This document shows positions 1-64,000 of a DNA stretch of 64,000 nt, piece by piece; position 1 is the stretch's first letter, and the number at the start of each line of letters is the position of its first letter. Under the pieces are notes generated by a model. The model saw only the letters and a list, made by a program, of their open reading frames with translations. It was not told where the DNA came from and did not search any database. The translations under genes were made by a program, and so were the position numbers. The DNA comes from a candidate division FCPU426 bacterium (lineage in GTDB: Bacteria > Oederibacteriota > JAAXVQ01 > JAUVAV01). The stretch is taken from the NCBI GenBank assembly GCA_040756875.1, contig JBFLYH010000001.1, positions 1,244,878-1,308,877 on the forward strand, in the 5' to 3' direction.

Positions 1-221
1 GAGCAAGCGGCTGCCAAACCGCGGTAATAGCCCGGCCGGAACACCCCGTGCTTGAGGGGAACCACCTTCACGTCCACCGCAGGCGCGAGGGCCTCCGCCA
101 GGGCGCGCGAAAAATCAGCGATGCCGCAGGGTTCGTCCCAGGAAGTAAGCATGGCCACGCGCAGGGGCCGGGAGGTTGAAGCGGCGCCGGCGTCGCGGGA
201 TGACGAGTGCGGGAGAGGCAT
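1..221 (-). CDS. Glycosyltransferase family 4, N-terminal part (continues beyond window start)
   Basis: Manual translation from ATG 221: MPLPHS...RPLRVAMLTSWDEPCGIADFSRALAEAL, a typical GT4 N-terminus; open to base 1. Confidence 0.65.
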   Translation of the reverse strand, partial: MPLPHSSSRDAGAASTSRPLRVAMLTSWDEPCGIADFSRALAEALAPAVDVKVVPLKHGVFRPGYYRGLAAAC

Positions 222-309
222 GCAAAGGTCCTGATTCAGGAAGTAGGAACTATGGGATTATTGTACGGCTTTTTCGCATTTTTGTCAGCAGGGGCTTTGA
301 AATGCGCCG

Positions 310-462
310 TTAGCGCCGAAGCAGAATAATCCCGGCTGTCCCGCAGCCCGTGATCACCGCCAGATCGATCACAAGCCATAAATGAGGATTGTTGATCAGC
401 AGCCCGGCCACGACCAGGCCCGCCAGCGCCAGCAGCAAAATTCCCAAAAAACGGTTGTTCAT
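310..462 (-). CDS. Small 50-aa two-TM membrane protein
   Basis: MNNRFLGILLLALAGLVVAGLL...; ATG 462 follows GAAGCAGGGG, just downstream of the ferredoxin. Confidence 0.6.
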   Translation of the reverse strand: MNNRFLGILLLALAGLVVAGLLINNPHLWLVIDLAVITGCGTAGIILLRR

Positions 463-479
463 CGCGGCCCCCTGCTTCC

Positions 480-680
480 TTATTTGTTGATGTGGATAGC
501 TGCGGTCGGGCACACGCGCTCGCACCCGGCCAGGCGGTCGCACAGCTGGTCGTCGGTCACCCGGCATTTTCCCGTTTCCGGATCCAGATACAGGATCTTT
601 TTCGGGCACAAGTCCACGCATTTCCCGCAGCCCGTGCAGGCATCCTCATCGATTTGCACTACCACTGTCTGTTGAGTCAT
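480..680 (-). CDS. 4Fe-4S dicluster ferredoxin
   Basis: CTGCGKCVDLCP and CDRLAGCERVCP motifs. Confidence 0.9.
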   Translation of the reverse strand: MTQQTVVVQIDEDACTGCGKCVDLCPKKILYLDPETGKCRVTDDQLCDRLAGCERVCPTAAIHINK

Positions 681-872
681 TGCCGGTCATCCCCTTCTCC
701 ATATCAACGGCCATCTCAACCCCGGACGGCGAATCATTTTGGTTGAACCCGCCCTGCCTGTCAACCGGCAAATCCTGTCATTCATGGTTTTATTTTCATA
801 GAAACAAGTGTAAGATTCCGTCCATCCGAGCATCTAAATGATACCACCCACATCGTCGGGAAAGAGGAGAAC

Positions 873-2693
873 ATGAAACGCATACTACTCGTCGGCTTAA
901 GCCTGAGTCTGCTGGTTCCCTCCGCGGCCCTGGCCTCGGTCCTGTTGCTGCAGGACGGCGTGTGCCTCGATCAAGCCGAGATTATCAGCAATGTGGACTG
1001 GGTCATTACCTTCAGCCGCGAAGGCCAAACCTACCGGATCAACGCCGACCGCATCGTGGAAGTCGCTGACGCCGTGCCTGAAAACTACCGGGTGCTGGCC
1101 CCTGCCGAATTCCCGGACTACGTCACTCCTGCCGGCGAGGCGGCTCCGTTGCCCGAACCCGCGGAATCCGGGTCAGCCGCGTCCGAGCCCCAAACCCCGG
1201 AACTTGCGGCTGACGAGGAAGCTGAAGAAGAACCGCTCTCCCCCACCCCGGAAGCAGGGGACGCCTTCAGAATCCAGGACGTGGGCTGGGTGGATGACAC
1301 GGACTTCCTGTTCAACCTGATGTTCAATGGTTATTACCAGGCCTCTCAGGGGGTAAGCGCGTCTATTCAACCTTACGGGAGCAGTAGCTCTCTTGAAGCC
1401 AGCTTAGTCGAACTGGACGCAGGTTTTGCGGGCCGGGGTTACACCCAGCCGCTCGAATGGGAATTCAACGTGCCCCTGGGCGTTGTCATGGACCCCCGAT
1501 CCATGATTATCTACAAGGATGCAGGACCTTTCATCGCCGGAAACGCAGAGGCTGGCGGAGAGGTGTATTACTACCCGGGCAAACCCTTTATCAGCGTGAT
1601 GGCGGATTATGCCGGGTACTTCCGGGAAGCCTATATCCGCAACCGGATCCAGGCCACGGTCCGCGTTGGCGAAGGCAGGCTGTTCAGGGGCCGGCACGCC
1701 TATCAGGCCCTGCAGATCATCGCGGACCTGGAGTCCGAAGGCAAGCTTCTCAAACCGCTCTCCAGCCAGGACGCGCAGGAGCTCAGCGCCATCATCGCGC
1801 ACGCCCGCAATAAATACCTCTTCGACCAGCGCGCCGAAACCCTGGACGCCGTGGAACAAATCGCGGAATTTCTGAAAAAACGGGGATATATCAGTGATGT
1901 GCGCAGCGTTTTGATCGCAGACGATACGTACCGCTATGTTTCGGACCTTGACCGGGACTTTGGCGCGCGGGGGTACTTCCAGTATCAACGGCTGTACGAC
2001 GACGGCACCCCGCAACTGGGCGAAGGCGGGCAGGAAGAACAAAGCCACCGGGTGGGCGCTGGGTGCGACATGGCTTTTCCCCTCAGCCGGATCTGGCAGT
2101 TGAACGCTTCGCTCGGCCTGGATGCCACGGTGGATTACCTGTCGCGGAAAATAACCCGCGAGACTTACCAATATTATTACTACTCCTACTATTATTATTA
2201 CCCGTACACTTATTCCTACGACAAGTTATCCGAAACCCGCGCCCAAGGGGTCCTTTTCGAGCCTCGCGCCCAGGTTGAGCTCTTCTTCCTCCCGACCACC
2301 CGGGTGCTGTTAAGCCTGTCCAATCAGTTCACCATGACCTATGGAAAATACCATGCCCGGATCGAGCAATGGAAAAATGTCCCTGTCTATTATTATTACA
2401 ACCCCTATTACTCCTATTATTATTATGCCTGGCGGAAATTCAGGGATGACTATGAGTATTATGGCCTGCAATGGCAGGACCAGGTCAGGTTTGCTTTTTC
2501 CTACCAACTCAGCCAGCGGCTGGATTTGGAAATCGCCCTTGATTTCGATTATACCTTCGACCGGGCCGAGGAGGCGTCTGGAATGAGCGTGGACATGAGC
2601 TCAGGCGCCCAAACCCCGTTTACCTCCGCGCCCCAGACGAACTACACCTATTCGGGAAAGGCCACCATCGGGGTCAATTACCGGTTTTTCTGA
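873..2693 (+). CDS. Secreted, probable outer-membrane beta-barrel protein with poly-Tyr loops
   Basis: Signal peptide, RBS AGAGGAG, amphipathic beta-strands, C-terminal IGVNYRFF, two Tyr runs. Confidence 0.7.
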   Translation: MKRILLVGLSLSLLVPSAALASVLLLQDGVCLDQAEIISNVDWVITFSREGQTYRINADRIVEVADAVPENYRVLAPAEFPDYVTPAGEAAPLPEPAESGSAASEPQTPELAADEEAEEEPLSPTPEAGDAFRIQDVGWVDDTDFLFNLMFNGYYQASQGVSASIQPYGSSSSLEASLVELDAGFAGRGYTQPLEWEFNVPLGVVMDPRSMIIYKDAGPFIAGNAEAGGEVYYYPGKPFISVMADYAGYFREAYIRNRIQATVRVGEGRLFRGRHAYQALQIIADLESEGKLLKPLSSQDAQELSAIIAHARNKYLFDQRAETLDAVEQIAEFLKKRGYISDVRSVLIADDTYRYVSDLDRDFGARGYFQYQRLYDDGTPQLGEGGQEEQSHRVGAGCDMAFPLSRIWQLNASLGLDATVDYLSRKITRETYQYYYYSYYYYYPYTYSYDKLSETRAQGVLFEPRAQVELFFLPTTRVLLSLSNQFTMTYGKYHARIEQWKNVPVYYYYNPYYSYYYYAWRKFRDDYEYYGLQWQDQVRFAFSYQLSQRLDLEIALDFDYTFDRAEEASGMSVDMSSGAQTPFTSAPQTNYTYSGKATIGVNYRFF

Positions 2694-2804
2694 TCAGCTG
2701 CTATTCCAGTGCGTCCCGAGAACCGGCGGGCCGGGCCAGTTGCCGCAAACCGCGCGGAAAATATTTTCCGCGGTCTGGCCACCGCCCCCCCCGATAACGA
2801 TTCC

Positions 2805-3158
2805 CTACCGGTAGAACTCAGCCCCTGCTTCACGGGAGAGCTTCTCGACCCAGATGCCCTTGAGCGTCTTCAGGTCCTCGCCGTAGTCCTGCGGTTCTTC
2901 GGTCTGTTTGTAGGCCAGGTGATCCACGACTTCGAAGCTGAACGCCCCGGGGCCCGCCTCGCGCCAGGCCGCCTGCAGTTCCTCGCAGGGGTGCCGGCCG
3001 CATTCCAGCCTGAACCGAGCGCCGTTCATGGTGCCCTTGAGGTCAGCCGTAGCCTCGATGAAGCGTTTCCCGTCCCTCAGGTTCCGGATCACGAACACGC
3101 CCATGTCCGGCCGGTACTGTTTGAATTGTTCTTTCAGTTCTTTGTGTTTTTTGCTCAC
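2805..3158 (-). CDS. GIY-YIG nuclease family protein (small, stand-alone)
   Basis: GVFVIRNLRDGKRFIEAT...RFRLECGRHPCEELQAAW...FSFEVVD; GTG start 3158 right after the TPM gene. Confidence 0.75.
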   Translation of the reverse strand: MSKKHKELKEQFKQYRPDMGVFVIRNLRDGKRFIEATADLKGTMNGARFRLECGRHPCEELQAAWREAGPGAFSFEVVDHLAYKQTEEPQDYGEDLKTLKGIWVEKLSREAGAEFYR

Positions 3159-3165
3159 GTTGCTT

Positions 3166-4128
3166 TCACCACGACCGGCTGGATCCGCCGCCGCCCGATG
3201 AACCTCCGCTGAAACTGGACCCGCCGCCGAAACTGCCCGAGCTCGACCCGCTGCTGAAGCTGCCGAACCCCGACCCGCCGCCGTAATACGTGCGGCCGTT
3301 GACCTGGACATGGCCGCTGGCCAGCGCGGCTTTCAGGAACTTTTTCCCCCGGCTGATGCCCACGATGAACATCAGTACCGCCCAGGCCGGAAGGATGTAA
3401 ACCGGGAAATTCATGACCAGCCCGAAAATGATGCTCATGACCAGGGGAATGCCGCCAAAGCCCGAGCCCCAGAGCACGAAAAACGGTTCGCCGCCCTTGC
3501 CCAGGCCCGAGCCCAGGGCCAGAAAACCGATGGTGATGAAAAGGGCGAAGAACAGCACGATGCCCACTTTCATCTGCCAGGACGGTTCGTCGGACGAAAC
3601 CGTATCCTGGGGATGGAAGGTGCTCTCGGGCGGCAGGGAGTCCTGGTTCATCAGCAGGGTCATGATTTGCGCGCAGCCGTTGAGCGCGCCCTGGCCGTAA
3701 TCCCCGGCTTTAAACGCCGGCAGCACCTGTTCGTCGAGAATCCGCCCGCAACGACCGTCCGTCAGCACGGGTTCGAGCCCGTAGCCGACCTCGATGCGGA
3801 CCTTGCGCTCATTGGGCGCGATCAGCAGCAGTGCGCCGTTGTCTTTGCCTTTTTCACCGATGCCCCACTGGTTGAACAACTGGTTGGCGTAGGTATCCAC
3901 GGCCAGGCCGTCGAGGGAGGCGACTGTCACCACCGCCAGCTCAGCGCCGGTGGCGGTTTTCACGTAATCGAGCAGGCCCGCGATTTGCGCTTCCTTGTCC
4001 GCGGGAATGACGTCGGCAAAATCGCTCACCCGGCCCATGGGCCTGGCCGGCATTTCGGCCCAACCCCAAACCGCCGGCGCCAGCCACAGCAGGGCCGCGG
4101 CCGCGGCGGCACGCATCCAGGTTCTCAT
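3166..4128 (-). CDS. TPM-domain (YgcG-like) membrane protein
   Basis: VSDFADVI, WGIGEKGKDNGALLLIAPNERKVRIEVGYGLE, Gly/Ser tail ending GGGGSSRSW. Confidence 0.92.
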   Translation of the reverse strand: MRTWMRAAAAAALLWLAPAVWGWAEMPARPMGRVSDFADVIPADKEAQIAGLLDYVKTATGAELAVVTVASLDGLAVDTYANQLFNQWGIGEKGKDNGALLLIAPNERKVRIEVGYGLEPVLTDGRCGRILDEQVLPAFKAGDYGQGALNGCAQIMTLLMNQDSLPPESTFHPQDTVSSDEPSWQMKVGIVLFFALFITIGFLALGSGLGKGGEPFFVLWGSGFGGIPLVMSIIFGLVMNFPVYILPAWAVLMFIVGISRGKKFLKAALASGHVQVNGRTYYGGGSGFGSFSSGSSSGSFGGGSSFSGGSSGGGGSSRSW

Positions 4129-4135
4129 AAGCGCC

Positions 4136-4795
4136 TCAGGCTGCATCGATGATGCGCACCGCGCCGGAGAGCGCCTCATGCAGGGCCAGAAACATACGCT
4201 TCAGTTCCGGCTTGCCCGGGCGGACATTGGACTCCCGCAGGCGGGTGAGCTCCTGCCAGGCTTGCGGCGGAAGGGCCTTCAGCTTCGGAAAAACCGCCTG
4301 CCCCTGCCGGATCAGGTAGGCCAGGGACTTTCCGGCCTGGCGCAAATACAGTTCCAGGGCTTGCCGGTCGTTCCGGAATCTCAGCCAGTTCGAGCGCAGG
4401 GCCAGGAGCTTGGAGCGGAGTTCGAACTCCAGCTGGAAGCGCAGGTTCTTTTTGTCCGCGCGTCGGCCCCGGAAGGGGTCCTTGCCCAGCAGGCACTGGT
4501 GGCTGGCTTGGATATCCGCGAATTCAAGGGCAAACACGTCCCAGGCGCGCTTCAGTTCGGCCTCGGCCCAAAACACCAGGCTGGCCCTGAGCCCGCGCAG
4601 GTGCTTGCGGGTGGCTTCGTCTATTTCAGCCATCTGTTCGAGGTCCGCCTGCTTAAGCACCACCAGCAGGTTCAAGTCCGAATATTTATCCAGGCTTTCC
4701 TTGCGCGCGGCGCTGCCGTATAAAATCACGGCTGACAAAGCGTTGCCTGCCTGCGTTTGGATCGCCTGTGTCCAGGCTGTCAGAGCTGCTTGCAT
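4136..4795 (-). CDS. Nucleotidyltransferase-fold protein (TPM/LemA-associated type)
   Basis: ILYGSAAR...SDLNLLVV, DVFALEFADI, LRFQLEFELRSKLL; RBS AGGAGG. Confidence 0.8.
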   Translation of the reverse strand: MQAALTAWTQAIQTQAGNALSAVILYGSAARKESLDKYSDLNLLVVLKQADLEQMAEIDEATRKHLRGLRASLVFWAEAELKRAWDVFALEFADIQASHQCLLGKDPFRGRRADKKNLRFQLEFELRSKLLALRSNWLRFRNDRQALELYLRQAGKSLAYLIRQGQAVFPKLKALPPQAWQELTRLRESNVRPGKPELKRMFLALHEALSGAVRIIDAA

Positions 4796-4806
4796 ACGCC
4801 CTCCTG

Positions 4807-6426
4807 TCAATGGGTTACGGCAATCCTGATTGTTTTCAATTCCATGCCCGGCGCCTGCACCCGGGCCAAATACACGCCTGAAGCTGCGGACCGGCAATTC
4901 CACACCAGCACACCCCGGCCTGCAGGTAGATCTTCCTTAACCTGGGCGATCAGCTCCGCGTTCAGATTGTAGATTGAAACCGTCGCCTCTCCAGCCTCGG
5001 CCATTTCCACCGTAAAGGAGACCTGTTCCTTGGCCGGAATCGGGTAAGCCTCGACCCGGAGTGACGGAACCGGCGCCAGCGTGGGCGTCGGGGAGATACT
5101 AGCGGTTGGGCTGATCGTCGAAGTCGCCGTGATCGTGGGCGTGGCGGAAAAAGTCGGCGTGCGCGAAGCGGTCAGGGTGATGGTCCGCGTGGCTGACGCG
5201 GTTAGTGACGCGGTGGCCGTAGGCGTGGCTGTGGCGGTCTGGCTCGCGGTCTGGCTCGCGGTCCGGGTGGGTGTGAAAGTGGCGGTCCGGCTCGCAGTGG
5301 GGCTGGCCGTCGCCGTGTGCGTGAAGGTTGTTGTGGCCGTGGGCGTGGCGGTCGGCGGAATCCATTCATATTCATAGACTGTCCCGTCGCCGGAGCCTGC
5401 GTACAGATATGGGGTGCTGGTGTCACGGCCTGTTCCCAAGGCCAAGGAATAGATGTCATTGGCCGAGGGTGAGCCGCAGTTCACTGGCGTGCCCCAACAC
5501 ACTCCATTCCAGGTCATTTCGTAAACCGCGTTGTTGGCCGTGGCCGCGTACAGACGCACTGTGCCGTCATTGCGCCCGTCGCCGAGCGCAAGTGCAAAAA
5601 CCGCACCGATGGAGGACGCGGTGATGGAAGAAGAGACCCAGCTGCCGCTATAGCCAGATTCCCAAATTTGGCCGTTATTGTTGCCGCAATAGACGTAGCG
5701 GGTGGCACTGCCGTTGCGGCCGGCTTCGATTACGATGTCATTGATTTGAGCGCCGGTATTGACGATTTGCGTACGAACATAGGGTGCGCCATTGTAGCGG
5801 AACTCATACAACCTGCCGTCCGCCCCGCCTCCGTAAACATAGTAATTACTGTCCGTGCTGCGCCCCAGGCCCACGGCCACTGCATGGGCACCCAAAGTAC
5901 CCGTGGAACCGACCGTGGTGGGAGCATTCCAAGCCGAACCATTGTAATAATACTCATAAAGGTTGTTGTCTTCACAGGCTACATAACCATAGATAGTGGA
6001 GGTGTTCCTTCCCGGGCCGATATCGGTTTTCTGGCACACGTCGGATCTGGTCAGATTGGTCTCCACGAACGACGCGCCATTGTACCTGAACGAGCAAGCA
6101 CTGTTGTTTTCATTGCCCGTAAACAGGATTTGGCCCGCCCAATTGGTCGGTTGTCCCACGGTCACGCCCAAATAGGCCCATTCTGTTCCCAGTGTATGGC
6201 CGAATTGAACCCGGGTCCAGCCTGACCCGTTCCATGTGTATTCATACATATAAGTGTTGTTGTTGGCGGCGTACAGCCGGGTAATCCCGTCATTACGTCC
6301 GCTGCCCAGCGTGAGATCCATGGCACTGTCGGATTCACTCCAGACCGTGTTTATCTGCCAGGTCGCGAAAGCTGGTGCAGCGGACAATACCAGCAATACC
6401 AGCAGGCTCCCCCATGCGGTTTTCAT
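4807..6426 (-). CDS. Secreted beta-propeller-like protein with Thr/Pro linker and T9SS-type C-terminal domain
   Basis: Signal peptide; repeated GxGRNDG..LYA...YEY.W units; TATPT linker; YPIPA...SIYNLNAEL...WN...ASGVYL. Confidence 0.85.
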   Translation of the reverse strand: MKTAWGSLLVLLVLSAAPAFATWQINTVWSESDSAMDLTLGSGRNDGITRLYAANNNTYMYEYTWNGSGWTRVQFGHTLGTEWAYLGVTVGQPTNWAGQILFTGNENNSACSFRYNGASFVETNLTRSDVCQKTDIGPGRNTSTIYGYVACEDNNLYEYYYNGSAWNAPTTVGSTGTLGAHAVAVGLGRSTDSNYYVYGGGADGRLYEFRYNGAPYVRTQIVNTGAQINDIVIEAGRNGSATRYVYCGNNNGQIWESGYSGSWVSSSITASSIGAVFALALGDGRNDGTVRLYAATANNAVYEMTWNGVCWGTPVNCGSPSANDIYSLALGTGRDTSTPYLYAGSGDGTVYEYEWIPPTATPTATTTFTHTATASPTASRTATFTPTRTASQTASQTATATPTATASLTASATRTITLTASRTPTFSATPTITATSTISPTASISPTPTLAPVPSLRVEAYPIPAKEQVSFTVEMAEAGEATVSIYNLNAELIAQVKEDLPAGRGVLVWNCRSAASGVYLARVQAPGMELKTIRIAVTH

Positions 6427-6453
6427 GGTTCCCCTCCCATGCGATCTGAGACG

Positions 6454-7029
6454 TTATTTTTCAGACTCTGTTTCCGTTTTCGGCAAAACCGGCGCCGCGA
6501 CGATAATTTTCTTCGCTTTCATGGCGTAATACTCGTAGGGCGCGCCGATGGTCAAGCCCCTGGCCTGGGCTGCTTGCATGAGGGCCGGGTAGGTTTTCAT
6601 GGGCGCGATCATGTAGGACATCGGCAGGCGGATGGGAAACTCGGCCACCAGGCAGGCGGATTTTTCGATGGTCTTGAAGCGGTACTTAGTGCCCAAGGCT
6701 TGGGCCTTGACCATCTGCTCGGGCGTCAATACGCAGGCGCAGTCGCTGCGAAGCTGCGCGGCAGGCACCTGCCGGGGGTCGTCGTAATAGAGCCCGATGC
6801 CGTCCTCGGTTTCGATGCCATCGGCCTTCAGGTTTTCGTACAGCCGGCTGAACACCCCGCCGGTTTGGGCATAGGGTCCGACAAACGACTCAAAGACCAC
6901 GGTGTAAGGGCCCATTTCCCGCTCATTCACCGGCACCGGGCTAAAAAGGCCCAGATAACCCAGAAATCCGGCCAGGCCGAGCAAAAGCACCGCCACTGCC
7001 GCGCCGATGATCGCAATGATTTTTTTCAT
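6454..7029 (-). CDS. GyrI-like small-molecule-binding domain protein with N-terminal anchor
   Basis: GPYAQTG, GIGLYYDDP, LRSDCACV, PYEYY. Confidence 0.75.
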   Translation of the reverse strand: MKKIIAIIGAAVAVLLLGLAGFLGYLGLFSPVPVNEREMGPYTVVFESFVGPYAQTGGVFSRLYENLKADGIETEDGIGLYYDDPRQVPAAQLRSDCACVLTPEQMVKAQALGTKYRFKTIEKSACLVAEFPIRLPMSYMIAPMKTYPALMQAAQARGLTIGAPYEYYAMKAKKIIVAAPVLPKTETESEK

Positions 7030-7065
7030 GACTTGCCTCCCCGGATCAGATTCGATACGCGCGCT

Positions 7066-7614
7066 TTAATCCCACGTGATTTGAAACCGCCACGCTTGCG
7101 GGTTGCGGTCAGTGATCACGACTTGGGGATTGGGCGAGCCGGTCAGTTCCAGCATGCCGGCAATATAGCCGCCGAGAAAATCAAGCTGGTATTCGGGAAA
7201 TTCGGGAAAATCACGGATGACGAAATCCGCCTGCCCATTGCGGATGTTCTCCACCCCGGCTGTCCCGGTATCAAAGTTGGTCCGCCACAGCACGGCAATG
7301 CGCTTGATGATGTAGGCTTTGGTGGGAATGCGCAGAAAGACTTTGTAGATCCCGCTCATGGCTTCGCGCGCGGCCAGGCGGCCGAATTTCGCGATCCGCT
7401 CCGGGTCTCCGGGAAACAGCATGTCCGCGCCGACCGGGATATCGCCCGGATCGTCCTTGAAATCGATCCAGCTGACTGCCAGCGCGTGTTGAAAGAGTTC
7501 CCTGCCCTGGGGCGACAGCCTTTCGAGAAACCGCCTTTCGAATTCAGGCCCCCGGGCTTTGACGAGTGCGCGGATCACTTCGATGCCGCTGCCCTTGTAT
7601 TTGGCCATCCGCAA
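7066..7614 (-). CDS. Hypothetical protein, DUF2378/V4R-like fold
   Basis: KGS start, FGRLAARE, W..NFDTG, GYIAGMLELTG, terminal FQITW. Confidence 0.55.
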   Translation of the reverse strand: MRMAKYKGSGIEVIRALVKARGPEFERRFLERLSPQGRELFQHALAVSWIDFKDDPGDIPVGADMLFPGDPERIAKFGRLAAREAMSGIYKVFLRIPTKAYIIKRIAVLWRTNFDTGTAGVENIRNGQADFVIRDFPEFPEYQLDFLGGYIAGMLELTGSPNPQVVITDRNPQAWRFQITWD

Positions 7615-7771
7615 CTCTCCTAGCGACTAGGCTGGATTCCCGGACAAGCCCGTATTATCGCACCGAGGGTTCCCTGGAATCAATTGCGGATTTGCCCGGG
7701 GTGCGATCCCCGGCGCCACGGTAACGGCGCTGTGATATACTGGTGTTATTCCTCGGGCATGGAAGGATGAC

Positions 7772-10453
7772 ATGACTTTGCAACCCAAGACCCGCCTGCT
7801 CTGGCGCGGATGGTTTCCGGCCATCGCCGGCCTCTGCCTGCTGGGAGTATTGCCCATGCTGGCCGGCGCCGCCGCGTATTACGTGCGGTCGGACGGCGAT
7901 GACGCCAACACCGGCCTCAGCGACCTCCAGGCGTGGAAAACCACGGACAAAGTAAACAGCTTCACCTTCCAAACCGGAGATGACGTCTATTTCCGCTGCA
8001 ACGACGCCTGGGTGATCTATTGGAGCCCGAATCCGGTCCTAACCGTGGACTGGAACGGCAGCGCGGCCGATCCCGCGGTCATCGGCGCCTATTACCTGGA
8101 TGGCGGAACCGAAGTCCGGGGCGTGCAGGGCAACAAACCCGACTTCGACGGCAACAGCCTGTTTCCGACTTCCGGCGAATATGCCACGCTCATGAACGTC
8201 TCCAACCGCCAGTATGTCACGATCGAAAACCTCCGCATCCGGCGCTCCCTGGCCCGCGGGTTGGGGGTTTTCGATTCGGCCAACATGCAAATCCTGAACG
8301 TGGATACGGAGCACACGTTCAACGAAGGCATCGTTTTGTATCAGGTGACCGACAGCCTGGCCCAGGGCTGCGATATTTCCTTCTCCAGCGAACGGCACCT
8401 GACCTATTACGGCGGCAACTCCGCCGGTTTTTCCCTCAACCAGAACAACCTCCGGGTGGTGCTGCGCCAATGCCGCTTGCACGAGAATTACGGCAACGGC
8501 ATCTTCATTTTCACGCGGAACCAGGACTGCATCGTCGAGAACAACGCCGTATATAATTCCGCCTCGGGCTACAACATCATTCTGGCCAACGGCTCCAGCA
8601 ACTGCGATTTGCGCAACAACCTCGTCTACGGCACCACGGTGACCGCTTTCCTGGACTGGCAGAACAAACCCTCCTCCGGCATCGTGGCCGCAGACTGGGG
8701 CTCGACCTACAAGCTGCAAAACAACCGCTATTACAACAACCTGATCGCCGGCTGCGACACCGGCATTTACATCCAATCCGACACCACCTTGCAGGACACC
8801 TTCGTCTACAACAACACGTTCGTCGACAATTTCACCAACCTGTATCTCGAGGGGCCGTTTGCCAATTGCGCGGTGCGAAACAACATCGTCTGGTGCCTCA
8901 CCACCGGCGGCGCGGACCCTTCCCTGCCCATCAGCCTGAACGCTTATTCCGGCCTGGCCCTGGACCACAATTTCTGGTCGGTTACGCCGACCGCCGCCGC
9001 CCAAGGCGCCGGTGACATCATCGGGGCCTCTCCCAAGCTGAAAAAACCTTCGGGTTGGCGGACCCTGGCCTCCGGCGCGGTGATCCCTGACGACTTCAAC
9101 CTGCAGGCCGACTCGCCGGCCATTGACGCGGCCTGGGACGCCGGCCCAGAATACGCCTTCGACGTGTCCGGAACCGCACGCCCCAAAGGTAAAGCCTGGG
9201 ATCTGGGAGCCTGGGAGAACATCGTGCCCGCCCAAATGCTGCAACTCTCGTGGGTGCCCGTACCGGCGGGACTGCTGTACCTGAACACCCTGGCCAACGT
9301 CGTCGGCCAGTTCAACTGCTTGGCCTTCAACTTCGACCTGCTCCAATCCCTGCGCCTGGAAAACCGCGGAACCGCCCTGGCCGGGCGCGACATTTCCCTC
9401 GTCAAGTTTTGGCGCCAGAACGGCGGAGGGGCGTTCAACCCGGCGGCCGCTTCCCCCCTCGGCGCCTTTGCCCCGGTCGGCCCGCAAACCTGGACCTGGT
9501 CCTCCTCCCCGCCGGGAGTCACCCTCAGCGACAGCGACCGCATCTATTTTACGGTGGATATTCCGGGCACGGCCCAGGGCGGGGCGTCCTGCCAATTCGC
9601 CTTGCCGGCCGAAGCTGCGGTTTTTACCTACAGCCGGCCGTTGGAACTGACCGAACTGGCCAATCCATATAGTCAGGGCATTCAAAGCACGGTGCTGCTC
9701 ACCCTGGACGTCCAGTCAACCGCGCCGGTCAACGCCCTTGTCGGCCAGCCGGAGTTGCCGCTGGGCCGGGTCACCCTGACCAATGTCTCGGGAGAAACCA
9801 AAAGCATCTTTGCGCTGCGGATGACCGGCAGCGACAAACAAGGCGTTCCGCTCCCGTTCGACCGGGTTTTCGACCGTCTCTGGTTGCAGAGCGGCAGCGC
9901 AGAAGTGGCTTCATTGTCCGGCGACCTGCTGGCCATCGGTGTTTTTTCTTTCACCCCCGCCCTGGTTTTCTCCAATCAAGACTCGCTGGTCCTGGAATTG
10001 TGCGGGCAAGTCAAAACCGCGCCAACCGCGGCCGGTTTCCGCCTGGAAATCCCCAACAACCAGTCAATCAACGGCGGTCAGATCCTCGCCGAACCGGTCT
10101 CAAGTAAAACCTTCCCCTTGCCCATCGCGGAAGTCAACCTCCGCCAGCCTTCCCTGGCCGCGGTCTTCAGCGCCTTTCCCAACCCGTTTCACCCCGCGCA
10201 AGAGGCGCTGCGCATCGCCTATTACGTTGAACAGCCCGCGCGCGTCCGCCTCTCCATTTGGACAACCGGCCAGGATTTGGTCAGGGAATTGGCGGACGCC
10301 GAGCAGGAGGCTGGCATTTATGAAACACCGTGGGACGGGAGAAACGGCCGCGCGCAACGGGTAAAAAGCGGCGTGTATCTGCTGCGGATCGAAGTGCGTC
10401 CCGCGCACGGCGGCGTGCAGACCGCAATCCGTAAAATCGCCGTGGCGAACTAA
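7772..10453 (+). CDS. Secreted right-handed beta-helix protein with FlgD-Ig/T9SS-type C-terminal domain
   Basis: YYVRSDGDDANTG, PbH1-like Asn-rich repeats, DFNLQADSPAIDA...WDLGAWE, FPNPFHP...WDGRNGRAQRVKSGVYL. Confidence 0.88.
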   Translation: MTLQPKTRLLWRGWFPAIAGLCLLGVLPMLAGAAAYYVRSDGDDANTGLSDLQAWKTTDKVNSFTFQTGDDVYFRCNDAWVIYWSPNPVLTVDWNGSAADPAVIGAYYLDGGTEVRGVQGNKPDFDGNSLFPTSGEYATLMNVSNRQYVTIENLRIRRSLARGLGVFDSANMQILNVDTEHTFNEGIVLYQVTDSLAQGCDISFSSERHLTYYGGNSAGFSLNQNNLRVVLRQCRLHENYGNGIFIFTRNQDCIVENNAVYNSASGYNIILANGSSNCDLRNNLVYGTTVTAFLDWQNKPSSGIVAADWGSTYKLQNNRYYNNLIAGCDTGIYIQSDTTLQDTFVYNNTFVDNFTNLYLEGPFANCAVRNNIVWCLTTGGADPSLPISLNAYSGLALDHNFWSVTPTAAAQGAGDIIGASPKLKKPSGWRTLASGAVIPDDFNLQADSPAIDAAWDAGPEYAFDVSGTARPKGKAWDLGAWENIVPAQMLQLSWVPVPAGLLYLNTLANVVGQFNCLAFNFDLLQSLRLENRGTALAGRDISLVKFWRQNGGGAFNPAAASPLGAFAPVGPQTWTWSSSPPGVTLSDSDRIYFTVDIPGTAQGGASCQFALPAEAAVFTYSRPLELTELANPYSQGIQSTVLLTLDVQSTAPVNALVGQPELPLGRVTLTNVSGETKSIFALRMTGSDKQGVPLPFDRVFDRLWLQSGSAEVASLSGDLLAIGVFSFTPALVFSNQDSLVLELCGQVKTAPTAAGFRLEIPNNQSINGGQILAEPVSSKTFPLPIAEVNLRQPSLAAVFSAFPNPFHPAQEALRIAYYVEQPARVRLSIWTTGQDLVRELADAEQEAGIYETPWDGRNGRAQRVKSGVYLLRIEVRPAHGGVQTAIRKIAVAN

Positions 10454-10496
10454 CCCTCCTGATCGCCTGTTCGACCCTAGTCTTACGCTCCCCTTA

Positions 10497-10946
10497 TTAG
10501 TGCCCGTCCGCCGTCCGGGTCGGCGTAGCCGTGGGCGTGGGGACTTTTTCCCGCTTCCCTGTTGGCCAGCCCCACATAGTCAGCGTGGAGCCGGCGGCAG
10601 GCTCAAAAGGAAACCAGGCCGTGCCGGTCGGCCCCAGGGGCCAGCCCCATACTTCCAGCGTGGACCCTGCGGCAGGCTCGAAGGGAGCCCAGGCCGTGCC
10701 GGTCGGTCCCAGCAGCCAGCCCCAGGCCTCCAGCGTGGAACCCGCGGCAGGCTCAAAGGGAACCCAGGCCGTGCCAGTCGGGCCCAACGGCCAGCCCCAG
10801 ACTGTCAACGTTGAACCGGTTGGCGCGGGCAAGCCGGGCGTAGAAACCGGAGGCTGGGGCGGCTGCTTTTGTTCCTGACAGCCCGCGCCGGCCAGAACCA
10901 GCAGCAACCCGACTATCGCCCAAAACCGTGGATAGGATCCGCTCAT
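10497..10946 (-). CDS. Predicted lipoprotein with 25-aa Trp/Gly/Pro tandem repeats
   Basis: Lipobox-like LAGAGC; GSTLxxWGWPLGPTGTAWxPFEPAA three times plus a partial unit; starts 2 nt after the upstream stop. Confidence 0.7.
   Translation of the reverse strand: MSGSYPRFWAIVGLLLVLAGAGCQEQKQPPQPPVSTPGLPAPTGSTLTVWGWPLGPTGTAWVPFEPAAGSTLEAWGWLLGPTGTAWAPFEPAAGSTLEVWGWPLGPTGTAWFPFEPAAGSTLTMWGWPTGKREKVPTPTATPTRTADGH
10565..10816. repeat. 75-bp tandem repeat (about 3.4 units) inside the lipoprotein gene
   Basis: CAGCCCCA recurs at 10567, 10642, 10717 and 10792. Confidence 0.9.
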
Positions 10947-10948
10947 GG

Positions 10949-11365
10949 CTACTCGCAGCGCACGCGGACGGTTTCCTGGCCGCCATCCACGTCCACGGTC
11001 AATTCTTCCATCGCGTCGATGATCTCCTGCAGGTTTTCCGGCTTTAGGCTGTCCACGTCGAACTTCATGCCTTGCTCGCTTAATGCCTGGTTGATCTTGT
11101 CCTTGGCCACCACGGGGATCAGCGAAGCCAGCTTGACCCCGGCCCGCAGCATTTGCAGCGGCACCCGAACGTTGACATTGACCGGTTTGCCGTTTTCATC
11201 CTTGCTGCCGTTCACCGTGACCACCAGGTATTTCAGGTTCCGTTTCCCCGTTCCCGACGGCGCCGCGTCGTTCCCGCCCAGCGCGGCCAAAAGGCGTTCC
11301 GCTTCGGGCACGGTCACCTTGCCGTTCGCGAGCATTTCCAAAATTTTCCTGGTTTCTTCGGACAT
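10949..11365 (-). CDS. SHOCT-like (YvlB-type N-terminus) protein
   Basis: MSEETRKILEMLANGKVTVPEAERLLAAL; VNVNVRVPL. Confidence 0.8.
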   Translation of the reverse strand: MSEETRKILEMLANGKVTVPEAERLLAALGGNDAAPSGTGKRNLKYLVVTVNGSKDENGKPVNVNVRVPLQMLRAGVKLASLIPVVAKDKINQALSEQGMKFDVDSLKPENLQEIIDAMEELTVDVDGGQETVRVRCE

Positions 11366-11376
11366 GTTCTCGCCTC

Positions 11377-11646
11377 CTAAATAAGTTTGATGGAAATATC
11401 ATTCAAGCCGTCCTGCACTTTGACGGTCAACCCACGCAGCGAGCAAAAAAGTTCATAAACGAGAACGGGCGCGGCCAGGATGGCCCTGCCTGCCGGGAAC
11501 CAGACCAGGAACAAGCCGGCCAGAAGCCAAAAAGGCAACACCAGCAAAACCAGGAGCAGCAACAGGGGCCAGAGCAGGAAAAAAGGCAGCCACCAGCCCC
11601 AGCGCTGCGGATGGAATTTCAGATAGCAGAACGAAGGGGGGATCAT
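11377..11646 (-). CDS. Small membrane protein of the DUF2089 operon
   Basis: WWLPFFLLWPLLLLL hydrophobic hairpin; ATGA overlap with the upstream gene. Confidence 0.75.
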   Translation of the reverse strand: MIPPSFCYLKFHPQRWGWWLPFFLLWPLLLLLVLLVLPFWLLAGLFLVWFPAGRAILAAPVLVYELFCSLRGLTVKVQDGLNDISIKLI

Positions 11647-12011
11647 GGCTTCAGCCTTTCCACCGCCTCATCCACCGTGATTTCGCCTTTTTCCAACTGC
11701 GCCAGCACTTCGCCGCGGTCAGACTGGGCGTTGACGTGGACAAAGTCGAATTGCCGGCCCAAACGGTTGAGACGGTTCTTTATGGTTGGATAACTGACGC
11801 CAAACATCTGTTCCATTTGCTTAATGGACCCGTGGGTCTTCACGAAGGTGGCGATGAAAATCTGATCCTCCATGGGTAGCTTGGCCATGGGCGGCAATTC
11901 GAAGCTGCCTTCAATGGCAATCCCCTTTTTAACCAATCTGACACGCTCAATCACCAGCTCTTCCTGCTGGGTTAAAACCGTTAAATCTTGCCAGGTATTT
12001 TTAGCGACCAT
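11643..12011 (-). CDS. DUF2089 family HTH protein
   Basis: FIATFVKTHGSIKQMEQMFGVSYPTIKNRLNRL...LAQLEKGEITVDEA; RBS GGAGG favours ATG 12011. Confidence 0.9.
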   Translation of the reverse strand: MVAKNTWQDLTVLTQQEELVIERVRLVKKGIAIEGSFELPPMAKLPMEDQIFIATFVKTHGSIKQMEQMFGVSYPTIKNRLNRLGRQFDFVHVNAQSDRGEVLAQLEKGEITVDEAVERLKP

Positions 12012-12042
12012 GATCGCCTCCAACATTAATTAATTTAATTAA

Positions 12043-12070
12043 TTTATAGCATATTAATTTACTATGTCAA
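12043..12070 (-). promoter_or_regulatory. Sigma70-type promoter of the DUF2089 operon
   Basis: Minus strand TTGACA-16 nt-TATAAA with an extended TGn, inside an extremely AT-rich gap. Confidence 0.7.
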
Positions 12071-12194
12071 TAGTAATATTAATTTTATTAATTTTTATAT
12101 TTATTATTATTAATTTTGTTAATTAATAATAATAATCTTAATTTTAAAGGATTTTATAGATAACGAGACTGTTGCGCACTGGTGAGTGGATCAG

Positions 12195-12228
12195 AAAAGC
12201 CCCCCCAGGTTTGATCCCAGGGAGGCTT
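12195..12228 (-). terminator. Probable intrinsic terminator after the MCP gene
   Basis: Minus strand AAGCCTCCCTGGG-ATCAAA-CCTGGGGGGGCTT followed by further T residues. Confidence 0.55.
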
Positions 12229-12244
12229 ATTCCGGAAAGAGTGG

Positions 12245-12290
12245 AGGTATCCCCCGGACTGAAGTCCGGGGATACCTGCGGAGGGATTAG
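12245..12290. repeat. REP-like palindrome (CCCCGGACT-NA-AGTCCGGGG family)
   Basis: AGGTATCCCCCGGACTGAAGTCCGGGGATACCT-GCGGAGGGATT; related copies at 54148-54241. Confidence 0.7.
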
Positions 12291-13897
12291 AACTCCGATA
12301 ACTCTTTATCGCGTTCCTTATCCAGTTCCCCGTTCCTGCCACCCCGCGTCCCGTGAGCAGTTTCATAGGAAGTGGCAAAAACAGCCGAAGCTCTGGAACT
12401 CAAACCCGCACGGTTCTGCAACCCGCTCCGGAAACCCGAAACAGGCTGCCCGGTCTCTTCTGCCTGGCTGCCGCCGACGATCTCCTGCAGCTCCCTGACC
12501 ATGTGGTTCAATTCCGTGGCCTGCGAGCTGAGCTCCTCCGAAGCCGAGGCGGATTCTTCCGCATTGGCCGCGTTCGACTGCGCCACCTTGTCGGTTTGCA
12601 TCATGGCATTGCTCAACTGCTCGAGATCGCTGTTCTGCGCCACGCTTCCCTGCGACACATCGGCTGCCAGCTTGTCCGCAGAGGAAGCCACCTGGCTGAT
12701 TTCCTTCAGAAACGTCGACACTTCCTGGCTGATGACCACCCCGTTTTCCGCGTTTTTCACTGCGGCTTCGATCATGCCGTTGGTGTTCTTGGCGGCGGCT
12801 GCGCTCCGTTGCGCCAGGCTGCGCACTTCCTCCGCCACCACGGCGAAGCCCTTGCCCGCCTCGCCCGCCCTGGCCGCTTCCACCGCCGCGTTCAGCGCCA
12901 GCAAATTGGTCTGGAAAGCGATTTCATCGATGGTCTTCACGATCTTGTACGTTTCATCCGAGGATTTTTTAATGTTGTTGATGGCGCCGACCATCTTGGC
13001 CATGGCGTCGCTGCCCTGGGCGGAAACCAGCTTGGCTTTCTCGGCCAGTTTTTTCGTTTCCGCGGCATTGGCGGTGTTCTTCTTGGTGGCGGCCACCAAA
13101 TTGTCGAAATTGTTCTTCACCTCGCCCACAACCGAGGCCTGCTCGCTGGCTCCTTCGGCCAGGGACTGGCTGGAGGAGGAAACCTGCCCGGCTGCCGAAG
13201 AGGTCTGGTCCGCGCCCGCCTTCAGGCCGCCGATGATCCGGTTAATGGGCCGGATAATGGCTTCGGAGATCAGCATGAAAAGGGCAAAGCCGGCGATACC
13301 GGCAAAGAGAGAGACAGCCACAATCCATCCGCGCGTTTGCGAGGAAGCCTGGTGCATTCGTTGGTCGGAAGTTTGTTTGCTGTTCTTGGCCATCTCCACG
13401 ATTTGCCCCAGCAGTTTTCTAACTTGGTCCAGCGCCGGCAGGGTCTGCGAGTGATAGATCTCCAATACGTGCTGGGAACCCCCGCTCTCATGGACCGCCT
13501 TGCCGATTTGAATGGCTGATTCATGCAAGTGATTATGCGGCCCTTCGATCTCCGCGAACGCATTCTTCAACTCCGGCAGCATTTCCACCGCCTGTTTCAT
13601 GCCGTCGCCGTAATACCATTTGCCGAAGGCGCACTGGTGCGGATCGGTCTGCACCGTGATTTCGCCGGTCTGTTGCTCGGCAATGTAATTCGACAGCTTG
13701 TTGGCCCAACCGAGGTGATCAATTTCGCGGCCCATCATTTCCTGAACCAAATATCCAAAAGAATTGGCTTTTGCCGTCTGTCCGATCACGCGGCTCAATC
13801 CCCAGAAACTGATACCCGCCACCACGACCAGCAAGCCCATGAGCGTCAAGAATTGAGTCCCTAATTTTTGTCGCAATGTCAGTTTCACGATATCCAC
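12287..13897 (-). CDS. Methyl-accepting chemotaxis protein with CZB (zinc-binding) sensor domain
   Basis: Two TMs flanking DHLGW...[12 protein letters not shown]...[39 protein letters not shown]. Confidence 0.95.
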
Positions 13898-13927
13898 CTC
13901 GAGATAGTATTAGTTCCTCTTTTCTCA

Positions 13928-13955
13928 CTATCGGACTGTCTGGGCTGTTTCTTTA
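13928..13955 (-). promoter_or_regulatory. Sigma28 (FliA/SigD)-like promoter for the MCP gene
   Basis: Minus strand TAAA-N16-TCCGATAG about 30 nt upstream of the start; matches TAAA-N15/16-GCCGATAW. Confidence 0.65.
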
Positions 13956-14024
13956 GGCACAGGCATCGGAAATAACTTTTATATTTTACAGGTTTTTCCA
14001 GGTATCGAACCACGTTATTAATAT

Positions 14025-14211
14025 GAAACCTCTGAAAAAGGTTTTTTATCTTCTGGTTTTAACTGGGGTGTTCGAGGTATCAATGAGAAAGCGTTTGCGA
14101 AAAGGACTGTTATTCCTACCTTTTCGCAAGCCGAGGCCGCCCTCCACATGGCGGCCGTCTTTCGAAGTGATACCTCGAATACCCCAGGCACCAGACTTTT
14201 TCAGAGGTTTC
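14025..14211. mobile_element. MITE-like element with 16-bp terminal inverted repeats and a 5-bp target duplication
   Basis: GAAACCTCTGAAAAAG (14025-40) / CTTTTTCAGAGGTTTC (14196-211); AATAT on both flanks; nested internal inverted repeats. Confidence 0.7.
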
Positions 14212-14319
14212 AATATGAAATAAGTATCAATATACTTCCCGGCAAAGCTAAAAAAAGTGACCATGAAGTCGCATGATTTTCATCTGGAACAGTCTTTAAG
14301 ACAGGGATAAAATGGTGTA

Positions 14320-16539
14320 ATGACATCGATGAAGGCCAGCTCCTGCCAGTTGCTGTTTCCAGCACCCGCCTCCCGCTGTTTTCGGGTACTGTTTTTTCTG
14401 CTTATTATTGCCTGCTTTTTTCCTTTTTCCCCGGCCCTGGCCTTGTCTCCCAACCGCGTGCTGGTGGCCTACAACGCCAATTGGACCGGCGACCAGGACA
14501 GCAACGGGGTCCAGGATTCCCGTCAAATCGCCGAATACTACCTGCTCAAGCGCGGCATTCCGGCTGCCAACTGCATCGGTCTGGCCATCAGCGTCAGCAC
14601 CTATTATTATTACACCGGCCAATACCCCAATTTCCAGGCTGACATGGTCCAGCCCCTGCAAGCCAAACTGGCCAGTCTGGGCCCTTCCAACATCGACGCT
14701 ATTGTCCTGATTTACGGCCTGCCCTACACGGTCCAGGACGCTGCGGGCGACAGCGTGAGCGTCGACAATGTGCTGATGGGATTGAACTACTGGAACCCGA
14801 CCACGGACAACATCAACTGGTATTCCAACCCTTACCTTGAGGTCGCGCCGACATTCGGGGCGGACAAAGGCCATTTCGACCATACGACCTATAAATTCCT
14901 CGGCACCGAGATGTATCTGGTCACCCGGCTGGACGGGCCGCGCGGCGTGAGAGGCGGCCTGGAACTGGTGGACCAGGCGCTCTACGGCGACCGGTACATC
15001 GCGGCAACCGCCGGTTATTACCAGGGCAGCGCCTACGTGGACAGCCGTTACGGCCAGGGCGGCGGCTCCACCCGCTTTACTGACGCTTATCTGGCCGGGC
15101 TGACGAGCGTGCAGACCGGCTCCTACGGCACGTACTACGAAGCGGACACCAATATGGCTTTTGCGGAAAACTACGTCTCCGCCTCGGGGCTGAATTTGCG
15201 CTGGGAAAACACGACCGGAAGCTACGAAATCGGCGAAGCGCTGGCCGAGTACCAGGATTCCACGCCTGCGACCGTAGCGGCCCGCGCCTTGCTGTACGGC
15301 GGCTGGTACAATTACGGCCGTTATCTCGATGTCTGGGAATGGCTGCCCGGCGCCGTGGCCTGCGACCTTAACAGCAATTCCCTGAGCGACCTGCGCTCAG
15401 CCGGGGCCAATGCCTTCGGCACGCAGGCCCTGCGCAAAGGCGCCACGGCCGTGTGCGGAGTGACCGGCGAACCTTATCTCACCGGCCATCCCCGCCCCAA
15501 CGTCCTTCTTTATTACATGCTCGCCGGCTATAGCTTCGCCGAAGCTGCGGCATTGTGCACGCCTAGTATTGGCTGGCGCCCCATCAACGTGGGCGACGCT
15601 ATTTACGCGCCCTTTGCGGCCAAAACCCCTGTGGTTGACACCCAGCTGCCCGCTTTGGAAGGCGGCGCGGCCCAGATCAGCTTCTCCGTGACCGGCAATC
15701 CGACGCTCGCCCTGGTCGTGGCCGATTCCCCGGAACCGGACCTGGCCCGGGTGCGCATCGAGTACGGCCTGACCGCGGCCTACGGAATGAGCCAGGATTC
15801 GGACCCTGGCTTCTGGCGGCGCCACGCTTTCACGCTGGAAGGGCTTGCATCCTCCCAAACGTACCATTACCGGTTCAGGCTCGAAGACCCGGCAGGCAAT
15901 GTCGTCTACACTCCGGATGCCACTTTCACCACCGGCATCGTGCTCACGCCCACCTCCACCCGGACCGCGACGCCGACACGCACCCATACGCCCACTGCCA
16001 CGGTCACGCCGTACCTCAGCCCGACCATGACCCCGACCGCCACGGTATTCCTGTCAGCCACCTCCAGTCCCACGGCCACGGTCTCGCGGACCTTCACCGG
16101 AACAGCGACCATCACCCTGACCCGGACCGTCACGCCGACCCGTTCGGCCACGCCCACCATTACACCCACTCCGACGATCACACCCACGGCCACGATCACG
16201 CCCACCCGCACGGCCACGCCCTCTGTCACGCCCACAGCCACGGCCACACCGACCAATCCCCTGGCCTTGATCGACCTGCGCGGACGGCCGGCGCTGGTTT
16301 ATCCCAATCCGGCCAGGGACGAGGTGCGGTTCCTGCTGCACGCGGACAGGGCCGCGGCGGTGAAAATATCGATCTACAATCTCGCGGGCGAACGGGCGGC
16401 TGTCTTGGAGCAAACCATTAGCGGCCGGGGGCAGGTCGTGGTCTGGCCGTGCAGCCATGCGGCTTCGGGGATCTATTTCGCCATTATCGAAGTGGACGGC
16501 CGGCGGCAGGCAGCCTTGAAATTCGCCATTGCTCCCTAG
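14320..16539 (+). CDS. TIGR03790-like protein with FN3-like domain, Thr/Pro linker and T9SS-type C-terminal domain
   Basis: RVLVAYN...SRQIAEYY..KRGIP, LVTRLDG, LYGGWY, GATAVCGVTGEPYL; YPNPARDEV...SGIYF. Confidence 0.82.
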   Translation: MTSMKASSCQLLFPAPASRCFRVLFFLLIIACFFPFSPALALSPNRVLVAYNANWTGDQDSNGVQDSRQIAEYYLLKRGIPAANCIGLAISVSTYYYYTGQYPNFQADMVQPLQAKLASLGPSNIDAIVLIYGLPYTVQDAAGDSVSVDNVLMGLNYWNPTTDNINWYSNPYLEVAPTFGADKGHFDHTTYKFLGTEMYLVTRLDGPRGVRGGLELVDQALYGDRYIAATAGYYQGSAYVDSRYGQGGGSTRFTDAYLAGLTSVQTGSYGTYYEADTNMAFAENYVSASGLNLRWENTTGSYEIGEALAEYQDSTPATVAARALLYGGWYNYGRYLDVWEWLPGAVACDLNSNSLSDLRSAGANAFGTQALRKGATAVCGVTGEPYLTGHPRPNVLLYYMLAGYSFAEAAALCTPSIGWRPINVGDAIYAPFAAKTPVVDTQLPALEGGAAQISFSVTGNPTLALVVADSPEPDLARVRIEYGLTAAYGMSQDSDPGFWRRHAFTLEGLASSQTYHYRFRLEDPAGNVVYTPDATFTTGIVLTPTSTRTATPTRTHTPTATVTPYLSPTMTPTATVFLSATSSPTATVSRTFTGTATITLTRTVTPTRSATPTITPTPTITPTATITPTRTATPSVTPTATATPTNPLALIDLRGRPALVYPNPARDEVRFLLHADRAAAVKISIYNLAGERAAVLEQTISGRGQVVVWPCSHAASGIYFAIIEVDGRRQAALKFAIAP

Positions 16540-16687
16540 CCGGCTTGAAAAGGCTTATTTTTCCGCCCGGAGGAGCCCATTCCCAGCTTGCAGGATAACC
16601 GTTTGCTTTAGGCGTATTCATGGGATAAAGTTAATAAAAGAAGGTTCCTGCCTGTCGCATTCTGCGATGGAAAGCGGCGAATAATAC

Positions 16688-19261
16688 ATGTCACCTGTCA
16701 GACGGTTTTTCTCAAATTGGTCCGTTTTTCTGCTCTGGACGGTCCTGTCGACCGGGTTTACGCTCCAGCCTGCTTTCGCCAATAACCCCGACGACAAACT
16801 GAAACATCCCTGGCGTCCCGAAGAAACCTCGGCGCAGTTTTATGACCACGAGATATTGATAAAATTCAAGGATCCCATGCCCCCCGAAGCGCTGGCGGCT
16901 TTCGGGCGCCAGATGTCCCGCGCGCTGGCCGGTCGCGAAGAGGCTTTGGCCGCGTTCCACGGGCGTTTGCGGACGCGCCCCCTGGGCCGGCCGGTCCTGG
17001 GCTGGCAGCGGGTCAGCCTGCCCGAGGGGCAAGGCGTGAACGAAGCCATCGCGCAACTGCGCACCCACCCCTTGATTGCGAACCTTGAGCCCAATTACCG
17101 CGTCCGGGCGGTCGATGCCATGTCCACCACCTACACGCCCAACGGCGCGTTCAACGACCCGTTTTACACCGACGGACGCTCGCAGTGGTGGATCAACCGC
17201 ACCCAGGGCGACCTGGCTAAAAACGCCGGGTTTGCCTTCAGCCCGGCCGAGGTGGTCGTGGCCACTGTGGATACCGGGGTGGATTTAGATCACGCGGAAT
17301 TCTCCGGCCGCCTAGTGGCCGGTTATAACGTGATCACTCCCACCAGTTCCCCGGATGACGACAATTTCGACTACAGCCGGCCGATTCTGGGCCATGGCAC
17401 GCACGTGGCCGGAACCATGATCGCCGCGGCCGGCAACGGGGCCGGAGTGGCCGGCACGGCCTGGCTCAATGCCATCAAAGTCATGCCCGTCAAAGTCCTG
17501 GATTACAACGGCAACGGAAGCATTCAGGACGCGGCGGACGGGATCACCTGGGCCGTGGACAACGGCGCGCAGGTCATCAACTGCAGCCTGGGAAGCTACG
17601 CCTACTCCTTCGCCCTGCAGGACGCCTGCGATTACGCCTACACCCACGACATTCTGGTGGTGGCCGCCGCCGGCAACAACAACGTCAATCTGCAGGTTTA
17701 TCCGTTTTATCCGGCCTGCATCGCCGGCGTGCTGTGCGTCGGCGCCTCGGACGCCCAGGACGCAGTCACTTATTATTCAAATTACAGCAATCCCGCCGGC
17801 CTGCTGGACTGCGTGGCGCCCGGAGGCGCCCTGATCGAATACGCCACGGGCTGGGATTGGGACTATGGCGTAACGTCCACGGCCAACACCGGCGGCTGGA
17901 CGGCCCTGGACGGCACCTCCTTCGCCGCTCCGCAGGTCAGCGCCCTGGCTGCGCTGCTGCTGGCGCAGGATTCGTCGCGCACGCCCGCGGACCTGAGTTC
18001 GCTGATTTTGACGTATTGCCAGCCCAAAGCCGGGGAACCGGCGGCCTATCACGGTTCCGGCCGGATCAGCGTATACGGATCGCTGAGCGTTTACCGGACG
18101 CCCACGCCCACGGTCACGTCCACCCGGACCGCCACGATGACGATCACACCGACCGCCACGCCCACGCCCTCGCGCACCGCAACTTTCACGTTTACACCCA
18201 CGCCGACAATCACGCCTACATGGACCGCTTCCCGGACCTTCACCCCGACCGCCTCCCCGACGTTCTCCCGCACGCCGACCGCCACGGCCACCCATTCGCC
18301 CACGTTCACAGCTTCTCCGACCGCCTCAAAGACTTTTACGCCCACCGCCACGCCTTCTTTCACGCGCACGGCCACGGTCACTGCCACTGCTTCGCCCACA
18401 GCCACGGTTTCCCCGACCGTCTCCCTTACGTTCACTTCGACGTCCTCTCCCACCTTCAGCCCCACGGCCACGGCCAGTTTGAGTTCGACGGCCACGCCCT
18501 CCGCGACTCCCACGGCTTCCATTACGCCGACACACACCCGCAGCGCCACAGCCACGGCGACTCACACCCGGACGCCGACCCTGACGCCTTCGGCTTCAAG
18601 CACCGCGACGCCCACCATCACCCCCACGCCGACGATCTCCGCCACGGCGACCCATTCGCCCACGGTTTCGCGCACGGCGACCGCCAGCGTCACCTTCACG
18701 CCAACGCCCTCGCGCACCGCCTCGCCGACCACGACGCCCACGGCCACGGTTTCAGCCACGTACACGGCTACGCCGAGCCGCACCCCCACTTTTACCCGCA
18801 CCGCGACCGCTTCGCCCACGGCCAGCATCAGCCCCACGCGGACCGTCACGCCGACCCAGACCGTCACGCCCACCCAGTCGCCCACGGCCACAATTTCACC
18901 GGTGGTCAGCCCGACCCCCACAGCCACGGCCAGCCTGACACCCACGTCAAGCAGCACGCCTGCTCCTGTGATGTTTGCGGATGTAAACGAAGTGATCGCC
19001 TATCCCAATCCCTGGCGGGAGGAAACCGCGGCCGGCAGAAGGCGCGTCGTCTTCACGCACGTGCCAGCCGGAGCGCATATTGAAATCTTCACTCTGTGCG
19101 GAGTTCACGTGCTCAGCTTGGATGCCCCGGATTCCGGCGGAACAACGCAATGGAATCTCTCCAACAGCCAGGGACAGCCCGTGGCTTCGGGCGTGTATAT
19201 CTATATCATCCGGGACAAATCAGGGCGCCAGGCCAGCGGCAAGCTGGCGCTGATCCGGTAA
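16688..19261 (+). CDS. Subtilisin-like S8 serine peptidase with ~290-aa Thr/Pro/Ser linker and T9SS-type C-terminal domain
   Basis: Catalytic triad DTGVD, GHGTHVAG, GTSFAAP; AAAGN; YPNPW...WNLSNSQGQPVASGVYIY. Confidence 0.95.
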   Translation: MSPVRRFFSNWSVFLLWTVLSTGFTLQPAFANNPDDKLKHPWRPEETSAQFYDHEILIKFKDPMPPEALAAFGRQMSRALAGREEALAAFHGRLRTRPLGRPVLGWQRVSLPEGQGVNEAIAQLRTHPLIANLEPNYRVRAVDAMSTTYTPNGAFNDPFYTDGRSQWWINRTQGDLAKNAGFAFSPAEVVVATVDTGVDLDHAEFSGRLVAGYNVITPTSSPDDDNFDYSRPILGHGTHVAGTMIAAAGNGAGVAGTAWLNAIKVMPVKVLDYNGNGSIQDAADGITWAVDNGAQVINCSLGSYAYSFALQDACDYAYTHDILVVAAAGNNNVNLQVYPFYPACIAGVLCVGASDAQDAVTYYSNYSNPAGLLDCVAPGGALIEYATGWDWDYGVTSTANTGGWTALDGTSFAAPQVSALAALLLAQDSSRTPADLSSLILTYCQPKAGEPAAYHGSGRISVYGSLSVYRTPTPTVTSTRTATMTITPTATPTPSRTATFTFTPTPTITPTWTASRTFTPTASPTFSRTPTATATHSPTFTASPTASKTFTPTATPSFTRTATVTATASPTATVSPTVSLTFTSTSSPTFSPTATASLSSTATPSATPTASITPTHTRSATATATHTRTPTLTPSASSTATPTITPTPTISATATHSPTVSRTATASVTFTPTPSRTASPTTTPTATVSATYTATPSRTPTFTRTATASPTASISPTRTVTPTQTVTPTQSPTATISPVVSPTPTATASLTPTSSSTPAPVMFADVNEVIAYPNPWREETAAGRRRVVFTHVPAGAHIEIFTLCGVHVLSLDAPDSGGTTQWNLSNSQGQPVASGVYIYIIRDKSGRQASGKLALIR

Positions 19262-19275
19262 GGTTGGGAAACCGC

Positions 19276-20142
19276 TCATTTCGCCACCGCGCAGCCGCAA
19301 TTGCCCCCGGTCGAACCGTACGCGCACAGGCTGGAGCACTCGTCGCCGTTCGCGGCGATTTTGGGGCGGCTGTCCACCACCAGCCGCGCGGCGGAGTTGA
19401 AATACACGTAAGGGCAATAGAGGGTGGTCGGCAGGCCCAGGTCCGTGGGCTGCCACGGAGACCCCGGTCCAGAGGTCGGAGGAAGGTTCGTGCCGTCGCT
19501 GCGGGCAATCTCCAAGTAATGGGTTTGGATGTATTCCCAGGAGTCCGCGGGATTCTTGTAAATGAACCCAAAGTGCAGGTGCGGGTAGGAGCCGGGTTTG
19601 ACCGTGGCCACGAGCAGGTCCGCCAGTTTCTGGCCGCGCCTAAGCCTGCTTCCCTCCTTGACCCGGACTGCCTTGACCTGCCTTTCAAATTCCGCGGGAA
19701 TCAGGGTTTGCGGTTCGATGGTGTAAATCGCGAACCAAAACTGGTTCAGTTGCAGTATCACCGTGATCGAGGGGCACCCGGCGCCGGTCGTGCTTTGTAC
19801 GATGCGCGCAACGCGTCCGTTGGCCACGGCGACCAGCGGAACCTTCTGCACGCGCCTGAAAGCCGGCAAATAACGCGGGACAATGTCCGTGCCGCCGTGG
19901 GTTTCCACCCCCGCCGTGTCCCAGGGGAACAAGCCGAAACAGTAAAACCGGTCGACTTGGACGGGATTTTGATAGGGGAACGTCATGCCCGGATCCGGCA
20001 GCGAAATCTTGCCGGCTTGGGCGCTCATGACCCCGGGTTCAGTGGGCATTGCGCTCTGTTCGGAAGAAGTGCAGCCTCCCTGCAGCAGCAGGATTAGTCC
20101 CAATCCAGCCAAGCCAGCCAGCTTTTTCCAGGTCTTGTTCAT
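19276..20142 (-). CDS. Lipoprotein with M23-like metallopeptidase motifs
   Basis: Lipobox LQGGC; HGGTD (HxxxD), AVANGRV, VKEGSRLRRGQKLA, PHLHFG; Cys-rich tail. Confidence 0.7.
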   Translation of the reverse strand: MNKTWKKLAGLAGLGLILLLQGGCTSSEQSAMPTEPGVMSAQAGKISLPDPGMTFPYQNPVQVDRFYCFGLFPWDTAGVETHGGTDIVPRYLPAFRRVQKVPLVAVANGRVARIVQSTTGAGCPSITVILQLNQFWFAIYTIEPQTLIPAEFERQVKAVRVKEGSRLRRGQKLADLLVATVKPGSYPHLHFGFIYKNPADSWEYIQTHYLEIARSDGTNLPPTSGPGSPWQPTDLGLPTTLYCPYVYFNSAARLVVDSRPKIAANGDECSSLCAYGSTGGNCGCAVAK

Positions 20143-20394
20143 GCCTCCCACCTCCCAAGCGAAATGGAGCCCCCGGCGACCATCGGAAGTCCCTTTAGGG
20201 ACCGAAAGGCCCGGGGAACTTCTGCTGACCTTGACACACACTCATTTGGCAGGGCAACATCCCCGGAGCAGGATTATCCGCATTCCTCCCCGCACCTGCC
20301 TGAGGTCTCAGGCGGAGGGGATCAACCCTGGTTTTGGGTTTTTACATGACGGTTTTGCGCTTTCTAAATCCGCCGGACGGTCACGGTTCAGCGG

Positions 20395-20754
20395 TTACTT
20401 CGGCCCCCACAGCAGGGCGACAGCGGTTCCCACGGTCAGCAGGGTGGCGATTTGATGTATGGTTCGGAAGGCGGCGAACGCGGGTTTGCCGGAACTCAAG
20501 AAAGCGCCGGTGGCGAATTGGATCGCCACCAGCAGCCCGGCCAGGATAAGCAGAAGCAGGGTCAGCAGGTTCTTTTCCCCGACCCGGAGCCACTGCGCCG
20601 CGGCCATGACCGCGAGAACAGCCATGCCCAGGGCCAGCAATTTATGCAGGGTGATGATCAGAGTGGACAGCGGCCTGCCCGAATGGGAAAGCCAGATGCC
20701 TGAAAGGATGGTGAGCAGGCAAAGTCCCAGTGCTCCGGCGATCTTCCAGGCCAT
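20395..20754 (-). CDS. Four-TM membrane protein
   Basis: SGIWLSHSGRPL...HKLLALG...ATGA...HQIAT; conserved-looking His residues in TMs. Confidence 0.7.
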   Translation of the reverse strand: MAWKIAGALGLCLLTILSGIWLSHSGRPLSTLIITLHKLLALGMAVLAVMAAAQWLRVGEKNLLTLLLLILAGLLVAIQFATGAFLSSGKPAFAAFRTIHQIATLLTVGTAVALLWGPK

Positions 20755-20832
20755 CGGTCCCCCCGGTCGGTTGGTCGCCCTTATTGTGGACAATCGGGAA
20801 TAGTCTGTCAACCCGCAAAGGCGGCCGCCGGC

Positions 20833-21309
20833 TTATTTCCTCGGCCAGGGCAGGAGTTCGCTGGTCCGCGCCCGGTAGGCCAGGTATTCGGGCCCGAAAG
20901 CCTCTTCCAGCTTCCTATCCTCGCGGCGGATCAGAAATTTGAACGCTATGAACACGACGAGTACATTGGCCAAAATCAGCCAGGAATGAAGCATCAACCC
21001 CATTCCCGGCAGGATAATCAATATCCACGCTGCGTACATAGGATGCCGGCAGAGGCGGAAGAGCCCGGTTGTGAGCAGGCGTTCCTTAAACCACCCGATA
21101 ATCAGCGCTGCCTGGGCAGCGAGAAAAACCAGGAATCCGGCGGCAAACAGTAACAGCCCGGCGTTCTCATCCACCTTGCGGCTGACAAAAACCATGTTGT
21201 AAAACCGCAAATGATCCAGCGTAATGATGGCGGCCTGCGAGAAATAAAGCGCGCCGATCAACGCCAGCCAGGGCCCGATGCCGAATAAAGTGATTTTCCT
21301 TTTCGCCAC
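20833..21309 (-). CDS. PEMT/ICMT family membrane methyltransferase
   Basis: LLTTGLFRLCRHPMY...REDRKLEEAFGPEYLAYRART; start (GTG 21309) uncertain. Confidence 0.88.
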   Translation of the reverse strand: MAKRKITLFGIGPWLALIGALYFSQAAIITLDHLRFYNMVFVSRKVDENAGLLLFAAGFLVFLAAQAALIIGWFKERLLTTGLFRLCRHPMYAAWILIILPGMGLMLHSWLILANVLVVFIAFKFLIRREDRKLEEAFGPEYLAYRARTSELLPWPRK

Positions 21310-21400
21310 CCTTCGCCCTCCCGGATTCGTCCCCATCAACTCTGTGCCTCCGGCTTTTGCTTGCCGGAAAGCATTATACACCAGCCACCTACTTAGCCGT

Positions 21401-21925
21401 TCACCGTTCGGCCACGGCTTTCAGATTGGCCAGCCCGGTCTCGAAATCCTTTCCCACCATCTTGTCCATGCTGAAAAACAGCCCCATTACCTTGGCGAAA
21501 TACGGGCTGGGGCCGGTCATCGCCCAGGTGACCTGGGTCGCGCCGCCTTGGGCGTTCAGGGTGAATTCCGCCAGATGGTGAGCCACCATGGGCTGGTCGA
21601 AATCCAGCTTAATGAGGACTTTTTCGCGGGGTACAACTTCAAGAATTTCCATGCGCCCGGCCCCCACTTTTTTTCCTGACCAGGTATACACTGCGCCCAC
21701 GCCTTCCTTCGCCCCTGCATAGGTGCGCTCCATGGCCGGCTCCATCTTTTCGTACGGGGACCAGGCCTGCCATTGGTGGAAATTGGAAATCAGGGGGATG
21801 ATCCGGTCCGGCGCCGCCTGGATGCCGATGCTGCGCTGCACGCGAAAACTGCCGGGACGGGTGGCTGCGTATGTCAGCAACCCCGCAACCAACGCTAAAA
21901 CGACCAACACAATGATCTTTATCAT
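21401..21925 (-). CDS. SRPBCC (polyketide cyclase/dehydrase) family protein
   Basis: FRVQRSIGI, WQAWSPYEK, GVGAVYTWSG, MDKMVGKDFETGLANLK. Confidence 0.92.
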   Translation of the reverse strand: MIKIIVLVVLALVAGLLTYAATRPGSFRVQRSIGIQAAPDRIIPLISNFHQWQAWSPYEKMEPAMERTYAGAKEGVGAVYTWSGKKVGAGRMEILEVVPREKVLIKLDFDQPMVAHHLAEFTLNAQGGATQVTWAMTGPSPYFAKVMGLFFSMDKMVGKDFETGLANLKAVAER

Positions 21926-22207
21926 GACTCCCTCCTCTGACCGCCGATAGCGATTTCCTTCTGCGGTCTGGTAATCATTAGACCCTGATTCATTGCCTCC
22001 GCCCCAGTGCAGCCCGGGGTTTCTATGATTTCAAGGGGATTGTTTTCCTAAAAGGCAGCCCAAAGAGCATTGCTGGAACGAACCAGGAACCCAGGCCAAG
22101 CGCCGGCCCGGCAGTTTTCGCGATATCTGGGGATCAGAAGGAGGTAGCGTGCATTCATTTCTTCAAACCCGGGCTTATGCAACCCTTCCGCATGCCAAGG
22201 GCAACCA

Positions 22208-22660
22208 TCATCCGCCGGGTTCCCACACCAGCAGTTCTTCCACGAGGGTTACCGACGTTTTTATCAAATCCACGCAGATTTTCCGGAACAGGTCCTGGTC
22301 CGCGGCTTTTTTATATTCCTCCGGGTTGCCTAGATCCAGGCCCATGAGTTCCGTGCAGTTGATGGAATTGTGCTTGGCCTTGAACCGGCGGTTGAATTCC
22401 CGGACCAGGCGGTAGGTTTTCTCCCTGGCCGGCATATCCTCCGCAGTCGCCCGGCCGTGCTTCAGGCCCAGGACCAGGTAGGCGCCGGTCACCGCGCCGC
22501 AGGTCTGGCCGGTCCGTCCGCATCCCGCCCCAAACCCGGTCGCGAGTTTGAGCGCCAATTCCTCCTTCAAGCCAAAATCCTCCGCAAACGCCGACAGCAC
22601 GGCCTGCGTGCAGGAGAAACCGGACTTGAATTTTTCCAGGGCAAATTGGATTTTTGACAC
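22208..22660 (-). CDS. C-GCAxxG-C-C family putative redox protein
   Basis: FSCTQAVL, GFGAGCGRTGQTCGAVTG, SINCTEL, terminal Cys. Confidence 0.9.
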   Translation of the reverse strand: MSKIQFALEKFKSGFSCTQAVLSAFAEDFGLKEELALKLATGFGAGCGRTGQTCGAVTGAYLVLGLKHGRATAEDMPAREKTYRLVREFNRRFKAKHNSINCTELMGLDLGNPEEYKKAADQDLFRKICVDLIKTSVTLVEELLVWEPGG

Positions 22661-22714
22661 AGATGTTTCCTCGCGCTCAAAGGCAGGAAGATTATTTCCA
22701 GGCCGCTTGTCAGC

Positions 22715-23443
22715 CTAGAAACTGACCGTGATCTCCTGGATCTGGTCCAGGGCGGTATCTAGGCTGGACACATCTGGATAGATGTCCGGCTGGTCTTTGA
22801 TGCGTCCGCCGTGCCCCGCCAGGGACATCTTGCAGGCAGACCCCGGCTGCATTTGGCTGATGTCGGCCCGGTAGATCAGGGAAGGCTGGCCGGCCCAATC
22901 GTTGTTTTGGTCGGTGTAGGTTGCGTTGGTGTCGCCGGATTGATTGACTTCCAGATACAGGAACGCCGGTTTGTCCGGCGGCAGGTTGGTTTTCAGCGTG
23001 AAGCTGGACATGGGCGTGGCCGAGGTGACGGCATCCGTGTAGGGATTTTCCTTGCTGGGCAAAGTCCCGTTGACGGTTTTTAACCGCGCGGCCCAAACCG
23101 GGAAACACTCGGCCCAAAAGGCGGCGCCTTTTTCGCTTTTCCCGCCGTGCCGAAAAGTCTTGTAATCAGCCCCGGTGATGTAAAGGGTGCCGAGAAACCG
23201 CCCCTCTTTGTCTTCCGCCCAAATCACGATCTGGGGCAGAACGTTGAACACCACCGGCCCGGCCTGCATGCGCTTGCTCCAGTGCCCGCCTTTGGCAATG
23301 TCCACGCTGATTGGCAGGCCTTCCGCGATCTGTTTGAGCTGGATGGTCTCATGGGCTTCGTTCAGTTTGTTCATGACGCATCCGCCGGAGAGCAGACCCG
23401 AAACGAGGATGGTTGAAAATAGTTTCACGCCTTTTATTTTCAT
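22715..23443 (-). CDS. Lipoprotein, DUF2271-like
   Basis: Lipobox LSGGC; PQIVIWAED..G.FLGTLYIT, DAVTSATP, LEVNQSGD, GQPSLIY. Confidence 0.7.
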   Translation of the reverse strand: MKIKGVKLFSTILVSGLLSGGCVMNKLNEAHETIQLKQIAEGLPISVDIAKGGHWSKRMQAGPVVFNVLPQIVIWAEDKEGRFLGTLYITGADYKTFRHGGKSEKGAAFWAECFPVWAARLKTVNGTLPSKENPYTDAVTSATPMSSFTLKTNLPPDKPAFLYLEVNQSGDTNATYTDQNNDWAGQPSLIYRADISQMQPGSACKMSLAGHGGRIKDQPDIYPDVSSLDTALDQIQEITVSF

Positions 23444-23904
23444 GATTTGCTCCTTCTCAGATCCGCCACCGCGGCTTCGGCGTTGGCTTTGCGGGCCGCG
23501 GCCGCCACTTCCTTGCTGACGATGGTCTGGCCGATGGGCGCGAGCGCCAGGCCGGCCAGTTTCAGATGCGGAAAGCCAAAGGGAATCCCGATGAGCGAAG
23601 TGAAGTTGACGACCGCGGCCATGACATGGCCCAGCGCCAGCCACAGGCCGGCGAAAACAAACCAGATGACATTGCCGGCCACGCCCCAGGGGCCTGTGCC
23701 GATGTCTTCCTGGTTATGCAGTTCCTTGCGGCTGATGGCTTCCTGGCCAAAGGGGAAAAAAGTGAATTGGCCGATTACAAAGCAGGCTTTGCCCCAGGGT
23801 ATGCCCACAATCGTCAGGTAGGCAATCGCGCCGGCGAGCCACCACGCCAGGCCCATCACCGCCCCGCCCAGGATAAACCAGAGAAAATTCCCGATTACGC
23901 GCAT
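23440..23904 (-). CDS. yccF: YccF-domain inner membrane protein
   Basis: Duplicated GNFLWFILGG...TIVGIPWG / GNVIWFVFAG...LIGIPFG...ALAPIG. Confidence 0.92.
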   Translation of the reverse strand: MRVIGNFLWFILGGAVMGLAWWLAGAIAYLTIVGIPWGKACFVIGQFTFFPFGQEAISRKELHNQEDIGTGPWGVAGNVIWFVFAGLWLALGHVMAAVVNFTSLIGIPFGFPHLKLAGLALAPIGQTIVSKEVAAAARKANAEAAVADLRRSKS

Positions 23905-23969
23905 GAAGCAGGTCCTTTCGAAAGAAATGGAGATGTGATTGCGATCAGATATTTATACCATATTCCGGA

Positions 23970-25250
23970 TCATTTCAACGGCTTTCGTTCGTCCCTTTCC
24001 CGCAGTACTCTTTCAACGGCAGCTAACAATAGATCTAGGTCAAAGGGTTTATCTATCACCATACTGAATGGACCGGCTTTCCCACCTTCAACTCCTCCTT
24101 TAACGGTGGCAGCGATCACTTCAACATCATTCCGGGTCCATCTCGTTCGAATAATCCGCATCAATTCATATCCGTTCAATTGCCGCAACATAACATTACA
24201 CAGAAACAATAAATCCGGCAATTGTTTCTCCATTTCCGCCAACGCCTTTTCGGATGTATGGTATTCGAGTATTTTATATCCTTTAGCTTCCAGAATGATT
24301 TTTACCAATTCGGCAATTTCCGCATTCTCCCAAACGAGGCCTATGGTGTACCGCGAAGGATCAAAAACAGCTCCCGAAGTGGATTTTCCAATTACCAGAG
24401 GTGCAAGATGACTCAACTTTCCTTTTCTTGCTTTTTCAATTGCCATTTTATCGATTAGACTTCTCGTCATGCTTTTCAACTCTTCTACATCGAAAGGTTT
24501 GATTAAAATATCATCGGTTAGGGAATACCAGAATGGTATTTCATCTTTTTTTATCCAGCCTTTGTTTAGAAACAACAGTTTTTTCATTGTTTTATTCGGC
24601 CATTGTTTTTTAACTTCCCCCAGGAAATCAATGGCGCTTGTTTTAAATAAAAACATATTCATAACGAATAGGAGATCAGGGAGCCGCGTCTTCATTTTCG
24701 GAAGTGCCCTGTCTGGATCCCCATAATTCAATACCTCAACATTCATCTCCTCCAAAACAAATGTTACTAAGTCAGCTATTGCAGGTTGGCTGTGGACTAA
24801 CCCCACAGAACAAGCCGGCTTAATCTTTTTGGCCGTTTCTTTTGTTACCACCCATTTTTTAATAATATCCATAACTGTGGCAACAGTTTTTCGCACATCC
24901 CCGGAAGACTTAACAACAAGGTATTTAGAATCGTCCGGTCTGGTTGTTCGAGTCTCACTCACCAAAACAACAGGCGCAGGATTGTTTATGCATTCTCGTA
25001 AAATGGAGGCTAAAAAGTAACCCGCGCTCTCTCCCTGGCCAGTCTCTTTCTGCATATGAGCCGGACAGCGGCTAACATCCATCCGCTTATCCATGATCAG
25101 GCCATCAAGATCTTGGTATACAACAATGGCATTGAATGCTGCTTCCGCATCCATGGTCCGGATAATTTGGGTTCGATGTCTGCCGGACTTAAGTAAGGCG
25201 GCTATTTTTTGGACCGATGGGCTGTTCCCAGCCAAAAGGATCTTTATCAT
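23970..25250 (-). CDS. Protein with three receiver(-like) domains
   Basis: GLIMD; PDLLFVMN...ILIKPFDVEEL; PDLLFLCN...NGYELM...IDKPFDLDLL. Confidence 0.75.
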   Translation of the reverse strand: MIKILLAGNSPSVQKIAALLKSGRHRTQIIRTMDAEAAFNAIVVYQDLDGLIMDKRMDVSRCPAHMQKETGQGESAGYFLASILRECINNPAPVVLVSETRTTRPDDSKYLVVKSSGDVRKTVATVMDIIKKWVVTKETAKKIKPACSVGLVHSQPAIADLVTFVLEEMNVEVLNYGDPDRALPKMKTRLPDLLFVMNMFLFKTSAIDFLGEVKKQWPNKTMKKLLFLNKGWIKKDEIPFWYSLTDDILIKPFDVEELKSMTRSLIDKMAIEKARKGKLSHLAPLVIGKSTSGAVFDPSRYTIGLVWENAEIAELVKIILEAKGYKILEYHTSEKALAEMEKQLPDLLFLCNVMLRQLNGYELMRIIRTRWTRNDVEVIAATVKGGVEGGKAGPFSMVIDKPFDLDLLLAAVERVLRERDERKPLK

Positions 25251-25422
25251 TGTAATTCACCCCCAGACAACAGGTCTGAAAGGTCAGGATAATGTATATC
25301 AAGTTCTTTTAAATTAGACGTCGTCCATGATATTTTCATTACCATTTTCCCGCTCTTTTTCTATAATCACCAAGGGAAATATTGATACTTCATTTTCCAT
25401 TTCATCCTCACAAGGAGCCCTT

Positions 25423-25974
25423 ATGCCGCAGTATAAAAGCGTCCCGCTTGATTCCGCCTACCGGCTGATCAATCACGGGCCGGTCCTTTTAATTTCCAGC
25501 CGCTCCCGCCGGGGCAGGTTCGATCTGGCGCCCATTGCCTGGGCCTGTCCGGTGGGCATGGAGCCCTGCCAGGTCCTGCTCGCCATGAGTCCCGGGCATC
25601 AGACCTTCCGGAACATCCAGGCTGAACGCGGGTTCATTGTCTGCGTGCCCGGAAAAGCGCAGGTCAAATGGGTCAGGGAGGCCGGCTCCATTTCCGGCAC
25701 TCAAGCGGACAAGTTCGCCAAATTCAAGATCCCGTCTTTTCCAGGCAAAAAAGTCCGCGCTCAAATCCCGCAGGGCACTGTGGCTTATCTGGAATGCAAC
25801 TGGCAGCGCACGATCCGGCTGAAGGAAGTCGCCCTGGTTATCGGCCGCTGCGTGCATGCCGCTGCCCTGGCTCAGGCGTATCAAGGGCGCCTGCGGGCCG
25901 AAAAGCCGGAGGGCAAAACCCTCCACCACCTGGGCGGTAACGTGTTCATGGTGCCAGGCGACAAGCTGGCGTAA
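25423..25974 (+). CDS. Flavin reductase family protein
   Basis: AYRLINHGPVLLISS, GSISG..ADKF, LEC, TLHHLGG; RBS AAGGAG. Confidence 0.9.
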   Translation: MPQYKSVPLDSAYRLINHGPVLLISSRSRRGRFDLAPIAWACPVGMEPCQVLLAMSPGHQTFRNIQAERGFIVCVPGKAQVKWVREAGSISGTQADKFAKFKIPSFPGKKVRAQIPQGTVAYLECNWQRTIRLKEVALVIGRCVHAAALAQAYQGRLRAEKPEGKTLHHLGGNVFMVPGDKLA

Positions 25975-25994
25975 AGCCGGCCCGCTCAGCCTTT

Positions 25995-26789
25995 TCAGCT
26001 TTCAACCATTTTCGACTTGTGCCTTTTTTCCACCATTCGCTTAGCCATGGACTCCGCCAGATTGCCGGCCAGTTTCTTCAGGGGACCCAGGCGGGTGGGA
26101 TAATAATAATCGGACGTAAACCAGCCCTTTTCCGCATAATAGGCATAGTCGCGGTCCTGCGCGGTAAGCTCCAGCTTGACGCTTTGCCGGCCCATCCTGA
26201 AGATCATCACCTGCATGAGATCAGGCACCGGATGGCCGGCTTTCATCAATCTGGCGTAAAACCGCCGGCTCTGCTTCTCCACAGCCTGATCGGCCTTTTG
26301 TTTCTCAAGCACGGTCATCGGTTCGAGAGCCGTGATGCAGGTTCCCTTCACCGTGTTGAACCCCAGCCCCTGGCCGACGAAATCAAGGTAGCTCAGCAGC
26401 TTGTTTCCGCCGTAAATGCCCTGGACCACGATGCTTGTGTAAGCCTTGCCGAAGGCATTCGGACGGTGGAATACGAATCCGAGCCGGTCCAGGAACACCT
26501 TCATCAGGCCGGAAACCTGAAACGAGTAGTTCGGGGTGGCGAAAACGACTCCATCCGAGGCTTTGATCTTTGCAAAGAGCGCGTCCCGGTCGTCTTTCAG
26601 GGGGCAGAACTCCTCCCCTTTTAGAAAGCACACCTTGCAGCCGCGGCAGACACCGAGGTTGTACTCGTTCAAGGGCACGAGCTCGGTCTCAACCCCGCCC
26701 AGAGCCTGAAGGCTGTCCAGGAATTTCCGCGTGGAATGGTAGGTGCCCTTCTTGCGCGCGCAACCGACAAACGCCGTGACCTTCTTCAT
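25995..26789 (-). CDS. Flavodoxin / NADPH-dependent FMN reductase family Fe-S flavoprotein
   Basis: CRGCKVCF...CPLKDD, DGVVFATPNYSFQVSGLMKVFLDRL. Confidence 0.9.
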   Translation of the reverse strand: MKKVTAFVGCARKKGTYHSTRKFLDSLQALGGVETELVPLNEYNLGVCRGCKVCFLKGEEFCPLKDDRDALFAKIKASDGVVFATPNYSFQVSGLMKVFLDRLGFVFHRPNAFGKAYTSIVVQGIYGGNKLLSYLDFVGQGLGFNTVKGTCITALEPMTVLEKQKADQAVEKQSRRFYARLMKAGHPVPDLMQVMIFRMGRQSVKLELTAQDRDYAYYAEKGWFTSDYYYPTRLGPLKKLAGNLAESMAKRMVEKRHKSKMVES

Positions 26790-26843
26790 GGGCTCACCTC
26801 TGTGAACGCCGCCCAGCTTCTGCGGCGATTTTTTCCCTTCCCG

Positions 26844-26951
26844 TCAATTTACCGTGATGAGCACCTGGTTGTCTTTGGGAACGGGCTGTTCCACCTCTTT
26901 CAGTTGCAGCACCTCAGGCGGTCCGTACTTTTCGGCAATCATGGCTTTCAT
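26844..26951 (-). pseudogene. Remnant of a zinc-binding alcohol dehydrogenase / quinone oxidoreductase gene
   Basis: Manual translation [35 protein letters not shown] matches the MDR-family N-terminus but is only 35 aa. Confidence 0.75.
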
Positions 26952-27124
26952 GCGTGCACCCCCATCCGTTTTTTGGACCTCAAGCCGACTATAACGCCAT
27001 CTCCCGGACGAGGCAACGCTAAACGGGCCTAGGCCTAAAAATAGTTGGAGGGGGGGATCATGAGCATGATTGTGGATAGTATGTTATGAAGCAGGAAACG
27101 AATTGCAGTAATTTATTAGGGCAT

Positions 27125-27697
27125 TCAAAATTCAATACCCTGTCTCCGCCTGATCCGCGCAGTATAAAGCTTTTCCGTGAACCCGCCCTGGCTGACAAAA
27201 CGTTCCTCCAAAGCGCGCAACTGTTGCCCCAGTAGGTAGCTGGCCTGGTTGATCAGGCAGATCAAAGTGTTGGCCGCTTGCTCGGCATTAGCTGTTTTCA
27301 AGCAGTACGGGTCCGACCTGTCCGACAGGTCAGACTGTTCTGACCGATATTTTTTCCTGATCGCCAGCGCCTCGGCCGAGTTCTTTTCCCACTGCCGCAA
27401 GCCGCGCTGACGCAGAAAATCCTCGTAATCCAGCAGGAGCTCTTCCAGGCTGGCGCGGGCAACGCCGGTCAGCTTGAGTTCGGTTTTTCTCGAGGTGGCG
27501 GAGGCCATGCTTCCTTCCGCAATGTTCTGCACCCCGCTGCGCGCCGCTTGGACCATTTGGTCGACTGTGCGGGATCGCCGATCCAGGAAACGGTTGCAAA
27601 ACACCACGGTGGAGTCGTAAACCAGTTGCGCGGCTCGGAAGCTGCGGAGCTTGCGGTAACCGCCATGCGGCGGGATAAGGGAGTGCGGGTCAGACAT
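27125..27697 (-). CDS. Four-helix-bundle (23S rRNA IVS-type) suffix-domain protein
   Basis: HGGYRKLRSF, RTVDQMVQAARSGVQNIAEGS, VARASLEELLLDYEDFL, GGFTEKLY; SEQSDLSDRSD tripeptide tract. Confidence 0.9.
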   Translation of the reverse strand: MSDPHSLIPPHGGYRKLRSFRAAQLVYDSTVVFCNRFLDRRSRTVDQMVQAARSGVQNIAEGSMASATSRKTELKLTGVARASLEELLLDYEDFLRQRGLRQWEKNSAEALAIRKKYRSEQSDLSDRSDPYCLKTANAEQAANTLICLINQASYLLGQQLRALEERFVSQGGFTEKLYTARIRRRQGIEF

Positions 27698-27869
27698 GGT
27701 TCGGCCTCCAGCAGGATTACTGGAGGATTAGACCGGGCGGGGGTTAAAAAGCATTCGATTTTTTAAACAGGAGGCTTGAAATCGTCGTGCCTGGTGCCGA
27801 ATCCCCCGGTCGCTTGATTTTCCTAATGGACTTAAACTACCAGACTAACTCCGGCACCATTCAAGAGGT

Positions 27870-28361
27870 TCAAGCGATCTTGTTTTCCAGGTGGGTAACG
27901 CGTTTTTCCAGCTTGGCCAGGTCTTTGCCATCGGCTTTGTGGCTCAAAGCGCGCATGATTTCTTTATGGCCATCTTGCAGGCGGGTTACTTTCCGGGTGA
28001 GCACACCTTGGCCCGCCTCTAAACGAGTGACCTTTACATGAAGCTCATCTTGTCCTTCCTGCAATTTAGAAACCCGCCCTTCCAGGTTTGAAACCTGCCC
28101 CTCCACCTTTGTAACCTTCTCCTCCAGGTTCGAAACCCCCTTCTCCAAGTTCGAAACCCCCTTCTCCAAGTTCGAAACCCGCCCGTTGAGCACGGTTTGG
28201 CCTTCATGCAGAACGCCGACTTCATGCTTCAGGTCGTGGATGTCAGCCTCGACCCTGTCAAACCGGTGATTCACGACCTCAACCACGCGCTTGATATCTG
28301 ACCTAACGTCTTCTATTGCGGTCTTAAATTCACCCAATGAAATCATCCCCTCTTCGGTCAT
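27870..28361 (-). CDS. Heptad-repeat coiled-coil protein
   Basis: (VSNLEKG)-type heptads; RBS AAGGAGG before ATG 28361. Confidence 0.75.
   Translation of the reverse strand: MTEEGMISLGEFKTAIEDVRSDIKRVVEVVNHRFDRVEADIHDLKHEVGVLHEGQTVLNGRVSNLEKGVSNLEKGVSNLEEKVTKVEGQVSNLEGRVSKLQEGQDELHVKVTRLEAGQGVLTRKVTRLQDGHKEIMRALSHKADGKDLAKLEKRVTHLENKIA
28060..28190. repeat. 21-bp tandem repeats encoding heptads
   Basis: TTCGAAACCCCCTTCTCCAAG twice, plus degenerate units. Confidence 0.85.
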
Positions 28362-28471
28362 TATTGCCTCCTTATTGTGGGCAAACCAGGTTGCTCTGTC
28401 AACGAACAATTCTCGAAACATTAGACCCACGGAGGCAGTTTTCCATGCGTTCTAAAATAATGTTCCCTATA

Positions 28472-28708
28472 TCATGGCTTGCACACCTTGCACGGCCTGT
28501 AACCATTTTCCCGGGCTTGGGCTTTAGTTTTAAAGACGATTAGGTTCTTCTTTTTAATCTTTTTGGCCCAGCGGCAAGTGGAATAGTGGTATTTGTCCGA
28601 GCGGATGCTGCCGTAATAGGCGGCTAAGGAAGGGAGAGGAGTGAATAGCGTGAACAGCAGGAGTCCAACTGATAAAACAGCCAGTGCCTTTTTCCGCATC
28701 CCCATCAC
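28472..28708 (-). CDS. Secreted Ada-type metal-binding domain protein (copy 1)
   Basis: Signal peptide then YYGSIRSDKYHYSTC...GYRPCKVCKP. Confidence 0.8.
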   Translation of the reverse strand: MMGMRKKALAVLSVGLLLFTLFTPLPSLAAYYGSIRSDKYHYSTCRWAKKIKKKNLIVFKTKAQARENGYRPCKVCKP

Positions 28709-28779
28709 CTACTTCCGGGTATGGTCGAGTGGGAGAGGGAAAGGAGAAAGTCATTTTGACATCCAAACAACGTCCCCAC

Positions 28780-28833
28780 TCAATCAAGTGCGGTCTTAAA
28801 TTCGCTCAATGAAATCATCCCCTCTTCGGTCAT
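28780..28833 (-). pseudogene. Truncated 17-aa copy of the coiled-coil gene start
   Basis: MTEEGMISLSEFKTALD* versus intact MTEEGMISLGEFKTAIED; RBS retained. Confidence 0.7.
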
Positions 28834-28943
28834 CAAAGCCTCCTCATTGTGGGCGAACCGGGTTGCTCTGTCAACGAACAATTCTCGAAACATTAGACCC
28901 ACGGAGGCAGTTTTCCATGCGTTCTAAAATAATGTTCCCTATA

Positions 28944-29180
28944 TCATGGCTTGCACACCTTGCACGGCCTGTAACCATTTTCCCGGGCTTGGGCTTTAGT
29001 TTTAAAGACGATTAGGTTCTTCTTTTTAATCTTTTTGGCCCAGCGGCAAGTGGAATAGTGGTATTTGTCCGAGCGGATGCTGCCGTAATAGGCGGCTAAG
29101 GAAGGGAGAGGAGTGAATAGCGTGAACAGCAGGAGTCCAACTGATAAAACAGCCAGTGCCTTTTTCCGCATCCCCATCAC
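28944..29180 (-). CDS. Secreted Ada-type metal-binding domain protein (copy 2, identical)
   Basis: Protein identical to 28472-28708. Confidence 0.8.
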   Translation of the reverse strand: MMGMRKKALAVLSVGLLLFTLFTPLPSLAAYYGSIRSDKYHYSTCRWAKKIKKKNLIVFKTKAQARENGYRPCKVCKP

Positions 29181-29282
29181 CTACTTCCGGGTATGGTCGA
29201 GTGGGAGAGGGAAAGGAGAAAGTCATTTTGACATCCAAACAACGTCCCCAATCACAATGTCCCAGTTCATATTTATATAAGC

Positions 29283-29804
29283 CTAAGCGGCTTTGAGTTT
29301 CTTAGCCAGTCCTTGAGCCCAGTCCTTGATCGCCTTCCAATCCCGCGCGTCGCTGGCAGGCGTTTTATACAATGGGCTGACCGGCAGTTTGCCCAGCAGT
29401 GAATCCGGGAAACGCAGCGTAGCTGGATCGTACTTGCCGCCGAACATGACGGTTGATAGCGGCTTTAACCCAGGGAAAGCTTCCAGCGCCTTCTGCATCT
29501 GGGCTAATACACCCGGTTTGGCCAAGTCCTCACTTTTAACCGGCCCTAACGTGAAAATCGCCAAGGGTTTGGAGGCAAGGGCCGCGCCCTGCCGCTCCAG
29601 AAACCGCCCGGCGTCTTTTTGAAGCTTGCCGATGTACAATGGTGCGCCAAGAACCACCGCACTGAATCCATCGAGCTTCTTCACCTTCGCGGCAGACTCA
29701 ACCGAAACCTGCAAACCGTTTTCACGCAGCACGCTGGCCACGGATTCAGCGACCTCCCGGGTTGAACCATAACGAGTGGCATAGGTTACGAGTACATTCG
29801 CCAT
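29283..29804 (-). CDS. Flavodoxin-domain (HemG-like) protein
   Basis: VLVTYATRYGSTREVAE, AVVLGAPLYIG, DARDWKAIKDWA. Confidence 0.88.
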   Translation of the reverse strand: MANVLVTYATRYGSTREVAESVASVLRENGLQVSVESAAKVKKLDGFSAVVLGAPLYIGKLQKDAGRFLERQGAALASKPLAIFTLGPVKSEDLAKPGVLAQMQKALEAFPGLKPLSTVMFGGKYDPATLRFPDSLLGKLPVSPLYKTPASDARDWKAIKDWAQGLAKKLKAA

Positions 29805-29879
29805 AGCGGACACCTTCCTTTGTTTTGGATTATTGGAGATATTGTAGTGGCCTGCACCAATCCTCGGAATTCAGACATC

Positions 29880-30476
29880 TTATAAAAGAAGCGTCACGAC
29901 TATTATTGGAGCGATGAATATTGCAATAATATAAAGCCAACTTGAAGACAGGTAAAAGTGGATATTGTAATAAGTAGCTTCAATCCAATTAATATTTAAA
30001 TAATTCCTATACTGAGATTTAAACTTTTGCAAATCTACTTCTTCGTGGTTTTCAGGACATGCATTTAGTTCTTGTTGGTACCTCTTTTCAATATCCACTA
30101 ATTTTTCACTTAACTGTTCAGTATCAATATCACTATATAAATTTACTTCACTTAGTATTGTGTTTATTCTTTTAGCACAATTTTCCAATCTTTCCGCTCT
30201 AACAATGTATTTTTGAGAATTTTCGATTAGGCTAAAAACAAGGATGAATATTGAAAAAACAATAGTGAAAAAATCAGTTATATCTCTATTTAAAGTTGTT
30301 ATGAATCTCGGAAGTATAGATAGTGAAATACAATAGACAGACAAAAGCGCAATTCCAGCTACTGACCAATTACTCTTACTAATTAGCCTTCGGGATGCAT
30401 TAAACCTCGATCCCATAGTTTTCCAATATTTATCCCTATATTCACTTTTTTTCGCCGCTCTCGAATCACCAGTCAT
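29880..30476 (-). CDS. SLATT-domain membrane effector (SLATT_5-like)
   Basis: WKTMGSRFNASRRL, two TMs, RAERLENCA, Y...L..CPENHEEVD, C-terminal TM; AT-rich; RBS GAGGTG. Confidence 0.82.
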   Translation of the reverse strand: MTGDSRAAKKSEYRDKYWKTMGSRFNASRRLISKSNWSVAGIALLSVYCISLSILPRFITTLNRDITDFFTIVFSIFILVFSLIENSQKYIVRAERLENCAKRINTILSEVNLYSDIDTEQLSEKLVDIEKRYQQELNACPENHEEVDLQKFKSQYRNYLNINWIEATYYNIHFYLSSSWLYIIAIFIAPIIVVTLLL

Positions 30477-30494
30477 TTCGCACCTCTTTTAGAG

Positions 30495-30625
30495 AGGGTG
30501 GGCTACCTAATTTGACATTGCCATCTCTCTTGACAATTTCCAAGAGGTCAAGACCCTGCTCGGGTATTGATTACATCCCCCTCATTATTTTAATGAGGTC
30601 CTCAAATGAGGAGGTAGCCCACCCT
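30495..30625 (-). ncRNA. Putative RT-associated structured non-coding RNA (~131 nt)
   Basis: Perfect 14-bp inverted repeat AGGGTGGGCTACCT / AGGTAGCCCACCCT enclosing four hairpins, filling the RT-SLATT gap. Confidence 0.7.
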
Positions 30626-32027
30626 AGTAGATATTAGCATCATCTTTACTCAACTTCGAGAGTCTTCGCATTTTAACTAAATTAAATACATTTTCTACTT
30701 CTTGGTTCGAATACTTTCTATTATAGTTTAAATAACCAAACCTTTTCAGGTACAATAGCTTTTGACTTACAGTTAATATATTATTGTAATTCATAATATA
30801 TCCATTATTAGGTGAATATTTCGCTTCATAGAAAGATCTCGCCAGACTCTTTAATGTTTGAGGTGGCGTCCCCTCAAACTCATCCAATCTCCGAAAAAAG
30901 CTCCTTATCAGCTTGTCAATCCTGTATAAAAGTCCAACATCATTCATGCTCAGAAAATAGAATATCCACCCATATCTTTTTTTATCCGAAATGGCACCAG
31001 TTATTTTTTCATTAAGCTCTGTAATAAATACTTCATTAGGTGATTCAATAACGAATGAATAATCTTTAATTTTGTTTTTAAATCTGCTAAACATGGAGAC
31101 TATCGAATGCAAATAATTTTCAACAGTTTTTGGTCTCACTGTTATAACAGGCATTCTAAATAAGTACCCTAAATATTCAAATTGGTTTTCACTTTTGCAT
31201 ATCCGTGTCTTGCCAACCCCAGCTATATCAATTTCCAGTTTTAATTTCCGAAGCCCCTCCTCGACTTTGTTAATCAATTCATCCAGATATTCATTTTTTG
31301 TTATTACTAAAATATCATCTACATATCTAAAATAACAACATCTCGTATCATTTTGCATTTCGCGATCAAACTGTAGTAAATATATATTTGCTAGTATATT
31401 AGATATTGCTAAACCCTGTGGCACTCCTTTTGTAATTAATTTGTTTCTTTCCCTCTTATGATAACTCCTATTGACAATTGGCGTTTTCAAACCACCTTCA
31501 ATTAAGCTGAGTAGTTTTTTTGATCGAATTCTATCCTTCAATTTAGTAATTAGAATATCATTGTCTATATTAGGATAATATTCTTTAATGTCCGTCTGAT
31601 AAATCATTGTATTCCGAAGGTCAGTCGCATTCAAATAGCGAGCAATTCTATCAATATAAGTATTAGCTAACGACATTTGATTTGCTTCAGGGAATACTTC
31701 CGCCAATATCTCTTTTAGTTGATTAAGAACTATTCGATCTCGAAGAGTAGGTATAGCAACAACACGTGGTTTTTTATCCCTTCCTTTTAATTTTAAAAGT
31801 TCAAGATATGGGGCAAATTGATATTTTCCATCAACACACTTTCTTTTAATAACTGCGAATTCGTCTTGCAATCGTTTTTTGAATATTTCACCATTAATAT
31901 AATCAATACCTCTGTTCTTATCATGCCAATATTTGTGCTCAAATGCCGCTTTAAGCGTTTTTAATGAATACTTTTTTCTCAACAAGTCATTTAATCTCAT
32001 CGCGCCGAGGAATAAACAATATTTCAT
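30624..32027 (-). CDS. Reverse transcriptase, UG/DRT class-2-like (SLATT-associated)
   Basis: KPRVVAIPTLRDRIV, TDIKEYYPNID, GVPQGLAISNILANIYL, YFRYVDDIL, FEYLGY, KITG...YGWIFYF; no retron VTG motif, no intron maturase/HNH tail. Confidence 0.92.
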   Translation of the reverse strand: MKYCLFLGAMRLNDLLRKKYSLKTLKAAFEHKYWHDKNRGIDYINGEIFKKRLQDEFAVIKRKCVDGKYQFAPYLELLKLKGRDKKPRVVAIPTLRDRIVLNQLKEILAEVFPEANQMSLANTYIDRIARYLNATDLRNTMIYQTDIKEYYPNIDNDILITKLKDRIRSKKLLSLIEGGLKTPIVNRSYHKRERNKLITKGVPQGLAISNILANIYLLQFDREMQNDTRCCYFRYVDDILVITKNEYLDELINKVEEGLRKLKLEIDIAGVGKTRICKSENQFEYLGYLFRMPVITVRPKTVENYLHSIVSMFSRFKNKIKDYSFVIESPNEVFITELNEKITGAISDKKRYGWIFYFLSMNDVGLLYRIDKLIRSFFRRLDEFEGTPPQTLKSLARSFYEAKYSPNNGYIMNYNNILTVSQKLLYLKRFGYLNYNRKYSNQEVENVFNLVKMRRLSKLSKDDANIY

Positions 32028-32183
32028 ATTAAATACTATTTATTCTTTCGCCCCTCCTTTTTTTAATACTAAATTGAATTAGTTATCATGACAATGCATC
32101 TTTCTTATTTAGTCACAGCCATTGGAAATATAAATAGCTTGGTCAGGTTCTCCCTCACCCTCCTCTTTTCTACCCACATCAGT

Positions 32184-32705
32184 TTATCTAGCAGAGTTTG
32201 CCTTCATTTCCCTCAACCGTTCCTCAGCCAATTTAGCCAGGCGTATTCTGCTCTCCTTAGTAAATATGCTTTCCTTGGGCTTGGTCCAGGCTGCGATAAC
32301 ATGCTTTGCCCAGCGGATTGGAGAGGCAAACAAGCTTGGCCGCTGATCCTCGCCCTGGGCGGCCAGTTTTTCGAGCGCGGGTATGGCCTGCTTGGCTTCC
32401 GCGCCGAAGCGATCCAGCCATGCCAGCATTTCGGCTTTGAAATCTTTTATTTCCAGCGGGTTTTCAAACAGCACGATGATCGCCGCCAGGACTTCGTGCT
32501 GGTCCGGCTGAATCCGTTTGCCGATTCCAGCCAGGACATCAGCATAAAAGCCGTGTTCCAGGCCAATAGGGTCCCATAATTCGCGTTCCTCTGCTTGGGA
32601 GTGGGTCTGCTTGACAATTAGGTCCCAGGCTGTTTGGCGCGCGATTTTAGGATCAGAGGAGTAGAGTTTGGGGTATTGAGTTTTTATCGCTTCGAGATCA
32701 GGCAT
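32184..32705 (-). CDS. Hypothetical alpha-helical protein
   Basis: 173-aa ORF with RBS GAGG; possible HEAT-like segment AKQAIPALEKLA. Confidence 0.6.
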   Translation of the reverse strand: MPDLEAIKTQYPKLYSSDPKIARQTAWDLIVKQTHSQAEERELWDPIGLEHGFYADVLAGIGKRIQPDQHEVLAAIIVLFENPLEIKDFKAEMLAWLDRFGAEAKQAIPALEKLAAQGEDQRPSLFASPIRWAKHVIAAWTKPKESIFTKESRIRLAKLAEERLREMKANSAR

Positions 32706-32737
32706 CAGCGCGCCTCAGGGAGCAGTGTGGCGTTCCT

Positions 32738-33109
32738 TTAGCATTTCTTTCCTTTATTATTCTCCCCCACCCTGAACTTCACGATCCTCTTCACCAGCGC
32801 CCAGGGCACGGGCTGGTCCAGGGGAAACTGGACGGTTCCGGCCGAGGTTTTATAAGCACTGAGTTCTTTTTTGAAGGCTTTGATGCCGCTGGAAGTCGGG
32901 TACAAGCCGACGTGCTTTTTGAAAGCCGCGTAATAGACCAGCGGCCCGTTGAGAAAGAACGCCGGCACGCCGTAACCCATCGCCTCCTTGGCTTTGGGCG
33001 CAACACCGCGGATGGTCCGGCGCATGGTTTTCAGGACCGCCTGGACTTCCTTGGGCTGGCGGCTGATATACTCGTCCACCGCGTTGATAGTCTTCTTGGC
33101 TTTTTCCAT
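32738..33109 (-). CDS. YdhG/DUF1801 family protein
   Basis: VDEYI, MGYGVPAF, YAAFKKHVGLYP, GTVQFPLDQPVP. Confidence 0.92.
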   Translation of the reverse strand: MEKAKKTINAVDEYISRQPKEVQAVLKTMRRTIRGVAPKAKEAMGYGVPAFFLNGPLVYYAAFKKHVGLYPTSSGIKAFKKELSAYKTSAGTVQFPLDQPVPWALVKRIVKFRVGENNKGKKC

Positions 33110-33143
33110 TTTTACCTCCCCAGGGACCGTTTAGGCTGGTCCT

Positions 33144-34871
33144 TTACTGCAGATAGGTGTTGATTAAACTCTGCACCAGGGCATTCGAATGCGTGGGCTT
33201 GGTGCAGAAGCGCCCTTTCAATAAATCCTTGGCCATGGTTTTGGCCTCGCTTTTGGACGCGGGATTGTCGTACAGGCCGTACTGGTCCACCCACATGGAA
33301 TACAGCGCGCCCCAGGCATACCCGCTGCCATTCTCGAACTGCTGGTCCATACCAGTGGAAACCTGGCCGCCGGGCGTGGACCAGGGCACGCAATTCACGT
33401 GCTTCGGATCGCCTGCCTCGCAGTGCCTGCCTTCGTGCACCAGGAGCTGGAGCGAGCCGAAGTAAGGCGCCAGGGACGGATTGGCAAACGGCACCTTGCA
33501 TGCGTCCCAGTGGCCGTCGTAACCCGAGGACCGGCTGTCCCACACGCTGAAATTGCGGTTTAAAGTGAGATGTCCTCCGCCCCCCAGGTTCTGTTGACAG
33601 TTCAAGGTCAGGTAGATGTTGTGAACATTGGCTTTCAGATGGTCGTAAACGGATTTGTTGTTGGTGAAAGGTGGAGTTTGGGAAAACCGCTGATGACGAA
33701 GCACTTCCAGCCTGGCGACCGCGACGATTTTGGAAGGGTCCCAGGAGGATTGGTTGAAGGCGAACTCCGGATAGGTGCTCCACTGTTCGTCCGCCGAGGC
33801 GCCATCCACCCACTGCAGGCCGAAATCCTTGACCACCCGGTCGATTTCCCCTTGCGCGGGCTGTGCCTGGTAAAGGGCCCAGAGATCGCTGTAAACCCGG
33901 ATTGCGGCTGTAGCGACCTCAGCCAGGCCGCTGACCTTGACTGTATGCGTGCCAACACTGATCTGGCCGTAACCGAGAATAAAGCCCGAACCCAGGGACA
34001 AGCCCTGATCCAGGGTCCAGGTCAGCTGGCTTGGCAATACCGGATGATAAGCGATCACCACGGCGCTGAACGTTTTAGGCTCAGCCGCGATGAACCGTTC
34101 GTTGGCCAGGGGCGACGCCAGGATCAGGGACGGGCCGTTGTAATGAAAAACGCAGTATTTGAGCTGCTGCCCGCTGGGAAGGCAGCACACAGCCGCCACT
34201 TTGGGCGCCTGGGCGTAAGGCGCCTCACCGCCCAGAAACTTTTGAATGTCATTGGCATCGTCGTAGGCCAATTTGTAATTCCAGCCGGACACAGGCTTGT
34301 TGATGTTATTGTGTTGGGAAAACAAGTAATAGGTCTCTGTCGTGCCCACGGAATAACCCGCCACCCGGGCCAGGCGGGCCGGCAGCAGGTAAGTGCCCTG
34401 CGCGCCCAGGCAGTTGCGGACATCGTCCGCGCTGTTCGCCAGCTTCCACTGCCAGGTGCCTTTGGGCTGCTGGCTGGCGCTTTGCTGGTAGAACACGTAA
34501 AATTCCGGCCGGTTCTGGTAATACAGGGCGCAGATTTCGGCTTCAGTGGCAGGATACTTGTAGGCGCCGCTGCCGTTCAGCAGGTTGATGACATCGGCCG
34601 GATCAGAGGCGTATTTCCACTGCCACTTGCCTTTGGGCAGGTTGGAGGAGGCGTGCTGGTAGAAAACGATGAATTCCTTTTGGTTGTTTTTGGAATAGGC
34701 GCAGATCCTGGCTTCCTTGATCGGAGTCTGGTAGCTGCCCGTGCCGTTCAAAAAAGCCATAACGTCGTTCTGATCAGGGCAGCTTTTCCAGGCCCACGCC
34801 CCGGCATCCGCCGCCAGGCCCGACCAAACCGCTGCCGCCAGCAACAGCCACACCGCGCCATGCTTTTTCAT
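33144..34871 (-). CDS. Secreted protein with four ~57-aa repeats and a C-terminal HExxH motif
   Basis: Signal peptide; WxWK...DV..LNG.G.Y repeated four times; LLVHEGRH. Confidence 0.75.
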   Translation of the reverse strand: MKKHGAVWLLLAAAVWSGLAADAGAWAWKSCPDQNDVMAFLNGTGSYQTPIKEARICAYSKNNQKEFIVFYQHASSNLPKGKWQWKYASDPADVINLLNGSGAYKYPATEAEICALYYQNRPEFYVFYQQSASQQPKGTWQWKLANSADDVRNCLGAQGTYLLPARLARVAGYSVGTTETYYLFSQHNNINKPVSGWNYKLAYDDANDIQKFLGGEAPYAQAPKVAAVCCLPSGQQLKYCVFHYNGPSLILASPLANERFIAAEPKTFSAVVIAYHPVLPSQLTWTLDQGLSLGSGFILGYGQISVGTHTVKVSGLAEVATAAIRVYSDLWALYQAQPAQGEIDRVVKDFGLQWVDGASADEQWSTYPEFAFNQSSWDPSKIVAVARLEVLRHQRFSQTPPFTNNKSVYDHLKANVHNIYLTLNCQQNLGGGGHLTLNRNFSVWDSRSSGYDGHWDACKVPFANPSLAPYFGSLQLLVHEGRHCEAGDPKHVNCVPWSTPGGQVSTGMDQQFENGSGYAWGALYSMWVDQYGLYDNPASKSEAKTMAKDLLKGRFCTKPTHSNALVQSLINTYLQ

Positions 34872-34894
34872 TTTTTCCTCCCAAAAGTTGTTCC

Positions 34895-35563
34895 CTACCA
34901 CACTCCCATCAGCAATCTCCATTTGGTTTTTTGCTTGTAATCCGCGTACCCTTCCAGTTCCGCTTCCAGGGTCTTGTCCTCTTTAGCCGTGCGGACCGCG
35001 AAGATGGCAATAACAGCCAGCGTGCCCAGCAGGGACCAGGCGGAACCAAGGAGCAGGGGCAAGCCCAGGTATTGAATCATGAGGCCGCAGTACATGGGAT
35101 GCCGGACCAGGGCGTACGGTCCGGTGGTGACGACTTTGTGGCCGCGTTCGGTTTGAATGCGGACCGTCTGTTCCAGAAAGGGATTGGTGACTAATACCCA
35201 GTCAATAAGGGCGGCGCCCATTATATATAGGAAGGCGCCCGGATAAACAAGCGCATCAGGCAGGCTGGTCCAGCCAAAACGCACGGCATCCAGGCCGGCC
35301 AGCACCGGAAAAGCGAGGTAGAAGAACGCATACACGGGCATGAGCACTTTGTCCCAGCCCTTGGTGCCTTTTCGCACTTTGCTGCGGGCTTCCGCGATGC
35401 GGGGATTGAAACGGGCGACCAGAACGAAATTGACGGCCAGAGTCAGGACCATGAGCCCGACCAGGATCCAGGCCCTGGGCCAGTCCCAGGTGCCGGCGGC
35501 AATAAACAAGAGCCCGGCCCAGATGCCGAAGGTAATGATGATCTGCAATGCGCGTCTGAGCAT
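34895..35563 (-). CDS. ICMT/PEMT family membrane methyltransferase
   Basis: NPFLEQTVRIQTERGHKVVTTGPYALVRHPMY...EDKTLEAELEGY. Confidence 0.92.
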   Translation of the reverse strand: MLRRALQIIITFGIWAGLLFIAAGTWDWPRAWILVGLMVLTLAVNFVLVARFNPRIAEARSKVRKGTKGWDKVLMPVYAFFYLAFPVLAGLDAVRFGWTSLPDALVYPGAFLYIMGAALIDWVLVTNPFLEQTVRIQTERGHKVVTTGPYALVRHPMYCGLMIQYLGLPLLLGSAWSLLGTLAVIAIFAVRTAKEDKTLEAELEGYADYKQKTKWRLLMGVW

Positions 35564-35596
35564 GGTTTCCCTCTCCTGGCAGCGCAGGCAACCGCG

Positions 35597-35947
35597 CTAA
35601 ATATGGCAGTATTGCCTGACCTGTTTGATGACTTGCTCCACTTGGCCCACCACGTTGACCACGTTTTGCGCGAATTGAACCTGGTTGTTCACGGATTCGA
35701 TGGCTTGGGCCGTCCGGGTTTGGGCAGCGCGCACCTCAACCATCAAGGGATGGGTTTCAGCGATCAGATCCTGATAGGCGTGGTCAAGCAGGGTTTTCAG
35801 CAGGTCCCGCAAATACTTCAGGGATTCGCCCAGCGATGCGGCCTGCTCGGCGTAACCTTGCTCGTCAGCCTCCATTTGGCACTGGCTCAATTTGCTCTTT
35901 AAAGCATTCAATTGTCCGATGAGCGAAATCGCATCTACTTCCGGCAT
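35597..35947 (-). CDS. Hypothetical helical protein
   Basis: 116-aa amphipathic helical ORF just downstream of the lipoprotein. Confidence 0.6.
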   Translation of the reverse strand: MPEVDAISLIGQLNALKSKLSQCQMEADEQGYAEQAASLGESLKYLRDLLKTLLDHAYQDLIAETHPLMVEVRAAQTRTAQAIESVNNQVQFAQNVVNVVGQVEQVIKQVRQYCHI

Positions 35948-35961
35948 GGGTTGTTCCCCCG

Positions 35962-36867
35962 CTATTTGTCCGATTTGAGATTCTCGTATAAGTGCCCCAG
36001 CTGCCGCCCTTCCTCGATCAACAACTGCAGGCCCGGCCGGTCAAAGGTCAGGGCCGTGGCTTTGACCGCTTGGGCCAGCTCCTGGTGCGCGGCCGGCAGG
36101 GCGGCATAGATCTTTTCCATTTGCTGCAGGGCGTCCAAAATGTCGATCAGCCGGTCGTTCAGCGCGTACATCTGCTCCACCAGCGCAGCGCGGGACCCGG
36201 CCGGCGACTGCTTCCAGGCGGCCCGGATGGGTTCGTAGTGGTCGCCGTAGTAGGCTTTGAAGTTTTCCCGCAGCAACTGGATCAGGCGCGTGCAGTGGGC
36301 CGCGTATTTTTCCACCAGGGGCTGGTTCTCCCTGACGATCCTGCCCAAGGCCTCCAGCCTTTTTCCCCGGATGTATTCGCGCGCCGCTTCCACGGCCACG
36401 GCCGAGAAGACCGGGATGCCTTCCTTGGGCGGAGCCCAGTTCAACGCCTGCGCCGCCGTTTCCGCGTTCCGGTTCAATTGCGCGGCCAGGGTTTCGAACG
36501 CCGCGGGATCATCCACCTGGTTGTCCGCCAGGCGCAGCAGCAGCCCGGCGTAGCTTTGCATGTTGTCGTTGAGTATCCAAAAAACCTTGCGGGCCTGCTT
36601 GATGCGCAGGTACAAAGGCACGGGTTCCAGGGTCCAGTCATAGCCCTGGCCCAGCCGCATGACCAGCTGGCTCATCTGGCCGTCAAAGGTTTGCGCGTCA
36701 GCCGAGCGCACCCAGTCCACTCCCAGGCCGAGCGAATCGTCCATGGCGGCCTGGCCCTGTTTGACGGCGGATTGAAAGGTTTGAAACGGCTGGACATTGA
36801 CCGAGGCGCAGCCCGCCAGGAACGGGAGCAAAAGGCCGAGCAGGCACAGGGTCCTCATGGCGTTCAT
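35962..36867 (-). CDS. Helical lipoprotein
   Basis: Lipobox LAGC; RBS GGAGG. Confidence 0.75.
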   Translation of the reverse strand: MNAMRTLCLLGLLLPFLAGCASVNVQPFQTFQSAVKQGQAAMDDSLGLGVDWVRSADAQTFDGQMSQLVMRLGQGYDWTLEPVPLYLRIKQARKVFWILNDNMQSYAGLLLRLADNQVDDPAAFETLAAQLNRNAETAAQALNWAPPKEGIPVFSAVAVEAAREYIRGKRLEALGRIVRENQPLVEKYAAHCTRLIQLLRENFKAYYGDHYEPIRAAWKQSPAGSRAALVEQMYALNDRLIDILDALQQMEKIYAALPAAHQELAQAVKATALTFDRPGLQLLIEEGRQLGHLYENLKSDK

Positions 36868-36945
36868 CCGGCACCTCCGCTTCTTCGGACAGCAGGGATG
36901 TCCACGAGTATATAGGAAGGAGAGGCAAAAATCCAGCAGAGGCGC

Positions 36946-37878
36946 CTAGGGTTGCGCCTGTTTCAACGCCTCCACGGTTTCGCGCACAGCCTGCCCGCTG
37001 CTGACCGGAGCATATTTGAACGTCTGCTCGTACTTGGCGCTGTCGAAGAAACAGGGGCGGTCGTACTGGTATTTCATTTCGTCCATTTCGCGCAGGATGG
37101 GCACGAACAGGCCCAGGAGCTTGATGCCCCAGCCCGGCAAGACTTGAACGCGGGGTTTGGCGTTGAGCTCCGCGGCGAACAACCGCACCCATTCCTCGCC
37201 CGTGAGCGGCGGTGCGGTGGGCAGGTTCCAGATTTGATTGAAAGCCGAGGAGGTGTTGCCGAGCTTGGCCGTGGCCATGGCCAGTTCGGGCGTGTACCCC
37301 ACGGAATGCGGGACTCTGGCGTTGCACAGCCACATGGCTTTTTGGCCCTTGGCCAGATTGTCGTACACCATGGCCATGAGCGCGCTGTTGACTTTGATCG
37401 GCCCGAAAAAATCAGGCGAGCGGGCGATCACGGCCAGCAGCCGGCCTTTTTCGATTTTTTCGATGAGCATGCGGTCCACCTGGGCCCGGGCCTGCCCTTT
37501 CCGGCTGGTGGGCGACAGCGGCGAGTCCTCGGTAATGTGCCGGACATGGTTCTCGCCGATGGCATAGGTGTTGTCGAAGAACACCAGCCTGGTCCGGTGC
37601 TCGATGCAGGCATCGATGACGTTCTGCATGAGGGCCGGCCACAGGCGTTCCCAGGCTTCGGCGCGATAGGGCAGGCCCACGGTCAGGTAGACCACCTCGC
37701 TGCCGCGCACGGCGAAGAACACCTGCTCCCGGTTGGTGAGATCGGCGGACAGCAAATCATCCGTGGCATTGACTTTTTTCGGATTGCGGCTGACCAGACG
37801 GATTTCCTTGGTGTAAGCGGTCAGGCTTTTGGCCAAGCTGGTTCCTATGGCGCCGCTCGATCCCAAAATTGTTTGCAT
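36946..37878 (-). CDS. NAD-dependent epimerase/dehydratase (atypical SDR)
   Basis: ILGSSGAIG, LVFFDNTY, SRKGQAR, ARSPDFFGP. Confidence 0.9.
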   Translation of the reverse strand: MQTILGSSGAIGTSLAKSLTAYTKEIRLVSRNPKKVNATDDLLSADLTNREQVFFAVRGSEVVYLTVGLPYRAEAWERLWPALMQNVIDACIEHRTRLVFFDNTYAIGENHVRHITEDSPLSPTSRKGQARAQVDRMLIEKIEKGRLLAVIARSPDFFGPIKVNSALMAMVYDNLAKGQKAMWLCNARVPHSVGYTPELAMATAKLGNTSSAFNQIWNLPTAPPLTGEEWVRLFAAELNAKPRVQVLPGWGIKLLGLFVPILREMDEMKYQYDRPCFFDSAKYEQTFKYAPVSSGQAVRETVEALKQAQP

Positions 37879-38138
37879 TCGCCTCTCCTTTAGGCACCCA
37901 GCCGGATTCGCTTGCTCAAGACTTTCTATTTATTGGACTCGCAAATAAGTTATAAAATTACTTCAACATAGAGAAAAACAGTATAAAAAAAGTTATACAC
38001 CTTGTTTTCGATGCCTATTTTCCTGGGCATTAAAACGGATTATAGCATTTAAATATGTGTAGTCAAGAATTGAGAAAATAAAAAATCAGTCACACATTCA
38101 CGGATTTTATGCAGGAGAGCAAGACAGGCAGGCTGGCT

Positions 38139-39080
38139 TCATTTTTTCATCCCCAGCGCCAGGGCCAGCACCTGCGCGTACAGCCCCAGCCTGGCAGGCA
38201 ATTCGCGCCAGGGCTTGCGAAATACCACGGTCAGGGCCAGGCGCCCCAGGCTCCAACCCACGGCGTGCGCCGCCACTGCGGCCCTGGCCAGCCCTTCGCC
38301 CCGGATTCCCCGGTGCTTGCGCCAATACTTAAAAGCGCTGCGGAAATTGATGAGCACGCCCTCGCCTTTCATTTGGGCCATGCCCGCGCCCCAGTGGTGG
38401 AACACCTCGGCGGACGGCACGTAACCCACGCGGCCGCCGGTCGCGGCCAGGCGCTTGAACCAATCCACCTCTTCGTAATAGATGAAGAACTGTTCGTCCA
38501 GCAGGCCGACGCGTTCGAACGCCTCGCGCCTGGCCACCAAACACGCGCCTGACACTTCGTCCACCAGCGCCGGCCGGTCGAAGTCCAGGCGGCCGAACAC
38601 GCGGCGTTGCCACCAGGCCGTGCGCTTGAGGCAGCCGGGCAGCAGGTCTTCCAGAAAAAACCGGCCCGGCGCGGGAAAACGCCGGCCCGAGGGCTGGAGG
38701 CTTCCGTCGCTGTTCAGGAGTTTGGGGCCCACGGCCATGAGCTCCGGCCGGGCCTGCAGTTCCCCCACCAGGGTGAGCAGGGCCCGGGGCTTGAGCTCGG
38801 CGTCCGGCGCCACGAAAGCCCAAAACGGCGCGGTGGCGCGGCGCAGAGCCTGGTTGGTGCCGGCCGCGAACCCGACGCTGGCCGGGTTGGTCAGGAGCAG
38901 CACTTCGGGATATTGGGCGCGCACAGCCTCCGGACTGCCGTCCGACGAGCCGTTGTCCACCACGATGATTTCCAGGGGCAGAAAGCTGGATTCGGCGCGG
39001 AGCGAGGCCAGGCATTTGAGCAGCAGGTCGCGCGTGTTCCAGTTGACGACGGCCACGCTGACGCGGGGACTGGCGGTCAC
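38139..39080 (-). CDS. Glycosyltransferase family 2 (WbbL-like)
   Basis: VSVAVVNWN, VVDNGSSDGS, DEVSGACL, FIYYEEVDW; GTGA overlap. Confidence 0.92.
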   Translation of the reverse strand: MTASPRVSVAVVNWNTRDLLLKCLASLRAESSFLPLEIIVVDNGSSDGSPEAVRAQYPEVLLLTNPASVGFAAGTNQALRRATAPFWAFVAPDAELKPRALLTLVGELQARPELMAVGPKLLNSDGSLQPSGRRFPAPGRFFLEDLLPGCLKRTAWWQRRVFGRLDFDRPALVDEVSGACLVARREAFERVGLLDEQFFIYYEEVDWFKRLAATGGRVGYVPSAEVFHHWGAGMAQMKGEGVLINFRSAFKYWRKHRGIRGEGLARAAVAAHAVGWSLGRLALTVVFRKPWRELPARLGLYAQVLALALGMKK

Positions 39081-40105
39081 TGCTTCCGCTCCCACCCTTC
39101 CCAGGTTTTCAGCCCAACCAGGCGGCACCAGCCGCGGCTGAGCAGGTTGAGCAGCCAGCCGCCGAAGCCGGTGTGGTTGGTGAGCTTGCCGCTCATCCAG
39201 CGGACAATCTCAGCGTCCGGCACGCTGCGCTGCGATTGCAGCAGCCGGCGCTTGTCCGCGATCTCCCCTGCGTGCGCCCTGACCCAGGCCCGGGCGCGCC
39301 GGATGGGCGCGCTGCTCCGGCCCTGCCGCCGATCGGACAGGCGCTCCGCGGCGCGGGCCAGCCACATGAGCGGCCAGACGCGCAGGCGCGTCCAGGGCGC
39401 GAACAGGGTCAGGAAATTAAGGCAGCGGTTGCGTTCGAGCAGGAAGCGGTTGTCGTCCGACAGGTCGCCGACCGTGGCGCCGCCGATGTGCTTGACCACC
39501 GTGTCCGGCAGGCGCAGGACGCGGTAGCCCATGAGCCGGGCCCGCCAGGCCAGGTGGATCTCCTCGTGGAAAAACCCGTAGTCCGGGTCAAAGGGCGGGC
39601 CGAGCAGGTTGCGTTTGTACACCAGCGAGCAGCCGGCCGCGCCGAAGGTAAGGCTGGGGTCCTTGAACGCGCTTTGGATGATGGTGCCGGTCAGGCTCAT
39701 GGTGCCGTTGCCGGGATAGTGCGCCATGTTGAGCTTGAGGTTGTACACGCCCGGCCCGGCGATGGCGGCCAGGGGATCGGCTTCCAGCGCGGCCACGAGC
39801 CGGCTGATGAAATTGGTGGGCAGGTACACGTCGTTGGAGATCAGGGCCATATACTCGGCCGGACTGTGCTCCACGCCCGCGTTGTTGGCGGCCGCGAAAC
39901 CGATGTTCTTGGGCAGGCTGAGCAGGCGCGCCTGCGGGAACTCGCGCCGCACGTTGGCCGCGGTGTTGTCGGTCGAGCCGTTGTCCACCACCAGGATGTC
40001 CAGGCCCGGCCAGTCCTGCGCCGTGACGTTCCTGAGGCATTCGGCCAGCAGGGGCCAGCCGTTGTACGACAGCACCAGGGCCGTGACCAGCGGGCGTCGG
40101 GTCAT
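39077..40105 (-). CDS. Glycosyltransferase family 2
   Basis: LVLSYNG, VVDNGSTD, NIGFAAANN, FHEEIHLAWR; ATGA overlap with the flippase stop. Confidence 0.9.
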   Translation of the reverse strand: MTRRPLVTALVLSYNGWPLLAECLRNVTAQDWPGLDILVVDNGSTDNTAANVRREFPQARLLSLPKNIGFAAANNAGVEHSPAEYMALISNDVYLPTNFISRLVAALEADPLAAIAGPGVYNLKLNMAHYPGNGTMSLTGTIIQSAFKDPSLTFGAAGCSLVYKRNLLGPPFDPDYGFFHEEIHLAWRARLMGYRVLRLPDTVVKHIGGATVGDLSDDNRFLLERNRCLNFLTLFAPWTRLRVWPLMWLARAAERLSDRRQGRSSAPIRRARAWVRAHAGEIADKRRLLQSQRSVPDAEIVRWMSGKLTNHTGFGGWLLNLLSRGWCRLVGLKTWEGWERKQ

Positions 40106-41580
40106 GTCAGCTTCACGTTCCCCGGCTGGGTCGGCCGCAGCACGCGGCTGAACAGCTCCTGGTCCACCTCGTCGAAAGCCCGGAAGACCCACAGCAGGCA
40201 AAAGTAGGCCGCGCCGGCGAGCAGGATCTGGAAGCCCAGTTCCCAGGCGTGGATCAGCATCAGCAGCCCGTACATGGCGGCCCCGGCCAGAGCCGGCCGC
40301 AGGAGGTGCCGCAGGAGCGAGGGCGTCAGCGACAGCGGCCGCCACAGCGTGCCCGTAAAAATGGCCAGGGTCAGCACTTCCGAGGCCAGGGTGGTCCAGG
40401 CCGCGCCCAGCATGCCGTAGCGCGGGATGGCCCAGAGGTTGGCGAGCACGTTGAAGAGCATGCCGGCCAGCACCAGGACCGTGACGATCCGCTGCCGTCC
40501 CATGGCGATCAAGTAGGGCGCATTGATGCTGTTGACCGCGATCAGCACCAGGGTCCACATGAGCACCATGAGCACGGGCACGCTGGCCAGGTACTGGGCG
40601 CCGTAGAGCACGTCGATGAAGCGGTCGGCCAGGGCCACGGTGCCCAGGGCCAGGGGCAGGGAGAGCACGAACATGTATTTCATGGAGCGGCGGTAGATGA
40701 GCTGAAAGCGCTGGGGATTGGCGCCGAAGCTCGCCGAAATGACCGGGAACACCGCGCCGCCGTAATAGGCGGGCAGGATCAGGGTGAGCTCCAGCAGGCG
40801 GTAGGCCGCGTTGTACAGCCCCACGGCGTCCTGGCCCCGGAACGACCCCAGCATGACCGTGTCCACGCGGAAATAAATCACGGAAAACAGGTTGGCCAGG
40901 GCCAGGGGCGCGGCCTCCCGGAGCAGGGTGCGCCAAAAAGCCGGGTCCAGGCTGAAGACCGGGCGGATGAAGTAGAAGAGGATGCCCGCGAGAATGATCA
41001 GGTGGACGACCGCGGACAGGGTGTTGATCCAGATCAGGGCCGCGACCCCGGCGCCGGCCGCGAGCGCGCCCAGGGAGGCGGTGACGCGCAGGGTGGTCAC
41101 GACCACGGACACCGTGGAGGGGATCTCCATGCGCTGATGGGCGTAAAAAACCGCCGAGGCCGAATCCACGTTGGCCGTGAACATCAGGGACAGCGCGGCC
41201 ACCGCGCTGAGCAGCACGATGGCCGGCGGCTGGCCGAGCAGCCAGGCCGCGGCCACCATGCCGCCGCCCGCGAACAGGGACAGCAGCACGCGCACGGCCA
41301 GGACATTGGTGAAATAACGGGAGTCCTGGTCCGGGTCCCGCGACAGGTCGCGCGTGGTGAGCGTGCCCAGGCCGAAATCCGCAATGATGTAAAAAATGGC
41401 CTGCAGGGAAAGGACGTAGGCGTACTGGCCGAAGCCGTTCGTGCCCAGCTGGCGGGCCGCGTAGATGACCAGGGCCACGCCCAGCAGCTTGTTCAGCACG
41501 CCGGCCACCAACTGCACCAGCGAATTCTTCGCGATGCGGGCCGTGGGGTTCAGTTTGGAGGATTGGCCGTTTTCAGCCAC
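40102..41580 (-). CDS. wzx: Wzx-type oligosaccharide flippase
   Basis: IAKNS, ARQLG..GFGQY, DFGLG, YFRVDTVML, VGLYNAAYRL; about 14 TMs. Confidence 0.92.
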   Translation of the reverse strand: MAENGQSSKLNPTARIAKNSLVQLVAGVLNKLLGVALVIYAARQLGTNGFGQYAYVLSLQAIFYIIADFGLGTLTTRDLSRDPDQDSRYFTNVLAVRVLLSLFAGGGMVAAAWLLGQPPAIVLLSAVAALSLMFTANVDSASAVFYAHQRMEIPSTVSVVVTTLRVTASLGALAAGAGVAALIWINTLSAVVHLIILAGILFYFIRPVFSLDPAFWRTLLREAAPLALANLFSVIYFRVDTVMLGSFRGQDAVGLYNAAYRLLELTLILPAYYGGAVFPVISASFGANPQRFQLIYRRSMKYMFVLSLPLALGTVALADRFIDVLYGAQYLASVPVLMVLMWTLVLIAVNSINAPYLIAMGRQRIVTVLVLAGMLFNVLANLWAIPRYGMLGAAWTTLASEVLTLAIFTGTLWRPLSLTPSLLRHLLRPALAGAAMYGLLMLIHAWELGFQILLAGAAYFCLLWVFRAFDEVDQELFSRVLRPTQPGNVKLT

Positions 41581-41678
41581 GAGCGCGTTCTCCCTGGTCT
41601 TGGGCGATGAAAATCGGGCCCATTATAGCATAAAACCCGAAAACGTCACGGTTCCTGGTTGGAGGCCCGGCCGTTTAA

Positions 41679-41818
41679 CAGGGTGCTGAAAAAGCCTTTT
41701 CGCAGTCTTTGCGAGGACCGGAGGGACGAAGCAATCTCGGTTGATAAGGATAAAACCAGATTGCCACGCTTCCTTTGGTCGCTCGCAATGACCGTTTAGA
41801 GGCTTTTTCATCAGCATT
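41679..41818. mobile_element. MITE-like element (TTAA flanks) enclosing a GTCnTTGCGAG...CTCGCAATGAC palindrome
   Basis: CAGGGTGCTGAAAAAGCC / GGCTTTTTCATCAGCATT (14 of 18 complementary), TTAA on both sides; inner palindrome 41705-41792. Confidence 0.6.
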
Positions 41819-41886
41819 TTAATTCCTTGATCAACCTCCGAGGCTTGGATAAGATGGTGCATCCGCCGGAACTCTTTTAACGACAG

Positions 41887-43275
41887 GTGCAGCAACCTTT
41901 GAAAATTCTGCTCGTTTCCCCCATCAACCGCAGCTACGTGGTCATGCCCAGCCTGGGCCTGGGTTACATTGCCTCAGCCTGCCGCAGCCAGGGGCACCAG
42001 GTCAGCCTGCTGCACTGCCTGCAGGCCAATATGACCTTCGAGGGCTTTGAAGCGTACCTGCGGCAGCACGCCTTCGACGTGATCGCCCTGCAGATGTTTT
42101 CCTTCGACCTGTCGCCCGTGGCGCGCCACCTCGAAATCGCAAAACGCGTCCAGCCCCGGGCGGTCACCGCGGTGGGCGGCTACCATCCTTCCGGCGACCC
42201 CCAGGGCACGCTTGCGGCCCTGCCCCAGGCGGATTTCGGCCTGGCCGGCGAGGCGGAGCTGGGTTTTCCCGCGTTCCTGGCCGCCCTGGATTCCTCCCAT
42301 CCGGCCTTTGCCTCGGTGCCCAACCTGATCTGGCGCGACGGCTCCGCCATCCGCGTGAACCCCGTGCAGGTGGTGGAAAAGCTGGATGAAATCCCGTTCC
42401 CGGCCTGGGACCTGATGGACCCGCGCTCCTATCCCGAGGCGCCGCACGGCGCCTTTTTCAAAAGCTTCCCCACCGCGCCGATCATCTGCACGCGCGGCTG
42501 CCCGTTCAGCTGCACGTTCTGCGCCGGCAAATCCGTCACCACCCGCCGCATCCGCGCGCGCAGCGTGGACAACATCCTGGCGGAAATGCGGCTGCTCATG
42601 TCCGAGTACGACGTGCACGACTTCCTGATCGAGGACGAGAACTTCACGGCCCACCGCAACCTGGTGCGGTCCTTCTGCGAGCGCGTGGTGGAGGAGAACC
42701 TGCGCATCCACTGGAGCTGCCCCTCGGGCGTGCGCCTGGACACCCTGGACGCGGACCTGCTCCGGCTCATGGAGCGTTCGGGCTGCTATTCCCTGTCCGT
42801 GGGCGTGGAGTTCGGCACCCAGCGCATCCACGACCTGACCAGGAAAAAGCTGTCGCTCGGCCTCATCCGCGACAAGCTCAAGCTGCTCCGGGACACCTCG
42901 ATCAAGATCACGGGCTTTTTCCTGTTCGGCATTCCCGGCGAAACCAAGGCCGACATGCTCGAGACCATCCGCTTCGCCCGCTCCCTGGACATCGACCGCG
43001 CGCAGTTCAACAATTTCATGCCCCTGCCCGGCTCGGAAATCTACGAGGACCTGCGCCGCGTTGGCAAGGAGCCCAGGGATTTCGACCACTTCTTCGTGCA
43101 CGACGTGTCCTTCGTCCCAGATGGGATGACCCGCCGGGAAATGAAGAACCTGCAGCGCCGCGCCTACCTGGCTTTCTACCTGCGGCCCAAAATCCTGTGG
43201 CGCTTGGCCCGCGAAATCACCTCGCCCTCGCACTTATACCGCCTGGGCCGGCGCTTCGCGGACGCGTTGCGGTAG
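41887..43275 (+). CDS. B12-binding-domain radical SAM protein
   Basis: PSLGLGYIAS, VGGYHPS, GEAE, TRGCPFSCTFC, EDENF. Confidence 0.93.
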   Translation: MQQPLKILLVSPINRSYVVMPSLGLGYIASACRSQGHQVSLLHCLQANMTFEGFEAYLRQHAFDVIALQMFSFDLSPVARHLEIAKRVQPRAVTAVGGYHPSGDPQGTLAALPQADFGLAGEAELGFPAFLAALDSSHPAFASVPNLIWRDGSAIRVNPVQVVEKLDEIPFPAWDLMDPRSYPEAPHGAFFKSFPTAPIICTRGCPFSCTFCAGKSVTTRRIRARSVDNILAEMRLLMSEYDVHDFLIEDENFTAHRNLVRSFCERVVEENLRIHWSCPSGVRLDTLDADLLRLMERSGCYSLSVGVEFGTQRIHDLTRKKLSLGLIRDKLKLLRDTSIKITGFFLFGIPGETKADMLETIRFARSLDIDRAQFNNFMPLPGSEIYEDLRRVGKEPRDFDHFFVHDVSFVPDGMTRREMKNLQRRAYLAFYLRPKILWRLAREITSPSHLYRLGRRFADALR

Positions 43276-43380
43276 ACATACACGCCGTGTCGCTTGATCG
43301 CTTCCTTATAGTATGAACTCCCCTCCCTTGAGGGGAGGGATCGAGCGTAGGAACATCTTACTCATCCAGCAAGGAGTCGT

Positions 43381-45330
43381 ATGCCTCCCCTGCTCCTGAC
43401 CCTGTTGAGCCTCCTCTGGTTCGCCCTGCTCGCGGCCGGCAGCGCGGGCTGGGGCCGCCTGCTCCTGCGCCAGACCGGGCTCCAACCCAGCGACGTCCCT
43501 GCCGAAGCCGGTCTCAGCCTCGGGCTTGGCCTGATGCTGGTCTCTTACGCCGCGTTCTGCCTCGCCAGCCTGCACCTGTTCACGCCCCTGGCCCTGGGCC
43601 TGCTGACCGCGGCGGCCATGGCCGGTGCGTACTGGCACCTGCGCCTGGGCTGCTGGTGGCTCAATGCGCGCCCGGAAGCCGCGGGGCCGTGGGCCCTCGC
43701 GCTCCTGGCCGGCCTGCTCTTCCTGGCCGCGGCCAATGCCCTGGGTGCGCTGACGCCGGCCTGGGACTGGGACGGCGTGGCCTATCACCTGGCGCTGCCT
43801 AAAATTTACCTCCAGGCCGGCGGCTTTGTCTTCAGGCCGGACATTTACCACAACCTGTTCCCCCAGTTCACGGAGATGCTGTTCGCCCTGGGCTGGTGGT
43901 CGCCCTGGGGCGCGGCAGCCAAGCTGGTTCACTTCGGGTTCGGCCTGCTGGCTGCGGCGGCGGTTTTCAGCCTGGCCCGCGCTTCGCGGCTGGGACAAGC
44001 CGCGCTCCTGGCAGCCGCGTTTTTCTACGCGCAATACCTGGTGCACGTGGAATCCGGCACGGCTTTCATCGATCTGGCCACCGCGGCCTACGCGGCCCTG
44101 GCCCTGCTCAGCCTGCGCCAGGCTGTTTCCTCCGGCCAGGCTGGCTGGCATTACCTGGCTGCCTTGTTCGCGGGCACGGCCGCTGCCACCAAGTGGCACG
44201 GCCTGCTGCTGCTGGCCTGCCTGGCCCTGTGGCAGGCGGCCTGGATCCTGAAAGCGGAAGCCAATACGCTCCGCGCCAGGCTGCGCCGCATCGCGGGCGT
44301 GCTGGTGTGGGGCAGCCTGCCTGTGCTTCCCTACCTGGTCCGCGCCTGGGCCGCGTCCGGCAACCCGGTGTGGCCCCTGGGTTATTCGCTGTTCGGCGGC
44401 AGGTTCTGGGACGCGGACATTGACCGGCTTATGACCGCTTTTGTGGCGGGCTTCTCGGGGCACACGCAGGGCTGGCTCGGATTCCTGCTCCTGCCCTGGG
44501 ACCTGCTGACCGCGGCGCAGGATTTCGGCGTGGGCGCGGCCCAGGCCCGCCTGCCCCTGCTGGGCCTCTTGGCCGCGCTGGCCGGCGGCGTTTGGATCCT
44601 AGCGAACAGACAGGCCAAGGTGCGCTGGCCCTGGCCGCTGTTGGGCCTGGCACTGGGATTAGGTTTTTTAGCGACGTGGTTCTTCAGCTCTCCCCAGTTC
44701 CGCTACCTGCTGCCCCTGTTTCCCCTGCTGGCCTGGCTGGCAGCCGCGATTTGCAGCAAACTGTGGCTGGCGCCCGGACGCCTGGGCAAAGCCTGGGCCG
44801 TGCTGGCCGCGGCCCTGATCCTGGCCGTGCATCCGCCCCTGCACCGCGACACTCTGGAACAGGCGCGGACCGTGGCCGGCCTCGAGGCGCCCGCTGATTT
44901 TCTCGGCCGGCGTTTGGACCATTTTTCCGCCTGCGAGTACCTCAACCACGCGGTCAAGCCGGGCGAGCGCGTGCTGCTGTTCAACGAAAACCGGGGGTTC
45001 TATCTGGACGTGGATTATTTGTGGGGGGACCCGCTGAACCAGAACCTGATTAATTACCGCCGCCTGGATACGGCCCAGGCCTTGCGGCAGCGCCTGGATA
45101 AGTTGGGCGTGCGCTGGGTGCTGGTCCGCCGGGTGGCTGAACCCCGGGAGGATTATTACTCGCGGCGCATTGTCGCCCTGATGGACGGCTGCCTGGCTTT
45201 GGGCAGCGAGCAGCGGTTTGCCAGCGGAGAAGTCGCGGTCTATTTGTTGTCCGCGGCCGCAGCCGCGGGCTTGAGCATGAACAATAACAGCCCGGCCATG
45301 GCCAGGAGCCAGGCCGCGGCCCACAAATAA
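43381..45330 (+). CDS. GT-C-like polytopic membrane glycosyltransferase
   Basis: WDGVAYHLALPK, FIDLATA, ATKWHG, SGNPVWP, QFRYLLP. Confidence 0.75.
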   Translation: MPPLLLTLLSLLWFALLAAGSAGWGRLLLRQTGLQPSDVPAEAGLSLGLGLMLVSYAAFCLASLHLFTPLALGLLTAAAMAGAYWHLRLGCWWLNARPEAAGPWALALLAGLLFLAAANALGALTPAWDWDGVAYHLALPKIYLQAGGFVFRPDIYHNLFPQFTEMLFALGWWSPWGAAAKLVHFGFGLLAAAAVFSLARASRLGQAALLAAAFFYAQYLVHVESGTAFIDLATAAYAALALLSLRQAVSSGQAGWHYLAALFAGTAAATKWHGLLLLACLALWQAAWILKAEANTLRARLRRIAGVLVWGSLPVLPYLVRAWAASGNPVWPLGYSLFGGRFWDADIDRLMTAFVAGFSGHTQGWLGFLLLPWDLLTAAQDFGVGAAQARLPLLGLLAALAGGVWILANRQAKVRWPWPLLGLALGLGFLATWFFSSPQFRYLLPLFPLLAWLAAAICSKLWLAPGRLGKAWAVLAAALILAVHPPLHRDTLEQARTVAGLEAPADFLGRRLDHFSACEYLNHAVKPGERVLLFNENRGFYLDVDYLWGDPLNQNLINYRRLDTAQALRQRLDKLGVRWVLVRRVAEPREDYYSRRIVALMDGCLALGSEQRFASGEVAVYLLSAAAAAGLSMNNNSPAMARSQAAAHK

Positions 45331-47078
45331 TCCGCCGCTGACGGCGCAGGCATCAGGCTCGGAAAAAGCAGGGGCGCGAATCCCAGTTTCTGCCACAGCA
45401 TTGACTTGGGCGCGGCGTAGCGCAGCATAGGCCAGGCTGCGCTGATCCAGGCCAGGCCGATCCCGGCCCCCACCCACAACCCGGCCAGCCATTTCCACCC
45501 CGGCCTCACGGCCTTCCAGCCCAGGGGCACCAGGGGCAGGCACAGGATCACGGCCACGATCATCTGACGGCTGAAGACCGCGGCGCTCCCCGTATAATCG
45601 TCGAACACGATGAACAGCAGGTACTGGACCAGGAACACCGCGGCCACCACCACGGCTGACCGCAGGTTGGTGCGGCGCAGGCGCAGCCAGCCGGGAACCG
45701 CCAGGAGCAGGGCGGGCGCAGTGGCCAGCACGCCGAAGTCCCGGTCCACGAGCAGCCCCAGGGCATTGCGCAGGCTGCGAAGCGACCACGGAAAAGCCCA
45801 CACCCCCTCCGGGCTGTCGACCCACAGCCGGTAGGGATTGGCGCCCGGCGTGAAGCCGTAGTAGGAATGGAAGAACACATAGTAGCCCCATCCGGAAAGG
45901 CCCAGGAGCGCGACCGCAGCCGCCAAATCCGCGATCGTTGCCCTGGGCGTGGTCGGCAGCAGCAGGGTCAGCAAAACCGCCAGGGGGATGTACTTGGGAT
46001 AAATCCAAGGCAGGACCGCGATGGCCAGGGCCAGCAGCAAGGTGCCGCGCGATCCGCCGCGGTGCCAGCCCCACAGGCCCAGGATAAGCATGAGGGCCGC
46101 CGGCAATTCAGGATAAATCAGGTCGAAATAAACGGCCAGCGGCACGCTGACCACGGCCAGGAGCCATGACCACAAGGCCGTAGGCTTGTCGCTGCCCCAA
46201 CCCCGGGAAAAAACGTACACCCCCGTCGCGGCGGCCGCGGCCATCAGGCAGACCACCAGCACGGCGCCGAAGCGGCCCAGCAGCATGAAGCCCGGCAGGA
46301 TCAGGATGGACAGCAGCGGAAAGTGGTTGGAAATGGCCTGGTCCGTGCGGCCGGTGGACAGGTGGCGGTCCAGGGTCCCGGTTGGATAGTAGGCGCGGTA
46401 ATCCGCGCGCGTGTAATTGTCGTTCAGGTCGATGTCCCCTTCTGACAGGAGGCTCTGACTCATCAGCAGGTAATGCGGTTCGTCGCCGGTCGGAGGGTAC
46501 ACCAGGGTGGTCCAGCAGGACAAAAGCACGAAGAAAACCGCGGCCGCGCCAAACAACACGGGCAGGCGCACGTTCATCCGGTCTTCAGCACCTTCGTATT
46601 TCCGCAGGAAAAGCCGCACGCCGAAGATCATTTTCAGAAAAACGGTCAGCGTCAGCCAGGGGCCGGCCCACAACAGCAGCAGGTACCCGGCCGGAGCCAT
46701 GCGGTAGTGTCCGGCCGGCCGCCAGAAAGGAAACAGGTTGCCCAAAACGTCCATCTGCAGCCCGCTCCCCCAGGCCGCCAGCCAGGGGTAGGCCAGCAAA
46801 CCCGCGGGCAGCAGAAGAAAGGGCAAATCCAGCCAGGCAGCCAGGCGGCCTGCCCGCTCGGGCGCCAGCCCCAGCCAGCGGGTGCCGGCCCAAAACGTCA
46901 GGGCCTGGCTGATGCCGCACACTGACATCCCCAAGCCGAAGGCCAGCAGCCACCCCGCAGCCCCGGGCCAGGCCAAATGCCGGGGAAACCCGGCTGCCCA
47001 GGTGCCGTAAAACCCGGACGCATAGACGGCGGCAGCCAGGCCGTAAAGGATGGTCAGGTGGGAGAAGCGGAACCGCAT
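45240..47078 (-). CDS. GT-C-like polytopic membrane protein
   Basis: PTGDEPHYLLMSQSLLSEGDIDL, IYPELPAA, LPWIYPKY, GLLVDRDFG. Confidence 0.75.
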   Translation of the reverse strand: MRFRFSHLTILYGLAAAVYASGFYGTWAAGFPRHLAWPGAAGWLLAFGLGMSVCGISQALTFWAGTRWLGLAPERAGRLAAWLDLPFLLLPAGLLAYPWLAAWGSGLQMDVLGNLFPFWRPAGHYRMAPAGYLLLLWAGPWLTLTVFLKMIFGVRLFLRKYEGAEDRMNVRLPVLFGAAAVFFVLLSCWTTLVYPPTGDEPHYLLMSQSLLSEGDIDLNDNYTRADYRAYYPTGTLDRHLSTGRTDQAISNHFPLLSILILPGFMLLGRFGAVLVVCLMAAAAATGVYVFSRGWGSDKPTALWSWLLAVVSVPLAVYFDLIYPELPAALMLILGLWGWHRGGSRGTLLLALAIAVLPWIYPKYIPLAVLLTLLLPTTPRATIADLAAAVALLGLSGWGYYVFFHSYYGFTPGANPYRLWVDSPEGVWAFPWSLRSLRNALGLLVDRDFGVLATAPALLLAVPGWLRLRRTNLRSAVVVAAVFLVQYLLFIVFDDYTGSAAVFSRQMIVAVILCLPLVPLGWKAVRPGWKWLAGLWVGAGIGLAWISAAWPMLRYAAPKSMLWQKLGFAPLLFPSLMPAPSAADYLWAAAWLLAMAGLLLFMLKPAAAAADNK

Positions 47079-47085
47079 GCCTGGT

Positions 47086-48921
47086 TTAAATTTTTAGGGA
47101 TCGGCGGCCAGGGCCAAGGGCGCGGTGGGCTGACCACGCCAGCCAGATAGCGGCCAGGATGATCGCGCCGCTGAGCAGCAGTTCCCAGCGCAGCAGGCGC
47201 GGGACAAAGGACGGCAGCAGGCTGTAGAACGCGCCCCAGGGCGCGAAGATTTCGCCCAGGCGCAGGCGGCTGCTTTCCCAGGTCAGGGGCGGCAGCAGCG
47301 CGAACAACACGGCCATGCCGATGCTCCAGCCGCCGAGCGCGTAGAGGACGCGCCGCCAGGTCTGCGGGACCGCGTCGCTTTCCCACCACCAGGCCAGGCC
47401 CAGGCCCAGCAGCGGCACCACGGGAGCCACGAAACGGTGATAGGCCGCGCCGTCGCCCCAGGGGTCGGGAAAACTCATGGCCGTCAGGACGGCGTTGATG
47501 AACAGCAGGGCCACGGCCGCGACCAGGATGCGCCCGGTCCCGGACCACAGGCGGAGCAGGCCGGACAGGCCCAGGACCCAGACCGGCGCGGTCCACAGAA
47601 TGCCGCTGAAGCGGTCGGTCAACAGGCCCAGCAGGTTCTGCGCGGCGCCGGCCTGCCAGGGCCACATGAGATGATACACCGGATGCCCGAGCAGGAATCC
47701 GTAAATGGAGGAAAAGAACCAGCCCGCGAACACCCCGGGCACCGCGGCCACGACCAGGGCCGCCGGATAATGGATGGTGCGCTGGCGGCAGGCCAGGCGC
47801 CAGGCTAGCACGGCCATGAGCACCGCAGCCGGCGCCACAAACCGGATGCCGCCAAGGAGCAGCAGACCCGAAACCAGGCCCACAGCCGAAGCCGAGGCCG
47901 CGGACGGCTCTTCCTTCCAGGCCAGGCGCAGGCCCCACAGCATGAAGAAGGCGCCGGCCGCGACTTCATATTCAAGGTAGCCGTAGAGCGCCAACGGCAG
48001 GGTGAGCAGGGCCAGGGCCCAGGTCCTGATGCTGCTGCGCTCCGAAAAACCCAGGTCCCGGCAAAAACCGAACAGCTGCGCCGCGGCGCCGGCCGCGAAC
48101 AGCATGGACAGCACGGACATGAGCCAGCGGCCCTGGATCAGGTACAGCAGCAGGAACAGGATGGGCATGCCGGGCGCCGTGGCCAGGTACAGCCGGCCGA
48201 TGCCGTCCGTGTGGCCGTTGAACTCGATGTGCGTGAGGGGGTACCAATCCCGGTAATCCCTGCGGCCGAGCACGCCGTCCACGTTCAGGCTGCTGTCCAT
48301 GGCGATGGATTGCATGAGCAGAAGCTGGGAACGCTCGCCGCCCTGCGGAGCCAGCATGCACGCGGGCCAGGACAGCACGGCCAGGTAGATCAGGACGCCC
48401 GCGGCGAACAGGCGGCCGGCGGTGACGCGTTCAGGATCCGCGGCCAGCAGGCGCGCCACCAGCAGGCCCATTTTGGCCAGGGCCGCGCCCACGATCAGGA
48501 CCCCGGAGGCCAGCAGCACGCTTTTGGCCGCGGCGGACAGCACCACGCCATGGCCCCACCACGGCAGCCAGGTGAAACCGAGCAGGGTCAGGGAAAACGG
48601 TTTGAACGCCGCCGCCAGCCAGGGCGCCAGGGGAATGATCAGCGGCAGCAGGGCCAGAGGCAGGCCGGCCAGCATGTCCTGAAAGCGGTAGTCTTCGGCT
48701 TCCCAGCCGTATTTCAATTCCAGGCGCCAGGCCAGGACGAACGACCAGGTTGCCAGCAGGCCGGACAGGCACACGGCCTTGAAAATGCCCCAGGCCAGGC
48801 TTCCGGTTCCAAAGGCCAGCGCATTGAACCATTCCCACCAGGTGGCCAGGCCCACAGCCTGAATGATTACACCGGCCATGAACAACGCAGGTCGGGGACG
48901 AAGCTGCATGAGGTTCACCAT
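47086..48921 (-). CDS. GT-C-like membrane protein, divergent paralogue of the downstream gene
   Basis: PQGGERSQLLLMQSIAMD, GLLTDRFSG, RFVAPVVP align with the neighbour's motifs. Confidence 0.7.
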   Translation of the reverse strand: MVNLMQLRPRPALFMAGVIIQAVGLATWWEWFNALAFGTGSLAWGIFKAVCLSGLLATWSFVLAWRLELKYGWEAEDYRFQDMLAGLPLALLPLIIPLAPWLAAAFKPFSLTLLGFTWLPWWGHGVVLSAAAKSVLLASGVLIVGAALAKMGLLVARLLAADPERVTAGRLFAAGVLIYLAVLSWPACMLAPQGGERSQLLLMQSIAMDSSLNVDGVLGRRDYRDWYPLTHIEFNGHTDGIGRLYLATAPGMPILFLLLYLIQGRWLMSVLSMLFAAGAAAQLFGFCRDLGFSERSSIRTWALALLTLPLALYGYLEYEVAAGAFFMLWGLRLAWKEEPSAASASAVGLVSGLLLLGGIRFVAPAAVLMAVLAWRLACRQRTIHYPAALVVAAVPGVFAGWFFSSIYGFLLGHPVYHLMWPWQAGAAQNLLGLLTDRFSGILWTAPVWVLGLSGLLRLWSGTGRILVAAVALLFINAVLTAMSFPDPWGDGAAYHRFVAPVVPLLGLGLAWWWESDAVPQTWRRVLYALGGWSIGMAVLFALLPPLTWESSRLRLGEIFAPWGAFYSLLPSFVPRLLRWELLLSGAIILAAIWLAWSAHRALGPGRRSLKI

Positions 48922-51815
48922 CCTCGGAGGTTGATGTATTTATATATCGTTACTGCCTCGTTGGCGAAAACCGGCTTAAGCGGCACCCCGGCCGGATCGA
49001 ACGGCAGCGTCCGGCTCGCATCCAGAATAACATAAGTGATGCCCGCTTTTTCGAGAAAATCACGCGCCTCCACCACATTGGCCGAGAGGTAGAAATGCCT
49101 GGCCGCGGCCATCCGTTCCTTGACCGGGTGCCCCATGATCTGCGAGGACACCGTGTCCTCGAGATAGGTGTTGGTAAAAGCCAGGCTCGCCACCAGAGCC
49201 GAATCCGGCCATAAATACCCGCCTGCAGAGGCGGCAGCCGCTTCCCTGGCCGCGGGTTCAGGCTCTGCGGTGGCAGCCGGCGTGGCAGCCGGCGTGGCAG
49301 CAGGCGTGGCAGCAGGCTGCGGAGTGGCCGTGGCAGCCAGAACCACGGCTGCAGGCTGGTTCCGCAAGCGCTCCAGTTGGTCCTGCACCCCGGCCAGGGA
49401 GCGTTCGACGGACCGCTGCTTGCGCTCCAGTCTCTGCACGGCTTCCTGTGCCCGCTGTTTCGCTTGCGCCACGGCCTCGGCGCGGCGCTGGGCGTTTTGC
49501 AGGGGCGTGGCTTTCGTCGGGACCGGCGTGGGCCTGGGGGCAACAACCGCTTCAGCGGTTTCCGTACTGCCCTGCGGCGCGCTGGCTTCGGCTTCTGCGC
49601 TGGCTTCGGCCGCCGGTTCTGGCTGGGATTCATCCTCTGGCCCGGCCGTTGCTTCGGCACCCGGCTCAGGGGCCGTAGCGGGTGCAGGCTCCGATTCCGC
49701 GCCCTCAGGCGCCGGGGAGGCGGGCTCCGGCGCCTGCTCCTCGGCAGGAGCCGCGCGTTTGAGCGCTTCGACCTGGCGCCTGGCCGCCTGGTCCGCGGTT
49801 TCCGCGGTTTCCAAATCCTGCCGGGCCTGGTTCAAATCCCTCTCCACCCGGACCTGCCGGTTCTGCCATTCCGTCTTCTGCGCCATGAGGTCGGCCAGTT
49901 TGAGTTCGACCTCCGCGGGCGTTTGCGCCATGGGGGCCGGTGTCGGCGCCAGCGAGGGAACTTGGGTCGGCGCCAGGGTGGGAGCCGGGGTCGGCATCGG
50001 CGCCGCGGCTTGAGCGACCCCGGTCTGTCCCTGGGCCATGGCCGTGGCCTCGGCGTTCCACACGTCGAGCGAAGTCATGGCGCCGCGCTCCTGGTTGCGC
50101 AGCCATTGCCGGTAGCCGTCGGCCGTCAGCAACGCGTTCGGCAGCGGCCGCAGGATCACTTCCTGCGGCCTGGCTTCCCGCCTCAGCCACAGCATGGCTT
50201 CGGCCAGGGGCTTGGGCACGTCCTCCTTGAACCCGATCACGATCCACGCTTCGATCAGGCCCGGCGCGCCCAGGGCGAAGAACAAGCCGGCCAGAACCAA
50301 ATGCCAGGGCTTGGCCAGGCTGGACATCCACGACCACAGGGCCGAAGCCGCGGGCAGGGCCGTGATCAGCGCGGCGTAGTAGAAAAACTGGATGGTGTTC
50401 CACTGTACGCCCCGCTGCACGAACAGCAGGGGCGCGGCCCAGGCCGCCAGCACCAGCATCAGCATGAACAGGAGCACGGGCTCGGCGCGGCGCGGCTTGC
50501 GCACGACTTCCATCATGGGCAGCAGGCCCAGCACCCGCACGCCCAGGTTCCCCACCAGGAACACCACGGCCAGCACGGCCAGGAGCAGGGCCACGAGCCA
50601 GGGGTAATGCGCGTACAGGAGCTTGAGCGTGGCCGACGACATCAGGGCCATGCGGTCCGGCGCCACCAGCATGGTGGCCACGTTGAACCCGGGCAGGAAC
50701 CGCACCAGCGAGGGCGCGCCCGCGTTCGGCGGCAGGAACACGGCCAGGAACACGGGCAGGATCGCGGCCCAGGCCCATAGGGGCCGCAGGTCGCGGTTGA
50801 ACCACCAGCGCCAGGCGGCCGTGGCCAGGAGCGCGCTCATGACCAGGAGCGCGGGATACACCTTGAAGCCGGGCAGCACGCCCCAATACAGCACCAGCAG
50901 CGGCAGCCAGCGCCATTCGCGCGAGCGCAGCCAGCCGGTCAGGGCCCACAGGCCGAGCAGCACGAAGGCAAAAGACGAGGACACGCCGGGATTGAAGATC
51001 ATGGTGACCGGCGACTGGACCCAGAAGACCGCGTCCCAGTAGAAGTAGTGGCTCGCGCCGAACAGCAGGGGCATGATGTAGCCGAAATTGGAGCAGAACA
51101 GCGTGATGGCCGCGGCCAGGTAGGCCACGGGCCGCCGGCCGGACCAGCGCAGGCCGGCCGCGAACACCGAGAGCGTGAGCAGGGCCGAATACAGCATGGG
51201 CGCGAAGCGGAAGTAGCAGTGCCACGGGTCCAGGGGCAGGAACCGCCGGAACGCGCCCCAGACCAGCGAGGACAGCAGGTGGTAGTTGCGCAGGGGTTCG
51301 CCGGCAAACCCGGGCATTTCCGGCGGGAAGCGGCGGTTGAGCTGGAAGATGTTGAAGATGTGCCAGGGCGCGTCGTGCCCGTGCCAGGCCATGAGGCTGC
51401 CGCCGTTCGCCCCGATCCAGCCCGTGGCCACGGTGAACCGGCCCTGGGCTAGGAGCCCGGCCAGGAGCAGCAGGCCGAGCGGCCAGTAATCCGCAAGCGT
51501 CTGGGGGCGCGGCACGTCCGGGTCCACGGGCTCCAACCGCCAGTCCCGGCGGAACAGGACCAGCAGGGTCAGTTCCGCAGCCGCGGCGCCCAGGCCGTAC
51601 ACCCACACCAGGCCCGGAAGCCCGATCAGGTTAAAGCACCAGTACAGGAGCGCGAGCAGGCCCAGCCCGGCCACCCAGGCATTGGCGAATTCCTCCACCG
51701 GGTTGAGGTCCAGCTTGAGGAAGCGCAGCAACAGCCGGCCGGGCAGGTACAGCAAGCCGGTTGCCAGCACGGCCGCGCCGATAAGCTGCCACAGGAAGGA
51801 GCCGGCGGTCATCAT
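48915..51815 (-). CDS. Large GT-C-like membrane protein with a coiled-coil/low-complexity insertion
   Basis: HDAPWH, LRNYHLLS, GFKVY, WNTIQF; start ATG 51815 overlaps the upstream stop (ATGA). Confidence 0.72.
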   Translation of the reverse strand: MMTAGSFLWQLIGAAVLATGLLYLPGRLLLRFLKLDLNPVEEFANAWVAGLGLLALLYWCFNLIGLPGLVWVYGLGAAAAELTLLVLFRRDWRLEPVDPDVPRPQTLADYWPLGLLLLAGLLAQGRFTVATGWIGANGGSLMAWHGHDAPWHIFNIFQLNRRFPPEMPGFAGEPLRNYHLLSSLVWGAFRRFLPLDPWHCYFRFAPMLYSALLTLSVFAAGLRWSGRRPVAYLAAAITLFCSNFGYIMPLLFGASHYFYWDAVFWVQSPVTMIFNPGVSSSFAFVLLGLWALTGWLRSREWRWLPLLVLYWGVLPGFKVYPALLVMSALLATAAWRWWFNRDLRPLWAWAAILPVFLAVFLPPNAGAPSLVRFLPGFNVATMLVAPDRMALMSSATLKLLYAHYPWLVALLLAVLAVVFLVGNLGVRVLGLLPMMEVVRKPRRAEPVLLFMLMLVLAAWAAPLLFVQRGVQWNTIQFFYYAALITALPAASALWSWMSSLAKPWHLVLAGLFFALGAPGLIEAWIVIGFKEDVPKPLAEAMLWLRREARPQEVILRPLPNALLTADGYRQWLRNQERGAMTSLDVWNAEATAMAQGQTGVAQAAAPMPTPAPTLAPTQVPSLAPTPAPMAQTPAEVELKLADLMAQKTEWQNRQVRVERDLNQARQDLETAETADQAARRQVEALKRAAPAEEQAPEPASPAPEGAESEPAPATAPEPGAEATAGPEDESQPEPAAEASAEAEASAPQGSTETAEAVVAPRPTPVPTKATPLQNAQRRAEAVAQAKQRAQEAVQRLERKQRSVERSLAGVQDQLERLRNQPAAVVLAATATPQPAATPAATPAATPAATAEPEPAAREAAAASAGGYLWPDSALVASLAFTNTYLEDTVSSQIMGHPVKERMAAARHFYLSANVVEARDFLEKAGITYVILDASRTLPFDPAGVPLKPVFANEAVTIYKYINLRGW

Positions 51816-52597
51816 GGCTTGGCTCCGGCCGCAGCGGGCTTGCGGGCCGCGCACACCGCGGACACGCCCCACGGCAGCCTTCCGATCAGAATAAGGCGGG
51901 TCTCGATCCGGAGCAGGCCGGCGAACAGTGCGGACAGCCAGGGATGCGGCAGATACGTGTTGGTGCGGATGCGCGGCACGGGTTCCCGGCCCAGCAGCCG
52001 TCGCCAGCCGAGCAGCCAGCGGTAGGGCCAGTAGTAGAAAGCGTTGGCATACGAGGCTTTCAGGACCTGGAACCCGGCGCGCGCCACGCTCTGAGCCAGC
52101 TCTTCGATGCGGTAGCGCCGCCGGTGGGCCAGGCGCTGGTCGCGCTCGCTCCACAGGCGCTGGTCGGCCGGCACGGTCAGGATCAGCAGGCCGCCCGGCT
52201 TGAGCACGCGCCAGGCCGAAGCCAGCGCGGTCTCCGGTTCCTCCAGGTGTTCCAGAATCTCCACGGCGGTCACGAGATCGAAGGTCTCCGCTTCGAAAGG
52301 TTCCAGGTGCGTGGCATCGCCCAGGACCAGGCGTTCGGCCGGCTGGCCGGCTGTGCGGCACAGGGCGATGGCCTCGGACGAGCAATCCAGACCCCAGGCT
52401 TCGCCCCAGGCGCCCAAAAACGAAAGCGTGCCCCCGGCCGCGCAACCCACGTCCAATATCCTATACCCCGGATCAGGCAAATGGCGCCCGCTGAATTTGC
52501 GGATCAGGCCCAGCACCAGGTGCTGCCGGCCCTGGTTCCACCAGTAGCCGCTGCCCGCTGTTGCCAGGTCGTGGTAGATTTGCCGGTCCATCAACAC
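51812..52597 (-). CDS. Class I SAM-dependent methyltransferase
   Basis: YWWNQGR, ILDVGCAAG, EILEHL, LKPGGLLILTVPA..LWS..D...HRRRY. Confidence 0.92.
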   Translation of the reverse strand: MLMDRQIYHDLATAGSGYWWNQGRQHLVLGLIRKFSGRHLPDPGYRILDVGCAAGGTLSFLGAWGEAWGLDCSSEAIALCRTAGQPAERLVLGDATHLEPFEAETFDLVTAVEILEHLEEPETALASAWRVLKPGGLLILTVPADQRLWSERDQRLAHRRRYRIEELAQSVARAGFQVLKASYANAFYYWPYRWLLGWRRLLGREPVPRIRTNTYLPHPWLSALFAGLLRIETRLILIGRLPWGVSAVCAARKPAAAGAKP

Positions 52598-52626
52598 CTC
52601 GCCCTTCGTTCACTCACGTTCATTCC

Positions 52627-52656
52627 GGTAGGGGCGTTCAATTGAACGCCCCTACC
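52627..52656. repeat. Perfect 30-bp GTAG-type REP palindrome
   Basis: GGTAGGGGCGTTCAATTGAACGCCCCTACC. Confidence 0.85.
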
Positions 52657-52666
52657 TCAAACGAAA

Positions 52667-54079
52667 TCAACCAGCTTTCTTTCCAAGGTTCAGCGCATCC
52701 GCGACCACGCCCACCCCGTCTGCGAGCTGGGAGCGGAAATCCCACCAGGAGCGCAGGGTGAACAGCCTGCGGGCCAGGTAGCCTGGGCGCAGGTAAAACC
52801 GCCTCACCGCCTCCCGCCGCAGAGCCAGGATGCGCTCCGCCGGCAGTTCACGCGTGGCCATGGCGCCCTGCAGTCCGGACTGATCCATGGTGCGCACGCT
52901 GGGCTGAATCAGGCCCTGGCTGATGGCCTGGGCCCTGAGCCCGGTGTTGGCCCTGGGGATGGCCACGTTGAAGGCTACGTAATCCAGGGGCAGTTCCAGG
53001 GCCAGGCGGATGGTTTCCCGCGCCTGCGCCTCGGTCTCGCCCGGCAATCCCAGCATGAACGTGGCCGCGGCGCGGATGCCGCTGGCCCGGCAGGCGGCCA
53101 GGGTCTCGCGAATGCGTCCCAGCGGGATGTTTTTATGGTACTGCTGCAAGGTCTGCTCGCTGCCGCTTTCCACGCCGAAAATGATCGTATGGCAGCCGGC
53201 CCGGGCCATGGCCGCGAGCAACTCGGCATCCAGGACGTCGGCGCGGGAAAAACAGGACCAGTGGAAGCGGAACGGCCGGCGCCCCAGCATTTCGCACAGG
53301 GCCAGGGTGCGGTCGCGCCGCACGCCGAAAGTCTGGTCCAGGAAAAAAATTTCCCGCACGCCCTGTTGGTGCAGGCCCTTCAGTTCCTCCTCCAGGTCCG
53401 GCAGGGGCCGCACGCCGAAGCCCAGGCCCGGAATCACGCAGAAATCGCAGCGGAACGGGCAGCCGTAATCCGTCAGCATGGCGGTCAGCGGATGCCCGAC
53501 CGCGAAGGGAAAACGGTAGCGCCGCAAGGGGAACCATTCGTGCCGCGGCCTGGGCACGCGGTAATGGGCCGGCACCGGCTCCAGCCCGTTGCCAATCCAC
53601 TTTCCGCTCGGGTCCCGGTAGCGGATGTTCGCCAGTGGCCGGCCTTGGGGCCCGGCCAGCAGGTCGAGCAATCCCGGCGCGATGAAGCTGAAGAGCGCCG
53701 CGTCCAGGGCCGGCGCCTCGGCCAGACGGCTGTCCGTGTCCTCCAGGAGCACGTCGCCCAGGCCGACCAGCAGCGCCTGCGGGGCCGCCTGCCGGAGGCG
53801 GTCCAGGAACGCCCGGTCCTCGTCCCAGGAAGCCGCGCCCACCAGGCTCACCACGGCGTCGGGCGCGAAGCGCGCGATGCGCCGCAAACTCTCTTCCGGC
53901 GCGAGCCGCTCCACGATCGCGTCCTGCACCGCCACGTCGTGCCCGCCGGCCAGGAGGCCCGAGAGCATGATCAGGGCCACGGGCGGCGAAATGTAATTGG
54001 ACTTCGCGAGCTTGGAGCAGAAGTAGTCGCGGATGTAATTTTGCGAACCCGGCGGGTTCAGCAGCAGTACGCGGCTCAT
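52667..54079 (-). CDS. B12-binding-type radical SAM protein
   Basis: LLLNPP, YISPPVAL, YGCPFRCDFC, DQTF, GVESG. Confidence 0.9.
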   Translation of the reverse strand: MSRVLLLNPPGSQNYIRDYFCSKLAKSNYISPPVALIMLSGLLAGGHDVAVQDAIVERLAPEESLRRIARFAPDAVVSLVGAASWDEDRAFLDRLRQAAPQALLVGLGDVLLEDTDSRLAEAPALDAALFSFIAPGLLDLLAGPQGRPLANIRYRDPSGKWIGNGLEPVPAHYRVPRPRHEWFPLRRYRFPFAVGHPLTAMLTDYGCPFRCDFCVIPGLGFGVRPLPDLEEELKGLHQQGVREIFFLDQTFGVRRDRTLALCEMLGRRPFRFHWSCFSRADVLDAELLAAMARAGCHTIIFGVESGSEQTLQQYHKNIPLGRIRETLAACRASGIRAAATFMLGLPGETEAQARETIRLALELPLDYVAFNVAIPRANTGLRAQAISQGLIQPSVRTMDQSGLQGAMATRELPAERILALRREAVRRFYLRPGYLARRLFTLRSWWDFRSQLADGVGVVADALNLGKKAG

Positions 54080-54102
54080 GCATTCACCAGGAAGTAGTGT
54101 TC

Positions 54103-54277
54103 GTCATTGCGAGCGAAGCGAAGCAATCCGTGTTTCCAAGTGGAGTGCCCCCCGGACTAAAGTCCGGGGCTCCCTCCCTCCGCAAACTAATCCCGCAATC
54201 CTCTCCCCGGGCTGAAGCCCGGGGATTCCTGCGGAGGGATTGAGATTGCTTCGTCCCCCTTGGGGACTCGCAATGAC
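54103..54277. repeat. Composite palindromic repeat: GTCATTGCGAG...CTCGCAATGAC with nested CCCCGG hairpins
   Basis: 11-bp terminal inverted repeat, GAAGCAATC/GATTGCTTC inner pair, two hairpins matching 12245-12290. Confidence 0.8.
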
Positions 54278-54284
54278 AATAAAA

Positions 54285-55088
54285 TCATTTTTTCACCGCT
54301 GTCACGTGCGCGCCCATGGCGCCCTGTTCCCCGCGCCGCAGGCTGCCCTCCAGCCACGAAGCGGCCGAAAGCAGGCGGCGCGCCAGGCGCAGGAACCATC
54401 CCGCCAAGCCTCCGCCCGGCCGCAGCGATTGCGCGGCCCACAAGGCGGCCGGATCGGCTGAACGCTCCAGGCGGCTGAAAAACAGGTAATCCAGCTGCTG
54501 GGTCAGCCAGTAATCCGCATGGCGCACCCCGCGCACTTCGAAACCGGCCAGGACCAGGCGCGCGAGCAGGTCCAGGGTGGCGAACTGCTGGCAGTGACCG
54601 CCCCACTTGGCCTTGAGTTCGTGGCCGCGGCGCGCGTACACGGTCCTGGGATTGCCCTCGCACGGCACGTATAGGTGCAGTACGCCTCCCGGCGCCAGCA
54701 CGCGGCTGCATTCCCGCAGCACGCCGTCCGGATCAGGCACGTGTTCCAGAATATCGAAGCCCAGCACCGCCGAAAAATACCCGGCCGGGTAGGGCAGCCG
54801 GGCCGCGTCCGCCTGGCGGCAGTCCAGCCCGGATTCACGCGTGACCACGGCCACGGCCTCGGGGTCCAGGTCCACGCCGTGCAGTTCCAAGTCCGGCCGC
54901 CGCCGTTTCAGGCCGCGCAGGTATTGTCCTCCGCCGCAGCCCAGTTCCAGCACCCGGCCGCGCACCTTGGCCAGGGCCGCGAGCGCCCGCGCGAACTTGA
55001 GCCCCGAGAGCGACAGCGCGCGCGGGCTGGCTTCGCCCCGGCCGAAGACAAACCCCTGGGGATAGGGATTGCGCGGCGCAACAATCAC
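54285..55088 (-). CDS. Class I SAM-dependent methyltransferase
   Basis: VLELGCGGG, GVDL, DAARLPY, DILEHVPDP, RVLAPGG. Confidence 0.9.
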   Translation of the reverse strand: MIVAPRNPYPQGFVFGRGEASPRALSLSGLKFARALAALAKVRGRVLELGCGGGQYLRGLKRRRPDLELHGVDLDPEAVAVVTRESGLDCRQADAARLPYPAGYFSAVLGFDILEHVPDPDGVLRECSRVLAPGGVLHLYVPCEGNPRTVYARRGHELKAKWGGHCQQFATLDLLARLVLAGFEVRGVRHADYWLTQQLDYLFFSRLERSADPAALWAAQSLRPGGGLAGWFLRLARRLLSAASWLEGSLRRGEQGAMGAHVTAVKK

Positions 55089-55912
55089 TTTTTTATCCTG
55101 CGACGGGACCGGGGCCCGTTCTTGGGCCCGGTTGGTTCGCCGGGATGGATTTCCACCCGGCGCAGGCTGGAGAACAGGAACTTGATGATCAGGGTCATGA
55201 GAAAGCTCTGGATCATGATGCGCCAGGAAAACGTGGACTTGCCCTGCTCGCGGTCCTTGAACACAATGGGGATCTCGCGCACCGTGAAACCCAGGAGCAG
55301 GGCTTTGTACAGCAGCTCCTGCACGATTGAGGGGCCCAGGGACACGGTGTTGTCCATTTTCACGGCTTCGAGCACGCGGCGGTGGAAAAGGCGGTAGCCC
55401 GAGGTGCAGTCGTGCACCTGCCGCAGGCCCAGGATGCGGCGGATGTAGAAGTTCGCCAGGCGGGTGATGCCGTGGCGGAGCCAGCCGCGGTTCAGGTCCC
55501 TGCCGCCGGCTACGAAGCGCGAGCCCACGACCACGTCCGCCTCCCGCGCCGCGGCGATCAGGTCCGGCAGGTGGCGGGGATGGTGGGAAAAATCCGCGTC
55601 CATTTCCACGATCAGGTCCGCGCCCTTGGCCAGCGAGGCCTTGAAGCCCGCGATGCCGGCCGTGCCGCGCCCGCGCTCGTGCAGGCGGTGGACCACGTGC
55701 AGGTGCGGCCGGGTCCGGGCCAGGCGGTCCGCGAGTTTGCCCGTGCCGTCCGGCGAATTGTCGTCCACCACCACGATGGACAGGCGCGGGATTTTGAGGG
55801 CGTCGATGCTTTCGATCAGGGTGGGCAGGTTGTTGCTCTCGTTATAGGTCGGGATCATGACGAACACCGCGGGGCCGCGCCCCGCTTCCGGCCGGCGCGC
55901 GCGGGCGGTCAT
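55085..55912 (-). CDS. Polyprenol monophosphomannose synthase-like GT2
   Basis: IPTYNE, VVDDNSPDGTG, EMDADFSHHP, GSRF, DCTSGYR, EIPIVFKDR..GKS. Confidence 0.92.
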   Translation of the reverse strand: MTARARRPEAGRGPAVFVMIPTYNESNNLPTLIESIDALKIPRLSIVVVDDNSPDGTGKLADRLARTRPHLHVVHRLHERGRGTAGIAGFKASLAKGADLIVEMDADFSHHPRHLPDLIAAAREADVVVGSRFVAGGRDLNRGWLRHGITRLANFYIRRILGLRQVHDCTSGYRLFHRRVLEAVKMDNTVSLGPSIVQELLYKALLLGFTVREIPIVFKDREQGKSTFSWRIMIQSFLMTLIIKFLFSSLRRVEIHPGEPTGPKNGPRSRRRIKK

Positions 55913-57027
55913 GCGGCGCCCAGCCACGCGCGGCGGACGGCCTGCCACACGGTCTCCGCGTCCAGCTGTTCCATGCAGTTGGGATGCTTATCGCACTCGC
56001 GCCGGTAGCAGGGCGCGCAGCCCGCGGGCGACACCAGCTTTTCTCCCGGCGCAGGCACCCCGATCTCCTGGTGGACCGTGGGTCCGAACAAGGCCACCAC
56101 CGGGCGCTTGACCGCCAGGGCCAGGTGCAGGGCCACAGTGTCGCCGGTCACCACCACCCGGCAGGCTTCGAGCAAGCCGGCGAACTCGCGCAAGGTATGC
56201 GCGCCGCGCGTGTCCAGGAGCGGGGTTTTGGCCAGGCTGCGGATGCGGGCGTTGAGGCGACGCTCCTGCGGCCCGCCCAGCAGCAGCACGCGGGCCTTGA
56301 GTTCCCGGCGGGCGCGGCGCGCGAGCGCCGCAAAACCGTCCGGTGTCCAGGATTTGTTGGCGAACGCGGCCCCGCTGCCCGTGAACAGCCCCAGCAGGCG
56401 CTCGCCCCGGGCCACGCGGTTGCGTTTGAGGAAGGCGCGGGCCGCCTGCCGGTCAACGTCCGTCAGGCTGAAGGCATAGGGTTCGCCCCGGTACTGCAGC
56501 CCCGCGGCTTCGAAAATGATTTCCGGGTAGGTTTTCAGGTTCCGGCGGAACTTGAGCTCGTCGCTGACGCCCAAGGCCAGGGAATACTCCGCCTCGGGCG
56601 TGAACGGCCGGGGCGTGCCCGTGCCGTCCGGGGCCAGGCCCCAGCCCCGCTTCTCGCGGGCCGCGATCCGCTCGGCCAGGCCCAGGGCCCAGGGCTCCTT
56701 GTCCAGGCAGACGAGCAGTTCGAACGGGCGGGCCAGGAGTTCCTGCGCGCTCTCCAGACTCCAGGCCAGCACGCGGTCCAGGCTGGGAAGCCCTTGCAGC
56801 AGTTCCGTGGATTCGGGCGCGGTCAGCCAGGTCAGGTGCGCGTCCGGATAAGCGCGGCGCAGGCCGGCGATCAGGGGCGTGGTGCGCAGCACGTCGCCGC
56901 GCGCGCCCAGCTTGATGACGAGCAGGCGCGGCCCGAGCGGCTGAAAGGCGGAGCAGCCTTCGCACAGCCGGTTTTCCCGGCACGGCTTGTCGCCCCGCCA
57001 CCAGCGGCAGTTCGTGTGAAAGACCAC
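55909..57027 (-). CDS. Glycosyltransferase family 9 (heptosyltransferase-like)
   Basis: IKLGARGDVLRTTP, VTGDTVALHLA, LFGPT, CAPC. Confidence 0.92.
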   Translation of the reverse strand: MVFHTNCRWWRGDKPCRENRLCEGCSAFQPLGPRLLVIKLGARGDVLRTTPLIAGLRRAYPDAHLTWLTAPESTELLQGLPSLDRVLAWSLESAQELLARPFELLVCLDKEPWALGLAERIAAREKRGWGLAPDGTGTPRPFTPEAEYSLALGVSDELKFRRNLKTYPEIIFEAAGLQYRGEPYAFSLTDVDRQAARAFLKRNRVARGERLLGLFTGSGAAFANKSWTPDGFAALARRARRELKARVLLLGGPQERRLNARIRSLAKTPLLDTRGAHTLREFAGLLEACRVVVTGDTVALHLALAVKRPVVALFGPTVHQEIGVPAPGEKLVSPAGCAPCYRRECDKHPNCMEQLDAETVWQAVRRAWLGAA

Positions 57028-57029
57028 TC

Positions 57030-57968
57030 CTACGCCTCCCGGCTTTTGGTTTGGAACCAGGCGATGGTTTTTTTCAGGCCTTCGGCCAGCGGGACCTTGG
57101 GCGTCCAGCCCAGCAGTTTTTGCGCGCGCCGGATGTCCGGCCTCCGGCGCTGCGGGTCGTCGCCGGGCAATGGCTTGAACACCAGGGGCAGTTTCCTGCC
57201 GGTCAGGCGGTTGACCAGGCGCGCGGCCTCCAGCACCGTAAACTCGCGCGGATTGCCGAGGTTGATGATGGCGCCCGCGGTCCGCGGCCTGAAGGCGGCG
57301 CGGATCAGGCCCTCGACCAGGTCGTCCACGTAGCAGAAGCTGCGGGTCTGCTGTCCCCGGCCGTAGATGGTCAGCGGTTTTCCGGCCAGGGCCTGGGTGA
57401 TGAAATTGGAAACCACGCGGCCGTCGTCCGGCTGCAGGCGCGGGCCGTAGGTGTTGAAGATGCGCACGATGCGCGCGTCGAGCCGGTGCTTGCGCACGTA
57501 CTCCATGGTCAGGGCCTCGCCGAACCGTTTGGCTTCGTCGTAGCAGGAGCGGACGCCGACCGGATTCACGTTGCCCCAGTCGCTTTCGGTCTGGGGATGG
57601 TGCAGCGGATCGCCGTAAATCTCCGAGGTGCTGGCGAACAGGTACTTGGCCTTCTGCCTGCGGGCGAGCTCCAGCAGCTGGTGGCTGCCCAGGCTGTTGG
57701 TCATGAGCGTGTCAATGGACCAGGCCTGGTAATACGGCGGAGAGGCGTAGGACGCCAGGTTGAAGACGCAGTCCACGGCCAGTGACCGGGGCTGCCGCAC
57801 GTCACCCTTCACGAAGCGGAAGCGCGGCGATTTCCGCGCCCTGGCCAGGTTGGCCGTCCGGCCGGTTTTTAAGTTGTCCAGACAAATGACCGAATGCCGC
57901 AGGGCCAGCAACCGGTCGCACAAGTGCGACCCGATGAAACCCGCCCCGCCGGCGACCAAGATCCTCAT
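57030..57968 (-). CDS. UDP-glucuronate decarboxylase (UDP-xylose synthase) family
   Basis: GGAGFIGSHL, ASPPYY, STSEIYGDP, GNVNPVGVRSCYDEAKR, DDGRVVSNF, DDPQRRRPDI. Confidence 0.93.
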   Translation of the reverse strand: MRILVAGGAGFIGSHLCDRLLALRHSVICLDNLKTGRTANLARARKSPRFRFVKGDVRQPRSLAVDCVFNLASYASPPYYQAWSIDTLMTNSLGSHQLLELARRQKAKYLFASTSEIYGDPLHHPQTESDWGNVNPVGVRSCYDEAKRFGEALTMEYVRKHRLDARIVRIFNTYGPRLQPDDGRVVSNFITQALAGKPLTIYGRGQQTRSFCYVDDLVEGLIRAAFRPRTAGAIINLGNPREFTVLEAARLVNRLTGRKLPLVFKPLPGDDPQRRRPDIRRAQKLLGWTPKVPLAEGLKKTIAWFQTKSREA

Positions 57969-58005
57969 GGAACCTCCGTCTCTCCTTGATATTGTTCAAC
58001 CTATG

Positions 58006-58106
58006 GTCATTGCGCGCGAACGGAGTGAGCGTGGCAATCCAAGCATTTCGGTAATAAGCCAAGCTAGATTGCTTCGTCACCCAGAAACGGGGTTCCTCGC
58101 AATGAC
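58006..58106. repeat. GTCATTGCG...CTCGCAATGAC palindromic repeat (third copy)
   Basis: GTCATTGCG...GTGGCAATC...GATTGCTTCG...CTCGCAATGAC. Confidence 0.8.
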
Positions 58107-58242
58107 ATCATCGGAAATACATCTTTTTTCGGTTAAATCCTCTCATTTATATCATGTTTTCTTGCATGTAAAAACCTTTTTCCACGCCCTGGCATCCGGT
58201 ATAATGCGTTGTTTTCCCACTCTCCCGGTATTGGAGCCCAGC

Positions 58243-60219
58243 ATGACCGCCTCCCCTTCCGCTTCCCCGACCCCTGCCTGGACCTGGCCGGCCAAACTGT
58301 TCGCGGCCAGCCTGGTGGTGCTGGCTTTCGGCCTGCTGCTGCAGCCCCTGGGCGATCCGGACGTGTACATCCACCTGCGCGACGGCCGCTACTGGGTCCA
58401 GAAACACCTGCACGCAGGCCCCGAGCCTTTCGCCTACACGGTCCCGGACAAGCAAATCGAAAAAGTGGAAGTGCTCTTCCGCATCGGCATCTACCTCGTT
58501 TACCGTTTGGGCGGCTATCCCCTGCTGATCATCCTCAAAGCCCTGGCCATGACCGCGGCCCTGTGGCTCCTGGCTGCGCTAGTGTACCGGCGCTGGCCGA
58601 ACCTGGCCGTGGTCAGCCTGCTGCTGGCCGTTGCCATGCTGGCGCCCATGACCCGCATCATGCCCGAGCGGCCCTATGTCGTCACCTATTTGCTGCTGCC
58701 CTGGGTCATGCTGGTGCTGGAGCGCTTCCGCGGCGGAACCTCGTCCTCGGCCCGGCGCGACCTGTGGCTCCTGCCCTTGCTGGTCGTTCCCTGGGTGAAC
58801 CTGCACCCCGGCTTCATCGTCATGTTCGGTTTCATCGGCGCCCACCTGCTCGAGGAGGCCTGGGAATACTGGCGCGCGCCGGGCGCGGCGGGCAAACAGC
58901 GCCTGCTGCACCTGGCGGCCGTGCTGGCGGTCGCGGCCCTGGCCGGCGCCCTCAATCCCCTGGGCTTCGGCATTTACCGCTTTGTGTTCGAAACCACGGC
59001 TTCGCGGGATTTCATGCGCTTCCTGACCGAATGGGCGCCGCCGGTCTGGTCCGAACAGCCGCTCTTCTTCATCCTCCTGGCCGTGACCTGGCTGGCGCAG
59101 CTCGCGGCCTGGCGCCGCACCCGGCTCGCGGATTGGCTGCCCCTGCTGGCGTTCTCGTACCTGGCCCTGAAATCCTACCGCAACCTGCCCCTGTTCTTTT
59201 TCGCAGCCCTGCCGCCCCTGGCCGCCAACCTGCGGTGGCTGGCCGGAAAGCTGCCCTGGCGGGCCGCGCTCTCCGCCGCTTCGCGCCGTCTGGCCCTTTT
59301 CGCGGGCGCGGGCCTGGCCGCCGTGCTCATCGCCTTGTCCGCAGTCACGGGCTTCAGCTTCAGGCTGGGCCTCATCCCCAACCTTTACCCCACGCACGGC
59401 CTGCCCTGGCTGCTCAAACACCCGCTCCACGGCCGCATTCTGGCCCACGACATTTGGGGCGGATACATCGGCTGGATTTCCCAGGGGGGCGTGCAGGTTT
59501 TCATCGACGGCCGCTTTCCCCTGTTCGGGGAAAAGCTGTACGCGGACTACCGCAAAATGATCTGGGGCGACCCCCAGGAGTGCCTGGCGCTCCTGGACCG
59601 CTACGACATCCAGGGCCTGCTGGTCTCCCCCAAGAACGAAATCCGCATGTTCCAGCAGATCTGGAAATCCGGGCAATGGGTGCTGGTGTATTGGGACGAC
59701 GACTGCCTGATTTACGCCCGCCGCAGCCAGGGCAACCTGCCGGTGATCCTGTCGTTCGGCTACACGGCCATTGATCCCAAGAAGAACCCCTTTTTCCATC
59801 CGCAAAAACCCGAGCAGGCCCTGGCCGAGGCCCAGCGCGCGGCGGAGATCGCGCCGGACTCGGTCCTGCCGCTGTTTTTTACCGGCCAGTTGCAGCTGCA
59901 ACTGGGGCGGCTGCAGGAAGCGCGGCTGGCTTTCGAGCAGGTGCTGCGGCGCGCGCCCCGGCATGCGGGCGCCTGGTTCCAGCTGGGGATGATCGCTCGC
60001 GAGGACAAACAATGGCAGGAGGCCGAACGCCGGCTGCGCCGCGCGTACGGCTATGAAACATCGCCTCCCTGGCGGGGCCGGATCAGCTATTTTCTGGCGG
60101 ACACCCTCAAGAACGACCCCGGCCGCAGAAGCGAGGCCCTGGCCTGGGCTCGGCGCAGCCGCGCCCTGCTCCCGGACTGGGAGCCGGCCGCCACGCTGCT
60201 CAAGGAGTTGGAGCCTTAG
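58243..60219 (+). CDS. GT-C-like polytopic membrane protein with C-terminal TPRs
   Basis: DPDVYIHLRDG, WVNLHPG, LNPLG, EWAP, WGGYI, FIDGR; TPR helices. Confidence 0.78.
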   Translation: MTASPSASPTPAWTWPAKLFAASLVVLAFGLLLQPLGDPDVYIHLRDGRYWVQKHLHAGPEPFAYTVPDKQIEKVEVLFRIGIYLVYRLGGYPLLIILKALAMTAALWLLAALVYRRWPNLAVVSLLLAVAMLAPMTRIMPERPYVVTYLLLPWVMLVLERFRGGTSSSARRDLWLLPLLVVPWVNLHPGFIVMFGFIGAHLLEEAWEYWRAPGAAGKQRLLHLAAVLAVAALAGALNPLGFGIYRFVFETTASRDFMRFLTEWAPPVWSEQPLFFILLAVTWLAQLAAWRRTRLADWLPLLAFSYLALKSYRNLPLFFFAALPPLAANLRWLAGKLPWRAALSAASRRLALFAGAGLAAVLIALSAVTGFSFRLGLIPNLYPTHGLPWLLKHPLHGRILAHDIWGGYIGWISQGGVQVFIDGRFPLFGEKLYADYRKMIWGDPQECLALLDRYDIQGLLVSPKNEIRMFQQIWKSGQWVLVYWDDDCLIYARRSQGNLPVILSFGYTAIDPKKNPFFHPQKPEQALAEAQRAAEIAPDSVLPLFFTGQLQLQLGRLQEARLAFEQVLRRAPRHAGAWFQLGMIAREDKQWQEAERRLRRAYGYETSPPWRGRISYFLADTLKNDPGRRSEALAWARRSRALLPDWEPAATLLKELEP

Positions 60220-62185
60220 GAAGCGCCGGCCGGGGCTGGGGCACGAACACCCGGACCTCCACGCGGCGGTTGCGGGCGCGGGCGTTTTCCGAGCGGCCGC
60301 GCGCCTCGGGCCGGGATTTGCCGAACCCCGCGACGGAGATCGCGTCGCGGGACGCGTCCCGCTGGTCCGCAAGGAAATTGGCCACCATGAGCGCGCGCTC
60401 CCGCGACAGCTTGAGATTGGCTGTCACAGTGCCGATCTCGTCCGCGTGCCCTTCGCTCACGGCCCGGGCCTGCCCGGGATGGCGCCGGAGGAGTTCCGCC
60501 GCGGCCAGGCACTTGTCGGTCATGGCCGCGTCCAGCACCGCGCTGTTGAAATCGAACAGAATGCCGTAGATCAGAACGCCCGCTTCGCCCTCGGACGCTT
60601 CCACCCGGCGGGCGGCCACGGCGCGGATGTCGCCCGCCACCACGGCTTCGGAGCCGTCCGGATAAGCCACGGCCAGTTCGTAGCTGTATTTCAGCCTGGT
60701 GTCCGCCACTTTTCCCTGGCCGGAAAGGCCGTCCCAGAACAGTTCCTCCGGCAGTTCACCCTCGGCCTGCAGGGCCCTCACCTCGGCTTTGCCGCCGCGC
60801 TCCCGTATCCGCAGGCTCCAGCGCTGCACCGGGGGGCGCAGGTTGAACGCAAAGCGCACGCCCGGTTCGATCTCCGCGCCATCGCTGAACTGCAGCTTCA
60901 GCGGCGGTTCCAGCTGCGGCAGCTGCCGCGCGGTCTCGGTTTTTCCGGCGATGAACACCACCTGATAGCTGTCCTTGGCCGGCAGCAGGTTTCCGGCTTC
61001 GTTCCGGCCGTCCCAGGCCAGGCTGTCCGGCGGCAATCCGGCGCTGGAGAAGGTTTTCACCACCTGGCCTTCGTGGTTGCGGATCTCGAAGCGCCAGTCC
61101 CTGGCCTTGGCGGCGAATTCGGGGGGTTTGAACGCCAGGCGCCCCTCGAATTGCTGCGGCAAGACGGTCAGCCGCTTGGGCTGGGCCTGGGTGGCCTGGG
61201 CCACGCGCAGCTTGATCGCCGCGCCCTCGGCCTCCGGGGCCGCGGCTTCCAGGTCGCGCGGCGACGGTCCGGCCTGTTCGGGGAAATAGTAGGACAGGGT
61301 AAAGCGGTGGTTGTCGCCCAGGCCGTCGAAGGGCTGGTAGGCGTAATCCAGTCCGAACCCGCCGAAGCGGACGCCTGCGCCCAGGGACAGAGAACCCAGT
61401 TCGTCGAGCACACGGTACCCGGCGCGCACGGACACCAGGGATTGATACATGTATTCCAGCCCCGCGGCCACGGCCCGGTCTTCGGCGCCGGTCAGGGGCT
61501 GCTGGAAGTCCGCGAGCACATTCACCGCGTGCCCTTCGCCTGGCAGCCACTCCCAGCCGATGCCGGCCAGGAGCCGCAGAGGCAGCGGGTCCGCCTCGGT
61601 CTCGAACGCGGTCATGGCGCCCAGGTTGCGCAGGGCCGCGCCCAGGCGCACGGGCAGGCCGGGCAGTTTGAACTGCAGGCCCAGGTCCACGGCGCCGCCC
61701 TGGCTGGAGTAACCGGCCAGCAGGCTGGTGAAATATTTGGCGGTCAGTCCAGCGCTCAGACCGGCGCCCAGGTCGCGGGCGTGCGTGACAGCCGCGAGCA
61801 GGTCGTAATTCTCCAGGGCGCCGACCTCCTCGCCGAACTCATTGATTTCCATGAAATTGTAGGTGCTGGCGTAGAAGAATTGCCCGGCCCAGGCGCCGCC
61901 CAGCCAGTCCGGATAGAGGCCTTCCAGTTGTTCGTACGCGGTGTCCACCAGGGAAGCCAGGTGGGTAAACGCCAGCGCCGGCTGGGTCTGGCCCAGGATG
62001 CCGGCCGGATTCCAGGCGAGCTGCTGCGAATCGCCCTGCCCGGCCGTGCCCGCGGCCAGGGCGGCGGAGCGGGCCGGCACCTCGGTCAGCAGGAATTCGG
62101 CGCCCGTAGTGCCGGCGGCGCGCGCGCCGCCGGCCAGCAGGCAAGCCGCGGCGGCCGCAACCGCCGTTCGTTTAAAACGCCCCAT
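60200..62185 (-). CDS. PorV/PorQ-like beta-barrel fused to FlgD-like Ig repeats and an OmpA peptidoglycan-binding domain
   Basis: GAEFL...ARSAALA, WNPAG, LDYAY..LGDNHRFTL; WDGRN; FDFNS, GHAD, NLKLSRERA, NRRVE. Confidence 0.85.
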   Translation of the reverse strand: MGRFKRTAVAAAAACLLAGGARAAGTTGAEFLLTEVPARSAALAAGTAGQGDSQQLAWNPAGILGQTQPALAFTHLASLVDTAYEQLEGLYPDWLGGAWAGQFFYASTYNFMEINEFGEEVGALENYDLLAAVTHARDLGAGLSAGLTAKYFTSLLAGYSSQGGAVDLGLQFKLPGLPVRLGAALRNLGAMTAFETEADPLPLRLLAGIGWEWLPGEGHAVNVLADFQQPLTGAEDRAVAAGLEYMYQSLVSVRAGYRVLDELGSLSLGAGVRFGGFGLDYAYQPFDGLGDNHRFTLSYYFPEQAGPSPRDLEAAAPEAEGAAIKLRVAQATQAQPKRLTVLPQQFEGRLAFKPPEFAAKARDWRFEIRNHEGQVVKTFSSAGLPPDSLAWDGRNEAGNLLPAKDSYQVVFIAGKTETARQLPQLEPPLKLQFSDGAEIEPGVRFAFNLRPPVQRWSLRIRERGGKAEVRALQAEGELPEELFWDGLSGQGKVADTRLKYSYELAVAYPDGSEAVVAGDIRAVAARRVEASEGEAGVLIYGILFDFNSAVLDAAMTDKCLAAAELLRRHPGQARAVSEGHADEIGTVTANLKLSRERALMVANFLADQRDASRDAISVAGFGKSRPEARGRSENARARNRRVEVRVFVPQPRPALPKAPTP

Positions 62186-62260
62186 CGTGTTCCCCCTCAT
62201 TCCCCTGGCAGGAGGGATGCATGCGAATCTCCTGCTGCGGGGATGTCGCCCCGCAGTGGC

Positions 62261-64000
62261 CTAACGCACGACCACCAGTTTGCGTCTTTCCTTGAATCGG
62301 CTGGTTTCCACGTACACGATGTACACGCCGGACCTGACGATCCGGCCTTCGCGGTTGGCGCCGTTCCAAACCGCCTCAAAGGTGCCGGCTGAGGCCATCT
62401 GATCCGCGACGGTTTTGACCAGTTTACCACGGAGCGTAAAAATCCGAATTTTAACTTGCTGCGGTTCGTCCAGGTACACCGCGATCGGCAGCGGCGGCTG
62501 GGAAGTTGGCTTGAAAACATTGCCCCTGATGATCACGGGCGAGGCGCCTGAAGGCGAAACCAGGCGCGAAGTCGGCGTCGTGGTGGGGGTGGCGGTATGG
62601 GCCGTGACCGTGGTCCCGGCGGGCGTGGAGGTCGGCGTCTCCGCCACCGGAACCGTGGCGGTCCGGGTCGGGGTAAAGGTCAGGGACGCGGTGCGCGTGG
62701 GTGAAATCGTGGCGGTCAGGCTGGGGGTGAGCGTCAGGGAAACGGTCGGCGAGAGCGTGGCCGTCCGCGTCAGGGTGAAGGTCGCGGAAATGGTGCGCGT
62801 GGCCGAGAGGGTCGCCGTGGTCGTGGGGGTGAAGGTGGCCTGCGGGGTGGGGCTGACCGTGGGCGTGAACGTGGCCGTGGGAATGCCCGGCGTAGGGCTT
62901 ACGGTGCAGGTCGGGGTGATCGTGGGCGTGGGGGTAGGCGTGCGCCAGCGGCGGCAGTAGATCACGTGCTTGGACGTGCCGTCGTTTTCCTCCCAGGCCA
63001 CGTAGGGCGTGTCGCCGATCACCGCGATGTCCGGGTTGGCGCTGCCGCGGAAGACATCCACGTTCAGGCTGATATCCAGGGGAATCCAGGTGGTCAGGGT
63101 GACGTGTTGCTTGGCGTACACCTGGATGGTGTTGCCGTCGAACTCGCACCAGGCCACGACCGGATTGCCGCTGGGCAGCAGGGCGACGTCCGGCGCAAAA
63201 GCATCCTGGGTGTCCCCGGTATTCAGGGCCGGTCCCATGACCTGCCAGTTGCCGTCGTAATACTTGATGAAAACCTGCCGGTTGCTCCCGTTGTGCTCTT
63301 CCCACACCACATAAGGCGTCTCGTTCCAGACCGCGAGCCGGGGATGCCCGGCGTTGTTCAGAGCATTGTTGTTCAGGCTGCCGCCGAGGAGTTCCCAGCC
63401 CGTGCCGTTGAAGCGTTTGACGTACACCTGCGTGCCCAAACCGGCCGTTTCCTCGCACCAGGCCACGACCGGAAAGCCGCTGGCCGTCATCTGGATGTCC
63501 GAAGCCGAGGCGTTCCGGTTGAGGTTGAAATTCAGCGACGGCGCATCCACCATCCAGCCAAGATTGTAATGGGCAACGACGATCTGGGTGGCCACGCCGT
63601 TGGATTCGGTCCAGGTGGCGTATGGCAGGCTTCCAAAAATGGCCAGGCGCGGCATGAGCGTCGGATAACCGTAGGCAGTGGCCAGGCCGCCCATGGGCTG
63701 CCAAACGCCCAGGACGTAGCGTTTCAACCATATCCGGGCCATCGGCGGGTTTTCGATCCACAAGGCGTGCGGGTATCCGGCAATGTCCACGTCCAGATCC
63801 GAAGCCGGCGCATCCGCCGTGGCAGTGATGTTCAACGCACCGCCCATGGGCAACCAGGAAGTGGAAAAATTGCGCCCGACCAGCATCAAATTGGCGCCGT
63901 TGTATTGGCTGAAAATGACGTAGGGCGTCAAGGTGCCGGACGCCACGTCCGCGATGGCCGGCATTTGGGCGTGATAAGCCGCGTCGCTGACCACTCCCCC
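62261..64000 (-). CDS. Secreted repeat (beta-propeller-like) protein with Thr/Pro linker and FlgD-Ig C-terminal domain; 5' end outside window
   Basis: PYVAW.E...QVYVK.W repeats; TPT linker; IFTLRGKLV...WNGANREGRIVRSGVYIV. Confidence 0.82.
   Translation of the reverse strand, partial: GGVVSDAAYHAQMPAIADVASGTLTPYVIFSQYNGANLMLVGRNFSTSWLPMGGALNITATADAPASDLDVDIAGYPHALWIENPPMARIWLKRYVLGVWQPMGGLATAYGYPTLMPRLAIFGSLPYATWTESNGVATQIVVAHYNLGWMVDAPSLNFNLNRNASASDIQMTASGFPVVAWCEETAGLGTQVYVKRFNGTGWELLGGSLNNNALNNAGHPRLAVWNETPYVVWEEHNGSNRQVFIKYYDGNWQVMGPALNTGDTQDAFAPDVALLPSGNPVVAWCEFDGNTIQVYAKQHVTLTTWIPLDISLNVDVFRGSANPDIAVIGDTPYVAWEENDGTSKHVIYCRRWRTPTPTPTITPTCTVSPTPGIPTATFTPTVSPTPQATFTPTTTATLSATRTISATFTLTRTATLSPTVSLTLTPSLTATISPTRTASLTFTPTRTATVPVAETPTSTPAGTTVTAHTATPTTTPTSRLVSPSGASPVIIRGNVFKPTSQPPLPIAVYLDEPQQVKIRIFTLRGKLVKTVADQMASAGTFEAVWNGANREGRIVRSGVYIVYVETSRFKERRKLVVVR

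What the first reader, a model, noticed from the sequence alone, without database searches (positions are those of the whole stretch)
29880..32027. Candidate defence system: reverse transcriptase, structured ncRNA and SLATT effector (DRT10-like, order RT-ncRNA-SLATT)
Seen: a 467-aa RT with an intact YVDD motif, a 147-nt gap that folds into one closed multi-hairpin domain, and a 198-aa SLATT membrane protein. All are co-oriented on an AT-rich island. Established: SLATT_5-type proteins accompany UG-family RTs, and class-2 defence RTs (DRT2, DRT9, DRT10) use a cis-encoded structured RNA as template for de novo DNA; DRT10 is described as RT plus ncRNA plus SLATT making tandem-repeat cDNA. Inference: this is a tripartite anti-phage module. 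The RNA lies downstream of the RT and overlaps its stop codon, whereas retrons and DRT2 carry it upstream, so this may be a variant or undescribed subtype in a poorly studied lineage.
Basis: partly seen in the sequence, partly recalled or inferred. Interest (0 to 1): 0.92.

Follow-up and report, generated by a model that had tools for sequence, protein, structure and literature searches.

The report
DRT10 anti-phage reverse transcriptase module
This is an intact copy of an already described bacterial anti-phage system (DRT10: a reverse transcriptase, its small structured template RNA and a membrane protein) in an uncultivated groundwater bacterium, so it is a new member of a known kind and not a new system.

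Summary
A 467-aa RT with YVDD (30624-32027, minus strand), a 147-nt gap and a 198-aa SLATT_5 protein (29880-30476) lie co-oriented on a 2.3-kb AT-rich insert.

- **RT:** full-length match to PADLOC RT_UG17 (4e-130).
- **RNA:** the gap folds with z = -6.75. It belongs to a conserved RNA family: 92.6% of cells pair against 36-48% when partners are slid, and 19 of 22 pairs change on both sides.
- **Other published DRT10 traits present:** a terminal Tyr preceded by a long helix, and an A-B-A' repeat (AUG-GCA-AUG) 2 nt after the boundary stem-loop.

The claim of a new subtype is not supported. RT-gap-SLATT is a described UG17 arrangement (bioRxiv 10.64898/2026.04.29.721553). It occurs in 59 of 80 related loci, and the RNA touches the RT stop codon in 19 of 56. 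In a quick tree the RT falls on the RT-then-SLATT side of a 99%-supported split.

Verdict: new member of a known kind, recently acquired (0 of 40 relatives carry it).

Side finding: three related loci have the order SLATT-RT-RNA.

Earlier scan notes shown concern other RT modules.

The parts
29870..32170 (.). AT-rich insert that carries the whole module (approximate borders)
   Evidence: GC is 0.23-0.40 inside and at least 0.47 outside at 100-nt resolution, and 0.31-0.36 against about 0.57 at 500 nt. No tRNA in the window, and no flanking direct repeats or integrase. RT, SLATT and several neighbours are missing at the syntenic spot of the same-genus genome.
30624..32027 (-). UG17 (DRT10) reverse transcriptase, 467 aa from the first ATG. 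The true start is uncertain: the database form is 453 aa, and residues 1-8 are low-confidence.
   Evidence: PADLOC RT_UG17 4e-130, 432.5 bits, residues 13-466 on profile 4-428/429; next best 141 bits. Pfam RVT_1 3.2e-22. Database form P0001. AF2 pLDDT 87.9, residues 1-8 below 50.
31314..31325 (-). Catalytic YVDD codons (Y235 V236 D237 D238)
   Evidence: Translation and sequence. Y235, D237 and D238 are invariant and V236 nearly invariant in 21 homologues.
30627..30629 (-). Codon of the terminal Tyr467, the predicted protein-priming residue
   Evidence: The ORF ends ...DDANIY*. An AF2 helix at 441-466 ends at it. Published priming residues are the C-terminal S456 and Y444. 57 of 60 RTs have Tyr or Ser within the last 3 residues.
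30631..30639 (-). Extended -10-like box TGCTAATAT inside the RT's last codons; predicted promoter of the ncRNA, with the transcription start near 30622-30624
   Evidence: Coordinates. A TAnnnT hexamer ends 4-8 nt before the RNA domain in 40 of 56 loci, against 8 of 56 and 4 of 56 in control windows. Inferred, not shown.
30495..30625 (-). DRT10 ncRNA, closed domain of 131 nt. P1 30612-30625 pairs with 30495-30508. SLa 30600-30611, SLb 30580-30598, loop A 30571-30579, SLc 30548-30570, SLd 30527-30546, loop B 30509-30526.
   Evidence: Fold z = -6.75. The only hit of model R1 in the 64-kb window is at 30498-30623, 86 bits. Covariation of P1, SLb, SLc and SLd. SLa is seen only in single-sequence folds. 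Coordinates.
30516..30524 (-). Predicted template: A-B = AUGGCA (30519-30524) followed by A' = AUG (30516-30518), 2 nt after the SLd helix. Predicted cDNA repeat 5'-TGCCAT-3'. Alternative: CAAUGU/CAA (30515-30520 plus the next 3 nt), giving 5'-ACATTG-3'.
   Evidence: read against the published rules. This is an inference; short A-B-A' patterns are common by chance.
30481..30486 (-). Shine-Dalgarno-like GAGGUG 4 nt before the SLATT ATG (bases 30477-30480 lie between), in the 3' arm of a small hairpin that follows P1
   Evidence: Sequence, fold, coordinates.
29880..30476 (-). SLATT_5 membrane effector, 198 aa. Hydrophobic segments at about 37-60, 65-88 and 174-198.
   Evidence: Pfam SLATT_5 2.1e-42. 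PADLOC RTasSLATT 5.8e-40. NCBIfam SLATT_5 139.4 bits against a cut-off of 60. Hydropathy scan.

Best explanation
This is an intact DRT10 (UG17) anti-phage module of the described RT-ncRNA-SLATT arrangement (UG17-B type), acquired horizontally as a bare 2.3-kb AT-rich insert.

1. The 131-nt RNA is transcribed from its own -10 box, which lies inside the RT's last codons.
2. It folds into a closed, roughly two-fold symmetric multi-hairpin scaffold.
3. The scaffold binds RT, two copies per RNA in the published structures.
4. The RT primes DNA synthesis on its own C-terminal Tyr467.
5. It copies a short template in loop B just after stem-loop SLd.
6. It then realigns the product on the downstream repeat (AUG-GCA-AUG), producing long tandem repeats, predicted to be (TGCCAT)n.
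7. The level of this cDNA changes on phage infection and controls the SLATT membrane protein, which stops the infected cell.

Shown here:
- family membership of both proteins;
- conservation and covariation of the RNA;
- the terminal Tyr and the helix before it;
- an A-B-A' repeat at the published distance from the boundary stem-loop;
- a positionally conserved -10-like box.

Inferred from the literature only: cDNA synthesis, protein priming, 2:1 stoichiometry, SLATT activation and defence.
For: **Proteins**
- RT: PADLOC RT_UG17 4e-130, 432.5 bits, full length, against 141 bits or less for any other RT model. YVDD is intact.
- Partner: SLATT_5 at 2.1e-42 and the RT-associated SLATT model at 5.8e-40.
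- C-terminus ...DDANIY*, with a predicted helix at 441-466 (pLDDT 87.9). This matches the published helix immediately before a C-terminal Ser or Tyr primer.

**RNA**
- Fold z = -6.75.
- RNAalifold on a plain MAFFT alignment of 13 sequences gives 22 pairs, 18 of them with compensatory changes.
- On 22 CM-aligned sequences, 92.6% of cells pair against 36-48% when partners are slid. 19 of 22 pairs change on both sides. The covariation score is 0.671, against 0.262 in shuffles (0 of 500 reach it) and at most 0.151 when slid.
- Model R1 hits once in the 64-kb window. It hits 33 of 80 related loci at E <= 1, always directly 3' of the RT.

**Template rule**
- The best A-B-A' starts 2-5 nt after the SLd helix in 17 of 22 loops, against 6.8 +/- 2.2 in shuffles (0 of 2000). 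De-replicated, it is 12 of 16 against 4.8 +/- 1.8 (1 of 2000).
- In the window it starts 2 nt after the helix, like the 2-nt linker of Eco_3.

**Promoter**
- A TAnnnT box ends 4-8 nt upstream of the RNA in 40 of 56 loci, against 8 and 4 of 56 in control windows.

**Subtype**
- 59 of 80 relatives have RT then SLATT.
- The RT is 44% identical to the Methylotenera mobilis RT, the species named as the UG17-B representative.
- A split with 99% SH-aLRT support separates four tight SLATT-RT plasmid systems (plus L074) from the 35 other rows, which include the window.
- R1 finds nothing with E below 0.6 in those four loci, as the paper says of subtype-specific RNA models.

**Horizontal transfer**
- Low-GC insert.
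- UG17 RT found in 0 of 40 relatives searched.
- Absent at the syntenic spot of the same-genus genome.
Against: - Nothing here is experimental. No RNA run holds the locus, so there is no evidence of expression, cDNA or defence.
- Sequence identity to the nearest RT is only 46-48%. The window sits on a long branch (0.97) in an unresolved polytomy. Both trees are quick IQ-TREE runs with SH-aLRT support only.
- I had no reference set of UG17-A, -B and -C sequences. My proxies were four plasmid loci chosen by gene order.
- The covariation alignment was fitted to the model structure, and 13 of its 22 rows were seeds.
- An A-B-A' repeat with A of 3 nt is not informative on its own: 22 of 22 loops have one, against 20.0 of 22 in shuffles. 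A of 4 nt or more occurs in 13 of 22 against 8.5 +/- 2.3 (39 of 1000). An MFE-defined version of the test was not significant (24 of 50 against 21.8). I chose the offset window after seeing the data.
- A second repeat in the same loop (CAA-UGU-CAA) predicts a different product.
- The first ATG of the RT has no Shine-Dalgarno at a usable distance: GGAGG lies 25 nt upstream.
- The generic promoter scan was not enriched (12 sites against 10.8 +/- 3.5) and did not list the TAATAT box.
- No other defence genes lie next to it.
Confidence: 0.9

Rival explanations
1. It is a distinct, not yet described subtype of DRT10, not a UG17-B member. It would be a deep branch with its own RNA features: the RNA flush with the RT stop codon, the promoter inside the RT's C-terminal codons, and a conserved loop A.
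For: At most 48% identity to any of 5.8 billion clustered proteins. Long terminal branch, and no starred clade holds the window. The host is a candidate phylum, outside the Pseudomonadota and Bacteroidota named for UG17-B. The nearest relatives are cyanobacterial.
Against: The same RNA model covers cyanobacterial, proteobacterial, Gemmatimonadota-labelled and other loci. The compact layout is shared by 18 other loci. Gene order and RNA architecture match the published description. The window falls on the RT-then-SLATT side of a 99%-supported split.
Confidence: 0.07
2. The gap is only a structured 5' leader or regulatory element of the SLATT mRNA (stability or translation control). It is not an RT-bound template RNA.
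For: No terminator lies between the RNA and SLATT. The SLATT Shine-Dalgarno sits in a small hairpin right after the basal stem. No expression data are available.
Against: In L009, L013 and L032 the same RNA stays directly 3' of the RT while SLATT lies upstream, so it does not need to be a SLATT leader. Published RIP-seq shows that RNAs at this position bind the RT and template cDNA. The multi-hairpin closed domain covaries over distant phyla.
Confidence: 0.02
3. It is a group II intron, retron, DRT2, DRT3 or DRT9 reverse transcriptase and not DRT10.
For: Weak cross-hits. NCBIfam group II intron RT/maturase scores 140 bits, Drt3a 93, Drt2 89 and retron St85 51. The nearest solved folds are group II intron RTs and DRT9 (TM about 0.6).
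Against: All of these are far below their curated cut-offs (300, 200, 390 and 235 bits) and far below the UG17 score of 432 bits. Rfam finds no intron, retron or other RNA family in 29000-33000, even at E <= 1. The longest U run in the RNA is 3, so there is no DRT9-type poly-U template. There is a single RT with a SLATT partner.
Confidence: 0.01

Closest known systems
DRT10 / UG17, RT-SLATT arrangement (UG17-B; representative Methylotenera mobilis JLW8). Source: Sanchez-Nieto et al., bioRxiv 10.64898/2026.04.29.721553 (abstract and sections 28-29 read).
   Same: Gene order RT, structured ncRNA, SLATT_5. A gap of the order of 200 bp with its own promoter. 44% identity to the M. mobilis RT. The RNA model does not transfer to SLATT-RT loci.
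   Different: The gap is shorter (147 nt), with the RNA flush against the stop codon; 18 other loci share this. The host is an uncultivated candidate-phylum bacterium, and the nearest relatives are cyanobacterial, whereas the paper names Pseudomonadota and Bacteroidota. I could not run the authors' model or tree, because the supplements are closed.
Eco_1 and Eco_3 DRT10. Sources: bioRxiv 10.1101/2025.10.16.682844 (section 7 and passages read); Ramirez et al., bioRxiv 10.64898/2026.06.29.735271 (sections 5-7, section 8 part 1, and passages from elsewhere read).
   Same: A closed RNA with a basal stem, several hairpins and two single-stranded loops. An A-B-A' repeat in the 3' loop, 2 nt after the boundary stem-loop. 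A C-terminal hydroxyl residue after a long helix (Tyr, as in Eco_1).
   Different: The predicted repeat is 6 nt (TGCCAT), against 8 nt (AATCGTGT, Eco_1) and 9 nt (GAATCATTG, Eco_3). A is only 3 nt long. Loop A is strongly conserved in this clade (core GUAAUC). The gene order of the Eco systems is shown only in figures I could not see. No sequence comparison was possible, because no DRT10 chain is in the PDB copy.
DRT9 (UG28)
   Same: A class 2 UG RT with a protein-primed, ncRNA-templated repetitive product. It is among the closest solved folds (TM about 0.6).
   Different: DRT9 copies a poly-U tract into poly-dA. The window RNA has no U run longer than 3. RT_UG28 is not among the 25 best of the 66 PADLOC matches shown.
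Telomerase (TERT with its RNA)
   Same: Works alike according to the cited preprints: a short internal RNA template, a boundary element, and realignment for repeat addition. The predicted repeat here is also 6 nt.
   Different: Not a member. It is protein-primed, has no TEN/TRBD domains and is 467 aa. Nothing about telomerase was tested here.

Membership tests
DRT10 / UG17 | RT belongs to the UG17 group | tested here: met
   PADLOC RT_UG17 4e-130, 432.5 bits, profile 4-428/429; next best model 141 bits.
DRT10 / UG17 | Intact catalytic YVDD | tested here: met
   RYVDDIL in the translation. Y235, D237 and D238 are invariant in 21 homologues.
DRT10 / UG17 | Adjacent SLATT_5 partner gene | tested here: met
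   Pfam SLATT_5 2.1e-42; PADLOC RTasSLATT 5.8e-40; NCBIfam 139.4 bits against a cut-off of 60. Same strand, 147 nt downstream.
DRT10 / UG17 | Conserved structured ncRNA immediately upstream of SLATT | tested here: met
   z = -6.75. 18 of 22 pairs compensatory on a MAFFT alignment. 92.6% of cells paired against 36-48% when slid. No Rfam family exists for it.
DRT10 / UG17 | Pseudo-symmetric RNA: basal stem, flanking stem-loops, and two single-stranded loops (A and B) | tested here: inconclusive
   The predicted secondary structure fits: P1, SLa, SLb, a 9-nt loop A, SLc, SLd and an 18-nt loop B. SLb and SLd both open with CCUC and are followed by GAUG...CAA. This is a prediction only; the three-dimensional symmetry cannot be tested.
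DRT10 / UG17 | A-B-A' template in loop B at a fixed short distance from the boundary stem-loop | tested here: met
   AUG-GCA-AUG starts 2 nt after SLd. Family-wide positional enrichment is 17 of 22 against 6.8 +/- 2.2. Caveat: mere presence of a 3-nt repeat is not above chance.
DRT10 / UG17 | C-terminal Ser or Tyr priming residue preceded by a conserved helix | tested here: met
   Terminal Y467. AF2 helix 441-466, pLDDT 87.9. 57 of 60 relatives have Tyr or Ser within the last 3 residues.
DRT10 / UG17 | Protein-primed tandem-repeat cDNA synthesis, 2:1 RT:RNA complex, and SLATT-dependent phage defence | not testable with these tools
   These need cloning, miniprep-seq or cDIP-seq, plaque assays and structural work. 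No RNA run was listed.
UG17-B subtype | RT upstream of SLATT, separated by an intergenic region that holds the ncRNA | tested here: met
   description.
UG17-B subtype | RT clusters with the UG17-B clade in the RT phylogeny | tested here: inconclusive
   The window is on the RT-then-SLATT side of a 99% SH-aLRT split from four tight SLATT-RT plasmid loci, and is 44% identical to the M. mobilis RT. The authors' labelled set was not available, and both trees were quick runs.
Group II intron RT / retron RT / DRT2 / DRT3a | Score at or above the NCBIfam curated cut-off, and the cognate RNA present | tested here: not met
   140 against 300, 51 against 235, 88.8 against 390 and 93.2 against 200 bits. 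No Rfam match in 29000-33000.
DRT9 / UG28 | Poly-U template tract in the ncRNA | tested here: not met
   The longest U run is 3.

The most novel reading that the evidence does not exclude
In the RT-then-SLATT branch of DRT10, the RNA is genetically tied to the 3' end of the RT gene and not to SLATT.
- Its -10 box sits a fixed 4-8 nt upstream of the RNA. In compact loci such as this one, the box is written into the codons of the priming C-terminus (...N-I-Y*).
- The RNA stays 3' of the RT even where SLATT has moved upstream (SLATT-RT-RNA in L009, L013 and L032).
- Loop A carries a near-invariant GUAAUC core, which hints at a sequence-specific role for the second RT protomer.

On this reading the window is a deep-branching, Tyr-primed member that makes a 6-nt (TGCCAT)n product. 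It would represent an organisational variant that the published three-subtype scheme does not spell out.
Probability: 0.2. Interest if true: 0.45.

Novelty: new member of a known kind. Interest (0 to 1): 0.28.

Why it matters
DRT10 is of current interest because its repeat-addition mechanism parallels telomerase. A divergent, compact, Tyr-primed member from an uncultivated groundwater lineage adds sequence diversity for comparative work. It also gives a concrete, testable prediction: a (TGCCAT)n product templated at 30519-30524.

The family-wide results here extend published observations to cyanobacterial and other hosts:
- the fixed distance of the A-B-A' repeat from the boundary stem-loop;
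- a positionally conserved -10 box;
- a SLATT-RT-RNA permutation.

None of this changes the picture of how the system works, and the module itself is ordinary for its kind.

Tried and rejected
- **A-B-A' with MFE-defined loops.** Not significant: 24 of 50 against 21.8 +/- 2.0, with 64 of 300 shuffles as high. MFE often pairs part of the loop, so I replaced it with CM-defined loops.
- **Iterating the covariance model on the 22-sequence alignment.** I dropped the step, so the reach of a single RNA model over the whole group rests on model R1 alone (33 of 80 loci at E <= 1).
- **Expression.** No RNA holder listed. The one DNA holder may be the source sample.
- **Solved structures.** No DRT10 chain in the PDB copy by sequence (14 hits, best Cas6-RT-Cas1 at 1.2e-13) or by fold. 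Published contact residues (R371, K385, Y388 of Eco_3) therefore could not be mapped.
- **Rfam.** Nothing at E <= 1.
- **Generic promoter and terminator scan.** Not enriched.
- **Island borders from an empty site.** The same-genus genome is rearranged here and gives no clean junction.
- **Neighbouring defence genes.** None; only coiled-coil noise.
- **A 14-nt complementarity** between the loop A region (30563-30576) and the RT 5' coding region (31897-31910). I judged it chance, since similar pairs occur elsewhere in this AT-rich stretch.
- **Earlier scan notes.** None near this place. The 8 shown of 15 found by words concern other RT modules that only name DRT10 as closest known.
- **Supplements.** The supplementary tables of the DRT10 preprints (homologue and ncRNA lists, tree files) were closed. 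They may already list this locus type or the SLATT-RT-RNA order.
- **Chen et al. (10.64898/2026.10.08.757509).** Abstract and outline only.
- **Mestre et al. 2022 (PMC9226505).** Passages only.
Full report
**Observation.** The window holds three co-oriented elements on the minus strand:
- a 467-aa ORF (30624-32027) whose translation contains RYVDDIL;
- a 147-nt gap (30477-30623);
- a 198-aa ORF (29880-30476).

GC falls to 0.31-0.36 across 30000-31999, against roughly 0.48-0.65 on either side. At 100-nt resolution the low-GC insert runs from about 29870 to 32170, and the RNA forms a local GC bump of 0.43-0.47. The gap plus the stop codon folds at -63.9 kcal/mol. The 200 dinucleotide shuffles average -39.99 +/- 3.54, so z = -6.75, and none folds as well. 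The fold is a single closed domain. A perfect 14-bp basal stem (30612-30625 with 30495-30508, also found by the repeat finder) encloses four to five hairpins. The 5' arm begins at the A of the TAG stop codon.

**Protein families.**
- The RT matches PADLOC RT_UG17 at 4e-130 (432.5 bits) over residues 13-466 and profile positions 4-428 of 429. The next models score 141 bits (generic RT), 114 (Drt3a), 109 (UG4) and 94 (Drt2).
- NCBIfam models stay far below their cut-offs: group II intron RT/maturase 140 against 300, Drt3a 93 against 200, Drt2 89 against 390, retron St85 51 against 235.
- The partner matches Pfam SLATT_5 (2.1e-42, residues 10-195), the PADLOC RT-associated SLATT model (5.8e-40) and NCBIfam SLATT_5 (139 bits against 60).
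- It has hydrophobic segments at about 37-60 and 65-88, the SLATT two-helix hairpin, and a third at 174-198.

**What is in print.** A full-text search for 'DRT10' returned 122 papers, four of them on this system. A search for 'UG17' with 'SLATT' returned ten.
- *bioRxiv 10.1101/2025.10.16.682844* (passages and section 7 read). It names UG17 systems DRT10. [quoted passage not shown]
- *Sanchez-Nieto et al., bioRxiv 10.64898/2026.04.29.721553* (abstract and sections 28-29 read). It describes two gene orders: a predominant, tightly coupled SLATT-RT, and 'the alternative RT-SLATT arrangement', with about 200 bp between the genes and promoters before both. It defines three subtypes, each with its own ncRNA upstream of SLATT. 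[quoted passage not shown]
- *Ramirez et al., bioRxiv 10.64898/2026.06.29.735271* (abstract; sections 5-7 and section 8 part 1; passages from elsewhere). It shows two RT copies on one pseudo-symmetric RNA with loops A and B. Only loop B gives long repeats. There is a fixed 2-nt linker between the boundary stem-loop and the template, and a conserved helix just before the priming residue.
- *Chen et al., 10.64898/2026.10.08.757509*. I saw only the abstract and outline.
- *Mestre et al. 2022, PMC9226505*. I saw only passages.

So the order RT-ncRNA-SLATT is not new.

**Relatives.** A search of 5.8 billion clustered proteins gave 1212 hits at E <= 1e-20 among the 8000 candidates scored. The best non-self hits are 46-48% identical, and the M. 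mobilis RT is 44%. A scan of one genome per species found 483 confirmed relatives, and the best 80 were kept as loci. Among these 80 loci:
- 59 have a SLATT hit downstream of the RT on the same strand;
- 3 have it upstream (L009, L013, L032);
- 18 have no hit to the window's SLATT, several of them cut by contig ends.

The RT-SLATT gaps are mostly 123-240 nt. Of the 60 RT-then-SLATT cases (59 loci plus the window), 57 fold into a closed domain with a basal helix of at least 6 bp and at least 3 hairpins.

**The RNA is a conserved family.**
- A plain MAFFT alignment of the window RNA with 12 relatives gave an RNAalifold consensus of 22 pairs, 18 of them with compensatory changes.
- A covariance model built from it (R1) hits the 64-kb window once, at 30498-30623 (86 bits). 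At E <= 1 it hits 33 of the 80 loci, always directly 3' of the RT. There were also four weak reverse-strand echoes.
- On the 22 hits with E <= 0.001, nine of which were not seeds, 92.6% of cells form a standard pair, against 36-48% when the 3' partners are slid by 1-3 columns.
- In the same set, 19 of 22 pairs change on both sides. The covariation score is 0.671, against 0.262 +/- 0.020 in shuffles (0 of 500 reach it) and at most 0.151 when slid.
- Caveat: that alignment was fitted to the model.
- The tested helices are P1, SLb, SLc and SLd. SLa appears only in single-sequence folds.
- Rfam has no match, even at E <= 1.

**Fit to the published mechanism.** The predicted layout is P1, SLa, SLb, loop A (GGGAUGUAA), SLc, SLd, loop B (AGAUGGCAAUGUCAAAUU), P1'.
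- SLb and SLd both open with CCUC, and each is followed by a GAUG...CAA stretch. This is consistent with the published pseudo-symmetry, but it is only a prediction.
- In loop B, AUG-GCA-AUG starts 2 nt after the SLd helix, like the 2-nt linker of Eco_3. That predicts a 6-nt cDNA repeat, TGCCAT.
- A second repeat, CAA-UGU-CAA, would give ACATTG, but it lies 6 nt from the helix.
- Mere presence of such repeats is weak evidence. A of at least 3 nt occurs in 22 of 22 CM-defined loops, against 20.0 +/- 1.4 in shuffles. A of at least 4 nt occurs in 13 of 22, against 8.5 +/- 2.3 (39 of 1000). A of at least 5 nt occurs in 2 of 22, against 2.1. An MFE-defined version was not significant.
- Position is informative. 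The best repeat starts 2-5 nt after the helix in 17 of 22 loops, against 6.8 +/- 2.2 in shuffles (0 of 2000). After crude de-replication it is 12 of 16, against 4.8 +/- 1.8 (1 of 2000). I chose that position window after seeing the data, and the sequences are related.
- The RT ends ...DDANIY*. An AlphaFold2 model (pLDDT 87.9, pTM 0.83) has a helix at 441-466 running to the terminal Tyr.
- 57 of 60 RTs have Tyr or Ser within the last three residues. The last residue is Tyr in 24, Gly in 17 and Ser in 8.
- The RNA has no U run longer than 3, so it is not a DRT9-type template.
- The closest solved folds are group II intron RTs, DRT9 and DRT2. No DRT10 entry is in the PDB copies searched.

**Promoter and compaction.** A TAnnnT hexamer ends 4-8 nt upstream of the RNA domain in 40 of 56 distinct loci. 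Counted in a 5-10 nt window it is 34 of 56, against 8 and 4 of 56 in two control windows further upstream. In the window the box is TGCTAATAT (30631-30639), inside the codons for A-N-I. This predicts a transcription start at about 30622-30624. The RNA abuts or overlaps the RT stop codon in 19 of 56 loci including the window, so this compaction is common. The generic promoter scan was not enriched and did not list this box. The promoter is an inference.

**Subtype.** In a quick tree of 78 RTs, the window sits on a long branch in an unresolved group with cyanobacterial and proteobacterial RT-then-SLATT systems. Its best identity there is 47%. Four plasmid systems with tightly coupled SLATT-RT served as proxies for the other subtypes: Pseudomonas and Pseudoalteromonas, the latter beside a tyrosine recombinase, and Bacillus and Staphylococcus. 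They are 27-33% identical to the window RT. In a 40-row quick tree, a branch with 99% SH-aLRT support separates these four plus L074 from the other 35 rows, which include the window. R1 finds nothing with E below 0.6 in those four loci with filters off. That agrees with the paper's remark that the RNA models work only within subtypes. I did not have the authors' labelled sequences, so assignment to UG17-B is well supported but not formally shown.

**Context.**
- The genome has 3.22 Mb in 7 contigs and a single UG17 RT.
- None of 40 relatives searched has one at E <= 1e-60: 1 same genus, 9 same family, 4 same order, 26 same phylum.
- The same-genus genome keeps the outer neighbours (IVP-like, coiled-coil, DUF1801, ICMT). 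It lacks the RT, SLATT, flavodoxin, the 173-aa ORF and the 592-aa ORF there.
- There is no tRNA in the window, and no integrase or flanking direct repeat near the insert. No other defence gene lies nearby.
- The nearest named homologues of a radical SAM neighbour are 'bacterium' and 'candidate division FCPU426' at 64%.

Together this points to recent horizontal acquisition of a bare two-gene module by an uncultivated lineage.

**Verdict.** This is an intact DRT10 module of the described RT-ncRNA-SLATT type. It is a new member of a known kind. The step-by-step mechanism is inferred by homology. The testable specifics are the RNA ends, Tyr467 priming and the (TGCCAT)n product.

Noticed in passing
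L009 2375-4509; L013 2359-4493; L032 149-2262: These three related loci have the order SLATT_5 (Pfam 8.6e-33 for L009 and 1e-30 for L013; L032 by tblastn only), then RT, then the RNA (R1 39.7-46.8 bits, directly 3' of the RT). With filters off there is no RNA hit upstream of SLATT, and L013 has only 84 nt before its SLATT gene. They form one clade (99% support) next to an RT-then-SLATT locus (L012). The text I read places the DRT10 RNA upstream of SLATT in all subtypes. I could not see the figures or supplements.
   Followed up: partly
window 30631-30639, and the equivalent place in 40 of 56 related loci: A -10-like TAnnnT box lies at a fixed 4-8 nt before the RNA domain. In compact loci it is embedded in the codons of the RT's priming C-terminus (for example ...NIY*, ...NIS*, ...TIY*). 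The same bases would then encode both the primer tail and the RNA's promoter.
   Followed up: partly
window 30566-30579, and alignment A4 columns 67-81: Loop A is strongly conserved in this clade (AUGUAAUCAA in the window and cyanobacterial loci, with a core GUAAUC nearly invariant across 22 sequences). Loop B is variable. In Eco_3, loop A gives only a short abortive product, so this conservation may mean sequence-specific RT contacts or another role.
   Followed up: no
G000:C3:162121-163032 (locus L082, ORF 1405-2724, minus strand): The same genome encodes a second defence RT, a full-length Drt3a (NCBIfam 375.5 bits against a cut-off of 200). No second RT ORF of 150 aa or more, and no Rfam match, lies in the 3.9-kb locus fetched. 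The partner Drt3b and the RNA were not looked for further.
   Followed up: partly
window 28312-29083: A tandem duplication: two copies of 300 nt or more, 97% identical, 472 nt apart. It duplicates a 78-aa ORF with an Ada-type metal-binding domain and a signal-peptide-like N-terminus (28472-28708 and 28944-29180).
   Followed up: no
window 28066-28191: Six tandem 21-nt units inside a 186-aa coiled-coil ORF (27870-28430) encode repeated heptad triplets (VSNLEKG-like).
   Followed up: no
window 23970-25500: A second low-GC patch (0.40-0.45). It holds a 426-aa ORF with a C-terminal response-regulator receiver domain and an N-terminal part with no Pfam match at E <= 1e-5. It may be another acquired gene.
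   Followed up: no
window 30563-30576 and 31897-31910: The loop A region of the RNA is complementary over 14 nt (13 Watson-Crick pairs plus one G-U) to the RT mRNA at the codons of the conserved G-I-D motif. This is probably chance in AT-rich sequence. It was not checked in relatives.
   Followed up: no
L088 6300-9550 (same-genus genome G001): At the spot syntenic to the window's variable region, the same-genus genome carries three different ORFs (332, 240 and 276 aa) that I did not characterise. The region behaves as a variable hotspot.
   Followed up: no

Follow-up and report, generated by a model that had tools for sequence, protein, structure and literature searches.

Within the 64-kb window, by which we mean the whole stretch of 64,000 nucleotides analysed, a gene for a reverse transcriptase (RT) of the UG17 class and a gene for a SLATT_5 effector protein lie on the same strand, 147 nt apart, and the gap between them is nearly filled by a structured RNA element (Table 1). 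The RT_UG17 match in PADLOC spans positions 4–428 of the 429 in the profile, with a generic RT model as runner-up at 9e-42. The SLATT_5 match (2.1e-42, alongside 5.8e-40 for RTasSLATT in PADLOC) lies above the curated Pfam cut-off. The last base of the element is 18 nt from the SLATT start codon, and a Shine-Dalgarno-like AGAGGUG stands just downstream of the element, before SLATT. A whole-genome search found the element as a single copy in the 3.2-Mb genome. No Rfam family reached its gathering score: at a permissive threshold three matches fell within 29500–32500, all far below it, with E values of at least 1.5. A scan for promoter-like sites upstream of the element was uninformative (12 sites, against 10.3 expected by chance), and the same scan returned no terminator-like sites. 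The genome also holds a second RT gene (G000:C3:162121-163032, locus L082) with an open frame of 440 aa, whose match to the UG17 model is weak (2.5e-29) and which is therefore of another RT class.

Table 1. Genes and RNA parts at the locus, in window coordinates; RNA position n corresponds to window position 30626 - n.
Feature	Window position	Strand	RNA position	Sequence	Basis or remark
UG17-class RT (DRT10 RT), 467 aa	30624..32027	(-)			PADLOC RT_UG17 4e-130, Pfam RVT_1 3e-22
SLATT_5 two-transmembrane effector protein, 198 aa	29880..30476	(-)			Pfam SLATT_5 2e-42, PADLOC RTasSLATT 6e-40
ncRNA, very probably DRT10 (UG17-B type), 131 nt	30495..30625	(-)	1-131		ends as delimited by the closing stem
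SL1, 5′ strand	30612..30625	(-)	1-14	AGGGUGGGCUACCU	perfect 14-bp pairing with RNA 118-131
SL1, 3′ strand	30495..30508	(-)	118-131	AGGUAGCCCACCCU	RNAfold
SL2	30600..30611	(-)	15-26	CCUC-AUUU-GAGG	RNAfold; outside the covariance model
SL3	30580..30598	(-)	28-46	CCUCAUUA-AAA-UAAUGAGG	RNAfold, perfect 8-bp helix
Loop A	30566..30579	(-)	47-60	GGGAUGUAAUCAAU	contains the conserved AUGUAAUCAA motif
SL4, compact hairpin	30553..30565	(-)	61-73	ACCC-GAGCA-GGGU	RNAfold; consensus helices 3 and 4
SL5	30527..30546	(-)	80-99	CUCUUGG-AAAUUG-UCAAGAG	RNAfold; predicted 5′ template-boundary anchor
Loop B, putative template loop	30509..30526	(-)	100-117	AG, AUG GCA, AUG, UCAAAUU	

Folded with RNAfold, the element reaches -61.2 kcal/mol, compared with -35.9 ± 3.6 kcal/mol for 200 dinucleotide-preserving shuffles (z = -7.09), none of which (0/200) was as stable. 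The minus-strand sequence of 30495–30625 is as given in the first-pass annotation, which was made from the sequence alone, and RNAfold agrees with the perfect 14-bp closing stem around four internal hairpins that the annotation had described: the arms CCUC/GAGG, CCUCAUUA/UAAUGAGG, ACCC/GGGU and CUCUUG/CAAGAG are all present. In the minimum-free-energy fold SL4 is extended to RNA 56–78 by pairing of UCAA (RNA 56–59) with UUGA (RNA 75–78). At the position of SL2 a hairpin is present in relatives too.

The closest protein to the window RT, among 1212 proteins with E ≤ 1e-20, is 48% identical to it. A scan of one genome per species yielded 80 loci of relatives, and with the window SLATT as a tblastn query SLATT was placed downstream of the RT in 58 of them, across gaps of 123–350 nt. 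The SLATT match lies upstream of the RT in five of the other 22 loci, and no match was found within the fetched flank of the remaining 17, in part because contigs end there. The nearest relatives of the RT (35–48% identity) nearly all have RT followed by SLATT, and include Methylotenera mobilis, a published UG17-B example. When each RT-SLATT gap was folded alone, a closing stem enclosing at least three hairpins was obtained in 58 out of 58, which supports the earlier suggestion that this intergenic region holds a structured RNA under selection. Uninterrupted closing stems of at least 9 bp occur in 50 of 59 real regions (window included), compared with 20 of 295 dinucleotide shuffles, and their sequences differ widely between clades. 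The RNAs of the relatives are 106–185 nt long, a range that includes the 131 nt of the window element.

A MAFFT alignment of the window element with nine cyanobacterial ones shows a shared ACCUC before SL3, AUGUAAUCAA in loop A, where this motif is conserved in the cyanobacterial relatives, and UUGACCUC before SL5. From these ten seeds, of which the window element is one, we built a covariance model, R1. A search of the 80 loci and the window gave 38 matches at E ≤ 1, all just downstream of the RT, nine of them being reverse-strand echoes of the same places with far lower scores. The window element scores 88.7 bits, partly by construction since it belongs to the seed. The 19 best matches outside the window form alignment A5, which is fitted to the model and so favours structure; 94.5% of its cells are paired, against 40–47% with slid partners, and changes on both sides are seen in 25 of 30 consensus pairs, a count that none of 500 shuffles reached. 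The covariation for which the first-pass annotation had proposed to search homologous loci is thus present in these 19 relatives. Compensatory changes affect all 11 modelled pairs of the closing stem, four of the six pairs of consensus helix 2 (SL3; 96.5% paired) and five of the six of consensus helix 5 (SL5; 89.5% paired). Of the 30 consensus pairs, 27 form in the window RNA; nine of these differ on both sides from the commonest pair, and the three missing ones arise because the aligner slipped register in SL3. A sequence-only nhmmer profile of A5, made without the window, finds 30500–30621 (-) with E = 2.3e-10 as its sole match in the 64 kb.

One detail of the fold first drawn for the last domain, an outer UUGAC/GUCAA pairing, did not hold up: it is absent from the minimum-free-energy fold and shows no covariation. 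The partner of UUGA lies upstream, in helix 3, where 91% of cells are paired and three of four pairs show changes on both sides among the 19 relatives. Some G-U-tolerant 4-mer complement of the strand at the UUGA position can be found in loop B of 14 of the 19, but it vanishes where that strand reads ACGA or GGGA, hence the lack of covariation, and we reject UUGAC/GUCAA as a conserved fold. The helix would also bury the template loop. Of five close cyanobacterial relatives, four have a UCAA towards the end of loop B; since both loops end in AAUCAA-like words, we take this UCAA as a sign that the two loops are pseudo-symmetric and not as a switch.

We conclude that the 131-nt element is very probably the ncRNA of a complete DRT10 anti-phage system of UG17-B architecture, in the order RT-ncRNA-SLATT. 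The combination of a UG17 RT, SLATT and an ncRNA has been described as the DRT10 anti-phage system, in which protein-primed synthesis produces kilobase tandem-repeat DNA according to an A-B-A′ template rule, and in which a hairpin just upstream of the template acts as its boundary (Tang et al. 2025, PMC12632851). Three UG17 subtypes have been defined (Sanchez-Nieto et al. 2026, bioRxiv 10.64898/2026.04.29.721553). In UG17-B the RT precedes SLATT at a distance of about 200 bp and a covariance-supported ncRNA, with RNA-seq support in Methylotenera mobilis, lies upstream of SLATT (Sanchez-Nieto et al. 2026). The window has the corresponding features: a UG17 RT with an intact motif, an adjacent SLATT_5 gene in the RT-then-SLATT order, a covarying multi-hairpin ncRNA with a long stem, and a hydroxyl-bearing residue at the C-terminus of the RT. 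The kind is already published and this copy is a divergent new member, with an RT at most 48% identical to any protein found. Gene callers would see two proteins only and leave an essential RNA unmarked, and the element completes the annotation of a three-part system.

The base composition of the locus bears on its origin. That the element is richer in GC than its flanking genes had been pointed out in the first-pass annotation, and this is so (46% for the element, 30–33% for the RT and SLATT genes), the wider neighbourhood being richer still. The cassette from RT to SLATT (29880–32100) has 30–36% GC, against 45–65% in the DNA on either side. Its neighbours encode ordinary metabolic proteins (flavodoxin, FMN reductase, DUF1801, methyltransferase). 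A search of 40 related genomes at E ≤ 1e-30 did not find the RT, a result that, together with the low GC content, points to horizontal acquisition. No integrase or repeat boundary was seen around the 2.2-kb cassette. The locus looks like a bare defence cassette of 2.2 kb and low GC content, horizontally acquired into a high-GC genome, and as such it catches DRT10 moving as a bare unit.

A structural reference for the RNA is available from E. coli. The H120 locus has been placed in UG17-B (Sanchez-Nieto et al. 2026), and its RT-ncRNA complex, from a system with the order RT-ncRNA-SLATT, has been solved by cryo-EM: two RTs sit on one pseudo-symmetric RNA with SL1–SL5 and two loops, synthesis is primed by Tyr467, and copying begins at G134 (Chen et al. 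2026, bioRxiv 10.64898/2026.10.08.757509). A further locus, L083 of E. coli (NZ_CP147053, 463416-468533), has the order RT (469 aa), gap, SLATT. Its RT carries 16 of the 16 residues, and its intergenic RNA satisfies, at one unique offset, nine of the nine nucleotide identities named by Chen et al. (2026), and for these reasons we treat it as an H120-type system. The junction in this H120-like RNA reads A-C-[SL5]-A-G, then GAU UGGACU GAU AUCUC, then SL1, and G134 corresponds to the first base of the second GAU. The seed of R1 is cyanobacteria-like. With this model neither the Serratia ncRNA nor the H120-like one of E. coli was recovered where it would be expected, and the match to the Pseudomonas ncRNA was weak (E = 0.004); our mapping of the window RNA onto the cryo-EM numbering therefore rests on architecture and not on alignment. 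Published covariance models are described as working only within subtypes (Sanchez-Nieto et al. 2026). The L083 module adjoins a tyrosine integrase, tRNA-Sec and remnants of a primase and a polarity-suppression gene, and it occupies the slot in which a P4-like satellite at selC carries its cargo.

The window RT is 40% identical to the H120-like RT over nearly its full length (E = 1e-109). Its YVDD catalytic motif (D237/D238) aligns with D232/D233 of that protein, and its last residue, Tyr467, aligns with Tyr467. Among 22 aligned relatives Tyr is the last residue in 14 and Ser in five, and the other three have a Tyr one to four residues from the end. By analogy with H120, Tyr467 is the predicted priming residue. 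In the H120 RT, His313 stacks on the 5′ linker; the window RT has no equivalent residue. A PDB sequence search with the RT returned no DRT10 structure, the best match being Cas6-RT-Cas1 (1e-13).

The A-B-A′ pattern is present in loop B as AUG-GCA-AUG, 2 nt after SL5, and the predicted layout is a 2-nt 5′ linker, a template A-B at 30519–30524, a realignment site A′ at 30516–30518 and a 7-nt 3′ linker. Its mere presence is a weak test because 3-nt patterns are common: an unanchored search finds one in 28 of 28 real loops and in 87% of shuffled loops, and so does not discriminate. The starting point is more informative. Patterns whose A spans 3 nt or more begin at loop position 3 in 13 of the 28 distinct loops of relatives, compared with 5.8 ± 2.1 in shuffles; only five of 2000 shuffles reached 13, although the test overstates the case as the relatives are kin. 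Patterns starting at loop positions 1 or 2 were found in one loop each of the 28, and this scarcity, with the enrichment at position 3, fits a 2-nt linker. [quoted passage not shown] 2026, bioRxiv 10.64898/2026.06.29.735271). The H120-like RNA, as we read it, also has a 2-nt linker between SL5 and its template. Given a DRT10 ncRNA, and by analogy with these systems, we think it probable, with modest confidence, that the template is AUG-GCA-AUG and would be copied into (TGCCAT)n DNA.

The same ncRNA might be read in another register. Loop B holds a second 3-nt A-B-A′ of the same 6-nt period, CAA-UGU-CAA, so that CAAUGU (RNA 106–111) would be copied and realigned on CAA (RNA 112–114) to give (ACATTG)n, or both registers would compete and repeat addition would be imprecise. 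A′ would then lie 3 nt from SL1, nearer to the 4–5 nt of the two characterised systems, Eco3 and the H120-like RNA, than the 7 nt that AUG-GCA-AUG leaves. CAAU is, moreover, the A/A′ word of Eco3, and a cryptic second realignment site makes Eco1DRT10 imprecise (Tang et al. 2025). However, A would start 6 nt after SL5, against the rigid 2-nt boundary reported by Ramirez et al. (2026), and A-B-A′ patterns at loop position 7 are rarer in the relatives (9 of 28) than at positions 3–6. We consider this register unlikely, though worth keeping in mind.

With AUG-GCA-AUG as the template, the system may work as follows, by analogy with the published complexes. Two RT molecules would bind the pseudo-symmetric RNA, one on SL3 and loop A, the other on SL5 and loop B. 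The RT on loop B would start DNA synthesis from the hydroxyl of the C-terminal Tyr467 and copy the short template AUGGCA (RNA 102–107) up to a boundary formed by SL5 plus the 2-nt linker. The new 3′ end (...CAT) would then slip back onto the downstream AUG (RNA 108–110) and the cycle would repeat in the manner of telomerase, the expected product being a protein-linked single-stranded (TGCCAT)n. Build-up or perturbation of this repeat DNA during infection is thought to activate the SLATT effector, which would abort the infection. Loop A is the likely counterpart of loop 1, or Loop A, of the published complexes, and with its sequence (GAUGUAAUCAAU) it should give short abortive products only. 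It contains no A-B-A′ repeat of 3 nt or more, and it resembles (G-AUG-UAAUCAAU) loop B (G-AUG-GCA-AUG-UCAAAUU) minus the duplicated unit, which matches the published functional asymmetry of the two loops: in Eco3 initiation occurs at the first base of A′ and loop A yields abortive products only (Ramirez et al. 2026). According to the published rule, the spacing of two stem-loop anchors determines the template, and the window RNA, with its 131 nt and predicted 6-nt repeat, is a compact natural variant on which this rule could be tested.

Other accounts of the element dispense with an RT template of this kind. It could act in cis on the SLATT mRNA, as a leader or as a processing structure, and control SLATT translation or the stability of an RT-SLATT transcript. 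Its position just upstream of the Shine-Dalgarno-like AGAGGUG, 18 nt before the SLATT start, would suit such a role, as would the overlap of its 5′ strand with the RT stop codon and the short spacing between element and SLATT in most relatives, mostly 13–28 nt. At loci L008 and L012, however, SLATT is found upstream of the RT and yet the same element still comes after the RT, so that the element travels with the RT and not with the SLATT start. In addition, homologous RNAs bind the RT and template cDNA in the systems studied experimentally (Tang et al. 2025; Chen et al. 2026), and the scan found no terminator-like site. We regard a leader role without template function as very improbable. Another candidate is a retron-type msr/msd RNA, which would be copied once to yield branched multicopy single-stranded DNA: the element is a structured RNA closed by inverted repeats beside an RT, and some databases name the relatives 'retron-type reverse transcriptase'. 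Yet RT_UG17 (4e-130) is far ahead of the next PADLOC model, the generic RT one, the RNA lies downstream of the RT and not upstream as in a retron, and no Rfam family matches it; lacking a retron-clade RT and an upstream msr/msd, the locus gives this reading almost no credibility. A chance palindrome or a functionless dispersed repeat (REP or MITE-like), for which the long inverted repeat is the sole argument, is refuted by the single copy in the genome, by the shuffles, none of which folds as well, and by the conservation of the element in relatives of several phyla, where it occupies the same position and shows compensatory changes, and a terminator is rejected on the absence of terminator-like sites.

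For the DRT10 ncRNA there remains the matter of how it is made. SL1 begins on the second base of UAG, the RT stop codon (30626–30624), and the 5′ strand of the closing stem starts within or just before that codon at 16 of 59 loci, namely the window and 15 of 58 relatives. This overlap and the short spacing to SLATT prompt one to ask whether the RNA arises by processing of the RT transcript. In the compact systems the ncRNA could be the processed 3′ end of the RT messenger and not a separate gene, with the RT loading in cis, an idea that we put forward as speculative and on balance doubtful. A terminating ribosome would have to melt SL1, so that translation of the RT and folding of the ncRNA would be mutually exclusive on one transcript, and each new RT would load in cis onto an RNA a few nucleotides behind. 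If true, this would amount to built-in control of stoichiometry and assembly, which has not been described for DRT10. Three loci (L012:859-2993, L008:875-3009 and L028:149-2262) have a third order, SLATT_5, RT, then an ncRNA of the same type, and here too the closing stem starts at the RT stop codon UAG. Relative to RT-ncRNA-SLATT this order is circularly permuted, the RNA keeping its place behind the RT, and it is not mentioned in the available part of the subtype paper (Sanchez-Nieto et al. 2026). Directly after the DRT10 module of L012, which comes from a Thermodesulfobacteriota MAG, lies a gene (L012:3203-4333) for a protein with a restriction endonuclease domain of the Mrr type and a weak match to AAA, which suggests that the setting, unlike that of the window, is a defence island.

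Among known systems, the RNAs of retrons resemble the window element as structured RNAs that are closed by inverted repeats and serve an adjacent RT, but they differ in RT clade, in the position of the RNA relative to the RT and in their product, a single branched msDNA as opposed to tandem repeats. With the ncRNA of DRT9 (UG28) and with telomerase RNA the element would share a short internal template, a flanking boundary helix and iterative copying. The primer of telomerase, which lengthens chromosome ends, is DNA and not the hydroxyl of a protein. The ncRNA of DRT10 has been reported to resemble that of SenDRT9, and its mechanism to parallel telomerase (Tang et al. 2025); DRT9 is set apart by a conserved poly-U template and by having no obligatory SLATT effector (Tang et al. 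2025; Chen et al. 2026).

Eco3DRT10, a UG17-A system, is closer. It is likewise a tripartite arrangement of RT, ncRNA and SLATT, with a central stem carrying four hairpins (Tang et al. 2025; Ramirez et al. 2026). There too the last hairpin is followed by a template loop with a 2-nt 5′ linker and an A-B-A′ pattern, priming uses a C-terminal Ser or Tyr, and the ncRNA ends a few nucleotides before SLATT; its loop B has 19 nt, against 18 nt in the window (Ramirez et al. 2026). In UG17-A (Eco3, and E3659 of Sanchez-Nieto et al. 2026), however, the order is ncRNA-SLATT-RT with SLATT and RT overlapping, whereas the RNA of the window lies between RT and SLATT. Eco3 is described as priming from Ser456, whereas the window RT ends in Tyr467.

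The UG17-B systems compare most directly. The primary sequences of the window and H120-like RNAs are too distant for R1 to link them, the length from SL1 to SL1 is 131 nt in the window and about 146 nt in the H120-like RNA, and the predicted template of the window has 6 nt (AUGGCA), compared with the 9-nt GAUUGGACU as we read it in the H120-like RNA. SL1 of the window, moreover, begins within the RT stop codon, whereas in E. coli a spacer precedes the RNA. Against these differences stand the shared order RT-ncRNA-SLATT_5, the RT of Methylotenera mobilis (P0037, UG17-B), which is 44% identical to that of the window, and a common RNA plan of SL1, SL2, SL3, a loop, a compact SL4, SL5 and a template loop, in which the template is preceded by the same A-C-[SL5]-A-G junction and loop B is 18 nt long in the window and 19 nt (A123-C141) in the H120-like RNA.
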